Positions 1 through 64,000 of a DNA stretch of 64,000 nt are shown one piece after another. The notes under the pieces were generated by a model. It was not told where the DNA came from and made no database searches. It saw only the letters and a list, made by a program, of their open reading frames with translations. Numbering within the stretch: position 1 is the stretch's first letter; every line of letters starts with the position of its first letter. Source of the DNA: Eledone cirrhosa. Lineage: Eukaryota. The translations under genes and the position numbers were made by a program. The stretch lies in the NCBI GenBank assembly GCA_964016885.1, contig OZ024744.1, forward strand, positions 15,500,001-15,564,000. The letters run 5' to 3'.

Positions 1-3000
1 GTAATGGCAAATGTCCAAAACTCTCTCACATATACACTCTCTCTCACATACACACTCTCCCACAAAAGTCCACCCATTCCCACAAGTAATGGCAAATGTC
101 CAAAACTCTCTCACATATACACTCTCTCTCTCTCACATACACACTCTCCCACAAAAGTCCACCCATTCCCACAAGTAATGGCAAATGTCCAAAACTCTCT
201 CACATATACACTCTCTCTCTCTCTCACATACACACTCTCCCACAAAAGTCCACCCATTCCCACAAGTAATGGCAAATGTCCAAAACTCTCTCACATACAC
301 ACTCTCCCACAAAAGTCCACCCATTCCCACAAGTAGTGGCAAATGTCCAAAACTCTCTCACATATATACTCTCTCTCTCTCACATACACACTCTCCCACA
401 AAAGTCCACCCATTTTCACAAGTAATGGCAAATGTCCAAAACTCTCTCACATATACACTCTCTCTCTCTCTCACATACACACTCTCCCACAAAATTCCAC
501 CCATTCCCACAAGTAATGGCAAATGTCCAAAACTATCTCACATATACACTCTCTCTCTCTCACATACACACTCTCCCACAAAAGTCCACCCATTCCCACA
601 AGTAATGGCAAATGTCCAAAACTCTCTCACATATACACTCTCTCTCTCTCTCTCTCTCTCACATACACACTCTCCCACAAAAGTCCACCCATTCCCACAA
701 GTAATGGCAAATATCCAAAACTCTCTCACATATACACTCTCTCTCTCTCACATACACACTCTCCCACAAAAGTCCACCCATTCCCACAAGTAATGGCAAA
801 TATCCAAAACTCTCACATATACACTCTCTCTCTCTCTCTCACATACACACTCTCCCACAAAAGTCCACCCATTCCCACAAGTAATGGAAAATGTCCAAAA
901 CTGTCTCACATATACACTCTCTCTCACATACACACTCTCCCACAAAAGTCCACCCATTCCCACAAGTAATGGCAAAAGTCCAAAACTCTCTCACATATAC
1001 ACTCTCTCTCTCTCACATACACACTCTCCCACAAAAGTCCACCCATTCTCACAAGTAATGGCAAATGTCCAAAACTCTCTCACATATACACTCTCTCTCT
1101 CTCTCACATACACACTCTCCCATAAAAGTCCACCCATTCCCACAAGTAATGGCAAATGTCCAAAACTCTCTTACATATACACTCTCTCTCTCTCACATAA
1201 CACTCTCCCACAAAAGTCCACCCATTCCCACTAGTAATGGCAAATGTCCAAAACTCTCTCACATATACACTCTCTCTCACATACACACTCTCCCACAAAA
1301 GTCCACCCATTCCCACAAGTAATGGCAAATGTCCAAAACTCTCTCACATATACACTCTCTCTCTCTCACATACACACTCTCCCACAAAAGTCCACCCATT
1401 CCCACAAGTAATGGCAAATGTCCAAAACTCTCTCACATATACACTCTCTCTCTCTCTCACATACACACTCTCCCACAAAAGTCCACCCATTCCCACAAGT
1501 AATGGCAAATGTCCAAAACTCTCTCACATACACACTCTCCCACAAAAGTCCACCCATTCCCACAAGTAGTGGCAAATGTCCAAAACTCTCTCACATATAT
1601 ACTCTCTCTCTCTCACATACACACTCTCCCACAAAAGTCCACCCATTTTCACAAGTAATGGCAAATGTCCAAAACTCTCTCACATATACACTCTCTCTCT
1701 CTCTCACATACACACTCTCCCACAAAATTCCACCCATTCCCACAAGTAATGGCAAATGTCCAAAACTATCTCACATATACACTCTCTCTCTCTCACATAC
1801 ACACTCTCCCACAAAAGTCCACCCATTCCCACAAGTAATGGCAAATGTCCAAAACTCTCTCACATATACACTCTCTCTCTCTCTCTCTCTCTCTCACATA
1901 CACACTCTCCCACAAAAGTCCACCCATTCCCACTAGTAATGGCAAATGTCCAAAACTCTCTCACATATACACTCTCTCTCTCTCTCACATACACACTCTC
2001 CCACAAAAGTCCACCCATTCCCACAAGTAATGGCAAATGTCCAAAACTCTCTCACATATACACTCTCTCTCTCTCTCTCTCTCACTCTCTCTCTCTCTCA
2101 CATACACACTCTCCCACAAAAGTCCACCCATTCCCACAAGTAATGGCAAATGTCTAAAACTCTCTCACATATACACTCTCTCTCTCTCACATACACTCTC
2201 CCACAAAAGTCCACCCATTCCCACTAGTAATGGCAAATGTCCAAAACTCTCTCACATATACACTCTCTCTCACATACACACTCTCCCACAAAAGTCCACC
2301 CATTCCCACAAGTAATGGCAAATGTCCAAAACTCTCTCACATATACACTCTCTCTCTCTCACATACACACTCTCCCACAAAAGTCCACCCATTCCCACAA
2401 GTAATGGCAAATGTCCAAAACTCTCTCACATATACACTCTCTCTCTCTCTCACATACACACTCTCCCACAAAAGTCCACCCATTCCCACAAGTAATGGCA
2501 AATGTCCAAAACTCTCTCACATACACACTCTCCCACAAAAGTCCACCCATTCCCACAAGTAGTGGCAAATGTCCAAAACTCTCTCACATATACACTCTCT
2601 CTCTCACATACACACTCTCCCACAAAAGTCCACCCATTCCCACAAGTAATGGCAAATGTCCAAAACTCTCTCACATATACACTCTCTCTCTCTCTCACAT
2701 ACACACTCTCCCACAAAAGTCCACCCATTCCCACAAGTAATGGCAAATGTCCAAAACTCTCTCACATATACACTCTCTCTCTCTCACATACACACTCTCC
2801 CACAAAAGTCCACCCATTCCCACAAGTAATGGCAAATGTCCAAAACTCTCTCACATATACACTCTCTCTCTCTCTCTCACATACACACTCTCCCACAAAA
2901 GTCCACCCATTCCCACAAGTAATGGCAAGTGTCCAAAACTCTCTCACATATACACTCTCTCTCTCTCACATACACACTCTCCCACAAAAGTCCAGCCATT

Positions 3001-6000
3001 CCCACAAGTAATGGCAAATATCCAAAACTCTCTCACATATACACTCTCTCTCTCTCACATACACACTCTCCCACAAAAGTCCACCCATTCCCACAAGTAA
3101 TGACAAATGTCCAAAACTCTCTCACATATACACTCTCTCTCTCTCACATACACACTCTCCCACAAAAGTCCACCCATTCCCACAAGTAATGGCAAATGTC
3201 CAAAACTCTCTCACATATACACTCTCTCTCTCTCACATACACACTCTCCCACAAAAGTCCACCCATTCCCACAAGTAATGGCAAATGTCCAATACTCTCT
3301 CACATATACACACTCTCTCTCTCACATACACACTCTCCCACAAAAGTCCACCCATTCCCACAAGTAATGGCAAATGTCCAAAACTCTCTCACATACACAC
3401 TCTCCCACAAAAGTCCACCCATTCCCACAAGTAGTGGCAAATGTCCAAAACTCTCTCACATATATACTCTCTCTCTCTCACATACACACTCTCCCACAAA
3501 AGTCCACCCATTTTCACAAGTAATGGCAAATGTCCAAAACTCTCTCACATATACACTCTCTCTCTCTCTCACATACACACTCTCCCACAAAATTCCACCC
3601 ATTCCCACAAGTAATGGCAAATGTCCAAAACTATCTCACATATACACTCTCTCTCTCTCACATACACACTCTCCCACAAAAGTCCACCCATTCCCACAAG
3701 TAATGGCAAATGTCCAAAACTCTCTCACATATACACTCTCTCTCTCTCTCTCTCTCTCTCACATACACACTCTCCCACAAAAGTCCACCCATTCCCACTA
3801 GTAATGGCAAATGTCCAAAACTCTCTCACATATACACTCTCTCTCTCTCTCACATACACACTCTCCCACAAAAGTCCACCCATTCCCACAAGTAATGGCA
3901 AATGTCCAAAACTCTCTCACATATACACTCTCTCTCTCTCTCTCTCTCACTCTCTCTCTCTCTCACATACACACTCTCCCACAAAAGTCCACCCATTCCC
4001 ACAAGTAATGGCAAATGTCTAAAACTCTCTCACATATACACTCTCTCTCTCTCACATACACTCTCCCACAAAAGTCCACCCATTCCCACTAGTAATGGCA
4101 AATGTCCAAAACTCTCTCACATATACACTCTCTCTCACATACACACTCTCCCACAAAAGTCCACCCATTCCCACAAGTAATGGCAAATGTCCAAAACTCT
4201 CTCACATATACACTCTCTCTCTCTCACATACACACTCTCCCACAAAAGTCCACCCATTCCCACAAGTAATGGCAAATGTCCAAAACTCTCTCACATATAC
4301 ACTCTCTCTCTCTCTCACATACACACTCTCCCACAAAAGTCCACCCATTCCCACAAGTAATGGCAAATGTCCAAAACTCTCTCACATACACACTCTCCCA
4401 CAAAAGTCCACCCATTCCCACAAGTAGTGGCAAATGTCCAAAACTCTCTCACATATACACTCTCTCTCTCACATACACACTCTCCCACAAAAGTCCACCC
4501 ATTCCCACAAGTAATGGCAAATGTCCAAAACTCTCTCACATATACACTCTCTCTCTCTCTCACATACACACTCTCCCACAAAAGTCCACCCATTCCCACA
4601 AGTAATGGCAAATGTCCAAAACTCTCTCACATATACACTCTCTCTCTCTCACATACACACTCTCCCACAAAAGTCCACCCATTCCCACAAGTAATGGCAA
4701 ATGTCCAAAACTCTCTCACATATACACTCTCTCTCTCTCTCTCACATACACACTCTCCCACAAAAGTCCACCCATTCCCACAAGTAATGGCAAGTGTCCA
4801 AAACTCTCTCACATATACACTCTCTCTCTCTCACATACACACTCTCCCACAAAAGTCCAGCCATTCCCACAAGTAATGGCAAATATCCAAAACTCTCTCA
4901 CATATACACTCTCTCTCTCTCACATACACACTCTCCCACAAAAGTCCACCCATTCCCACAAGTAATGACAAATGTCCAAAACTCTCTCACATATACACTC
5001 TCTCTCTCTCACATACACACTCTCCCACAAAAGTCCACCCATTCCCACAAGTAATGGCAAATGTCCAAAACTCTCTCACATATACACTCTCTCTCTCTCA
5101 CATACACACTCTCCCACAAAAGTCCACCCATTCCCACAAGTAATGGCAAATGTCCAATACTCTCTCACATATACACACTCTCTCTCTCACATACACACTC
5201 TCCCACAAAAGTCCACCCATTCCCACAAGTAATGGCAAATGTCCAAAACTCTCTCACATATACACTCTCTCTCCCTCTCACATACACACTCTCCCACAAA
5301 AGTCCACCCATTCCCACAAGTAATGGCAAATATCCAAAACTCTCACATATACACTCTCTCTCTCTCTCTCACATACACACTCTCCCACAAAAGTCCACCC
5401 ATTCCCACAAGTAATGGAAAATGTCCAAAACTGTCTCACATATACACTCTCTCTCACATACACACTCTCCCACAAAAGTCCACCCATTCCCACAAGTAAT
5501 GGCAAAAGTCCAAAACTCTCTCACATATACACTCTCTCTCTCTCACATACACACTCTCCCACAAAAGTCCACCCATTCCCACAAGTAATGGCAAATGTCC
5601 AAAACTCTCTCACATATACACACTCTCTCTCTCACATAACACTCTCCCACAAAAGTCCACCCATTCCCACTAGTAATGGCAAATGTCCAAAACTCTCTCA
5701 CATATACACTCTCTCTCACATACACACTCTCCCACAAAAGTCCACCCATTCCCACAAGTAATGGCAAATGTCCAAAACTCTCTCACATATACACTCTCTC
5801 TCTCTCACATACACACTCTCCCACAAAAGTCCACCCATTCCCACAAGTAATGGCAAATGTCCAAAACTCTCTCACATATACACTCTCTCTCTCTCTCACA
5901 TACACACTCTCCCACAAAAGTCCACCCATTCCCACAAGTAATGGCAAATGTCCAAAACCCTCTCACATACACACTCTCCCACAAAAGTCCACCCATTCCC

Positions 6001-7801
6001 ACAAGTAGTGGCAAATGTCCAAAACTCTCTCACATATATACTCTCTCTCTCTCACATACACACTCTCCCACAAAAGTCCACCCATTTTCACAAGTAATGG
6101 CAAATGTCCAAAACTCTCTCACATATACACTCTCTCTCTCTCTCACATACACACTCTCCCACAAAATTCCACCCATTCCCACAAGTAATGGCAAATGTCC
6201 AAAACTATCTCACATATACACTCTCTCTCTCTCACATACACACTCTCCCACAAAAGTCCACCCATTCCCACAAGTAATGGCAAATGTCCAAAACTCTCTC
6301 ACATATACACTCTCTCTCTCTCTCTCTCTCTCTCACATACACACTCTCCCACAAAAGTCCACCCATTCCCACAAGTAGTGGCAAATGTCCAAAACTCTCT
6401 CACATATACACACTCTCTCTCTCACATACACACTCTCCCACAAAAGTCCACCCATTCCCACAAGTAATGGCAAATATCCAAAACTCTCTCACATATACAC
6501 TCTCTCTCTCTCACATACACACTCTCCCACAAAGTCCACCCATTCCCACAAGTAATGGCAAATATCCAAAACTCTCACATATACACTCTCTCTCTCTCTC
6601 TCACATACACACTCTCCCACAAAAGTCCACCCATTCCCACAAGTAATGGAAAATGTCCAAAACTGTCTCACATATACACTCTCTCTCACATACACACTCT
6701 CCCACAAAAGTCCACCCATTCCCACAAGTAATGGCAAAAGTCCAAAACTCTCTCACATATACACTCTCTCTCTCTCACATACACACTCTGCCACAAAAGT
6801 CCACCCATTCTCACAAGTAATGGCAAATGTCCAAAACTCTCTCACATATACACTCTCTCTCTCTCACATAACACTCTCCCACAAAAGTCCACCCATTCCC
6901 ACTAGTAATGGCAAATGTCCAAAACTCTCTCACATATACACTCTCTCTCACATACACACTCTCCCACAAAAGTCCACCCATTCCCACAAGTAATGGCAAA
7001 TGTCCAAAACTCTCTCACATATACACTCTCTCTCTCTCACATACACACTCTCCCACAAAAGTCCACCCATTCCCACAAGTAATGGCAAATGTCCAAAACT
7101 CTCTCACATATACACTCTCTCTCTCTCACATAACACTCTCCCACAAAAGTCCACCCATTCCCACTAGTAATGGCAAATGTCCAAAACTCTCTCACATATA
7201 CACTCTCTCTCACATACACACTCTCCCACAAAAGTCCACCCATTCCCACAAGTAATGGCAAATGTCCAAAACTCTCTCACATATACACTCTCTCTCTCTC
7301 ACATACACACTCTCCCACAAAAGTCCACCCATTCCCACAAGTAATGGCAAATGTCCAAAACTCTCTCACATATACACTCTCTCTCTCTCTCACATACACA
7401 CTCTCCCACAAAAGTCCACCCATTCCCACAAGTAATGGCAAATGTCCAAAACTCTCTCACATACACACTCTCCCACAAAAGTCCACCCATTCCCACAAGT
7501 AGTGGCAAATGTCCAAAACTCTCTCACATATATACTCTCTCTCTCTCACATACACACTCTCCCACAAAAGTCCACCCATTTTCACAAGTAATGGCAAATG
7601 TCCAAAACTCTCTCACATATACACTCTCTCTCTCTCTCACATACACACTCTCCCACAAAATTCCACCCATTCCCACAAGTAATGGCAAATGTCCAAAACT
7701 ATCTCACATATACACTCTCTCTCTCTCACATACACACTCTCCCACAAAAGTCCACCCATTCCCACAAGTAATGGCAAATGTCCAAAACTCTCTCACATAT
7801 A

Positions 7802-7835
<34 letters not shown>

Positions 7836-10823
7836 TACACACTCTCCCACAAAAGTCCACCCATTCCCACAAGTAATGGCAAATGTCCAAAACTCTCTCA
7901 CATATACACACTCTCTCTCTCACATACACACTCTCCCACAAAAGTCCACCCATTCCCACAAGTAATGGCAAATATCCAAAACTCTCTCACATATACACTC
8001 TCCCTCTCTCACATACACACTCTCCCACAAAAGTCCACCCATTCCCACAAGTAATGGCAAATATCCAAAACTCTCACATATACACTCTCTCTCTCTCTCA
8101 CATACACACTCTCCCACAAAAGTCCACCCATTCCCACAAGTAATGGAAAATGTCCAAAACTGTCTCACATATACACTCTCTCTCACATACACACTCTCCC
8201 ACAAAAGTCCACCCATTCCCACAAGTAATGGCAAAAGTCCAAAACTCTCTCACATATACACTCTCTCTCTCTCACATACACACTCTCCCACAAAAGTCCA
8301 CCCATTCTCACAAGTAATGGCAAATGTCCAAAACTCTCTCACATATACACTCTCTCTCTCTCTCACATACACACTCTCCCATAAAAGTCCACCCATTCCC
8401 ACAAGTAATGGCAAATGTCCAAAACTCTCTTACATATACACTCTCTCTCTCTCACATAACACTCTCCCACAAAAGTCCACCCATTCCCACTAGTAATGGC
8501 AAATGTCCAAAACTCTCTCACATATACACTCTCTCTCACATACACACTCTCCCACAAAAGTCAACCCATTCCCACAAGTAATGGCAAATGTCCAAAACTC
8601 TCTCACATATACACTCTCTCTCTCTCACATACACACTCTCCAACAAAAGTCCACCCATTCCCACAATTAATGGCAAATGTCCAAAACTCTCTCACATATA
8701 CACTCTCTCTCTCTCTCACATACACACTCTCCCACAAAAGTCCACCCATTCCCACAAGTAATGGCAAATGTCCAAAACTCTCTCACATACACACTCTCCC
8801 ACAAAAGTCCACCCATTCCCACAAGTAGTGGCAAATGTCCAAAACTCTCTCACATATATACTCTCTCTCTCTCACATACACACTCTCCCACAAAAGTCCA
8901 CCCATTTTCACAAGTAATAGCAAATGTCCAAAACTCTCTCACATATACACTCTCTCTCTCTCTCAAATACACACTCTCCCACAAAATTCCACCCATTCCC
9001 ACAAGTAATGGCAAATGTCCAAAACTATCTCACATATACACTCTCTCTCTCTCACATACACACTCTCCCACAAAAGTCCACCCATTCCCACAAGTAATGG
9101 CAAATGTCCAAAACTCTCTCACATATACACTCTCTCTCTCTCTCTCTCTCTCTCACATACACACTCTCCCACAAAAGTCCACCCATTCCCACAAGTAATG
9201 GCAAATGTCCAAAACTCTCTCACATATACACACTCTCTCTCTCACATACACACTCTCCCACAAAAGTCCACCCATTCCCACAAGTAATGGCAAATATCCA
9301 AAACTCTCTCACATATACACTCTCTCTCTCTCACATACACACTCTCCCACAAAAGTCCACCCATTCCCACAAGTAATGACAAATGTCCAAAACTCTCTCA
9401 CATATACACTCTCTCTCTCTCACATACACACTCTCCCACAAAAGTCCACCCATTCCCACAAGTAATGGCAAATGTCCAAAACTCTCTCACATATACACTC
9501 TCTCTCTCACATACACACTCTCCCACAAAAGTCCACCCATTCCCACAAGTAATGGCAAATGTCCAATACTCTCTCACATATACACTCTCTCTCTCTCACA
9601 TACACACTCTCCCACAAAAGTCCACCCATTCCCACAAGTAATGGCAAATGTCCAAAACTCTCTCACATATACACTCTCTCTCTCTCACATACACACTCTC
9701 CCACAAAAGTCCACCCATTCCCACAAGTAATGGCAAATGTCCAAAACTCTCTCACATATACACTCTCTCTCACATACACACTCTCCCACAAAAGTCCACC
9801 CATTCCCACAAGTAATGGCAAATGTCCAAAACTCTCTCACATATACACTCTCTCTCTCTCACATACACACTCTCCCACAAAAGTCCACCCATTCCCACAA
9901 GTAATGGCAAATGTCCAAAACTCTCTCACATATACACTTTCTCTCTCTCACATACACACTCTCCCACAAAAGTCCACCCATTCCCACAAGTAATGGCAAA
10001 TGTCCAAAACTCTCACATATACACACTCTCTCTCTCACATACACACTCTCCCACAAAAGTCCACCCATTCCCACAAGTAATGGCAAATGTCCAAAACTCT
10101 CTCACATATACACTCTCTCTCTCACATACACACTCTCCCACAAAAGTCCACCCATTCCCACAAGTAATGGCAAATGTCCAAAACTCTCTCACATATACAC
10201 TCTCTCTCTCACATACACACTCTCCCACAAAAGTCCATCCATTCCCACAAGTAATGGCAAATGTCAAAAACTCTCTCACATATACACTCTCTCTCACATA
10301 CACACTCTCTCACATACACACTCTCCGACAAAAGTCCACCCATTCCCACAAGTAATGGCAAATGTCCAAAACTCTCTCACATATACACTCTCTCTCTCTC
10401 TCTCACATACACACTCTCCCACAAAAGTCCACCCATTCCCACAAGTAATGGTAAATGTCCAAAACTCTCACATATACACACTCTCTCTCTCACATACACA
10501 CTCTCCCACAAAAGTCCACCCATTCCCACAAGTAATGGCAAATGTCCAAAACTCTCTCACATATACACTCTCTCTCTCTCACATACACACTCTCCCACAA
10601 AAGTCCACCCATTCCCACAAGTAATGGCAAATGTCCAAAACTCTCTCACATATACACTCTCTCTCTCTCTCACATACACACTCTCCCACAAATGTCCACC
10701 CATTCCCACAAGTAATGACAAATGTCCAAAACTCTCTCACATATACACTCTCTCTCTCTCACATACACACTCTCCCACAAAAGTCCACCCATTCCCACAA
10801 GTAATGGCAAATGTCCAAAACTC
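1..10823. repeat. Tandem satellite, ~89-bp monomer (67-113 bp depending on the internal (CT)n tract), ~120 copies, continues past the left edge
   Basis: Monomer GTAATGGCAAATGTCCAAAACTCTCTCACATATACAC(TC)nACATACACACTCTCCCACAAAAGTCCACCCATTCCCACAA repeats without interruption; diagnostic variants recur in blocks. Confidence 0.98.
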
Positions 10824-13335
10824 CGAGTTGGAACCATCAACGTAAGCACAATGAAAGGAAGAGCAGGAGAAATCGTAGAGATGTTAAAGTGAAAGGAAAT
10901 TGATGTATGCTGTGTGCAAGAGACTAGATGGAGGGTCTGCTAGGCTCCTTGTTGGTAAAAATCAGTGCTACAAAAGTTTCTGGGTGGGAAATGACGACAG
11001 GATGGGTGGTGTGGGTATACTATTAGCTGACAAATGGGTAGATAAGGTAACCTCAGTTAACAGGGTAAATGCAAGAACCATTAAACTCAGACTAGTCCTG
11101 AATAAAAACAATTGTTACAATCATATCAGCTTATGCACCCCAATTGGGTTTGCCAGACAAAATTAAGGATAGGTTTTATGAGTCCTTAATGCACACCACT
11201 GCCTTAACAAACAACAATGACTTCATAATCATTGCAGGAGACTTTAACGGACATGTTGGGAAACACCATGACAGCTTCTATAGAGTCCATGGAGGCTACG
11301 GGTTTGGTGCAAGAAATGAAGAAGGCTTCAGGCTTCTAGAATTCTGTGACACCAATGACATGTCAATATGTAACACAAACTTCAAAAAACCTGACAACCA
11401 TCTGATCACCTATAGATCAGGGGAGTACTCTAGTCAGATAGATTTTGTCCTTATCAGAGGATGAGATAGATGGACGGTTGTAAACACAAAAGCCTTCCCT
11501 GGTGAGGAATGTACCTCCCAACATAACGTATTGTTAACCAGGTAATACTAGAAGGTATCATACCGAAGGATTAGTGCAGCAGCATCATTGTCAACTGCTA
11601 CAAGGGTAAAGGTGATGCATTAGATAGAGGAAACTATAGAGGTATAAAGCTGATGGTCCAGGTCATGAGAGTAACGGAAAGAGTTATAGCACAGTTGATT
11701 AGGGACCAGGTAAAACTAGATGAGATGCAGTTTGGGTTTGTGCCAGGAAAAAACACCACTGATGTTCTCTTCCTTGTGAGGCAGTTACAGGAAAAGTACC
11801 TAGCTGGAAGAAGCCTTCGATAGAGTGCCCCGTGCTATAATCTGGTGGGTTCTTAGAAAACTTGGAGTAGATGAATGGCTTGTAAAGGCTATACAAGCCA
11901 TGTATAGGGGAGCAGTCAGCAAAATTAGGATTAACAATGACTATAGCAAAGAATTTAGCATACAGGTCGGTGTCCACCAGAGCTCTGTTCTTAGCCCTCG
12001 CTTGTTTATTGCAGTCTATAACAGAGGAGCTAATGACCGGATGCCCATGGGAAGTTCTGTATGCGGATGATCTTATACTTCACTTATAGCTGGAACAATG
12101 GTGGAACTTATGGTGGAACAAAAGAAGAAATTCCAGACATGGAAAGAAGGGGTTTCAAACTAGAAAGAAGGGCTCTCAAAGTCAACCTGAAAAAGACTAA
12201 GGTCCGCCTAAGTAGACGAGAAAACAGAACCCACATCCCCTCAGGGAAATGGCCTTGCTCAGTATGTAGGAAAGGTGTAGGTAGAAATTCTATCCTCTAC
12301 CCCAAACACAAACTATGGGTACACAAGAGATATAATGGGATCTCAGGAAGCTTAGGTAGGAATGTAGGTTTTACATGTAGCAGCTGCACTGGGACAGCAA
12401 GCAGCAAACAAGCACTACCAAACTCTGGGAGGGCTCTGTAGAAACAGTAGACAGCTTCTGTTACCTAGGTAACCAAATTAGCAGCGGAGGTGGGTGTTCA
12501 GAAAGTACAATAACCAGGGTAAGAACAGGATGGAAGAAGTTCAGAGAGCTACTACCACTGCTAGCTGCAAAAGGTTTTTCTCTCAAAATGAAAGTATGAT
12601 GCGTGTATACGAACAGCAATGTTACATGGTAGTGAGACCTGGGTGCTGTCTGTGGAAGACTTGCGTAGATTAGAAAGAAATGAAGCCTGCATACTCCAAT
12701 GGATGTGTAATAGTAATATACGCAAACGACAAAGCATAAACGAATTGAGAGAGAGACTGAGCATAAGAGGAATCAAATGCTGTGTGCAGGAGAGGCGGTT
12801 ATGTTGGTATGAACATGTGATGCGTATGAAGAATGACAGCTGCATTAATAGCTGCAGAGCACTAAAAGTCGATGGAAGCCATGAGATCCAAGAAGACCTG
12901 GGATGAGGTGATAAAAGCGGACCTTGTCCAATTGCACTTCTCAAAGGCGATGACACAGGACCGTGACCTCTGGCGTTACGTAGTAATACAGAAGACCCAA
13001 CTTCCCACGGGAACAAGCCGAAGCTGAAGCATATAGACAATATGCCCCCATCCCCTTCTACTGCAAAGTGGTTGTGGAGGTGTCATTACAAAAAAAGCAC
13101 CCAGCCCACACTGTAAATTGGTCATGTAGGCGCCACGGAAAAAAAGTACCCAGCACTCACATTAAATGAGGTTGGTGTTAGGAAGGGCATTCAGCTGTAG
13201 AAATCAAGCCAAAATCATTTCCTGTATGAGCAAGACAAGGTCACCCGACCTGACATTGTCCACAACAAGACGACCCTTCTAACCCATTCTATCGTGGAAG
13301 AATGGACGTAAAACAGTGACGATGATGATGATGAT
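10824..13335 (+). mobile_element. RTE-clade LINE, degenerate, with an internal deletion near 11525
   Basis: APE motifs (LRVGTINV, IIAGDFNGHVG, SQIDF), RT remnants (VHQSSVLSP, LHGSETW, RRLCWYEHV), 3' UTR and (GAT)n tail; many stops and frameshifts. Confidence 0.95.
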
Positions 13336-13526
13336 ATATATATTATTTAAGTACAGAAAAGTTGTTTGATCAGATAATCTATTGATAGTAGTGTAAACAG
13401 ATGTAAAGCACTACACGACTTCGGTTCTTATATATAACGAACACCCATGGAACTATATTTATTGGAGGTCCTCTGACAGGTAATGCAAACATATTTTGAT
13501 ACATAAGGTTGCTTATTGGTACATCT

Positions 13527-13744
13527 GTTGATTTCTGCTTTAGTCACAAGATCAGAAAAATTTAGGGGAAGGGCAAAGTTTATTAAATCAACCTTAGTAC
13601 TTAACTGGTATTTTATTTTATCAACCCCAGAAGGTTGAAAGACAAAGTTTATGTCATTAAGATTTGAACTCAGAATGTAAAGAACCAAAACAAATATCAG
13701 TTGCATTTTAATCAATACTCTACTAATTCTGCCAATCCATCACC
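13527..13744 (-). mobile_element. tRNA-derived SINE (Meta-domain type), degenerate
   Basis: Reverse complement has an A-box-like head, GAGTTCAAAT B box and the GGGGTTGATAAAATAAAATACCAG core shared with the copies at 31276 and 36770. Confidence 0.75.
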
Positions 13745-13971
13745 CTTCATTGATACATCTATTAAAATTTAATTGTAATGAAACAATTCAGGTCAGGTGA
13801 ACATGTCTTGTTCATATGGATCTGTATTTTGGCTTGGTTTCTGCAGTTGGATGTCTGTCCTAAAACCAACCATGTTATGGTGTGGACTTGGTGCTTTTTG
13901 TCGTGGAACTGGAATGACCACTTAACAGAGTGGATTGGGTGCTTTTAGATCTTTTATCTGCACAACCACCA

Positions 13972-14793
13972 TATCATCATCGTTCATCATCATTGTTTAA
14001 CGTCCATCTTCCATACCAGCATGGGTAGGATGGGTTGGCCCTTATGGAGAGAATCAAGTCAGAGGACCATGTTTAGCTCACCCGGGGCAGATTTTGGCTT
14101 GGTTTCTACAGCCGGATGCCCTTCTTAAGGCCAACCACATTTACAGTGTGTGCAGGATGCTTTTTATCAAGTCGCCTACATGAGTACTTTACAGTGGGGA
14201 CTGGGCACTTTTGTCTTGGAACTAGGGAGTGTGGAGAAATCTTGGGGAAATTGCAGACGTAGGTAATAGGGGAGGGATGGTTACTGCAAAGGGAGGTGTA
14301 TGGGAGGGGAGAAGTTTGAGGAAGGTGTTGCCTACTAGGTATAAGCCTCAGTTCGAGAATAACAGAGAGTGGGTCTTCTGTAATACTGCATAGCACCAGA
14401 GGTTGTGGTTCTGTGTCATTGCCTTAGTGAGGTGTAATTGTACAAGGTCAGCTTTTATTACCTCATTCCGAGTCTTCCTAGGCCTTCCCACTCCATGGCT
14501 ACCATCAACTTGGAGCGCTCTGCACATTTTTATACAGCTGTCATTCTTCATACGCATCACATGACCATACCAAAGCAATCTCCTCTCCTACATGCAATAA
14601 CTGATCCCTCTTATGCCTAATTTCTCATGCAGTACATTTATACTTTGCCGTTCGCACACTGAGCAGGGCCATTTACCAGGGGAGATCTGGACCCTGTTTT
14701 CCCTTCTACTTACTAGGACTTTAGACTTTGCCAGATTGACTTTAAGACCTTTAGATTCTAGGATTTGCTTCCAGGTTTGGAATTTCATCTCTA
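13972..14793 (-). mobile_element. RTE LINE 3' fragment with internal deletion
   Basis: Minus ORFs KFQTWKQILESKGLKVNLAK and LWYGHVMRMKNDSC; 3' UTR motif; (CAT)n tail on + strand. Confidence 0.9.
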
Positions 14794-14934
14794 ATTCACC
14801 AGATATATATATACATCATCATCATCATCATTGTTTTTACATCCATTTTTCCACTCTTGCATGGGTTGAATAGGTCTTTCTCAGCATATATATTAGTAGT
14901 GTATATGAAAGCATTTACTATATGTTTATCATTA

Positions 14935-15969
14935 TCTATAAAAGACAGATTGTTGTTGTTGTGTGTGTGTGTGTGCATGTTCCATGTTTATACATTTGCA
15001 CAATTTCAAACCGATTCGACTAAAAGTTTGTAAGAATGTTGTAAATGATCAAACTTAGGTCAACGACTATTTATTTCATTCACACTCACCCACAATTACG
15101 GAAATAATCAATAAAACTAAATACATGACGCTTTACCCCTCTAATACAATCAGAATCCTCTCTCTACTCCCCTTAAAATTCGATAAAACTACATACATGC
15201 TGCAACTTTCTCTTATATACGATTAAACTTACAAACTTTGAGAGAGAGAGAGAGAGAGAGAGTGAGAGGGAGAGAGAGAGAGAACGTTTGTTTTTGAGTG
15301 TGGAACGGTCAAACATTTATTTACTTCAATGACAAAGAGAACTTATTACATTTCATACGAAACAACAATTCTTCAAAAGCAACAGATAAATTTATTCAAC
15401 AACAAAAAAAATAGCGATAAATCTTTTTTAAAACATCTATCAATGAACGTGGAAGAAAGAAGTATCAGTTCATTTACTATACACAATAATATCCTCTATG
15501 AGGTCACTAAACCTGCTAGAAACAGCAACTAACTCTCCCCCATATCACACCACTCCCTACTGTCTTAAATTTAGAAAACATATCCTCTATGAGGTCACTA
15601 AACCTGCTAGAAACAGCAGCTAACTCTCCTCCATATCACATCCCTTCCTACTGTCTTAAATTTAGAAAACACACATTAGACAACCATGCAGAACAACTCC
15701 ATCGCAGCTCTGTTGTTCGGCTGGCATCGTCTACGCGCGTGTTGTGCAAGTACTGTGAAACAATAAATTTCAACACTTCTTTGCACAGAGATAATATCCA
15801 TAGGCGAAACTACAATTGTCACTGCTGGCGCAGCTCCTGCTTCGGCAGTCCAGGTCTGCAATTCATTCACCCAGTGCCTGGCAGACAAAAAAGTGCTGTC
15901 ATAAAATGGGTGGTGCAACCTAACTTTGGTAACTTACTGACCCCGAGCAACGCCGGGCTTTAATGCTAG
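14935..15969 (+). mobile_element. Non-autonomous Helitron-like element
   Basis: 5' A|TC start, 3' subterminal GC hairpin CCCGAGCAACGCCGGG followed by CTAG|T; no TSD. Contains (GA)n and a ~93-bp tandem duplication at ~15490-15675. The 5' boundary is less certain than the 3'. Confidence 0.7.
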
Positions 15970-16671
15970 TATATAATAAGCATATAGAGCCTCAAAATCA
16001 AAGAAACAATAATTTTTTCATAATGAAAAAGTTATTTTTCTCTCTTTTGCTCTGTGAAAACGTCAGACATTTCAGTAGCAGTTGAGAATGCCAGATAGCG
16101 CTATTTCAAGATGTATTAATCTCTCATCAGTGAGATTCCCTCAACCAGTACTGGTATGGAAATGGACTAGAGCCTATATAGATTTAAACATTAGCTGGAG
16201 ATGCTCATCATCATCATCATTTAATGTCTGTTTTTCCCTGTTAACAAGTGCTGGACACATCGTCACAGTACTCAAGCAAGGTCTCTAACCTCCAGTGTGC
16301 TTGGGGCCTGACATACTGCAAACTACTGCAGCCCCAGTGCTAGGGAGATTGTTGTGTCTTTGGCATAGCGAAAGAGTATTTTCAAACCATTGTTTGGTAA
16401 GTTTTCTATAGCTGGATGTCCTTCATATTTATTTAAATACATTCCTTTATAATTTGATGTAATTTATATTACTAAATCCTTCCTTTGGTCTATTTCATTG
16501 TGTTCCTTACCAGCATGTTCACCCTCACCCCTGGGACAGCATAGTTTCTAACCACGCCATTAGTCAATTATAAATAATCTAAGCCAATGAGAACATCTCT
16601 ACATGGTTGCTTGACCTGCTAGAAACAGCTGCTAAATATCTCGAACCATCTTCATAAAAAATGCATACACT

Positions 16672-17385
16672 TGTAACGGAATATTATGTGTGGTTGTAAC
16701 GATAAGTGGATGGATGGATGTAACTGTTGGTATGGTGGTTTCGATGTAAAGAAAAATACCAGGATGTGTTGTTACAAAGTTTATTTTATTACAACAATAT
16801 TCAATTTGAATATTGAATGATAAAATAATTGACACAAAATATTCATACAATAATTTGGTGGCTCTTCGAGCCACGCAAATTCAAGTATCACAGAATACGA
16901 TTATAATTTGTGTAAACAGAAATGAATGGTGCATGTACAAATGCTGGACTCACTATGAATGCGTGTGTGCGGCGTATCAGTATATTTACTTATTTGTATT
17001 GCAGGAGTCAGCGATCAGCCAGGAAGGTGAGAAATAGTGGCAGACTGGTTTTTTGTGACGAGAGCTTGTAAAAAAACGCCTTGTCTTGTCTGTATCCACT
17101 TTTTTTCTATTTTTGGCGTAAACAATCCCTGTCTTTATAAGACTTGAAGTTAGAAGGATATATCCTCTGAACTTTGGTTAGTCTCCCAAGGGATTAGTTT
17201 GCCAAGCGTAAACAAGTCAGAAAGATGGATATATCCTCTGACCTATTTTCTGTCAAGCATAAACACCTCTGACCTGTGTTTAGCCTCTCCCAAGGGGTTA
17301 GTCTCCTGAGCGTAAACAAGTTACCACGGCTTGTCCCAGAGGCGGGAAAGCTCAGATTCGGTTTCGAATCTTCGCCGCCGTTATA
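16672..17385 (-). repeat. 3' LTR (714 bp)
   Basis: Near-identical to 20773-21294; 8-bp terminal inverted repeat. Confidence 0.92.
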
Positions 17386-17762
17386 GTACCCCCCTTCCAG
17401 TGAGAAAGCTAAGATTGAACGATCTAGGTGCATGTGAAATGAAGATAGGTATGACTAGGTGTGTTGTTGAAGAAAATCAGTAAAAATAAAAAAACACATG
17501 AAAGTCATTTACAAACAGGAGACATGAAAGAAAACATGCAAAGCAAAAGAAATTTACATGCAGGAAAATGTACTGTGATGTTACATAAAATTGAAAATGT
17601 TCGTACGAAAAGTTTGTTGATTAAAAGTTTGTTCATTTCATAGAAACGGAAAAATGTTCTTTTGTCTGTTCTTTTGATGTGGGTGATGCACAGAGTTAAT
17701 TGATTTGTGTGTAGCAATAGTTCATGACCACAGAAATTGGCCGATTCGTTGAAATGTACAAA

Positions 17763-20740
17763 TTAGCCGAAATGTCGACCAGATGCATAATTTGTACTTA
17801 GCCGATAAACTTGTACGTATCGCGTGGGCCATCGGACTGTTCTTCCGGATTTGGTGTGTCGGGGTTGTGCAGAATTTGTCATGTTTGTGTCGGACAAAGT
17901 TGTTGGTGAGTCTGCTGGAGAAACGGTGGGTACTGGTAGCAATTCCTGTTCTATGAATGCTTTTTTTAAACGATCAATGGAGACGGTATTTCGTTTCCCG
18001 TTCAAGTCGAGGACGAAATACTTAGGGCATTTCTGTATCACCTTATAGGACCTGGAATACGGTGGATGAAGTTGCGATGGAATACCATCATTTCTAACGA
18101 AAACATGCATCCATGTATCAATGTCTTTTGGTATGTGTGAAGTAACGTGCTGTTGTTTAGGGGCTGAAGGAGACAGATGCGACATCGATGACCGTAAACG
18201 GTGCACATATTTTGTAGGGTCTGGAAGTTCTTGTGGTGAAACAGGAGCAATCATTTGTCCGGGTAGAGTGAGTACGGTGCCATATACCATTTCAGCCGGA
18301 GAATGTCCGACTCCCTCCTTAACAGTGGAATGAATACCAAGAAGAATGGGTGGGAGGTATTCGAACCAGTTAGTGGAGTTTTCGTAAGCCTTGATAGATG
18401 ATTTTAGCTGGTGGTGTAAGCGTTCTACCATGCCGTTAGCGGCAGGGTGATACGCTGTTATACGGATGTGTTTACACCCGAGGAGACGAGTCAGCTCGGT
18501 AAATAGGTGCGAATCAAACTGACGTCCTCTATCCATAGTGATGGTCGTGGGTGTGCCGAAACGCGAAACCCAGTGAAACACTAACGTTTTGGTGACAGTT
18601 TCCGCAGTAATATCCGTCAGGGGAAAAGCTTCTGGCCAGCGAGAAAATCGGTCGACAGAGGTGAGAAGATGAGTGTAGTTGTGAGAAGGAGGCAAAGGTC
18701 CAACAATGTCTATATGCACATGTTGGAACCGTGCATCAGGTGTTGCGAAAGAACCGATCGGAGCTTTGATGTGCCGGTGAATTTTCGCCTTCTGGCACGC
18801 GATGCAGTTCCTAGCCCATTCGCAGGTGTCCTTGTTGATGTTGGGCCACACAAAGTGGGCAACCATCAGTTTCTGCGTGGCGCAGAGCCAGGATGTGCCA
18901 GAGAATGCAGTGCCGAGAAAACGTCGCGTCGATGTTTCCGAGGCACGTATGGGCGCTCGTGGCCTGTGGAGATGTCGCACCAAATATAACCCGAAGAAGA
19001 GGGCAGCGGGCATTCCTTCAATTTCAAGGATGATTTCCGGAGTTGCAGTAGTTCCTCGTCATTCTGTTGATCCGCTGCAATCCTCTGGAGGTCGATGGTG
19101 GCAGTGGTGTGAATTGCGTTAAGTTCCATGCACGATAGGGCATCAGCTGCTGAGTTGGTGGCACCCTTAATGTACTGAATATCAGTAGTGTACTGAGAAA
19201 TGAAGTCCAGATATCGGACCTCCCTGGGTGAGTGTCGGTCAGGCTTGGCATTGAACGCGTACACTAGTGGTTTGTGGTCGGTTTATATAGAGAACACACA
19301 ACCTTCTAGCATGTGTCGAAAATGCTTGGCAGCAAGGTATGCTGCCAATAATTCACGACTGAATGTGCTGTACTTAGTTTCGGCGGGTTTTAATCGCTTA
19401 GAGAAAAAAGATACAGGTCGCCAAATATCGCCAGAGAGTTGTTGAAGCACACCTCCAACTCCGAAATCGGATGCATCAGTCAATAAACACATTGGGGCGT
19501 CAGGTTTGGGGTAACTCAGCATTGTAGCCTCGGACAACATTTTCTTCAACTCAGCGAAAGCGGTACATTCTTTTTCGCTGAGCTTGATGTTTGCGTTTTT
19601 GGTTGTACGCTGCCGCAGCAAATCTGTGAGCAGTTGGGCTGTCTCTGCACAGTGGGGTATAAATCTTCTGTAGAAGTTTACCAGGCCAAGAAATTCTCGC
19701 AGTTTGCGGAGAGATGTAGCTTGTGGAAAATCAATGATGGATTTGACTTTCTCCTTAAGTGGGCGAATACCATCTTTGTCAATGATGTGTCCCAGAAAAT
19801 GAAGGGATGCAACTCCGAACTCACATTTGTTGGGGTTGATAACGATTTCGTATTCACGCAAACATGTGAATAGGAGATCCAGGTGTTTCTCATGTTCTTC
19901 ATCGGAGCTGCTGGCCACCAGTAAGTCGTCAATGTATGCGTATACAAAAGGTAGACCTCTGGTGACTGTATCGATAAATCGCTGGAATGTCTGCGCTGCA
20001 TTTCGCAAACCGAAAAGCATACGCAGAAATTCGAACATTCCAAAGGGTGTTGTGACTGCGGTCTTTGGAATATCTGCGGGCTCAACGGGTATCTGAGTGT
20101 AAGCTCGCACAAGATCGATCTTCGAAAATATGCGAGCCCCGTGCAGCGAGCTAGAGAGGTCCTGTAGATGAGGCACTGGATAAGAGTCAGGAACGGTGCA
20201 GTTGTTTAGTGCACGGTAGTCGCCACAGATTCGCCAGTCGTTCGACGACTTCTTGGGTACACAGTGTATGGGTGAGGACCAGTTGATGCTGGACGGACAT
20301 ATGATGCCGAGATCCAGCATGTGTTGAAATTCTTGTTTGACGGACTTCAGCCAGTCTGGTGGTAGCCTTCTAGGTCGTGCAGCAACAGGTGGGCCGTGAG
20401 TTTTTATGTGGTGTGTGACATCATGTTTTACAGGGCAAGCGTTGAATAGTGGTCGAGCTACGTCTGGGTATTTGTTGATGATGTGGTTGTGCTGGGTTGT
20501 TGTTGTCGATCGTGAAATGACTGGACTGACTGTGGCTGTCCTAGCGGCTATGCCGCGCACAGCGAGACCAGTGGAGTTGTCAACGAGTCGTTGGTTTTTC
20601 AGATCAACTAGAAGCGAGAAGTGCTGAAGAAAATCAGCTCCTAAAATAGGGGTCGGCAGTTTAGCCACAACGAATACCCACTGGAAAGTGCGGCGTAGTC
20701 CCAAATTTAGTGTCAGGGACTGTTCTCCGTAGGTCGGAAT
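17763..20740 (-). pseudogene. gypsy pol (protease C-terminus, RT, RNase H, integrase), disrupted
   Basis: [37 protein letters not shown] remnant, HIDIVGP/MDRGRQF/NGMVER; stop at ~19283 and frameshifts. Confidence 0.93.
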
Positions 20741-20772
20741 ATGTATGTGATTCACAATTTCAGGCCTTGTCA

Positions 20773-21294
20773 CTTCGAGCCACGTAAATTCAAGTATCAC
20801 AGAATACGATTATAATATGTGTAAACAGAAATGAATGGTGTGTGTACAAATGCTGGACTCACTATGAATGCGTGTGTGCGGCGTATCAGTATATTTACTT
20901 ATTTGTATTGCAGGAGTCAGCGATCAGCCAGGAAGGTGAGAAATAGTGGCAGACTGGTTTTTCGTGACGAGAGCTTGTAAAAAAACGCCTTGTCTTGTCT
21001 GTATCCACTTCTTTTCTATTTTTGGCGTAAACAATCCCTGTCTTTATAAGACTTGAAGTTAGAAGGATATATCCTCTGAACTTTGGTTAATCTCCCAAGG
21101 GATTAGTTTGCCAAGCGTAAACAAGTCAGAAAGATGGATATATCCTCTGACCTATTTTCTGTCAAGCATAAACACCTCTGACCTGTGTTTAGCCTCTCCC
21201 AAGGGGTTAGTCTCCTGAGCGTAAACAAGTTACCACGGCTTGTCCCAAAGGCGGGAAAGCTCAGATTCGGTTTCGAATCTTCGCCGCCGTTATA
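20773..21294 (-). repeat. 5' LTR, truncated at its inner (U5) end
   Basis: Matches 16864-17385; lacks the part equivalent to 16672-16863. Confidence 0.9.
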
Positions 21295-21397
21295 CACTAT
21301 TTAATTAAGTTTGGTGTACATAATGATGATGATGATGTCTTGAAACAGAAGGGATGGTCATGGCTGGAACGTTTAATCTGTTCATATGTTTGCTCAA

Positions 21398-21730
21398 AAC
21401 AACAAAAACAACAACAACAACAACAGCAGGACCAGCAACAACAACATCAACAACAACTGCCACAACACAACAATAACAACAACAACAATGGCAACAAAAC
21501 AACAGCGACAACAATATCATGATCTACAAAAGCAGCAATAACAACAACAGCAGCAACAAAAACAACAGCAACAACAACAGCAATAATAACAACAACAGCA
21601 ATAACAACATCAACAATAACAAGAACAGCAACAACAGTAACAGCAACAATAACATGATCTACAAAAGCAGGTATAACAACATCAACAACAGCAAAGTAAC
21701 AATACCTATAACAACCACAATAACAACAAT
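21398..21730. repeat. (CAA/CAG/AAT)n compound microsatellite
   Basis: Direct inspection. Confidence 0.9.
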
Positions 21731-21742
21731 TGCCATACTTAC

Positions 21743-21837
21743 AACATCTGATGGCTTAGTCTTTGCCCAAGTGAGAACAGTTGAAATAAGCACAAACATC
21801 TTTGGTTTAACAATCTTCTCCAGATCTGCCTGCAGTT
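21743..21837 (-). CDS. AK7: Single 95-bp internal coding exon of an adenylate kinase 7-like gene
   Basis: Translates (E)LQADLEKIVKPKMFVLISTVLTWAKTKPSDV, resembling the recalled vertebrate AK7 N-terminal segment LFILLSTVMTWARSK; acceptor TTGTATGTTAAAAG and donor GTAAGT; phase 1 in, phase 0 out; no stops. Identification is from memory, not from a search. Confidence 0.8.
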
Positions 21838-22009
21838 CTTTTAACATACAAAATACAATTACAAAAATAAAACTCAAAAATATAATTTATTTGTTTAATG
21901 TTTTGCAGTTAATTAACTCATTAGACTGTGTAATTGGTTGAGTATGTGTGTGTGACATCCGAACAGGTATCCTCCACCTCCAACTAATTTGCCCTTCGCC
22001 CCTGGGGAC

Positions 22010-22255
22010 CAGCAGCCATCAGGATGAAAAAGATATTGCATGAGAGGACAGCGAGGGAGATGTGTTGGAACAACCACTCCTCCTCGTGGGGCTCACACAT
22101 GCAGGCAGCCAATTCTGCAATGTGTAGAGATGTTGGCCGGGGACCAACAACACAGGAAGTCTCCACTGCTACAGACTCTACCACAAACATATCAGAGGAG
22201 TAGGGATGTGGTCTGGGGGAGTCCAAGAATGTTGGCAGTCTCTGCTATCACCAAC
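22010..22255 (-). mobile_element. Decayed C-terminal fragment of an RLE-type (CRE-like) non-LTR element
   Basis: SVAVETSCVVGP...WLFQHISLAVLSCN resembles the VAVET.G.WG...QRISLAVQRGN restriction-like endonuclease tail. Confidence 0.5.
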
Positions 22256-22354
22256 TAATCATTGTTATTCAGGTCATGCTGGAGTACTACATATATGAAG
22301 ATAACACAATAGTTTGTACATTTAATAATAGAGAGCCTTTAGCTATTAAATAAC

Positions 22355-23253
22355 AGATGTCTGAGGTAGGAAATATAGAAGGATGAGGTAGGAAATATCG
22401 ATGTCTGAGGTATCAAATATAGATGTCTGAGGTAGGAAATATAGATGTCTGAGGGAGGAAATATAGAAGGATGAGGTAGGAAATATAGATGTCTGAGGTA
22501 TCAAATATAGATGTCTGAGGAAGGAAATATAGATGTCTGAGCTAGCAAATATAGATGTCTGAGGTAGGAAATATAGATGTCTGAGGTAGGAAATATAGAG
22601 GATGTCTGAGGTAGGAAATATAGAAGGATGAGGTAGGAAATAAAGATGTCTGAGGTAGAAATATAGATGTCTGAGGTAGGAAATATAGAGGATGTCTGAG
22701 GTGGGAAATATAGAAGGATGAGGTAGGAAATAAAGATGTCTGAGGTAGAAATATAGATGTCTGAGGTAGGAAATATAGAAGGATGAGGTAGGAAATATAG
22801 ATGTCTGAGGTAGGAAATATAGATGTCTGAGGTAGGAAATATAGATGTCTGAGGTAGGAAATATAGATGTTTGAGGTAGGAAATATAGATGTCTGAGGTA
22901 GAAATATAGATGTCTGAGGTAGGAAATATAGATGTCTGAGGTAGGAAATATAGATGTCTGAGGTAGGAAATATAGATGTCTGAGGTAGAAATATAGATGT
23001 CTGAGGTAGGTAATAAAGATGTTTGAGTTAGGAAATATAGATGTCTATGGTAGGAAATATGGATGTCTGAGGTAGGAAATATAGATGTCTGAGGTAGGAA
23101 ATATAGATGTCTGAGGCAGGAAATATAGATGTCTGAGGTAGGAAATATAGATGTCTGAGGTAGGAAATATAGAGGATGTCTGAGGTAGGAAATATAGAGG
23201 ATGTCTGAGGTAGGAAATATAGATGTCTGAGGTAGGAAATATGGAGGATGTCT
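22355..23253. repeat. 22-bp minisatellite GAAATATAGATGTCTGAGGTAG, ~40 copies
   Basis: Direct tandem repetition with 21/22/25-bp variants. Confidence 0.97.
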
Positions 23254-23550
23254 GTGTTCTAGTATAGACATTTAGTTTCTAATTAACTTTGTTTTAAGGA
23301 GTTTATTAGATACAAGGTTGATATTCAAGGGTCTTATCCACTGAGTGTTCTATTTATTGTTGGCTTGTTTTCAGAGTGTATTATTTACATAGGGGAAAAA
23401 ACATTGATTACTTTGTGTTCTAGGTGTATCTATAGTCAGATGTAGGTGTGACAGTCCTATTTACATAGAGGGACATACAGTGATTACTTTGTGTTCTAGG
23501 TGTATCTATGAGCAAATTTAGGAATTTGATGGTCCTATTTGCTGAATTAC

Positions 23551-26500
23551 ATCATCATCATCATCATCATCATCATTTTACGTCCGCTTTTCCCTGCTTG
23601 CAAGGGTGGGACGGGTCTTATTCAGCACAGCATCTCTCCACTCGTCACGGTCCCTCGTCATCTCCACCGTGAGCTTCAATGATCTGAGGTCTGCTCTCAC
23701 CACCTCCGCCCATGTTTTTCGTGGTCTACCTCTACCACGTCTTCCTTCAACTGGCAATTCCTGGCACTTCTTCACCCATCGGTCATCCTCCATGCGCATC
23801 ACATGTCCATACCACCTCAGTCTTCTCTCCCGTACACTACATTCTATCCCTCTCAGACACAGTTTCTCTCTCAACACATTTATGCTGGGTCGTTCATGCA
23901 CATTTACACTGCACATCCAACGGAGCATGCTTTCCTCATTTCTCTCCAGCCGTCGCATATCCTCTGCAGTTGCTGCCCATGTCTCACTACCATGCAGCAT
24001 CGCGCTTCTCACACAGGCATGATACAACCGGCCTTTCGTACGCAGGGAGAAACCCTTCTTCGTCAACAGAGGAAGCAGCTCCCTAAACTTCTTCCAACCC
24101 GTCCTTATTCTCGACACTATGGCCTCAGAACACCCTCCTCCCATGCTAATCTGATCTCCTAGGTACCGGAAGCTATCCACCACTTCTATAGCGCCCTCCT
24201 GCATTTGAAAAATGTGTCTATCAATGCGACTTCTACTGTCTAATTTCCCTGTACATCTACTGCATACATATTTCTCTCTACCTGTTAGTTTGCCTGCTAT
24301 CCCGCTACATCTCTTGTGTGCATTTTATAGAATTTATGCCAGTTCCTTTTCTGCATATCGAACATGGCCAGTTCCCTGACGGAATCAGGGTTTTGTCCTC
24401 TTTTCTACTCATCAACACTTTTGTCTTAGCTAGATTCACTCTCAGTCCTCTTGCTTCCAACTGCTGTTTCCATAGCCAGAATTTATTCTCTAGCTCCTCT
24501 ACTGATTCTGCTATAAGAACCAGATCGTCAGCATAGAGAAGTTCCCATGGACAGCCAGTCTTAAACTCCTCTGTTATGGTTTGGAGGACTATAATGAACA
24601 AGAGCGGGCTGAGGACCGAACCCTGATGTACTCCTACTTGTATCTGGAATTCCTCACTAAACTCCATTCCTACCCTGACTTTACTGAGAGTACCTCTGTA
24701 CAAAGTTTGCACTGTCCTCACAAGCCATTCCTCAACACCTAGCTTCCTTAGGGACCACCAGATGACAGATCGGGGTATCCTATCAAAGGCCTTCTCTAGG
24801 TCAACAAAGGCTAAGTATAGTGGCTTATTCTTCTCTAAGAACCTCTCTTGCAATTGTCTCACCAAGAAGAGGGTATCTGTTGTACTCTTCCCAGGCACAA
24901 AACCAAACTGCATCTCATCTAGTTTGACCCTTTCTCTAATTAGTTGCGCTAAAATCCTTTCTGCCACTTTCATAACCTGATCTATCAGTTTTATACCCCT
25001 ATAATTGCTCCTCTCCAAAGCATCCCCTTTACCTTTGTAGCAATTTATGAGAATACTGCTGCACCAGTCTTTGGGTATGACACCACCATATATAGCCTGA
25101 TTGATGATGCGTGCAACCAGTTTAGTGCCTACGTCCCCTGATGCCTTCAGCATCTCAGCAACTATTCCCAATGGTCCGGCAGCCTTACCATTTTTCATTT
25201 CCCTAATCGCCTCTTGGACCCTATATTTGTCAATCTCAATAGCTGGTGCCTCTGTCGGATCTACCAAGGGTAATTTCTCTCTCTCCCATTCGTTCTCCAC
25301 ATTCATCATTCTCTCATAATGACATTTCCAGGCCTCCTTTTTCTGATCATTCGTGACACTAAGTACAACGGCATCATCCCGGACACATTTATCTCCAACA
25401 ATATCCTGATTTGCATTGACACACTGCCTTGCAATGTGGAACACTGCACGCCTCTGATCTTCCCGTCACAGAACATTGGCAAACCTCCTACTCTCTGCCT
25501 CCCTGCGTGCTAGGTACACCTGACGTCTAGCTTCTCTCTTAGTGGCTGTATATTCTTCCCTACTCCCACCCTTTTTCCAAGCCTTCCATGCTAGTCTTTT
25601 GTCTCTAATAGCCTTATCTACTGTGCTGTTCCACCACCAGGTCACTCTCTGTCTGGTTGGAGCTCTGCTCCAGCCACAGGTTTCATCAGTAGCCTGCAGC
25701 AAGTTGTCCCGTAAGAAATTCCAGTAAGAAATTCCCGTAAGAAATTCCAGTTATTATCTATGTCATACGTCTCTAAATCGTCTTCTTTTTTGTCATATAC
25801 ATCTTGAAGGGCTTTCCTAAATTTGTGAAAGGTCTTTTAGCTTCCAGACCTTTCTTCTCCACACCTTCCTGTATGTCTCATTCCATCTCTTGCTTACTGA
25901 GATATCACTAACAACTAACCTATACTGTGGGGTACATTCTTCCCCAGGGTATGCCTTGGTATTAGACACTATCTGCCTGTCCCGCTGCCTAACTAGTAAG
26001 AAGTCAATCTGGCTTATGTGCTCACCAGATTTGTAGGTTATTATTTGTAGGTTATTAGGTGATTGGCAGGTTTCTGTTGCAAATAGTCAATGTACCCGCA
26101 TCACAAAATTCAAGAAGTCTCACTCCTTCTTCATTTCTTGAACCGTAACCGTGCCCACCATGTACCCCAGTGTAACCATCCAGGAGCTGTCCAACATGAC
26201 CATTGAAGTCTCCTGCTAGCATAATGATGTCTCCGTCCTCTGTCATTGCGGTTGTTTGCAAAAGTTGCTCATAAAAGCAGTCTTTCTCATCTTTGCCTAG
26301 GCCTGCTTGGGGAGCATAGGCCGAGATGATTGTCAGTAGTCTCCTACCTACAATTAATCTAAGCTTAATTATTCGATTACTAACTCGAACTACCTCTATT
26401 GTCTTATTGATCCATTTCTCAGCCAGGAAAATGCCTACTCCCCCTAGCCCATCATCCTTACCTACCCAGAATAGCTTATAGCTAAGACGCTTGCCTACGA

Positions 26501-26840
26501 CTAGTCTCGCAGAGGCACCTCTCCATCTCACCTCTTGCACGCAGCACACATCCACCTGCCTTCTCTCCAGCATCTCCGCTATTTCAGCAGATCTACCTCT
26601 GAGAGTGCCAACATTAAGTGTTGCAACTCTGAGATGCGACGTCTTCATATTTTGTTGTTCCTATTTGTTGCTGTGCTGATAAGCGTTTTGGCATTGATAC
26701 ACTGGTTGGATGCCCTTCCTAACACCAACGCCACTTTACAGCATGGACTGGGTGCTTTTATTTGTGCCACCAGCACTAGAGAGGATGTCTTACTAGACTC
26801 AAGGGCCCTCTCTACCCCTCCATTTTACAGCATGGTCATT
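23551..26840 (-). mobile_element. RTE LINE (second subfamily, B), near full-length ORF, disrupted
   Basis: ORFs 26055-26648 (APE), 24305-25444 (RT: DLEKAFD, QGSVLSP, YADD), 23578-24204; short 3' UTR and (GAT)n tail; 5' UTR homologous to 51530-51650. Confidence 0.96.
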
Positions 26841-27139
26841 AAAAAAAAAAAAAAAAAATTATTGACACGACGCACACACTCACACACCAACACTCATGCA
26901 TACAAACCACAACCACACACACGCCACTCACATACCAACACTCATTCATGCATACAATCACACACACCACTCACAAACACACATATATATATATATATAT
27001 TACCGACAGTACTGATACAAATACAAAATCAAAATCAAAATCATCAAAATCAAAATCAATATCATGTCAACTGTTGACCTTTCCCAGTCCAGTTCAGCTT
27101 GTATATAGTAATAATAATAATTGTTTGCTTTACGCTGGT

Positions 27140-27512
27140 AATGGCGTTGGTGGTGGTGAATGGTGGTGGATGGTGTCAGTGTGGTGGTGGTGGTGAATGG
27201 TGGTGGATGGTGTCAGTGTGGTGGTGGTGGATGATGTCAGTGTGGTGGTGGTGGATGGTCAGTGATGGTGGTGGCAGTTGTTGGTGCTGTTGTTGTTATT
27301 GTAGTTGCTGTTGCTGTTGTTGTTGCTGTTGTCGCTGTTGTTGTTGTTCTTCATTTCACTGCTGCTGTTGCTGCCGACAATGGTGTTGATGCTGTTATTG
27401 CTGTCGCATATATACAAATACATACATACACACACATTCAACACAGACAATGGTGTTGTTGCCGTTGTTGTTGTTGGTGTTGCTGCTGTTGTTGTTGTAG
27501 TTGTTGCTGTGT
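27140..27512. repeat. (TGG)n/(TTG/CTG)n compound microsatellite
   Basis: Direct inspection. Confidence 0.85.
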
Positions 27513-27632
27513 TGAAATCTGGTCGCATCCACATATATATACATATATATATAAATATAAAGAATACAGAATGGGGTCGTACCAACTGAGTGGTGTAGCA
27601 GCAGCATCATTAACTGTTACAAGGGCAACGGG

Positions 27633-29300
27633 GACACCCTAGATAGAGGAAACTATAGAGGCATTAAGTTACTTGACAAGGTCATGAAGGTCACAGAAAG
27701 AGTTATTACTCAACTGATTAGAGACTGAATTGATGTAGATGAAATGCAGTTTGGGTTTGTGCCAAGTAAAAGCACAACAGATGCTCTTTTCCTTGTACAG
27801 CAACTACAGGAGAACTATCTAGCTAAAAGTAAACCCCTCTACTTAGCTTTTGTTGACTTGGAGAAAGCCTTTGATAGATTCCTACGCACCTTAATCTGGT
27901 GGGCTCTTAGAAAACTAGGAGTGGAAGAATGGCTTGTGAGAGCTATACAAGCCATGTGTAGAGGAACAGTCAGCAAGGTTAGAATTAACAATGAATATAG
28001 TGAAGAATTTAGCGTAATAGTAGAGATTCACCAGGGCTCTGTCCTTAGCCCCCTCCTGTTTATTATTGTCCTACAGGCTATAACAGAAGAGTTTAAGACT
28101 GGCTGCCCATGGGAACTTCTATACACAGATGATCTAACTCTCATAGCTGAATCTATGGCTGAACTAGAGAAGAAATTCCAAACATGGAAGGATGGTCTAG
28201 AATCAAAAGGCCTTAAAGTTAACTTATCTAAGACTAAAGGTCTAGTATGTAGAAAGGAAAATAGGGCACAGGTGCTCTCTGGGAAATGGCCATGCTCAGT
28301 GTGTAAGAAAGGAGTAGGTAGAAATTCCATTCTATGTCCCAAATGCAAACTATGAGTACATAAAAGATGTAGTGGGATCACAGGTAAGCTATCTAAGAAT
28401 GTAGATCTTATGTGTGGCCAATGCTCTGGCACAGGAAGTAAGAAGGATCCACTGGATGTTATGTCCTTCAACTGCTCAGATGGTTCTATAGAAATAGTAG
28501 ACACTTTTCATTACCTGGGTGACAAAATCAGCAGTGGAGGAGACCAGAGTTAGAATGGGATGGAAAAAGTTCAGAGAGCTAATACTGCTGGTGGCCACAA
28601 GGGGTTTTTCTCTAAAAATGAAAGGTATATTATATGATGCTTGTATACAAACGGTGATGTTACATGGTAGTGAGACCTGGCGTTGTGTGCAGAAGACTTG
28701 CATAGATTAGAACGAAATGAAGCTTGTATGCTCCGATGGATGTATAATAGTAATGTGCGCGAACGGCAAAGTATAAACGAATTGAGAGAGAGACTAAGCA
28801 TAAGAGGTATCAAATGTTGTGTTCTGGAGAGGAGATTGCATTGGTATGGACATGTAAGGATGACAGCTGTATAAAAAAGTGCAGAGCAATCAAAATTGAT
28901 GGAAGCTACGGAGTGTTCACTTACACCTCTCTAAAACAATGTTACTGGATCGAGATCTTTGGCAGCATGCAGTTGTACAGAACTTTCCTTGCATACACAC
29001 CTACAGTCAGTAGGCACCTCTTAACCCAATATACACCCCACCCCACACACCCTACCCCATTCTCCCATTTCCTTCCATTGTGTTGGTGACACAACAAAAA
29101 ACACCCAGTCCACACTGTAATGTGGTCGTATAGGAGGCACGGTGAAAAGGCTCCCAGTCCACACTGTAAACGTGGTTGGTGTTAGGAAGGGCATCCAGCC
29201 ATAGAAAACCTGCCAGAGACAGTTCCGTATGAGCGAGACATGGTCTCCCGACCAATCCCGCATCAAATAGAACAAAACCGTCTAGCCCATGCTGATGATA
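27633..29300 (+). mobile_element. 5'-truncated RTE LINE
   Basis: MQFGFVP...DLEKAFD...YTDD, Cys-rich finger, LHGSETW, 3' UTR motif. Confidence 0.93.
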
Positions 29301-29971
29301 AAGATATATATATATATATATATAATGTATACATTCTACTAATGTATTGAGTACCTTACATGGTCTGTGATGAAACCCCAAAACCAACATTAAATGATGA
29401 TGATAATGATGATGATATATCTATATTTCTATATCTATATATAAATGTATTCAATACATACAATTATAGGATCCCAGTGTAAATTGGGAGCGAACCACTG
29501 TCGAAAAGATACTCAATACGCTAGTAAAGTGTAGGTATATTTATTTTATAATAAAAATGATTTTTACTATCTCATCCGTAAGGCTGCAGAGCTCTTATAA
29601 ATATTTACACATACTCTTTTACTCATCTCCATCAAACGTGACAGACCAGCTTAGTGCAATCAATTTATATCTCATAATTACCATGGGTAATATATCTACC
29701 ATTTTACTACAAGTACCAAGCATTCCAGCTATAGGACATGCCACAGAATTGTAGGAACATGTTTGGGTAAATGTTTAGTTTCAGACATGTATTTGCAATA
29801 ATATATATATTTGCCTTAAATTTATGACGATACTGTAACAGTGTTATTTCTATGTACAGGCAAATGTGGTTTTGAAGAGAAACTCTTAACCACACATCAA
29901 TACCTTCTCTTATCTCTCTCTCTCTCTCCCTTTCTTTCTCTCAGTATATATATATAGTGATAGATGCATTT

Positions 29972-30620
29972 TTCCAATTCAGGTGGGTTCTATAGAAGTG
30001 GTTGATAACTTCCGGTACCTAGGTGATCAGATTAGCATGTGAGGGGGGGGGGATTCCGAGGCCATAGTATCTAAAATAAGGACAGGTTGGAAGAGTTTAG
30101 GGAGCTGCTCCCTCTGTTGACAAAGAAGGGTTTCTCCCTGCGTACGAAAGGACGGTTATATGATGCCTGTGTGAGATGCGCGATGCTGCATAGTAGTGAG
30201 ACATGGGCAGTAACTGAAGAAGATATGTGACGGCTGGAGAGAACTGAGGCAAGCATGCTCCGTTGGATGTGCAATGTCAATGTGCATGAACGACCAAGCA
30301 TAAACGAGTTGAGAAAGAAACTGGGTATAAGAGGAATAAGTTGTGGTGTGCAGGAGAGAAGGCTGAGATGGTATGGCCATGTGATGTGCATGGAGGATGA
30401 CGGTTGGGTAAAGAAGTGCCAGGAAGTCTCATTGGGGGGAAGACGCAGTAGAGGAAGACCACGAAAAACATGGGTGGAGGTGGTGAGAGCTCACCTCAGA
30501 TCGCTGAAACTCACGGAGGAGATGACGAAGGACCATGACGGGTGGAGAGATGCTGTGCTGAATAGGACCCGTCCAACTCTTGCAAGCAGGGAAAAGCGGA
30601 TGTAAAATGATGATGATGAT
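29972..30620 (+). mobile_element. 5'-truncated RTE LINE (subfamily B) 3' end
   Basis: RRLRWYGHV...RPTLASREKR, (GAT)n tail; homologous to 23551-24204. Confidence 0.92.
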
Positions 30621-30816
30621 AGAACAGAGAAGGTGTGGCAAGATGCCAGGTGGACCATAACGCACCAGAGTACTCGATACTTAGGGTAGTAGAGTGGGTA
30701 ATAGGAAAAGAGTCAGGACCCCGACGGCTGGGCTCTGACTGTTTCGACAGCTAGATCCGGATCTAGCTGTCGAAACAGCCAGAGCCCAGCCGTCAGGGTC
30801 CTGACTCTTTTCCTAT
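30619..30816 (-). mobile_element. ~200-bp fold-back element, copy A (116-bp palindrome at 30701-30816 plus tail)
   Basis: 58-bp arms with 2 mismatches centred on GATCC|GGATC; tail homologous to 50482-50560; abuts (TA)n. Confidence 0.8.
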
Positions 30817-30849
30817 ATATATATATATATATATATGTATCTATATCTA

Positions 30850-31560
30850 AAGGGTGGGTGGAAAGAAACTCACAATTGAAAATTACTTATAACTTTTCGT
30901 CAACTATGACCATTTGGGACATCAATAACCTTATATTTATGCAAGATGGGGCCTCTCCTCATTTTCCAAGCACTCTCAGTCAATGGCTTAATGTCAAATT
31001 TCCAGGCTGGTTGTCTACATGAATGGCCAGAAAGAAGCGTTTACTTTACTTAATGCCATGTTATTTTATTCTGTGGGGGTTGGCGAAGGAAGAAGTTTAT
31101 ATCTCAAAACCAAAATTCTGACACAATTGAAGGCACTTATTTGTTATGTACTGACACACATACAGCCTGAGTTCTTGATGAAGTCCATCGAGGATATACC
31201 CAATGGATTACAAACACTGGTGCCTATGTAGAATTTTATGCTACTGTACTTCTACCATTATATTGGTCAAAATATGGCGGGGGATTGGCAGTATTGGTAG
31301 AAGGTTGGACGCCATGCTTTGCAGCCCAGAGTTACGCCCCTTTATAGTGTGAGTTCAAATCCCGCCGAGGTTAACTTTGCCTTTCATCCTTACGGGGTCG
31401 ATAAAATAAAGTACCAGTAATGTACTGGGTAATTGCTGGCCTTGTGCCAAAAGTAGAAACAATTATATTGGTAAAAATAAAGCATGTTTTATGAAAATCG
31501 AGCATTAATTAATAAAGTTATTTACAATTTTAAATATGGAGTTTCTTTCCACCCACCCAA
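30850..31560 (+). mobile_element. Internally deleted Tc1/mariner-superfamily DNA transposon
   Basis: 20-bp TIR GGGTGGGTGGAAAGAAACTC (30852-30871 / 31539-31558), TA flanks, transposase remnant FMQDGASPHF...WLNVKFPGW. Confidence 0.85.
31276..31461 (+). mobile_element. tRNA-derived SINE nested in the Tc1/mariner
   Basis: A/B boxes (TGGCAGTATTGG, GAGTTCAAATCC), GCCTTTCATCCTTACGGGGTCGATAAA core; 18-bp TSD ATTATATTGGT(C/A)AAAATA at 31257-31274 / 31462-31479. Confidence 0.9.
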
Positions 31561-31759
31561 TATATGACCACCACCATTTAACAACTATTTTTAATGCTTC
31601 ATGGGTTAGACAGGTCATATGATCACATTTTGTGTGTTAGGCAGGTCATATAATCTCATCTTACTTCTATGACCCATTTGTGGCTTGGTTCATAAATATT
31701 TACTTAAAGATTAATATAACTATTTATCTATCCATCTCGCTCTTTCTCTCTATATATTT

Positions 31760-32214
31760 ATCAACATCACAATTTAACATCCATTTTTCCATGCTTGCAT
31801 GGGTCAGACAGGTCGTCTACATCGAGAGACAAGTCTGGCCAGGACTGTAAATTTGGCTGGGATTTTTACAGCTGGATGCCCTTCCTAACACCAACCATAT
31901 TTACAGTGTGGGACTGGATGGCACAGTTATGAGAAGGGACAGCCAGGTGGCCGTGAAGAACACATCCTTATAGTGGGACAACAGTTTGGTGCAGCAACCG
32001 CATTTGCAGAGTGGAACTGGGTAGCACCACTATGAGAAGGAACAGGCATGTTGGCCATGCTGAACCCTTCTCACAGTGGAACCACAGTTTTGGGACCACA
32101 ACTACGTTTACAGTGTGGAATTGGATGGCGCCGCTATGTGGAGGGAGAGGCCAGTAGGCCACGCCAAACCCTTTCATTAATAGCACCACAGTTTGGGAGC
32201 CTGGACTTGTCCTC
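31760..32214 (-). mobile_element. RTE-UTR-derived non-coding element with three ~103-bp internal repeats
   Basis: RTE tail and GGATGCCCTTCCTAACACCAACC motif; repeats begin near 31904, 32006 and 32110. Confidence 0.65.
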
Positions 32215-35200
32215 AATAGAAGTACGGTGACAGCAATATCTGCGTACGCACCCCAATCCGGACTGCCCGGCACTATAAAAGACCGTTTCTATGAGACACT
32301 GATGCTCACTACCTCCCAAATAACCGACAGTGACTATATAATTATTGCAGGTGACCTAAATGGCCACGTTGGACAACATTGTGACGGCTACGATGGAATC
32401 CATGGAGGCTATGGGTTTGGTACTAGAAATGAGGAAGGTTCCAGAATCCTGGAATTCTGTGACGCAAATAACCTAACTATCTGTAACACTAACTTCAAAA
32501 AACGAGACAATCACCTGATCACCTATAGATCGGGGGAACACACAAGCCAGGTAGATTATATCCTTACCAGAAGACGTGACAGAGTGTCTGTTGTAAACAC
32601 TAAATCCCTCCCCCATGAAGAATGCACATCCCAGCATAGACTCATAATTAGCGACCTCATAGTCAGGACCAGACGTACTCGACAGCAGAAGAGGACTATC
32701 TCCAGGAGAAAAATATGGAAGCTAAAGGACCCCACAGCCAGTAATAAATTTAAAAGCATATTACTTGATACTTTCGACAGTAAGGAAGAGCAATTAGAGT
32801 CGTACAATATAGAAGAACAGTGGGAATTCCTGAAAGCAAACCTGCTGATGCCGGCAGACGAAGTCTGTGGCTGGAGCAGGCCTGTAGGCAGGAGGAGAGT
32901 AACATGGTGGTGGAACAGTAAGGTGGAGGGTCAATTAAGGCCAAAAAGCAGGCTTGGAAAGTATGGCGGGATGGGGGAAGTAGAGAAGACTATCAAGTGG
33001 CCAGGAGGGAAGCTAGGAGACAAGTGTACTTCGCAAGAAGGGAAGCAGAGGAAAGAAAGTTCAAGCATGTGCTACAACGCAAGGACCAAAAACGTGAGGT
33101 GTTCAGGATTGCTAGGCAATGTGTCAAGGAAAACCGTGATATTGTCGGGGAGAAGTGTGTACTTAATGATGATGGTGTACTTGCCATCACTGACGCTGAT
33201 AAGAAGGTAGCTTGGAAGTGTCACTACGAAAGGCTACTAAATGAGAATAAATGGGAGAAAGACAGTCTCCCCCACATCGACCCAATAGAGGGACCAGCAG
33301 TGTTAGTCGAGGGTAGTATAATAAGTAAGGCAATCAAAGATATGAAGACGGGTAAGGCAGCTGGGCCTTCAGAAATAGTTGCTGAGATGCTGAAGGCATC
33401 TGGAACAGTGGGACACACCATGGTCACCCGGATAGTAAACCAAGTCGTACAGAATGGGGTTGTTCCGAAGGACTGGCGTAGCAACATCATCATTAACTGT
33501 TATAAGGGTAAAGGAGATGCCCTAGATAGGAGTAACTATAGAGGCATTAAATTAATCAACCAGGTCATGAAGGTCACGGAAAAAGTAATAGCGCAACTAA
33601 TCAGAGAGAGAATTGATCTAGATGAAATGCAGTTCGGGTTTGTGTCAGGCAAAAGTACCACAGATGCTCTTTTCATTGTACGACAACTACAGGAGAAGTA
33701 CCTAGCTAAAAGTAAACCCCTATACTTAGCTTTTGTCGACTTGGAGAAAGCCTTCGACAGAGTCCCCCGTTCCATTATCTGGTGGGCTCTTAGAAAACTA
33801 GGTGTTGACGAATGGCTTGTGAGAGCTATACAAGCCATGTATAAAGAAACAGTCAGCAAGGTTAGAATTAACAACGAATATAGTGAAGAGTTTAGCGTAA
33901 AAGTTGGCATCCATCAGGGCTCTGTTCTCAGCCCCCTACTATTTATTATTGCCCTTCAGGCTATAACTGAGGAGTTCAAGACCGGTTGCCCATGGGAACT
34001 CCTATACGCAGATGACCTAACACTCATAGCTGAATCAATGGCCGAGCTAGAGAAGAAATTCCAAACAAGGAAGCACGGCCTAGAATCAAAAGGCCTTAAA
34101 ATTAACCTGGCTAAGACTAAAGTTCTAGTTTGTAAGAAAGAAAATAAGGCAGCGGTCCCTTCCGGGAAGTGGCCATGCTCAGTGTGTAGGAAAGGCGTAG
34201 GTAGAAACTCCATTTTATGTCCCAAATGCAAAGTATGGGTGCATAAAAGATGTAGTGGAATCACAGGTAAGCTAACTAAGAACATAGATTTTACATGTGG
34301 CCGGTGCTCTGGTGCAATAAGTAGCAGCAAGTGCCAACAAATACTAGCTCTATCAATTGCGCAGAGGGTTCTATAGAAATAGTGGACAGCTTCCGTTACC
34401 TGGGTGACAAAATTAGCAGTGGGAGAGGGTGCTCTGAAAGTACAGTAGCTAGAGTCAGAACTGGATGGAAAAAGTTCAGAGAGCTTATACCACTATTAGC
34501 CGCTAAAGGGTTCTCCCTAAAAATGAAAGGCAGGTTGTATGATGCCTGCATACGAACAGCAATGTTGCATGGCAGTGAGACCTGGGCATTGTGTGCAGAG
34601 GATATACGCAGACTAGAGAGGAACGAAGCTTGCATGCTCCACTGGATGTGTAATAGTAATATACGTGAACGGCAAAGCATAAACGAACTAAAGAAAAAAT
34701 TAGAAATAAGAGGGATCAGATGTTGTTTACTCGAGAGAAGGCTACGTTGGTATGGTCACGTGATGCGCATGAAAGACGACAGCTGTATAACAAAGTGCAG
34801 GGCAATAAAGATAGACGGTAGCCACGGAGTAGGCAGACCCAGAAAAACCTGGGACGAGCTGATAAATTCCGACCTCACACATACCTCTCCAAGACAATGT
34901 CACTGGACCGAGACCTTTGGCGGTACTCAGTAATAGAGAAGACCCCCCTTACCTAAATACAAAGTAAAACCTACTACAGTCAGTAGGCATCTCTAACAAA
35001 ATACACCCCCGTCTCACCTCCCCCACCCCATCCACACCGCCCCTTTCAATGTAAAGTTATGTTGGTGCCACAATATCCAGGCCGAAACAAATGAGATCGT
35101 GTAGGTGTCACAACAAAAAAACACACAGTCCACGCTGTAATGTGGCCGTGTAGGCAACACAGTAAAAACCTCCCAGCCCCACACTGTAAATGTGGTTGGT

Positions 35201-35468
35201 GCTAGGAAGGGCATCCAGCTGTAGAAAACCCGCCAGACAGTCCACGCTGTAATGTGGCCGTGTAGGTAACACGGTAAAAACCTCCCAGTTCCACACTGTA
35301 AATGTGGTTGGTGTTAGGAAGGGCATCCAGCTGTAGAAAACCCGCCAGACAGTCCTATGCGAGCAATGACAACCACTCTTGCCTCAAGTGGGAAAACTCC
35401 CGTCCAAACCCATGCAAGCGCGGAACATGGACGTTAAACAATGATGATGATGATGATGATGATGATGA
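32215..35468 (+). mobile_element. RTE LINE, 5'-truncated, few lesions
   Basis: ORFs 32227-33210, 32997-34376 and 34331-34933 give APE-RT-PHD-C-terminus; ~110-bp tandem duplication in the 3' UTR; (GAT)n tail. Confidence 0.97.
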
Positions 35469-35700
35469 TATATAAAACCAAAATTAGAATTTTGTTTCTC
35501 GCCCTAACACAGCTGATACATAAATGTAAGTATGCATACGTACACACATATATATATAAATAAACACACACACACACACACATGAACGTGACCTGGGCAT
35601 TACGGTCAGCAGCGATTTGCATACGTACACACATATATATATAAATGTGTGCATACGTACACACATATATATATAAATAAACACACACACACACACACAT

Positions 35701-36450
35701 GAACGTGACCTGGGCATTACGGTCAGCAGCGATTTGCGTTGGACGAGGCACGTCTCTAAAATTGTCAAGAGGGCCGAGGGTGTCTTAGCATCACTCAGCA
35801 AGACCTTTGTCAGCCGCTCTCCAGATATCTATTTAAGGCTGTATACAGCTATGGTGCGACCACACTTAGAATTTGCATCACCAGTCTGGAACCCCTATCT
35901 TGCTCAGGACATTGACCGCCTGGAAACTGTTCAGAGACGTGCAACCAAGCGAATACCCTCCATCAGGCATCTACCATACTCTGATCGCCTTGCTTCCCTG
36001 GGCATGGATTCATTGAAGCTCCGACGCCTGGCAACTGACTTGGTAAACACCCACAAAATTGTTAACCATGTTGCCAACAACAACCCTGAGTGCCTTTTCG
36101 ATTTCCATGTGTCTAACACACGTGGACATGCCCACAAAGTAAGAAAACAGCACAGTTCCCATGACTTTCGGAAACATTTTTTCACGCTCAGAGTTGCTGA
36201 AGCATGGAACAAACTACCTGCATCAGTTGTTAGCTGTCGAGACGCTGCATCCTTTAAGGCCTCCATGCTTCCCGAGATCCGCCAACACTACAGCTAACAC
36301 ATACAAACATGTACTTCCCTGGCATTTGTGTATTATTCTATGTACTATATTGACGAGTTGTAGTGCACCTGAGCACTTTACACAATAATTTCATTATTAT
36401 TCATTATTATTATTATTTTATTATTATTATTATTATTATTATCATTATTA
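35701..36450 (+). mobile_element. CR1-group LINE 3' fragment
   Basis: ERDLGI...YTAMVRPHLEFASPVWNP...VQRRATK...FFTLRVAEAWNKLP; (ATT)n tail. Confidence 0.92.
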
Positions 36451-36769
36451 TAATATACATGTACATATGTACGTATGGAACATTAATAATAATATTCAAT
36501 TTGTTGTAAACAAACGGCCCAATTAAAGCTGTGCCGTGCCATGCCGATGACAAACCGTCATCCATTTGTTCAACACTGGCATTGAGGGACAATCAATAGG
36601 TTTCTGGGTCATTATGCGTCATCAAGACTGTATATCTCTGTCAGTCTGTTGAACGGTTGAAAATATTTAGTATTTTCTTAAGTACAGTTGATACATAAAT
36701 GTAAGTATGAATACGTACACACACACACATATATACATATGTATGTATGGGTTATCTTGAACATTAATA

Positions 36770-36951
36770 ATTGTTTCTACTTGTGGCACAAGGCCAGCAA
36801 TTACCCAGTACATTACTGGTACTTTATTTTATTGACCCCGTAAGGATGAAAGGCAAAGTTAACCTCGGCGGAATTTGAACTCAGATCGTAAAGGGACGTA
36901 ACTACGCTGGAAAACATGTCTGACCCTCTACCGATACTGCTAATTCACCGC
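36770..36951 (-). mobile_element. tRNA-derived SINE
   Basis: Reverse-complement homolog of 31276-31461. Confidence 0.9.
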
Positions 36952-37344
36952 ATTCATGATGAGATATATATATATATATATATATGATGATATAAATATG
37001 ATGATATATATATGATATATATATATGATGATATAAAAAATTTGTCAACGCTTATTAATGGTCAGATCCCATCGTTCCCTGCGAAGTATAATGTAAATGC
37101 CATTTTTCTTATCTCTCTCCAGCCTATCGGTCCATTCATTCATATATCCGTATCTTTTGCTCTCTCTCAATGCTATTCTATAATTCTGTCTGGTTGTTTC
37201 TAAATAATCTTCTTGTATTTTAAAACCCCATTATTCGCTTATTATTACTGTTATATGCTTCTCCAATTATGCCCAAAATCTGAAGATTTCATTTAAACCC
37301 TCTCGCTAACTACACCATACCTCTCCCCCCCCCTCTCCACCATT

Positions 37345-40300
37345 ATTATTAGGACCAATCATAAGTCAGCGGACTATGCTATCACTTCTGGTTGCTTGCC
37401 GATATGATGGATGGACTATAGAATTCTGGAGAGTCTGAAAAATCTGGACACTCAGTGACAATGCTAAAGATAAAGACAAATTCACCACATGCTGCCGGAC
37501 GAAAAGACAATGACTCCTCTTTGTTTCGGCCGCGGATGGCCAACATAACCTCAACCCCATCCCCCTCCCCGCGCCCCACCATTCCCACCCACCAAACGCA
37601 ATCCAAAACTTCAGAGTTGGTACCATGAATGTAGGCACCTTAAAATGTCGCTCTAACGAGATTGTAGAAATGCTTGAACGTAAGGAGGTTGATGTTTGCT
37701 GTATCCAAGAGACCAGATGGAGGGGTGGGTCTGCTAGATTCATTGTGGGTAAAAAACGATGCTATAAGCTTTTCTGGGTGGGAAATGAAAATGGGCTGGG
37801 TGGGGTAGGAATCATGTTAGGAGAAAAATGGGTAGATAAGATAATAGACGTAAATAGAGTCAACGACAGAATAATTAAAATAACACTTGTCCTAAATAGA
37901 ACAACTGTGACAGTAATATCTGCGTATGCACCCCAAACCGGACTGCCTGGTGCTGTAAAAGACAGATTCTATGAGACATTGATGCTCACTACCTCCCAAA
38001 TAACCGACAGTGACTACGTCTTTATTGCAGGCGACCTAAATGGTCACGTTGGACAACATTGTGACAGCTATGACGGAATCCATGGAGGCTATGGGTTTGG
38101 TACTAGAAATGAGGAAGGCTCCAGAATCCTGGAATTCTGCGACGCAAATAACCTAACTATCTGTAACACTAACTTAAAAAAACGAGACAAACACGCCAGT
38201 CAGATAGATTATATTCTTACCAGAAGACATGATAGAGTGTCTGTTGTAAACACTAAATCCCTCCCCCATGAAGAATGCACCTCCCAACATAGACTCATAG
38301 TCAGCGACCTCATAGTCAGGACAAGACGTACTCGACAACAGAGGAGGACTATCCTCAGGAGAAAAATATGGAAGCTAAAGGACTCCACAGCCAGTAATAA
38401 ATTTAAAAGCATATTACTTGATACTTTCGACAGTAAGGAAGAGCAATTAGAGTCGTACAATATAGAGGAACAGTGGGAATTCCTGAAAGCTAACCTGCTG
38501 ATGGCGGCAGATGAAGTTTGTGGCTGGAGCAGGCCTATAGGCAGGAGGAGAGTAACGTGGTGGTGGAACAGTAAGGTGGAGGAGTCAATTAAGGCCAGAA
38601 ATTCAAGCATGTTCTACAACGCAAGGACCAAAAACGTGAGGTGTTCAGGATTGCTAGGCAATGTGTCAAGGAAAACCGTGATATTGTCGGGGAGAAGTGT
38701 GCCCTTAATGATGATGGTGTACTTGCCATCACTGACGCTGATAAGAAGGTAGCTTGGAAGTGTCACTACGAAAGGCTACTAAATGATAATAAATGGGAGA
38801 AAGACAGTCCCCCCTACATCGACCCAATGGAGGGACCAGCAGTGCAAGTCGAAGGTAGTATAATAAGTAAGGCAATCAAAGATATAAAGACGAGTAAGGT
38901 GGCCGGGCCTTCGGAAATAGTTGCTGAAATACTGAAAGCATCTGGAACGGTGGGACACACTATGGTCACCCGGATAGTAAACCAAGTCATACAGAATGGG
39001 GCCGTTCCGAAGGACTGGCGTAGCAGCATCATCATTAACTGCTACAAGGGTAAAGGAGATGCTCTTGATAGGGGTAACTATAGAGGCATTAAACTAATCG
39101 ACCAGGTCATGAAGGTCACAGAAAAAGTAATAGCGCAACTAATCAGAGAACGAATTGATCTAGATGAAATGCAGTTCGGGTTTGTGTCAGGTAAAAGTAC
39201 CACAGACGCTCTTTTCATTGTATGACAACTACAGGAGAAGTACCTAGCTAAAAGTAAACCCCTATACTTCGCTTTTGTTGACTTGGAGAAAGCCTTCGAC
39301 AGAGTCCCCCGCTCCATTATCTGGTGGGTTCTTAGAAAACTAGGTGTTGATGAATGGCTTGTGAGAGCTATACAAGCCATGTATAAAGAAACAGTCAGCA
39401 AGGTTAGAATTAACAACGGATATAGTGAAGAGTTTAGCGTAAAAGTTGGTGTTCATCAGGGCTCCGTTCTATTCATTATTGCCCTTCAGGCTATAATAGA
39501 GGAGTTCAAGACCGGCTGCCCATGGGAACTCCTATATGCAGATGATTTAACGCTCATAGCTGAATCAATGGCTGAACTAGAGAAGAAATTCCAAACATGG
39601 AAGCACGGCCTAGAATCAAAAGGCCTTAAAGTTAATTTGTCTAAGACTAAAGTCCTAGTTTGTAGGAAGGAAAATAGGGCACCGGTCCCATCTGGGAAAT
39701 GGCCATGCTCAGTGTGTAGGAAAGGAGTAGGTAAAAACTCCATTTTATGTCCCAAATGCAAAGTATGGGTGCATAAAAGATGTAGTGGGATGACAGGTAA
39801 GCTAACTAAGAATATAGATTTTATATGTGGCCGGTGCTCTGGTGCAATAAAGAACGGGATGGAAAAAGTTCAGAGAGCTTATACCACTATTGGCCGCTAA
39901 AGGGTTCTCTCTAAAAATGAAAGGCAGGCTGTATAATGCCTGCATACGAACAGCAATGTTACATGGCAGTGAGACCTGGGCATTGTGTGCAGAGGATATA
40001 TGCAGACTGGAGAGAAACGAAGCTTGCATGCCCACTGGATGTGTAATAGTAATATACGTGAACGGCAAAGCATAAACGAACTAAGGGAGAAATTAGGAAT
40101 AAGAAGGATCAGATGTTGTTTACTCGAGAGAAGACTACGTTGGTACGGTCACGTGATGCGCATGAAAGACGACAGCTGTATAAAAAAGTGCAGGGCGATA
40201 AAAATAGATGGTAGCCACGGAGTAGGCAGACCCAGAAAAATCTGGGACGACTTGATAAATTCCGACCTCACACATTTACACCTCTCCAAGACAATGTCAC

Positions 40301-40735
40301 TGGACCGAGATCTTTGGCGCTACACAGTCATACAGAAGACCCGCCTTGCCTAAGTACAAAGCGAAACCTACAGTCAGTAGGCACCTCTAACAAAATACCC
40401 CCCCCTCTCCCCCGTCCCACTACCCCCACCACCACCTTAAATGTGAAGTTATGTTGGTACCACAACATCCAGTCTGAAACAAATGAGGTCGTGTAGGTGT
40501 CATGACAAAAAAAACACACAGTCCACGCTGTAATGTGGCTGTGTAGGTAACACGGTAAAAACCTCCCAGTCCACACTGTAAACGTGGTTGGTGCTAGGAA
40601 GGGCATCCAGCCGTAGAAAACCGCCAGACAGTCCTATACGAGCAGGACAACAAATCTTGCCTCAAGTGGGAAACGTCCCGTCCAAACCCATGCAAGCGTG
40701 GAAGATGGACGTTAAACGATGATGATGATGATGAT
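37345..40735 (+). mobile_element. RTE LINE, near full length with several internal deletions
   Basis: ORFs 37625-38752, 38641-39225, 39283-39900 and 39985-40353; close paralog of 32215-35468; (GAT)n tail. The 5' boundary is approximate. Confidence 0.95.
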
Positions 40736-41352
40736 ATATATATATGATGATATATATATATATAGTATAAAAGAGAAAACACAGGTAAGCATTAAGAGAA
40801 GGATTTTATCCAGGTATTTACGACCGTTTCATTGGTAAGTGCAACCTTATATTGCTATACTGCAAATAGCAGCCTCTCAATTATAATTGTTGTTCACAGT
40901 CCAAATTTTCAAAATAGTAAGTTACTCTTGAAATAATTCTTAATATATAGAGAAAAACATTTATTTGGAATTGTATTTACTAGTATAGAGAGAGAGGAAT
41001 CAGGTGAGGGGACAGACGGAATAGTATAGAGACTGAGGAAGGAGGAAGAGGTAGGAAGTAGAGTGACAAACTGAGATAGAGGGAGGGGTAGAGGTGGAAG
41101 GATTCCTTGGTCAGTTTTGATAGCTGACTTCATGTCGTGGAATGTAGTGAGTTAAAGAGAATTAAATTGATCATAGTGGGAGGGTTTGAACGGAATTCTT
41201 ACAAACTTGTGGAGTTACCCCTAACCGTACGTTGAAACCATCCATGAAACTGGCTTTCTTAACCAAAAACTGGATCACAATAAGCAATTTTTTGCTTCTC
41301 TAACTACAGGCTCCTTATCGGTCGAGCAACCACCTAAACATACGGTACTACT

Positions 41353-41976
41353 ATGGAAAAGCATTACATAGGTATGTCCCTACAGAACATTCCTATACCT
41401 CGGAGAAAGGATTATACTCTCGGGATGATACAGCGAACAAACGACTTTATACTCAGAGTTAGATGGAAAACTTTCCATTTCGACAAAGGACGTAATGGTC
41501 GCACCGTGGAATACAACAAGGAAACATATGGCTTCAAATCGTGTAAGAACCCACTACCAACCCCCAACTGGATGCCTTTGAACAGGACTTACTGAAGATG
41601 ATTATGAATATCAAATTCAAAAAGCGGAGGAATAATAAACTCCAGAATGACATAAATAGATTCCTAAAAAAGCTGCGAACCACCAATGGAATTATTGTCA
41701 AAGCGGACAAAACATCAAATGTGTATAGGATGGATGTTAATACATACAATAGCTTCATACGGAAGGAATTACATAGGAAATACAAAAAAACAAATGAGGC
41801 GGCACTGATAAACATCAACGAGGCAAACACCTAGGAATACACAACAGAACAGAGCCACTTAGGCCATGTACCCCCACATTTAACCTCAAAGACCACAAGT
41901 TAAATTTTGATTATAACCCCACAATTAGACTTATATGCCCGCCCAAATCGGACATCGGGAAAGTTAGTAAACATAT
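41353..41976 (+). pseudogene. PLE ORF, N-terminal part
   Basis: MSLQNIPIP, RVRWK, YGFKS, VKADKTSNVY, LKDHK..F, IRLICP.KSDIGKVSK; frameshifts. Confidence 0.85.
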
Positions 41977-44900
41977 ATGCTAGAGCAAAAGGAAATTGAT
42001 GTATGCTGTGTGCAAGAGACTAGATGGAGAGGAGAGTCTGCTAGAGTCCTGGTAGGAAAAAGGCGGTGCTACTAATTTTCTGGGTAGGAAATGACGATGG
42101 GATGGGTGGTGTAGGTATACTAGCTGACAAGTGGGTAGATAAAGTAATCTCAGTGTACAGGGTAAATGCAAGAATCATTAAACTCAGACTAGTCCTGAAT
42201 AAAACAATTACCACAATAATATCAGCTTACGCACCCCAATCGGGGCTGCCAGACGAACTTAAGGATAGGTTTTACGAGTCCCTAATGCACACTACTGCTC
42301 TAACAGACGACAATGATTTCCTAATCATCGCAGGAGATTTTAACGGACACGTAGGTAAAGACTGCGATGGCTTGAATAGAGTACATGGAGGCCATGGGGT
42401 TGGCACAAGAAATGAGGAAGGATTCAGACTTCTAGAATTCTGCGACGCCAATGACATGTCGATATGTAACACAAACTTTAAAAAACCTGACAACCACCTG
42501 ATCACCTATAGATCAGTGGAGCACTCCAGTCAGATAGATTTTATCCTCATCAGAGGACGTGACAGATGGACGGTCGTAAACACAAAAGCCTTCCCTAGTG
42601 AGGAATGTACATCACAACATAGCTTAGTTGTCAGCGACCTCAGTCAGAACTAGACAAACCTGGAAACAGAGGCCAACCTGGAGAAGAAAGATCTGGAAGC
42701 TGAAAGATCCCTCAACCAGTAACAGATTTAAAAATATTTTACTCAACGCCTACGACAGTAAAGAAGAACATATAGAGACATTCAATGTAGAAGAGAACTG
42801 GGAGTTCCTAAAAAATAACTTACTAGAGGCGACGGATGAGGTCTGTGGCTGGAGTAAGATCTCAAGCAGGAGGAGAGTGACATGGTGGTGGAACAATAAG
42901 GTAGATGAGGCAGTTAAGGCCAAGAGACAGGCATGGAAAGAATGGAAGAACGGGGGGAGCAGGGTACATTACATAGAGACCAAGAGGGAAGCTAGGCGAC
43001 AAGTATACTTAGCTAGGAGGGAAGCAGAGGATAGAAAATTCAAGCATGTTTTGCAACGTGAGGACCAGAAACAGGAGGTGTTCAAGATTGCGAGGCAGTG
43101 TGTCAGAGAGAGTTGTGATGTCATTGGAGAGAAGTGTATCCAGAATGATAAAGGTGAGCTTGCCCTCACAAGTGCTGAGAAGAAAGATGCATGGAAGAGT
43201 CATTATGATAGATTCTCTAAATGAGGAGAATGCATAGGAAGAAGAGACCCTACCCCAAGTAGACCCTATAGAGGGGCCAGCAGTACAAGTCAGCAGCAAT
43301 GTAGTAAGTAAGGCAATCAAAGATATGAAGATGGGGAAAGCAACCAGTCCATCGGGTATAGCTGCCGAGATGCTGAAGACATCTGGGTCTGTAGGTCCCA
43401 CTATAACCACACGTATTGTTAACCAGGTAATACTAGAAGGTGTCATACCAAAAGATTGGTGCAGTAGCATCATTGTCAACTGCTACAAAGGTAAAGGTGA
43501 TGCACTAGATAGAGGAAACTATAGAGGTAAAAAGCTGATGGACCAGGTCATGAAAGTAACAGAAAGAGTTATAGCACAGTTGATTAGAGACCGGGTGAAA
43601 CTAGACGAGATGCAATTTGGGTTTGTACCAGGAAGAGGCACCACTGATGCCCTCTTCCTTGTGAGGCAGTTACAGGAAAAGTACCTAGCTAAAAGTAAGC
43701 CACTCTACCTGGCATTTGTCGACCTTGAGAAAGCCTTTGACAGAGTTCCACGTGCTGTAATCTGGTAGGCTCTTAGAAAACTAGGAGTAGATGAATGGCT
43801 TGTGAAAGCGGTACAAGCCATGTATAGGGGAGCAGTCAGCAAAGTTAGGATTAGCAATGAGTATAGCGAGGAATTTAGCGTACAGGTTGGGGTCCACCAG
43901 GGCTCTGTTCTTAGCCCCCTCCTGTTCATCATAGTCCTGCAGGCAATAACGGAGGAGTTTAAGACCGGATGCCCATGGGAACTCCTGTATGCTGATGACC
44001 TCGCACTTATAGCTGAATCTATGGTAGAACTAGAGAAGAAATTCCAAACTTGGAAGGGTCTCAAAGTCAACATGACAAAGACTAAGGTGCTTGTAAGTAG
44101 ACGAGAAAACAGAACCCAGATCCCCTCAGGGAAATGGTCTTGCTCAGTATGTAGGAAAGGTGTAGGTAGGAACTCCATTCTCTGCCCCAAATGCAAACAA
44201 TGGGTACACAAGAGATGTAGCGGGATCTCAGGAAGCTTAATTAAGAATGTAGGCTTCACATGCAGCAGCTGTGCTGGGACAGCAAGCAGCAAAAAGCCAC
44301 AGGAAACAAGTACCACCAATCTCTGGGAGGGCTCTGTAGAAACAGTAGACAGCTTCTGCTACCTAGGTGACCAAATTAGCAGCGGAGGTGGGTGTTCAGA
44401 AAGTACAATAACTAGGGTAAGAACGGGATGGAAGAAGTTTAGGCAACTACTACCACTGCTAGCTGCAAAAGGCTTCTCCCTCAAAATGAAAGGCAGACTG
44501 TATGATGCGTGTATCCGAACAGCGATGTTGCATGGTAGTGAGACCTGGGCTGAAGGTGGAAGACTTACGTAGATTAGAGAGAAACGAAGCCTGCATGCTC
44601 CAATGGATGTGTAACAGTAATATACGCGAACGACAAAGCATAAATGAATTGAGAGAGAGACTGAGCATAAGAGGAATCAAATGCTGTGTGCAGGAGAGGC
44701 GGTTGCGCTGGTATGGACATGTGATGCATATGAAGGATGACAGCTGCATAAAAAGGTGCAGAGCACTAGAAGTCGATGGAAACCACGGAGTGGGGAGACC
44801 CAAGTTGACCTGGGATGAGGTAATAAAAGCCGACCTTACCCAATTACACCTCTCAAAGGCGATGACACACGACCGTGACCTCTGGCATCACGCAGTAATA

Positions 44901-45228
44901 CAGAGTACCCAACCTCCCATGGGTACAAGCTGAAGCATATAGACAATATGCCCCCACACCCCCCACCGCAAGGTGGTTGTGGAGGTGCCACGGCAAAAAA
45001 GCACCCAGCCCGCACTGTAAAGTGGACGTGTAGGCGCCACGAAAAAGCACCCATCGGTAGGTTGAGAGTTCAATTCTCAGGCCGGGTGATGTGTTCCTGT
45101 ATGATGTGTTCCTGTATGAGCAAGGCATGGTCAGCCGACCAGACACTGCCCACAACAGGACAACCCGTCTAACCCATGCTAGCGTGGAAGAACGGACGTA
45201 AAATGGTGATGATGATGATGATAATGAT
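41977..45228 (+). mobile_element. RTE LINE inserted in the PLE ORF
   Basis: APE-RT-PHD ORFs 42066-44933; splits PLE ...VSKHI|LDRVI... with a short ATAT duplication or microhomology. Confidence 0.96.
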
Positions 45229-46945
45229 ATTAGACAGAGTGATAGCACAAATGAAGAATAAACTAGTGATTAAACTATGGGGTAACGCTTCCGAAACAAT
45301 TAAGTGGTTTAACAATATAGCTAACAAAGAAGTATCTAAATTTATACAATTTGACATTAACGATTATTACTCATCTATATCCCCCAACACTTTGGATAAA
45401 GCCTTAGCATTCGCCAAAGCCAATTCTGACATAACAGACGACGAGATAAAAATCATATTAGCTGCTAGGAAAACAATAATTAAATTTGAAAACGCCTATT
45501 GGGAACGTAAGTATAGATTAAATAACTTTGACATCACGATGGGGGCTAACGACTCGGCTCAAGTCACAGATTTAGTAGGTATTTACATAGCCCATAGTTT
45601 ACAAAGTGAGTTTAGCGACCTTCATGGTGGAATCTACAGAGACGACGCCCTTCTCCTAGTTAAGAACCTAAATAACCAGAGCATAGAAAGACTCCGTAAG
45701 AATATTAGAAAGACTCTCGGAAAACTAGGCCTTAGCATAACATATGAGTATAGCACTAAAACAGTTAACTTTCTAGACGTGATGCTTAACCTTAATACGG
45801 GACTTATAAGACCTTTTCACAAGATTAATGAAAACTTAGCATACATCAACTGTAACTCAAACCACCCACTATCCATAATTAAATCCAATCCACGCAACAT
45901 ATCCCTTAGGATTTCCCACCTCTCGTCTAACCGACAAATCTTCGAAGAACATGCAGAATACTACAATACCGCATTAGACAAGGCAGGCCACTTAGATAGA
46001 GTAGAATATATAGATGAAAGCCTCCGTGAAGCGCACACGAACACGCATAACACAAACTCCGGTATCACACGCACACACGCACTTACACATAGAACTGCAA
46101 AGTATACGGCAAATAGAAATACAACATCGAAATCAAACAAGTCACGCAGTAGAAAATATATTTGGTATAACTCCATATTTAACACCTCTATTAGTACTAA
46201 CCTACCCTCTACCTTCTTTAGAATAATAAATAAGCACTTTCCAGATTCACATAGATACAGCAAAATCCTTAACACTAAATCTATTAGACTATCTTACTCC
46301 ACGGCACCAAATATAGAGGCACACATTAAGATGCTTAACTCTAAAAAGATATATAACAACACCAGAACACAAATTTACAACAATAACAATACAATCACCA
46401 CCGAACACAACAGATATCTAATACACAACCACCCGCTAATAGGCAAACAAAACGTAACACACTTGTACAGGCATCGCAGCCCACAAATAATGCCAAAGTT
46501 GCCCATGACAAGAACTGTAACTGCCACCTACCTGAAACCTGTCCATTACATAATGAATGTATGCAGTCTAACCTGGTTTACCAATGCACAGTGGAATCAG
46601 ACAACCAGAAATGGTATTACATCGGAGCGACTGGGAATACATTTAAAGCCCGTTGGTTTACACACCGTTACGCAATGAAACATTCCCAGCCTCGGTATGT
46701 AACTACCCTTGCAAACAAGACCTGGCAACTGAGGGAAAGTAACCATCAATACACCCTGAAGTGGAAAAAAATTATCAAACGCGCCGCCATATCGGAGTGG
46801 TATGAGAAGCTGTCGATTATGCGACCTTGAGCTGTTCCACATCTTAAGTTCGAAGAATAAGTTACTCAACAATAAAATCGAGAGATCAATTTATTGTAAC
46901 CATAGACTCAAAGAGAAGTTTTCACACTACAAATCGAACCCTTAA
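45229..46945 (+). pseudogene. PLE RT plus Cys linker plus GIY-YIG endonuclease
   Basis: QFDINDYYSSI, FDITMGA, IYRDD, VNFLDV; CNC-x5-CPL-x3-C linker; LVYQC...YYIGATGNTFKARW; CRLCDLE; frameshifted. Confidence 0.92.
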
Positions 46946-47992
46946 CCTCTTACTACCAACTGACAAACTGCATATACTTAGACTTTATACCCTCTTGTTG
47001 TATCTAAACCCTTTAATTACCCACAAAACCAATACATATATCCCCCTCTTCTCCCTCATTCCTCTTCTATTTATACGTTTTCTTCCTTCCTTCCCTCCCC
47101 TTCTTGGCTATCTTTTCTTTTTTTCTTTCTCACCCCCTTCTTTGCTTTTATTTTTGTCATTATTATCTTTATCTTTATTTTTTATATATATATATTTATC
47201 TCTTTATATCTCCCCCCTCTCTCTCTCCCTCTCTATCCATCCCTCCCACTATGATCAATTTAATTCTCTTTAACTCACTACATTCCATGACATGAAGTCT
47301 GCTATCAAAACTGACCAAGGAATCCTTCCACCTCTACCCCTCCCTCTATCTCAGTTTGTCACTCTACTTCCTACCTCTTGCCCCTTCCTCTCTCTCTATA
47401 CTATTCCATCTGTCCCCTCACCTTCTGATTCCTCTCTCTCTATACTAGTAAATACAATTCCAAATAAATGTTTTTCTTTATATATTAAGAATTATTTCAA
47501 GAGTAACTTACTATTTTGAAAATTTGGACTGTGAACAACAATTATAATTGAGAGGCTGCTATTTGCAGTATAGCAATATAAGGTTGCACTTACCAATGAA
47601 ACGGTCGTAAATACTTGGATAAAATCCTTCTCATAATGCTTACCTGCGTTTTCTCTTTTATACTTTATACTCCAAGATTGAACGGAATTCTTACAAACTT
47701 GTGGAGTTACCCCTAACCGTAAGTTGAAACCATCCATGAAACTGGCTTTCTTAACCAAAAACTGGATCACAATAAGCAATTTTTTGCTTCTCTAACTATA
47801 TATATATATATACACAGTTCAAGAGTAACCAATCTTAAAGAGAGAGATGGAGATAGTAGAGGAGATATGAGAGGAGAGATTGGTGAGTTAGTTAGAAGCC
47901 GAAGCGTAAAGGCATGTGCTCAATGTGCAATATGCAGTAGAAAGCAGCTAGGTGGCTGGGTTCATGCAGAAGTTAGGTGCGCAGAGCTGGAA

Positions 47993-48482
47993 ATATTCAT
48001 TAGTTAAGCAAAACAAGACCACAAACTTCATAAGGAAGACATTATTAAAAGATTGTCAACATATTTTAGTTTGATGTAAGGAATGTAGAGAATAATAATA
48101 ACATTAATAATATTAATAATAATAATGTCCGTTTACAATTGTTTCGCTACTCCATATAATATTTCTGGATCAGATGACTATATATCATAATTGATCTGGT
48201 TCAGTTGAAAATAATTAACATATTTAAAAAACAGAGTGGCTCATCGGAACTTCAAAGGAATATAAATTAAAATAATGGGATAATGTTACATAATATAATG
48301 TTCCAAATAGATACAGAAATATTATATGGAGTAGCGAAACAATTGTAAACGGACATTATTATTATTAATATTATTATTATTATTCTCTACATTCCTTACA
48401 TCAAACTAAAATATGTTGACAATCTTTTAATAATGTCTTCCTTGTGAAGTTTGTGGTCTTGATTTGCTTAACTAATGAATAT
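47993..48482 (-). mobile_element. ~490-bp non-coding fold-back element with ~170-bp inverted arms
   Basis: 47993-48167 is the reverse complement of 48314-48482; 146-bp spacer; (TA)n at the right flank. Confidence 0.85.
48128..48259 (-). ncRNA. Putative minimal type I hammerhead ribozyme (U4C variant)
   Basis: Minus strand GTT-CCGATGA-GCCACTCTGT...ATGGAGTAGC-GAAAC-AATT-GTA-AAC: stem II 9/10 pairs, stem III with palindromic AAUU loop, stem I GUU/AAC plus UCC/GGA. Confidence 0.65.
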
Positions 48483-48515
48483 ATATATACACATATACAT
48501 ATATATATATATACA

Positions 48516-48547
<32 letters not shown>

Positions 48548-48548
48548 A

Positions 48549-49870
48549 AGCAGGGAAAAACAACAACCCAATCTAGCAACATTGTCATCAATGGTCTAAC
48601 TGTTTCACCGATATCTGATGAGGACTGCTACAGATACCTGGGGATAGATGAGAACATATCCTATAATGGTATCTGTAATAAAGAACGCGTAACCAAGGAA
48701 TACTACACCCGATTAAGAAAGATCTGATCATCGGAACTCTCTGCGTAAAACAAAACAGTGGATCACAATGTGTTTCCTGTGCCTGTCCTAACACCAACGT
48801 TTGGAATACTCAATTGGACGATAGACGAAATCCAAGTAGTTGATGTTGGAACTCGAAAAATTCTGAACAACACCAGAAACTTCCACATCAACAGTAACAT
48901 AGACCACCTTTACTTGAAATGTAAGCAGGGAGACAGAGGCCTAACATCAGTCCAGACAACATTTGAATGTCGCATCATATCTCCCCGACAACATCTACGA
49001 ACCTCGAAGCGTAGGAGCCTGCTTCTCGAGCAAGTCTATCGGCATGAAACAGATAAGATCATGAGAGTTGGGAAGGAACTCCTTGAGAGATATTCCCTGT
49101 GTGATAATCAAAAGCTCACACCCAGGGATGTCGCTCAGCAGTATTGCAGTGAATCCATGGATGAAAAACTGCATGCCTATCAGCAAAACATCATGCATGG
49201 ATATGTTGCCAGGAAGCTCCAGAGTGAGAGTAATATAGATAAGGAAAGTAGTCTATCTTGGACCAACAACCGCTATATTGGCTCCCACTTTGAAGGATAC
49301 ACTTTTGCAATCCAGGAACAGGAGATTAGCACGAAATACCTGATTCACAAAAGAGATAGGGATGCAGGCAAAACACCTAGATGTGATAATAAGTGCAGAC
49401 TCTGCAGAACTAACGTCAGGGGATATCACCCATGTCATCAGCAGCTGCCCAAAGATGTCATCGCGGTACTATCTACCTATGAGGCATGATGTAGTGGCCA
49501 AAACAATGCAGTTTGTAAAAAAGATAGCCCCGATAATAAACACATTAAAAGCTACAACAATGTGGAAGACATCCATGTACATAATATGAAAGAGTACTGG
49601 TGGAATGTTCCAGTAAAAACCCCAATAAAATGCAGGCATAACAGACCAGATATTATGATATGGGACAGGGAGAAGAAAACATGCACAGTAGTGGAAATTA
49701 GTTGCCCAGCAGATGCCAATATAATATCAAAGATTAGTGAAAAGGAGAATATTTATGCAGAACTGATGAGAAATCTGCAGATACTCCACCCTGGTTACAC
49801 CTTCAGATTTATGCCTGTGATTATTGGGGCACTGGGATATGTTAATAACAATCCATTAATGGAACAGTAA
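48549..49870 (+). mobile_element. R4/Dong-like RLE non-LTR element, 5'-truncated and degenerate
   Basis: YRYLG, LYLKCKQGDRGL, CRLC...HVISSC...RHD zinc knuckle, NRPDIMIWD...VVEISCP PD-(D/E)xK endonuclease; next to (TACA)n. Confidence 0.85.
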
Positions 49871-50143
49871 AAATATGTAAAACATTCCAAAAATTTTGCA
49901 TCTAATAACTGCATATACACATGTACAGATACAAAGCATATACACATGCACACATACAACTCAAAACATACACATTCCCACATACAATAACATCCATATC
50001 TACACATGCATGCATACATACATATCTACCTAGTTGATGTTGTGTACATTCCAATGAGAGAGTCTTGTGTCTATGTTAGAAACCGACTCTCTCTCTCTAT
50101 TGGTAAAACTTTGTGACATTATAAAACCAGAAGAACATACATA

Positions 50144-50345
50144 CATCATCATCATCATCATCATCAACGTTTAACGTCCGTGTTCCACGCTTGCATGGGT
50201 TTGGACGGGGGTATTCCCACTTGAGGCAAGAGTGATTGTCTTGCTCGCATAGGACTGTCTGGCAGGTTTTCTACAGTTGGATGCCCTTCCTAACACCAAC
50301 TACATTTACAGTGTGGGTCTGGGAGGTTTTTACCGTGTTGCCTAC
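50144..50345 (-). mobile_element. RTE 3' UTR/tail fragment
   Basis: Reverse complement of 35260-35468. Confidence 0.85.
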
Positions 50346-50365
50346 ATACATACATATATATATAT

Positions 50366-50557
50366 ATAGGAACCAGTAAGACCCCGACAGCTGAGCTCAA
50401 GCCGTTTCGACGGCTAATTCTGGACTGAATTAGCCGTCGAAACGGCTTGAGCTCAGCTGTCGGGGTCTTACTGGTTCCTATTACCCACTCTACTACCTCA
50501 AGTATTGAGTACTTTGGTGCGTTATGGTCCACCTGGTTCCTTACCACATTTCCTTCG

Positions 50558-50560
<3 letters not shown>
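50366..50560 (+). mobile_element. ~195-bp fold-back element, copy B (116-bp hairpin at 50366-50481 plus tail)
   Basis: Perfect 55-bp arms with 6-nt loop TGGACT; (TA)n on both sides; homologous to 30619-30816. Confidence 0.8.
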
Positions 50561-50641
<81 letters not shown>

Positions 50642-50643
<2 letters not shown>

Positions 50644-50990
50644 AGGCACATGGCTTAGTGATTAGAGCATTGGCCTTGCAATCGGAAGGTTGAGAGTTCA
50701 ATTCTCAGGCCGGGTGATGTGTTGTTTCCTTGAGCAAGACGCTTTATTTCACATTGCTCCAGTTTACTCAGTTGTAGAAATGCAAAGTGGTTGTGGAGGT
50801 GCCACGGCAAAAAAGCACCCAGCCCACACTGTAAAGTGGTCGTGTAGGCGCCACGGAAGAAAAGAACCCAGCACTCACTGTAAATGAGGTTAGTATTAGG
50901 AAGGGCATCCAGCTGTAGAAATCAAGCCAGAATCAGTTCCCGTCCCACCCTTGCAAGCAGGGAAAAGCGGACGTAAAATGATGATGATGA
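50642..50990 (+). mobile_element. Chimeric tRNA/CORE-like SINE with RTE-derived tails
   Basis: A/B boxes (TGGCTTAGTGA, GAGTTCAATTC), CCTTGAGCAAGAC CORE-like block, then the subfamily A 3' UTR and subfamily B terminus with (GAT)n. Confidence 0.75.
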
Positions 50991-51000
50991 TATATATATA

Positions 51001-51200
51001 TCATCATCACCATTTTATGTCTGTTCTTCCATGCTAGCATGGGTTAGATGGATTGTCCTGTTGTGACCATGTCTTGCTCATATGGAACTAATTCTGGCTT
51101 GATTTCTACAGCTCGATGCCCTCCTAACACCAACCTCATTTACAGTGAGTGCTGGGTGCTTTTTTACTGTGGCGCCTACACAACCACTTTACAGCCCACC
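51001..51200 (-). mobile_element. RTE 3' UTR/tail fragment
   Basis: Reverse-complement homolog of 13130-13335. Confidence 0.8.
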
Positions 51201-54200
51201 TCCACCACCTTCCGGTATACATGCTTGACACTATATGCTGGCCACTTCCTTGTGCACATAGCACCTTAAATCCAGGTCCACTCAGAGTAGATACGGGGCA
51301 AACATAGGCTCCGTAAGCTGTAGTGTAGGCAACCCGTCTAGGAGAGCTCCTACTCCGAATAAATTGGTGCGGGGGTAGAGAAGCCCCTAAGTCTAGTAAA
51401 ATGACTTCCCTAGTGCTGGTGGCATGAATAAAAGCACCCAGTCCATGTTGTAAAATGGAAGTAATGATAGTAGCATTCAGTTATTAAAATCCAAGCAAAT
51501 GTGGACAGGGCCCCTGAGTCCAGTAAGACAACCTCTCTAGTGCTGGTGGCATGAATAAAACCACCCAGTCCATGCTGTAAAGTGGTGCTGGTGATAGGAA
51601 GGGGATCGACTCAGTATATTAATGGCAAAAAATTATGAGCACAACAGATAAGCATTGCAATAACTGCGTAAACAGTAATAACACTAACCATGTTAGGGCT
51701 GCACACGGTAGTGAGGTGGTGGCTGGTGCGGCCATGTGCGAGAACCCCCCCCCCCCCCCCAACCGTCATCAAGCAATCGCACAACAACTGTAATAATAAT
51801 GATGTTAATGATTCTAAAACTTTTTCTTTGCAAAAAAGGAAAAATCAACGAAAGATGTCACATCTCTGGGTTGCCACACTTAATGTTGGCACCCTGAAAG
51901 GTAGATCCGGTGAGATAGTGGAGATGTTAGAGAGAAGACATGTGGAGGTGTGCTGCATGTAAGAGGTGAGATGGAGAGGTGCCTCAGAAAGACTAATTGC
52001 AGGCAAACAGTTTAGCTATAAGCTTCATGGGTAGGAAATGATGATGGGTTAGGTGGGGTAGGCATTTTACTGGCTGAGAAGTGGATCAATAAGACAATAG
52101 AGGTAGAATAAGTAATAGAATAATTAAGATTAGGTTAATTGTAGGCAAGAGACTGCTGACAATTATCTTTGCCTATGCTCCCCAAGCTGGCTTAGGTAAA
52201 GAAGAGAAGGACTGCTTTTATGAGCAACTTCTAGAAACAACCACAATGACAGAGGAGAGAGACCTGGTTATACTAGCAGGTGACTTCAATGGCCATGTTG
52301 GACAGTTCCAGGATGGATACACTGTGGTATATAGTCATTATGGTTAAAGCTCAAGAAATGAAGAAGGAGAGAGGCTTCTTGAATTTTGTGATGCAAGTGA
52401 ACTAACCATTTGCAACACTAACTTCAAGAAACCTACCGACCACCTAATAATCTACCAATCAGGCAAGCACATAAGCCAGATTGACTTCCTGCTAACTAGG
52501 CAACGAGACAGACAGATGGTTTCGAATACTAATGCATTCCTCGGGGAAGAATGTACCCCACCAACATAGGTTAGTCGTTAGTGACATCTCAATAAGCAAG
52601 AGACAAAATGAGAGATACAGGAAGGTGTAGAAAAGAAAGCCCTACAGGATGTGTATGACAAGAAAGATGACGATTTAGAATTGTATGGCATAGAAGATAA
52701 CTGGAAGTTCTTGCGTGACAACTTACTGCACGCAACTGAAGAGACTTGTGGCTGGAGCAAAGCTCCAACCAGACAAAAGGTGACTTGGTGGTGGAACATC
52801 ATGGTAGATAGAGCCATTAAAGACAAGACAAGCATGGAAGGATTGGGAAAATGGGGTGAGTAGAGACCAATACTGAGCTACTAAAAGAGAGGCTAGACGT
52901 TAGGTATACTTAGCATGCAGGGAAGCTGAGAGCAGGAGGTTTGCCAATGTTCTGCGATGAGAGGATCAGAGAAGTAAGGTGTTCTGCATTGCAAGGCAGT
53001 GTGTCAGTGTAAATCAGGATGTTGTTGGAGATAAGTGTGTCCGAAATTATGCAGGTGCACTTAGCGTCACTTATACTCAGAAAAAGAAGGCCTGGAAATG
53101 TCATTATGAGAGACTGATGAATGTTGAGAATGAATGGCAGAGAGTGAAACTAGACCCAACAGAGAGACCAGCTATTGAGATTGATGACTATAGGGTCAAA
53201 GAGGCAATTAAGGAAATGAAAACTGGTAAGGCCGCTGGATCATCAGGGATAGTTGCTGAGGTGCTGAAGGCATCAGGAGTAGGAACTAGACTAGTTACAC
53301 ACATCGTCAATCAAGTTATATATAAGTCATACCCAAAGACTGGTGCAACAGTATATTTGTTAATTGTAAGAAAGGTAAAGGGGATGCTCTGGAGAGGAAC
53401 AATTACAGGGGCAGAAAACTGATGGATCAGGTTATAAAGTGACAGAAAGAGTGCTAGCATAACTAGTTAGAGAAAGGGTCAAACTAGATGAGATGCAGTT
53501 TGTGCCTGGAAAAAGTACAACAGATGCCCTCTTCTTAGTGAGACAACTATAGGGGAGGTTCTTAGAGAAGAATAAGCCACTATACTTAGCTTTTGTTGAC
53601 CTAAAAAAGGTCTTTGATAGAGTACCCCGATCTATCATCTGGGGCTCCCTAAGGAAACTAGGTGTTGAGGAATGTCTTGTGAACAGTGCAGAAGAGCTGC
53701 CAGTAAAGTGAGGGTAGGAATGGAGTTTAGTGAGGATTCAAGATACAAGTAGGAGTGCATCAGGGTTTGGTCCTCAGCCCACTCATATTCATTATAGTTT
53801 TCCAAGCTATAAAATAGGAGTTTAAGACTGGCTGCCATGGGAACTTCTCTGTGCTGACGATCTGGTACTTATAGCAGAATCAGTAGAGGAGCTAGAGAAC
53901 AAATTCTGGCCATGGAAACAGCAGTTGGAATCAAGAGGAATGAGAGTGAACCTAGTTAAGACTAAAGTGTTGAGTAGGAGAGAGGACAAAACTCTTGATT
54001 CCATGAGGAAAATGGCCATGTTCTATATGTAGAAAAGGAGTTGACATAAATTCTATAAAATGTACACAATGGAGATCTTGGGTACACAAGAGGTGTAGTG
54101 GGATAGCAGGCAATCTAATAAGAAGGGAAAACTTATATGCAGTAGATGTTCAGTGATAAGCACATTTTTCAAAAGCAAGTAGGATCTATAGAGGTGGTTG

Positions 54201-54559
54201 ATAGCATCCGATACCTAGGTGATCAGATTAGCAAGGGAGGAAGATACTCTGAGGTCATAGTATCTAGAATAAGGACAGGATTGAAGAAGTTTAGGGAGCT
54301 GCCTTCTCTGTTGACAATGAAGGTTTTCTCCCTACAAATGAAAGGTTGATTGTGTGATGCCTGTGTGAGATGCATGATGCTGCATGATGCTGCATGATAG
54401 TGAGACATGGGCAGCAACAGTGGAGGATATGTGACGGCTAGAGAGAAATGAAGCAAGTATGCTCCGTTGGATATGCAATGTCAATGTGCGTGAATGACCA
54501 AGCATAGACGAGTTGAAACTGAAACTGTATAAAATGAATAAACTGTAGTGTGTGGGAGA

Positions 54560-57500
54560 TGTGGGTATGGTGTGGTGTGCGGTGGCTGGAAGCTGGGAAG
54601 TGCTCGACCGGAAGAGTGCTTGACCGGAAGGGTGCTTGGCCGGAAGGGTGCTCGGCCGGAAGGCCCAGCAGATCGGCCTCTCTCTAGTGGTGACCAGGCA
54701 CGGTGTGGACGCGAGTTTTGGCAGCTCCTGGTGTTAATGAGTTGGACGCACGTGGAAGAGGAGAAACCAGTAATGGGATTTAGTGGCGCCTATGAAAAGC
54801 GGTAAGTGAGATAGCTTTTTCTAACCACAAGCTATTTTGGCACTGGAAACTGAGATCTGATTGAAAAAAAAAAAAAAAGCTACTGGAAAAACAGAGAGGA
54901 GTCTGTTGTTTTTTTTTATCACGTACTGCAAGACAAATTAGGATATGGCGACGAGACTACGAACAAGCGAAGCGATTAGGGCATTTACAGGTGAAGGCGA
55001 TGTTGTCGCTTGGCTGCGAAAAGTCCGGCTGGTCGCAAGCTTACAGAAGATAGAAGATGTGGCTGGCCTCATGGCACTGTACCTGGAGGGGGGACGCGTT
55101 GGTACTCTTCCTTGAGTTGGATGAACACAGCCAAAGAGATGCGCAAAAGATTGAGAGGCGCATGATGGAAGCGTTCGCAGAGGGACCGTTAGCCGCTTTT
55201 GCTAAGCTGGCAAGAATTAGATGGAACGGTGAACGCGTTGACATTTTCGCAGCGGAAATACGGCGATTGGCCATGTTGGCTGGATATCAGGTGGAATGCG
55301 AATGCACGGTGCGGTTGGAGTTCATAAATAGATTTCCGGACGACATAGCGGTGAAACTGCAGCAAGTCCAGGGTTACAAAGAAATGGAAATGTGTTCACT
55401 GGTGGAACAAGCCCGGATCATAGCAGAAGATGCCAAGAAGAGTGTCATGGCGATAGCAACTAGAGGCTCAAGACAGCTGGCAGCGAAATGATGAAAGGGA
55501 GGCAACCACGGCACGCGGTCGCCCGCGAACGTTTAGAGGTCGCTGTTATAGGTGCCAGGGCCCGCACATGGCTAGAGACTGTAGAGAGTCAAGGCCGGAA
55601 ATAATATGCTACCGGTGTAAGCGACCAGGCCACATCGCTACTAACTGCGACAAGGGAAATGATCCAAGGGGAACTACTGCACCAGTAGTTACCCCTTACG
55701 AGTAGAGGCGCTGCCCATGGTGGAAGTATTCATGAGGGGAAATCCTCAGCGAGCCCTCGTGAACACGGGCTGTACGATGACACTGGTGACCGCGGGGGTG
55801 GCGCAGAGGTGGAGAGGGAAGAGCAGCGTAAGGGCAGTCGACGGCAGGAAAATTGAATGCCGAGGTCGCAGTGAGGTGGAGATAGTGGTACGGGGAAGGA
55901 AAATAAGGCTTTCTGCCATCGTAGTTGACAACGTGGTGGATGGGATCGGCGTGGTTATGGGCATGGACGCAATTGGCCGTCTAGGAAGCGTCAGTGAACA
56001 ACGTCGGTGTGTCATTTGGCGACGCTGCATCGGTATGCGCTGTGAGTACGCGATAGGAGAACTAGAAGGCCCACGAGGAGAAATACCCCGCTTACACTGT
56101 GCAGGACAAAGACTTCAAGGCCGTGTTCGATGGGCAGCGATGAGTTGTTGAGTGGTACTGGAAGGGAGAACCACCAACACTGAAGACCAAAGTGGGCTGC
56201 TATCAACACACATTGAAGGGAAACATTAGTTGCGAGTTCGAGCGAGAGGTAGAGAGATGGATTGAGGAGGGCATACTGCTTCCCTGAAAGAGGAGGTGAA
56301 GTGCGGAGTATTGCCGTTAATGGCAGTGGCGCAACCCGTGAAGAACATGGTGAGGCTAGTGCTGGACTTTCGGGAGCTGAACGAGCACGTGTCATGCCAC
56401 ACGGGTGGCGAGGTCACGGATGTCTGTGGGGAAACCCTGCGTGAGTGGAGACGCATGACGGGGGGGGGGTTCAGCAATCGTAGATCTAAAGTCGGCATAC
56501 TTGCAATTGCATATAGATGAGAGGCTCTGGCAATATCAGCTGGTCAGGTATAAGGGCCGGACATATTGCCTGACCAGGCTCGGTTTCGGGCTGAGCTCCG
56601 CACCGAAGATCATGGCGGCGTTCTTCAAGACCATTCTGGGAAAGGGTGACAAGATGAAGAGGCCCACTAACTCCTACATTGACGACATCCTAGTGGACGA
56701 GTCTGTGGTGTCGGCGGCGGAGGTCACAAGTCATTTACAGGGGTATGGACTGGCTGCGAAGCCGTCAGAAGCGTTGGAGGGAGGAGCCGCGCTGGGACTT
56801 AGGCTACGGCGAGACAGGACGGGCGTCTTGGTATTCCAGAGGGGAAATGAAGTTCCAGAACTGGGCCCAAGTATGAGTAGGCGGGAGCTTTTCTCGGTGT
56901 GTGGAAAGTTGGTGGGTCATTACCCGATTGCTGGGTGGCTCCGGACGGCATGCAGCTATGTCAAGAGACGAGCGGGAGGGGTGACTTGTAGTGACAGAGT
57001 GGGAGAGAGGATGGTGGCCATGATGCAGGAGATCGTGGGGAGGGTGAAGGCCGATGACCCAGTGTGGAGACGCTGGTATGTTCCCAAATCGCAGAGCGGG
57101 ACTGTATGGTTCGATTCCAGCAGCATAGCGCAGGGTGTCATGTTGGAGATAGGAGGTGTTGAGGTCGAGGATGCAGCCTGGCGTAGGAAGGACGACTGCA
57201 ACCACATCAATGTGGCCGAACTGGACGCAGTGTTGAGAGGGGTGAACCTCGCCCTGAGGTGGGGACTGCGCACCATCGAGATACGCACCGACTCGGCTAC
57301 TGTACTCGGATGGGTGAGATCAGTGCTCACCAGTGAGAAGAGAGTGCGAACGAGAGGGGCGGCGGAGATGCTGATAAAGCACCGCCTGGGAACTTCAGGA
57401 GAGCTGGCCACCGAGTTCGACCTGAGGCTGAGCATAGTTTTCGTGCCCTCAGAGAAAAATAGGGCGGACGTCTTAACTAGGGCGAAGGAAGCCTGGATGG

Positions 57501-58654
57501 AAGCGCCAGAGGAGGTAGAAGATGAGATAGCTGCCATGTGTCGGTTGACCGAGTCGGATCTGAAAGGGTTGCATGACATGCACCACATGGGAGTGGATAG
57601 GAGCCTGTTCCTAGCCAGGAGAATCGACTCGGATGTTAACAGACACAGTGTTCAAAGGGTGGTTAGAGGCTGCATCCGATGTCAGTCCATTGATCCCGCC
57701 CTGGGTGTGCATGAAACGGGAAGCCTCCCAGTGGATCATGACTGGAAACGATTGGCGGTGGATGTAACGCACTACCGACAGGGAACGTACCTCTCAATGG
57801 TCGACTGTGAACCAGGACGGATGGCGATATGGAGGGAGATGAAGACTGGAACGGCCGAGGAAATCATGCGGACGTTGAGAGAGGTGTTCTTGGAGCGGGG
57901 CCCTGTGGACGAACTGCTGATGGACAACAGCGCAGCGGTCCGCTCGGAGGCGCTGAGGGAGATGCTTGATGGATGCAAGGTGGACCGTTTCTTCAGAGCA
58001 GCGCACAGGCCGAGCGGGAATGGAATTGTGGAGCGACACCACCGGACGATCAAGGCAATGGCGGAGCGGAGCCATATCTCACCAATGGAGGCAGTGTTCT
58101 GGTACATGTCCCCTCGGGTGGGACAGGTCGAGGAATCGGTGCCACACAGAGCAGTATTTAGATACGAGTGGCGGCACCCGTGCACACCACCACAACGGCC
58201 AGTGGGGAGAGAGAGTGCATTCGTGCAGGTGGGCAAAGAAGTCTGGGTTAAGCCCAGATGCACGTTGCACATCTCAATGGGGAAAGGGAACGGTGACGGC
58301 CATAAATAATCGCAAAGAAGTCGCAAACCACCAACCTGGACAGCAGACTTTCATATGCAGAAGGACGAGGGGGAAATTGATCCTTGAAATCAGGGGGGCG
58401 TGTGGGTATGGTGTGGCGTGCGGTGGCCGGAAGCTGGGGAGTGCTCGACCGGAAGAGTGCTTGACCGGAAGGGTGCTCGACCGGAAGGCCCAGCAGATCG
58501 GCCTCTCTTTAGTGGTGACCAGGAACGGTGTGGACGCGAGGTTTGGCAGCTCCCGGTGTTAATGAGTTGGATGCACGTGGAAGAGGATAAACCAGCAATG
58601 AGATTTAGCGGGGCCTATGAAAAGCGGTAAGTGAGATAGCTTTTTCTAACCACA
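54560..58654 (+). mobile_element. Compact (4.1 kb) Ty3/gypsy-type LTR retrotransposon
   Basis: LTRs 54560-54829 and 58401-58654 (TG...CA); 5-bp TSD GGAGA; PPT AGGGGGGCG. Confidence 0.96.
54945..58309 (+). pseudogene. gag-pol, disrupted
   Basis: Zinc knuckles CYRCQGPHMARDC and CYRCKRPGHIATNC, protease ALVNTGC (D to N), RT SYIDDIL, RNase H HINVAELDA/TDS, integrase HH-CC, AVDVT/MDN/NGIVER. Confidence 0.92.
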
Positions 58655-58875
58655 GGAGAGATGACTGCATTGGTATGGCTATGTGATGCGCATGGAGAAT
58701 GACTGCTGGGTAAAGAAGTGCCAAGAAATCCCGGTGAAAGGAAGACGCAGTAGAGGAAGACCATGAAAAACATGGGTGGAGGTGGTGAGAGCTGACTTCA
58801 GATCGCTGAGGCTCACAGAGGAGATGACAAATGGAGAGATGCTATGCTGAAGAGGACCCGTCACACACTTGCAAA

Positions 58876-59535
58876 CATCATCATTATCATCATCATCAGT
58901 ATTTATTGTCCATTTCTCCTCACTAGCATGTGTTAGGTGAGTTGTCCCATCGAGAGACTAGCAAAGTCAAATGAACACATCTTGCTCATACAGAACTGAT
59001 TTTGGTTTGGTTTCTACAGCTGGATGCTCTTCCTAACCCCAACTACATTTACAGTGTGTACTGTGTGCTTTTTGTTGTGACATCTACACAACCACTTTAC
59101 AGTGTGGACTAGGTGCTTTTCGTCGTGACACCTACACAACCCCTTTACAGTGTGGACTGGGTGTTTTTGTTGTGACACCTACACAACCCTTTTACAGTGT
59201 GGACTGGGTGTTTTTTGTTGTGAAACCTACATGACCACTTTACAGTGTGTACTGGGTACTATTTGTTGTGACACCTACATGACCACTTTACAGTGTGGAC
59301 TGGGTGTTATTTGTCATGACACCTTCATGACCACTTTACAGTGTGGGTTGGGAATCTTCTCTCTCTTTTTCTTTCTATATAGGAAGGTCATCCAGCTGTA
59401 GAAACAAACCCAAATCAGTTCTGTATGAGTAAGACATGGTCATCTGACATAGCATTGCCCAGAACAGGACAACGCCTCTAACCCATGGTAGTGTGGAAAA
59501 ATGGACTTAGAATGGTGGAGATAATGATGATGATA
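58876..59535. repeat. Head-to-head RTE-UTR pieces flanking a ~41-bp minisatellite (~59050-59350, ~7 copies)
   Basis: Unit ACAGTGTGGACTGGGTG(T)nGTTGTGACACCTACA..ACCACTTT; minus tail at left, plus tail at 59382-59535. Confidence 0.8.
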
Positions 59536-59556
59536 TATACATGGATAGATAGATAT

Positions 59557-62500
59557 ATTTCTTTATTAGCCACAAGGGCGCACAAGAATAGGGGACAAAA
59601 CAAGGACACATGCCAGGGATTTTACATACAATCATGTAAAAATATGAAATAAACAAATATAACAATCGAAATCCTCAATAGGGGGGAGGCGCCACAAATG
59701 GGTTGTTTAATACCCCGTAGATAGAACAACCCTCAACTTCAGGAGTGTGTTGCACAAGTGCTCCTTTCTTCCTTTAGCTCTCTTCTTCAACCTACAGGTT
59801 TATATACAGAGGAGGCCCAATCACTCGTGCCATTTTTGTCACATTTACCCACCTTTCAGTAAATTTACTGGGATGTAGTGCCTCTCTCTCCATTCTGATT
59901 CTCCTTCTAAAGTGGTACCTAAAGAAGGGAATGAGTTGTTGTCCGGAGAGAAAGGCATCTGTCCTCAGTCCTGTCAATCTCGTCCACCATATAACCTCTT
60001 TCACCATAGCCACTATACAGAGGAAAACCGCTCTTTCATTTTTGAAGGAGTTTGACAGTTTGATCCTTACTATGGACTCGGCAGTCAACTGGATTTGTCC
60101 CATACGTAACAGCAGTTCAGCGTAGATCCACAGGTCGGTTACGCCCGGGCAGTGTACAATTGCGTGCAGGGCGGTTTCAATGTCCTGCCCGCATCTTGGA
60201 CACGTCCTCTTGGAAGGATCCCTGCCGGGGCGTCTGTGCCTGTATATCTGGTCACGAACCGGTAGAGCTCCTCAGTAGCACTGCCAGGCCAGGGGCCTCT
60301 GGAAGTTGTCCATAGGTCCCGGGCAGAAAGTCCTACCAAACAGACTGGTGAGTTCGTCGTCTTCGACACCTAGAGTCTTTCCGAGCACGTCGTCGCCCTT
60401 GTGTCGTATTAACCCTCGATAGAATGTCGAAGTGGAGTTTTGACTGATTGCCATGCCTGCTTGACAGAGGACTGTGAGCGCCTGAGCGCATTCAATGTGC
60501 CAAGCACCCATCTTCTTTGGTCTCCGCTTGACCTAGGACTGCAGCTCTGTCAGCGAGTCAAGTTGCGGGAAGGCCTATCTCACAAACGGTGGCCACACCG
60601 GTTGGGGGTCGGTGAGGCATACCTGTAGATGCCATAGCCTCAGTGCATGCTTGCGCATCATCAGCCACGGCATTTCTAGCCCTCTGTTGGAAGAGTGCTG
60701 ACAGCAGACGGATCTCCTCACCAGTGGAGTCTGCTTCTTCCAAAGGATCTGGAAGAGCATGTGTTCAATCTTGGTGAGGTATTCACGGGGACAAGGCACA
60801 ATGGTCAAGCGGTAGTAGATGACGGACACTATGAAAGTGTTCGCCACCTCCGCCAGACCTTTCAAGGATAGTTTGCACTCTGCCCACTTCTGGGTGAGCA
60901 CAAATACCTTGGCCGTGACCTCGTTCCAGTTTTTCTCCACCTGGAGGTCCGGACCGAACCAGACCCTGAGCAATTTCACCGGTCCGTCTGTCCAGTGTCC
61001 GGCGATGCTGTCGGACCGCATCGGTTTGCCTCTCGACGTTCTGAGTTGCAAACCGACAGACTTGTCCAGGCTCAGTTTTGCTCCTGTGAGCCTTTCGTAT
61101 TCCTGCAGTAAGTTGCCGATCACCCCGATTTCCGAGGTTTCCGACATTACTGTCATGTCGTCGGCATAAGCCGCAGTAGTGGCTTGAGAGTCAACACGTA
61201 CAGAATAAAGGAGAGAAATCATCCCTGTCGGATGGAACACGTGATTGCGAATAGCTCTGATAGGTAGCCGTTCACCTTGACCATCGTGCATTGTGGCCAT
61301 ATGCATTGCGGCGATCCAGCCTCTGAAGACGGGTCCGAAACCGGCCGCCTTGATAACCGCTTCCAAGTATTGATGGTCAACCCTATCGAACGCCTTAGAC
61401 TGATCTAAATTGATCAGAGCCCCACCGAAGCTGGGTTTACATCCCACCCTCTCTATGATGTATTGCATGAAGTGGAGGTTGTCGTGTATGGACCTGATCG
61501 AGATTGCACACGTTTGCGCTTTCCCTACCAGGTTCTCGACGACAAGCTTGTTGCCAACACCTTGGCCAAAATCTTTAACTATGTGTTGAGCAGAGTTATG
61601 GCCCTAAAGTTGCTTAGTTCATCCTCGTTGTTCTCGTCTTTCCTGATCAGCATTACTACGCCCCTGCCTGCAGAACTGGGAATTCTCCCGTTCTGCTGCC
61701 AGTTGCAATAGATGACCGAGAGGAGGCCAGAGAACAAGTCCGGCATTCCTATGTAAAACTCATAGGGTAGACCATCTAGACCGGGTGACTTGCGTTTCCT
61801 GCAGTGGTCCAGAGCGTCCCGTGTCTCAGTGGCTGTGATCGGTCTTTCTCAGAACTCGGCGTCCATGTTTGAGAGACGTGGCAGGCTGTCGAGGTATGAA
61901 CCGAAGTCCATTGCCCCATTCGACGTACCGCCACTCTGCTCAAACAGTTGCGCAAAGTGCCGCTGAAAGGCCGCGCGCATCCGCTTGGGGTCAAGTAGCA
62001 CACGTCCGTTTTAGGCTTTCAAACACCGAATCGTGGACTTATTGCCACTTTTTGCCTCTGCCACTCGGGCCCAGCTAACAGCTTTCGCTCCCTCGTTTCC
62101 TAGAGCACGTGATTTACTTCTGACCACGCAGCCTTCATGTTTCGCATCGAAGAACTGGTCCAGTGTCGTTCTCGACACTAAGACTCTAAACGCATTGTCA
62201 CTCCTAAACACCTCCTCTACCTTGTCTACTAGTTCCGTTTCTGTTTTGTATCTCTCTAAGGCTAACTCTCTGCTAAAGTCTATCGACTCTACTCTAATTG
62301 CTTTCTTGAGGGAGTTCCACCATCTGTTGTTGATGATGGCTCCCGTCAATTGTTGCTTGACTAATCTACTTATCTGTTCACTGTAGGCTTTACGTGTCGG
62401 TAGCGACACGTTCAGCTTCTAGTATCCGGGTCCTTCTCTATGTATTCTAACATCGTTGACTATGCAGATGACTAGTTTGTGGTCTGAATAGGCAACCATG

Positions 62501-64000
62501 TGCATTTGTGAACAGCTTAACATCTTGTCTCTCTCTCTAATAAAGAACCTGTCGAAATACGATCTAGATGTCCCGCTGCGGTTTGTCCACGTCCACTGTG
62601 GTGCAGTTGGGAAATCTAGTCGATACATATCGGCCAGTTGGAATTGGCCGATTAAATTTTTGAGACTGTTGCACCCCCTCTACTGGGACATGATCTTACA
62701 TAGTCCCATCGTGCATCTAGGATACCATTCCAGTCCCCCACTAAAAGCAAGGAGTGAGACGTTCCCAGAAAAGACTCTAGATGCTTAAAGAAGTCTGGCC
62801 GTGATTACGATTGCCCAGTTGGGGCATAAACAGCCACCAGTCTGAAGGCTCCACCTCCAACACTGTTCACATCTAGGACTACCAGTCTACCCTCCGGGTC
62901 CAAGTGTACTTGCTATACTTCGACGTTCAGCTTTTTCCGAAACATGACAGCCACTCCACCTGCACCTCCTGGCTGACAGAGAGATGCGTAGATCTCAAAG
63001 TCATTGAAGATGGGGGTTAGTTGCTGCCTGTTGTGGATCCTGGACTCGGTGATGGCTATCACACCCATACCGTGTGACCTAAGGTCATTTAAAAGTTGGC
63101 CCTGTTTCCAGGGCATCCCTAGACCACGCACATTCATGCTTCCAACTCATAAATTAGCCATGTTGGTGGAGAAGAGTTGGCGAAAAAGGATGAAAAGATG
63201 CACTTACCTTTTCATTTCCTGGAGATCGGGTTGTTCAATCTCCATTTGGGTGCTGGTGGGGGTGTTGAGTGGGGTGGGGAAACATTTTAACAGGACGCGG
63301 TTAATGGGCTTTTGACTGGGGTTGCCAACATCCTGCGAAAATTGTTCTTTTAAATTCCGATAGGTTTCTATCGAAACCCTTATCAGTTTTAGGTGTAGTG
63401 AGAGTCTGCCTTGACAAAAGTTTTCCCCTCAGTTTCTACTTTGGGGTCTTGGGAGATGACCTCTATTAGGGTTTTGATGTTTGTGTTAATGTATGTATAT
63501 TGTTGTTTGTTTTTTTGTTGTTTTGGTTTGTTCATTTTGTAGTTTTCTTTTTATGGTGGGCATTTGTGTTTGGGGTGATGTTGGTGTTTATTTTGCTGGT
63601 AGGGGGGGGGGGATTGTGGTGGTGTTTGTGTTGGTGGTTGGTGATTGTTTTTGTGGCTTTGCGGTGTCTCTTTTTTGTTTTTTTTGATTTCCGATGCTCT
63701 CCTTCATCTTCACTTGAGGATGGAGAAGTAGCCTCGTCTGATGATGAACTGGCATCAGGAGCGTGCAGTAGGGGTATGTTGTGTGGTGATGGTGTTTTTG
63801 TGTGTGTGTTTGTCATAGTATTGGATGGGGTGAGACTGTGTTCTTCGGGGGAGTTGTCTGTGTTTTTTCTGTTGTTGTTGGTTGAGTGGCTGTTTGTTTT
63901 GGTGTGTTTGCTTGTTTTGTGTGTTGTTGTTGTTGTGGTTTTGGAGTTGGTGTTAGTAAAAGTACTTTTTGGGCGGTGGTGGTTTTTGTTCGTAAGAGGG
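59557..64000 (-). mobile_element. Tx1/L1-clade LINE, degenerate, continuing past the right edge
   Basis: ORF2 starts near 63161 (MNVRGL...ITES, WTW...SYFDRF, SDHKLV), RT LDQSKAFDRVDH and AYADD; AATAAA at the 3' end next to (TA)/(GATA)n; low-complexity ORF1 tail. Confidence 0.92.

What the first reader, a model, noticed from the sequence alone, without database searches (positions are those of the whole stretch)
30619..30816. Family of ~200-bp hairpin elements whose arms co-vary between copies
Copy A (30701-30816) and copy B (50366-50481) are both 116-bp hairpins with the same end point (ATAGGAA...TTCCTAT), the same GACCCCGAC and GTTTCGAC/GTCGAAAC anchors and a shared ~75-bp tail. They differ at many arm positions, yet the arms stay complementary (2 and 0 mismatches). 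Symmetry is thus either regenerated at each mobilisation by fold-back copying or selected. One arm reads stem-C-GAAAC-A-GTC-stem, like the 3' half of a hammerhead whose CUGANGA half was replaced by its own mirror image. Candidate non-autonomous, PLE-dependent, (TA)n-targeting element and dsRNA source.
Basis: partly seen in the sequence, partly recalled or inferred. Interest (0 to 1): 0.75.

Follow-up and report, generated by a model that had tools for sequence, protein, structure and literature searches.

The report
Head-to-head stubs of Hydra Penelope retrotransposon
These hairpins are two of many thousands of very short, back-to-back insertions of the end of a Penelope-like jumping gene; each was likely built once at insertion from two short DNA copies that likely ran off the front of the element's RNA, so they are by-products and probably not a self-spreading hairpin element.

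Summary
Real, and largely a known kind. Both hairpins are the 3' end of a Hydra-clade Penelope-like retrotransposon (PLE) laid head to head in (TA)n. Copy B's right arm plus tail (135 nt) is identical to an intact element with a 719-aa RT-Zn-finger-GIY-YIG frame. The genome holds 50,063 exact arm cores and 36,509 exact tail ends. Arms 'co-vary' because A and B come from different subfamilies and both arms of a copy come from one subfamily; symmetry then decays. 100 of 116 hairpins have their own centre and 112 have the tail on one side only. The parent carries a full hammerhead, with a known U3-A8 core (UUGANAA), not CUGANGA. Both arms, although they start 80 nt apart, stop at the same place inside that hammerhead (66 of 77 tail arms), likely the RNA's 5' end; a smaller class starts at the predicted cut (about 4-8 times two control positions, counted by eye). 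Fold-back copying fails for 25 of 90 pairs. No RNA data were available. The scan already reached this reading on other pieces of this genome and in other genomes.

The parts
30619..30700 (-). Copy A tail: the ~80-nt extension between the two fixed 3' ends (E1 and E2) of the PLE; its outer end abuts the (ATG)n tail of a LINE copy
30701..30759 (-). Copy A left arm: tail-bearing copy, subfamily A, 5'-truncated at about -37 from the predicted hammerhead cut
30758..30816 (+). Copy A right arm: tail-less copy ending at E1 (TTCCTAT), 5'-truncated at about -37; overlaps the left arm by 2 nt (CG)
30769..30800 (+). 3' half of the type I hammerhead in A's right arm: end of stem II, GAAA, stem III, C17, stem I 3' strand; predicted cut between 30794 and 30795
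   Evidence: sequence; parental folds
30817..30837 (.). (TA)n target next to copy A
50354..50365 (.). (TA)n target left of copy B
50366..50426 (-). Copy B left arm: tail-less copy from E1 back to -41 (the common stopping point), subfamily B2
50427..50481 (+). Copy B right arm: -35 to E1; hammerhead 3' half; predicted cut between 50461 and 50462
50482..50561 (+). Copy B tail (E1 to E2, 80 nt). 50427-50561 is identical to L154:4055-4189 of an intact element
50562..50641 (.). (TA)n target right of copy B

Best explanation
The hairpins are two very short 3' ends of a Hydra-clade Penelope-like retrotransposon joined head to head in (TA)n, likely made once at each insertion when both nicked target strands prime reverse transcription, one at E1 and one 80 nt further down at E2, and both DNA copies likely run off the 5' end of the RNA about 41 nt before the hammerhead cut. 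SHOWN: identity to an intact RT-ZnF-GIY-YIG element; two fixed 3' ends 80 nt apart; tail on one side; copy-specific junctions with overlaps or fill; a common stop at -33 to -46 for both arms; a parental U3-A8 hammerhead; decay of symmetry.
For: Parent: L154 has inverted pLTR + partial copy + open 786-codon frame (first ATG gives 719 aa) + pLTR; window B arm+tail identical to it; A-type and C-type parents share the homologous upstream region. Hydra motifs RWR, DKT, CxCx5C, CxxC, CxH present, CCHH absent. Series: inverted pairs at 0.1-3.8 kb and 614 arms with 50 more parental bases. Of 137 tail ends traced, 90 have a head-to-head tail-less partner, 4 a tail-bearing partner, 43 none nearby; 66 of 77 tail arms that reach -33 stop by -46 (0.061 per nt against 0.003-0.009 before and 0.003 or less beyond -60); partners 72 of 75. 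25 of 90 tail arms stop before the hairpin zone; in 45 of 90 the tail-less arm reaches at least 3 nt further upstream. Junctions: 34 overlaps, 14 blunt, 42 with fill. 116 hairpins: 112 one-sided tail, 100 distinct centres. Within-copy arm distance 0.054 against 0.158 between copies (50 pairs). Hammerhead: TTGA-N-AAG with N variable, three-way fold as MFE in parents of A, B and C, 94.7% of cells paired with both-sided changes in stem II. TT(T/C)AGT is nearly invariant in 20 parents while the loop around it diverges. Cut site: about 179 foreign junctions at +1 against about 23 at -2 and 40 at +7 (by-eye shares 51, 17 and 25 of 100 listed rows, scaled to 351, 134 and 161 hits); 17 of the 100 rows are GACCCC-N-GGGGTC, both arms ending at the cut.
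Against: No RNA evidence for a start at -41 or for cleavage. No excess of a cap-templated G at -42: by eye T48, C26, G23, A3 in 100 rows, as expected from partner-arm bases alone; 18 G of 80 in the loci. The wall is soft (-33 to -46) and some -45 calls are over-extension through self-complementary bases. The partner figure (72 of 75) is biased, since partners starting more than 200 nt upstream were not sought; only the tail-arm figure is free of that bias. 43 of 137 tail ends have no close partner. Arms almost always share a subfamily variant and 27 of 90 pairs end within 2 nt of each other, which fold-back also predicts. The +1 class could be an RT pause at the foot of stem III, and a run of four G blurs the position. 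Hammerhead parents are not more stable than shuffles in two of three cases (z -0.6, -0.9, -2.3), and the covariation count does not correct for kinship. All traced copies are from contig C1.
Confidence: 0.75

Rival explanations
1. Fold-back (self-priming): one cDNA, or an antisense template, snaps back and copies itself, giving the mirror arm.
For: Arms nearly always carry the same subfamily variant; 34 of 90 junctions overlap by self-complementary bases; 27 of 90 pairs end within 2 nt of each other; 28 same-change-in-both-arms events among 110 hairpins (20 of them in subfamily A, a set partly chosen for likeness to copy A).
Against: 25 of 90 pairs have a tail arm that stops before the hairpin zone, so neither arm can be the template of the other; the tail-less arm is the longer one upstream in 45 of 90; a few hairpins have arms of two different variants (L140, L147, L164, L254); long tail-less copies exist (L100, L134, L154, L223).
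Confidence: 0.12
2. Same head-to-head product, but the common stop is an RT block at structure (inner helix of loop II or the three-way junction) or a processing site, not a transcription start; the +1 class is a pause at stem III.
For: The stop lies at the 3' foot of a predicted inner helix in B and C parents; no cap-G signal; in D. virilis Penelope the start lies upstream of the whole hammerhead (PMC2377424 and PMC4209133, passages).
Against: RT has already passed stronger stems before -41; subfamily A has a different loop yet the same stop; the motif at the stop is conserved while the helix is not; beyond -60 copying is processive; T runs just upstream of -41 (L125, L131; 3 of 100 rows) look like end-of-template stutter.
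Confidence: 0.3
3. A non-autonomous ~200-nt hairpin element that is transcribed and re-inserted as a unit by the PLE enzyme.
For: Total lengths pile up at 190-210 bp; some centres recur (one 5 times, including copy B's); at least about 16,000 hairpins (60 of 137 times 36,509).
Against: 100 distinct centres in 116 hairpins; recurrent centres are the simplest joins near a fixed stop; the length peak follows from fixed starts and a fixed stop; continuous series up to full length.
Confidence: 0.05
4. Symmetry is kept after insertion by selection or by arm-to-arm conversion (dsRNA, miRNA-like or cruciform function), or the element is a palindromic MITE of a DNA transposon.
For: Very stable hairpins; weak Rfam miRNA hits below gathering score; 28 both-arm changes.
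Against: One-arm changes outnumber both-arm changes 248 to 28 and rise with subfamily divergence, 91 of them CpG-type; the ends are not terminal inverted repeats of the whole unit (one-sided tail); the parent encodes RT and GIY-YIG, not a transposase.
Confidence: 0.04

Closest known systems
Hydra clade of C-terminal-endonuclease PLEs (Craig et al. 2021, PMC8557442; section 6, passages incl. the Hydra section, supplement look-ups)
   Same: Single ORF RT-linker-GIY-YIG, RW(K/R), DKT, CxCx5C, CxxC and CxH, no CCHH, (TA)n target, hammerhead in the pLTR, inverted 5'-truncated copy.
   Different: Unit 3.1 kb (paper: generally <3 kb); hammerhead core U3-A8 with a long loop II, whereas the Hydra rows seen in File S2 (5 rows, incl. 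Hydra-1_oBim) have CUGANGA-type cores; two marker motifs of this family had 0 hits in the supplement (line breaks could hide a hit). Tens of thousands of ~200-bp stubs are not mentioned in the passages read.
PLE insertions with inverted pLTR and one-sided 30-40 bp tail (PMC8557442 Fig. 2 legend; Adineta vaga Penelopes, PMC3846280, passages)
   Same: Head-to-head inverted copy, tail on one end only, palindromic junctions, TATA/Inr-like motifs in the pLTR.
   Different: Tail is 80 nt; both copies are usually only 55-145 nt; that paper reads the palindromes as self-priming on an antisense template, which many pairs here do not fit.
Poseidon PAc in vitro mechanism (Frangieh et al. 2024, PMC11167929; main text parts 1-2)
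   Same: Two RT start sites that define the tail, AT-rich target, both strands cut and extended, predicted dimer.
   Different: Different clade; the paper does not treat second-end joining in the parts read, and found no RNA-seq reads at the hammerhead cut, whereas genomic junctions here pile up there.
U3-A8 minimal hammerheads of Schistosoma Cercyon PLEs (Cervera and de la Pena 2014, PMC4209133; parts 1-2)
   Same: Type I hammerhead in a PLE pLTR with the U3-A8 covariation; G10.1-C11.1 pair; motifs on opposite strands 100-700 bp apart noted there.
   Different: Here stem III has 5 bp plus a self-complementary loop and loop II is about 40 nt; activity untested.
Non-LTR retrozymes (bioRxiv 10.64898/2026.07.22.740005, part 1 of 5) and palindromic MITEs such as the Xenopus Harbinger (PMC5625713, passages)
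   Same: Short, non-coding, hammerhead-related or palindromic repeats; possible ADAR substrates.
   Different: Retrozymes are tandem direct repeats with complete hammerheads; these stubs are inverted and lack the 5' half. MITEs have one fixed palindromic consensus; these have copy-specific centres.

Membership tests
Hydra-clade PLE (parent) | Single ORF with RT and C-terminal GIY-YIG endonuclease | tested here: met
   L154 frame, motif order DKT, RLINP, FDI, YRDD, WFNPP, ZnF, YIG. Pfam gave 0 families, so this rests on motifs and 279 homologs.
Hydra-clade PLE (parent) | RWK motif, no GxKF/Y; DKG changed to DKT | tested here: met
   RWR at 38, DKT at 118; DK(T/S) in 120 of 120 homologs, RW(K/R) in 112 (criteria).
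Hydra-clade PLE (parent) | CxCx5C linker; CCHH absent; CxxC and CxH around conserved E and N | tested here: met
   CNCPDRSIC, CNLCSEE, CKH; no CxxC before YIG in query or 120 homologs.
Hydra-clade PLE (parent) | (TA)n insertion preference | tested here: met
   80 of 84 tail-less ends run into TA-type repeats; 36,509 tail ends followed by TATATA (the patterns required it).
Hydra-clade PLE (parent) | Canonical hammerhead in the pLTR | tested here: inconclusive
   A complete type I fold is present but with the U3-A8 core, not CUGANGA.
Hydra-clade PLE (parent) | Placement in the Hydra clade on an RT tree with reference elements | not tested
   No named Hydra reference proteins were available as tool sequences.
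PLE inverted-pLTR insertion | 5'-truncated inverted copy adjacent to a direct copy; tail on one end only | tested here: met
   112 of 116 hairpins; 90 of 137 tail ends; L154, L143, L166.
PLE inverted-pLTR insertion | Target-site duplication | not testable with these tools
   Flanks are (TA)n, in which a TSD cannot be read.
Type I hammerhead ribozyme (parent) | Core C3/U3-U-G-A-N-G8/A8-A, GAAA, NUH and three helices | tested here: met
Type I hammerhead ribozyme (parent) | Self-cleavage at NUH | not testable with these tools
   Only indirect: junction excess at +1.
Type I hammerhead ribozyme (window copies A, B) | 5' core box present | tested here: not met
   Both arms stop at -35 to -41; the box lies about 80 nt upstream of the cut.
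Non-autonomous element / non-LTR retrozyme | Fixed unit that spreads as such; tandem units with complete hammerheads | tested here: not met
   100 centres in 116 hairpins; inverted, incomplete hammerhead.
MITE / DNA transposon | Terminal inverted repeats of the whole unit and a transposase parent | tested here: not met
   One-sided tail; RT parent.

The most novel reading that the evidence does not exclude
These stubs are failed 'strong-stop' products that expose a retrovirus-like step in PLE replication: the RNA starts at -41 inside the hammerhead and is cut at GUC^ in the next pLTR, so it carries a 41-nt terminal repeat; RT starts at E1 and E2 near the RNA's 5' end on both target strands, makes 60- and 140-nt DNAs and must jump to the RNA's 3' end through that repeat to copy the ORF. 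That would explain at once the tail, the pLTR, the inverted copy and what the hammerhead is for.
Probability: 0.22. Interest if true: 0.8.

Novelty: new member of a known kind. Interest (0 to 1): 0.42.

Why it matters
How PLEs make their tandem and inverted ends, and whether their hammerheads cut in vivo, are stated as open in the papers read (PMC8557442, PMC11167929, PMC4209133). A family with tens of thousands of young, near-identical stubs records RT start points, template 5' ends and junction repair at base resolution, and gives exact predictions (RNA start near -41, cut at +1, an intact 719-aa enzyme to test). At least about 16,000 near-perfect 110-bp hairpins would also be a ready source of dsRNA where they fall in transcripts; if the host is an octopus (my guess from genome size and repeat content, not shown by any search), this may bear on the high genomic dsRNA fraction reported in PMC5625713. 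The structure itself is a known PLE form, and the scan has met it many times.

Tried and rejected
Search for a parental CTGANGA: 49 hits, heterogeneous, mostly junction fill or flank; rejected once the parent was found with TTGANAAG. DNA search with copy B returned nothing because its words are too common; not evidence. Rfam: only sub-threshold miRNA and repeat hits, no hammerhead. Pfam: 0 families for the ORF. First guesses Naiad and Neptune dropped on domain order and the DKT/CxCx5C motifs. Splice-acceptor reading of TT(T/C)AG at -41: no shared upstream exon in 106 arms or 100 listed rows. Cap-templated G: no excess. RNA: no RNA holder listed; contigs of four runs show the family in three organisms but cannot show starts. 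First pair count used a mis-registered structure, redone. First tracing gave false stops at unrepresented variants and missed partners; replaced. An early note called both mismatches of copy A CpG-type; only one is. Sequence look-up in earlier findings gave nothing. Paper searches for a printed description of this family or of a strong-stop/twin-priming model for PLEs found none; Repbase, Dfam and subscription journals were not searched, and bioRxiv supplements are closed.

Full report
Observation. Both hairpins are present as described. A is tail 30619-30700 plus hairpin 30701-30816 with two mismatched pairs; B is hairpin 50366-50481, perfect outside a 6-nt centre, plus tail 50482-50561; both lie against (TA)n and face opposite ways. 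They fold at z = -21 and -23 and align at 79% with gaps. Rfam gives only sub-threshold hits.

A large family. The window is C28:15,500,001-15,564,000 of a 3.0-Gb genome. Copy A found 3,085 candidates, 40 scored. A 31-nt degenerate arm core has 50,063 exact matches, control 0; exact tail ends number 34,337 (B/C types) and 2,172 (A type). Contigs of four public runs from three coded organisms carry the tail and arm.

The parent. Extending the arm upstream gave 614 longer arms and inverted pairs 0.1-2.5 kb apart; upstream lie about 800 bp of non-coding DNA, a GIY-YIG endonuclease, a Zn-finger linker and RT, on the strand that reads GTCGAAAC. L154 holds an intact element: inverted pLTR with tail, a partial copy, a frame open for 786 codons (719 aa from the first ATG) and a tail-less pLTR, unit 3,118 bp. 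Window 50427-50561 is identical to L154:4055-4189. A-type arms have their own longer forms with the homologous upstream region; I did not find an A-type ORF. The protein has the Hydra-clade marks listed by Craig et al. 2021 (passages): RW(K/R), DKT, CxCx5C, CxxC and CxH, no CCHH; so do most of its 120 best homologs. Pfam is silent. No tree with named references was built. The Octopus Hydra element in that paper's supplement has another, canonical hammerhead, and two marker motifs of this family are not in that supplement.

The hammerhead. Instead 76 long arms show ACCCC-TTGA-N-AAG about 80 nt upstream of GTC^GGGGT, with N = A, T, G or C by subfamily (many of these arms were selected on the C-type motif). 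This is the U3-A8 core reported in Schistosoma PLEs (PMC4209133, parts 1-2). Parents of A, B and C fold into the three-way junction as their minimum-energy form, though two of three are no more stable than shuffles. On 20 parents 94.7% of cells pair and three stem II pairs change on both sides; kinship is not corrected for. The window copies keep only the 3' half.

Anatomy of the stubs. Positions count from the predicted cut. There are two fixed 3' ends, E1 (+20 or +22, TTCCTAT) and E2 (+100 or +102, TTCGTTAT), both ending in TAT against the target. I traced 137 exact tail ends on contig C1, essentially the first 100 places and the first 35: 90 have a head-to-head tail-less partner, 4 a tail-bearing partner (2 insertions), 43 none close by (long or single copies). 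Of 77 tail arms reaching -33, 66 stop by -46; the stop rate is 0.061 per nt there, 0.003-0.009 downstream and 0.003 or less beyond -60. Partners, which start 80 nt earlier, stop in the same zone (72 of 75; biased towards short partners). The stop therefore follows position, not length, and the ~200-bp size is 140 + 60. Junctions are 34 overlaps, 14 blunt, 28 short and 14 longer fills. Among 116 hairpins (loci chosen on junction or upstream motifs, L031-L098 and L169-L198, left out) 112 have the tail on one side and 100 centres are distinct.

Why the arms co-vary. Within-copy distance is 0.054, between-copy 0.158 (50 pairs). Both arms carry one subfamily's variant; A and B are different subfamilies. 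One-arm changes per site are 0.012 (B2), 0.020 (B1, B3), 0.044 (C), 0.055 (A), 91 of 248 CpG-type; both-arm changes are 28, 20 of them in A, whose set was partly chosen for likeness to copy A (6 mixed pairs set aside). Symmetry is born with the insertion and decays; nothing suggests upkeep.

Two cDNAs or fold-back. In 25 of 90 pairs the tail arm stops before the hairpin zone, so each arm holds sequence the other lacks; in 45 the tail-less arm reaches further upstream, in 18 the tail arm, 27 end within 2 nt. A few hairpins join two variants (L140, L147, L164, L254). This fits priming from both nicked strands at two start sites, as shown in vitro for an anole PLE (PMC11167929, parts 1-2), better than the self-priming proposed for rotifer PLE palindromes (PMC3846280, passages). 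Fold-back may still make some copies.

What the stop is. TT(T/C)AGT, with its A at -41, is nearly invariant in 20 parents while the loop around it diverges; it resembles an initiator (consensus recalled; PLE internal promoters with Inr are described in PMC2377424 and PMC3846280). 15,854 arms hold -41 to -19 exactly but lack the parental base at -51. T runs just upstream in a few copies look like end-of-template stutter. Against: no cap-G excess and no RNA data. No shared exon lies upstream, so it is not a splice acceptor. I put the start-site reading at about 0.55. It explains the missing box directly: an RNA that starts inside loop II has no UUGANAA at its front.

A second, smaller stop at the cut. 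With the base before GGGGTC forced to differ from the parent there are 351 hits, and 51 of 100 listed have foreign sequence upstream, 17 of them the mirror GACCCC-N-GGGGTC; controls at -2 and +7 give 134 hits (17 of 100) and 161 hits (25 of 100). These shares were counted by eye; scaled, about 179 against 23 and 40. In the traced sample the excess is slight. Cleavage in vivo is the likeliest cause (about 0.65); an RT pause at stem III is the rival.

Known and new. The structure is the inverted, 5'-truncated copy with one-sided tail drawn for PLEs in PMC8557442 (section 6). The family, its U3-A8 hammerhead, the 80-nt tail and the start inside the hammerhead were not found in print in my searches, which do not cover Repbase, Dfam or subscription journals. 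I formed this reading before opening earlier notes. The scan's unchecked notes give the same reading in at least 30 genomes and for what appears to be this family on other pieces of this genome; that is repetition, not independent support, and one note (e1-10348976) read a single arm end at the cut as chance. Host identity was not established; octopus is my guess. PMC5625713 (passages) reports an exceptionally high dsRNA-forming fraction in Octopus bimaculoides; at least about 16,000 such hairpins (60 of 137 times 36,509) could contribute, untested.

Verdict. Real; new member of a known kind; by-product of PLE integration, not a self-spreading hairpin. Interest 0.42, for the readable record of RNA ends and the testable strong-stop idea.

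Noticed in passing
window 40762-47795: A broken full-length PLE of another Hydra-like family: inverted pLTR (40759-41189 against 47236-47669), ~120-bp tail, ORF pieces at 41350-41977 and 45230-46921 (35-60% identity to the L154 protein), interrupted by LINE copies, in (TA)n.
   Followed up: partly
window 1-10823: 89-bp satellite array, about 117 copies, with higher-order variants and strong strand skew.
   Followed up: no
window 22269-23210: 22-bp minisatellite array (D8 and D13).
   Followed up: no
window 47993-48482: AT-rich inverted repeat, 128-bp arms 95% complementary, 234 bp apart, ending at (TA)n; MITE-like or another head-to-head stub.
   Followed up: no
window 30094-30620 and families D14-D20: Many copies of a LINE ending in (ATG)n (RTE-type by recall); copy A's tail abuts one, and the same adjacency occurs in L024, L103, L110.
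   Followed up: no
L019, L033, L118, L179, L210, L254: A second (TA)n-targeting PLE family with a canonical minimal hammerhead (CTGAAGA ... GAAACAATTGTTC); it also forms head-to-head junctions in or near its hammerhead.
   Followed up: partly
L125, L131; 3 of 100 rows: Runs of 10-18 T directly upstream of the -41 stop, suggesting untemplated or stuttered A at the cDNA end.
   Followed up: partly
L004/L009, L235, L274: Rare insertions with a tail on both sides.
   Followed up: partly
L094-L097, L136, L138, L123, L146: Further Hydra-like PLE families with the same motif set, often nested with this family in the same (TA)n tracts; L094/L095 and L096/L097 look like a segmental duplicate.
   Followed up: no
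L154:4079-4279: The reading frame is open from inside hammerhead stem III through the whole tail, 67 codons before the first ATG.
   Followed up: no
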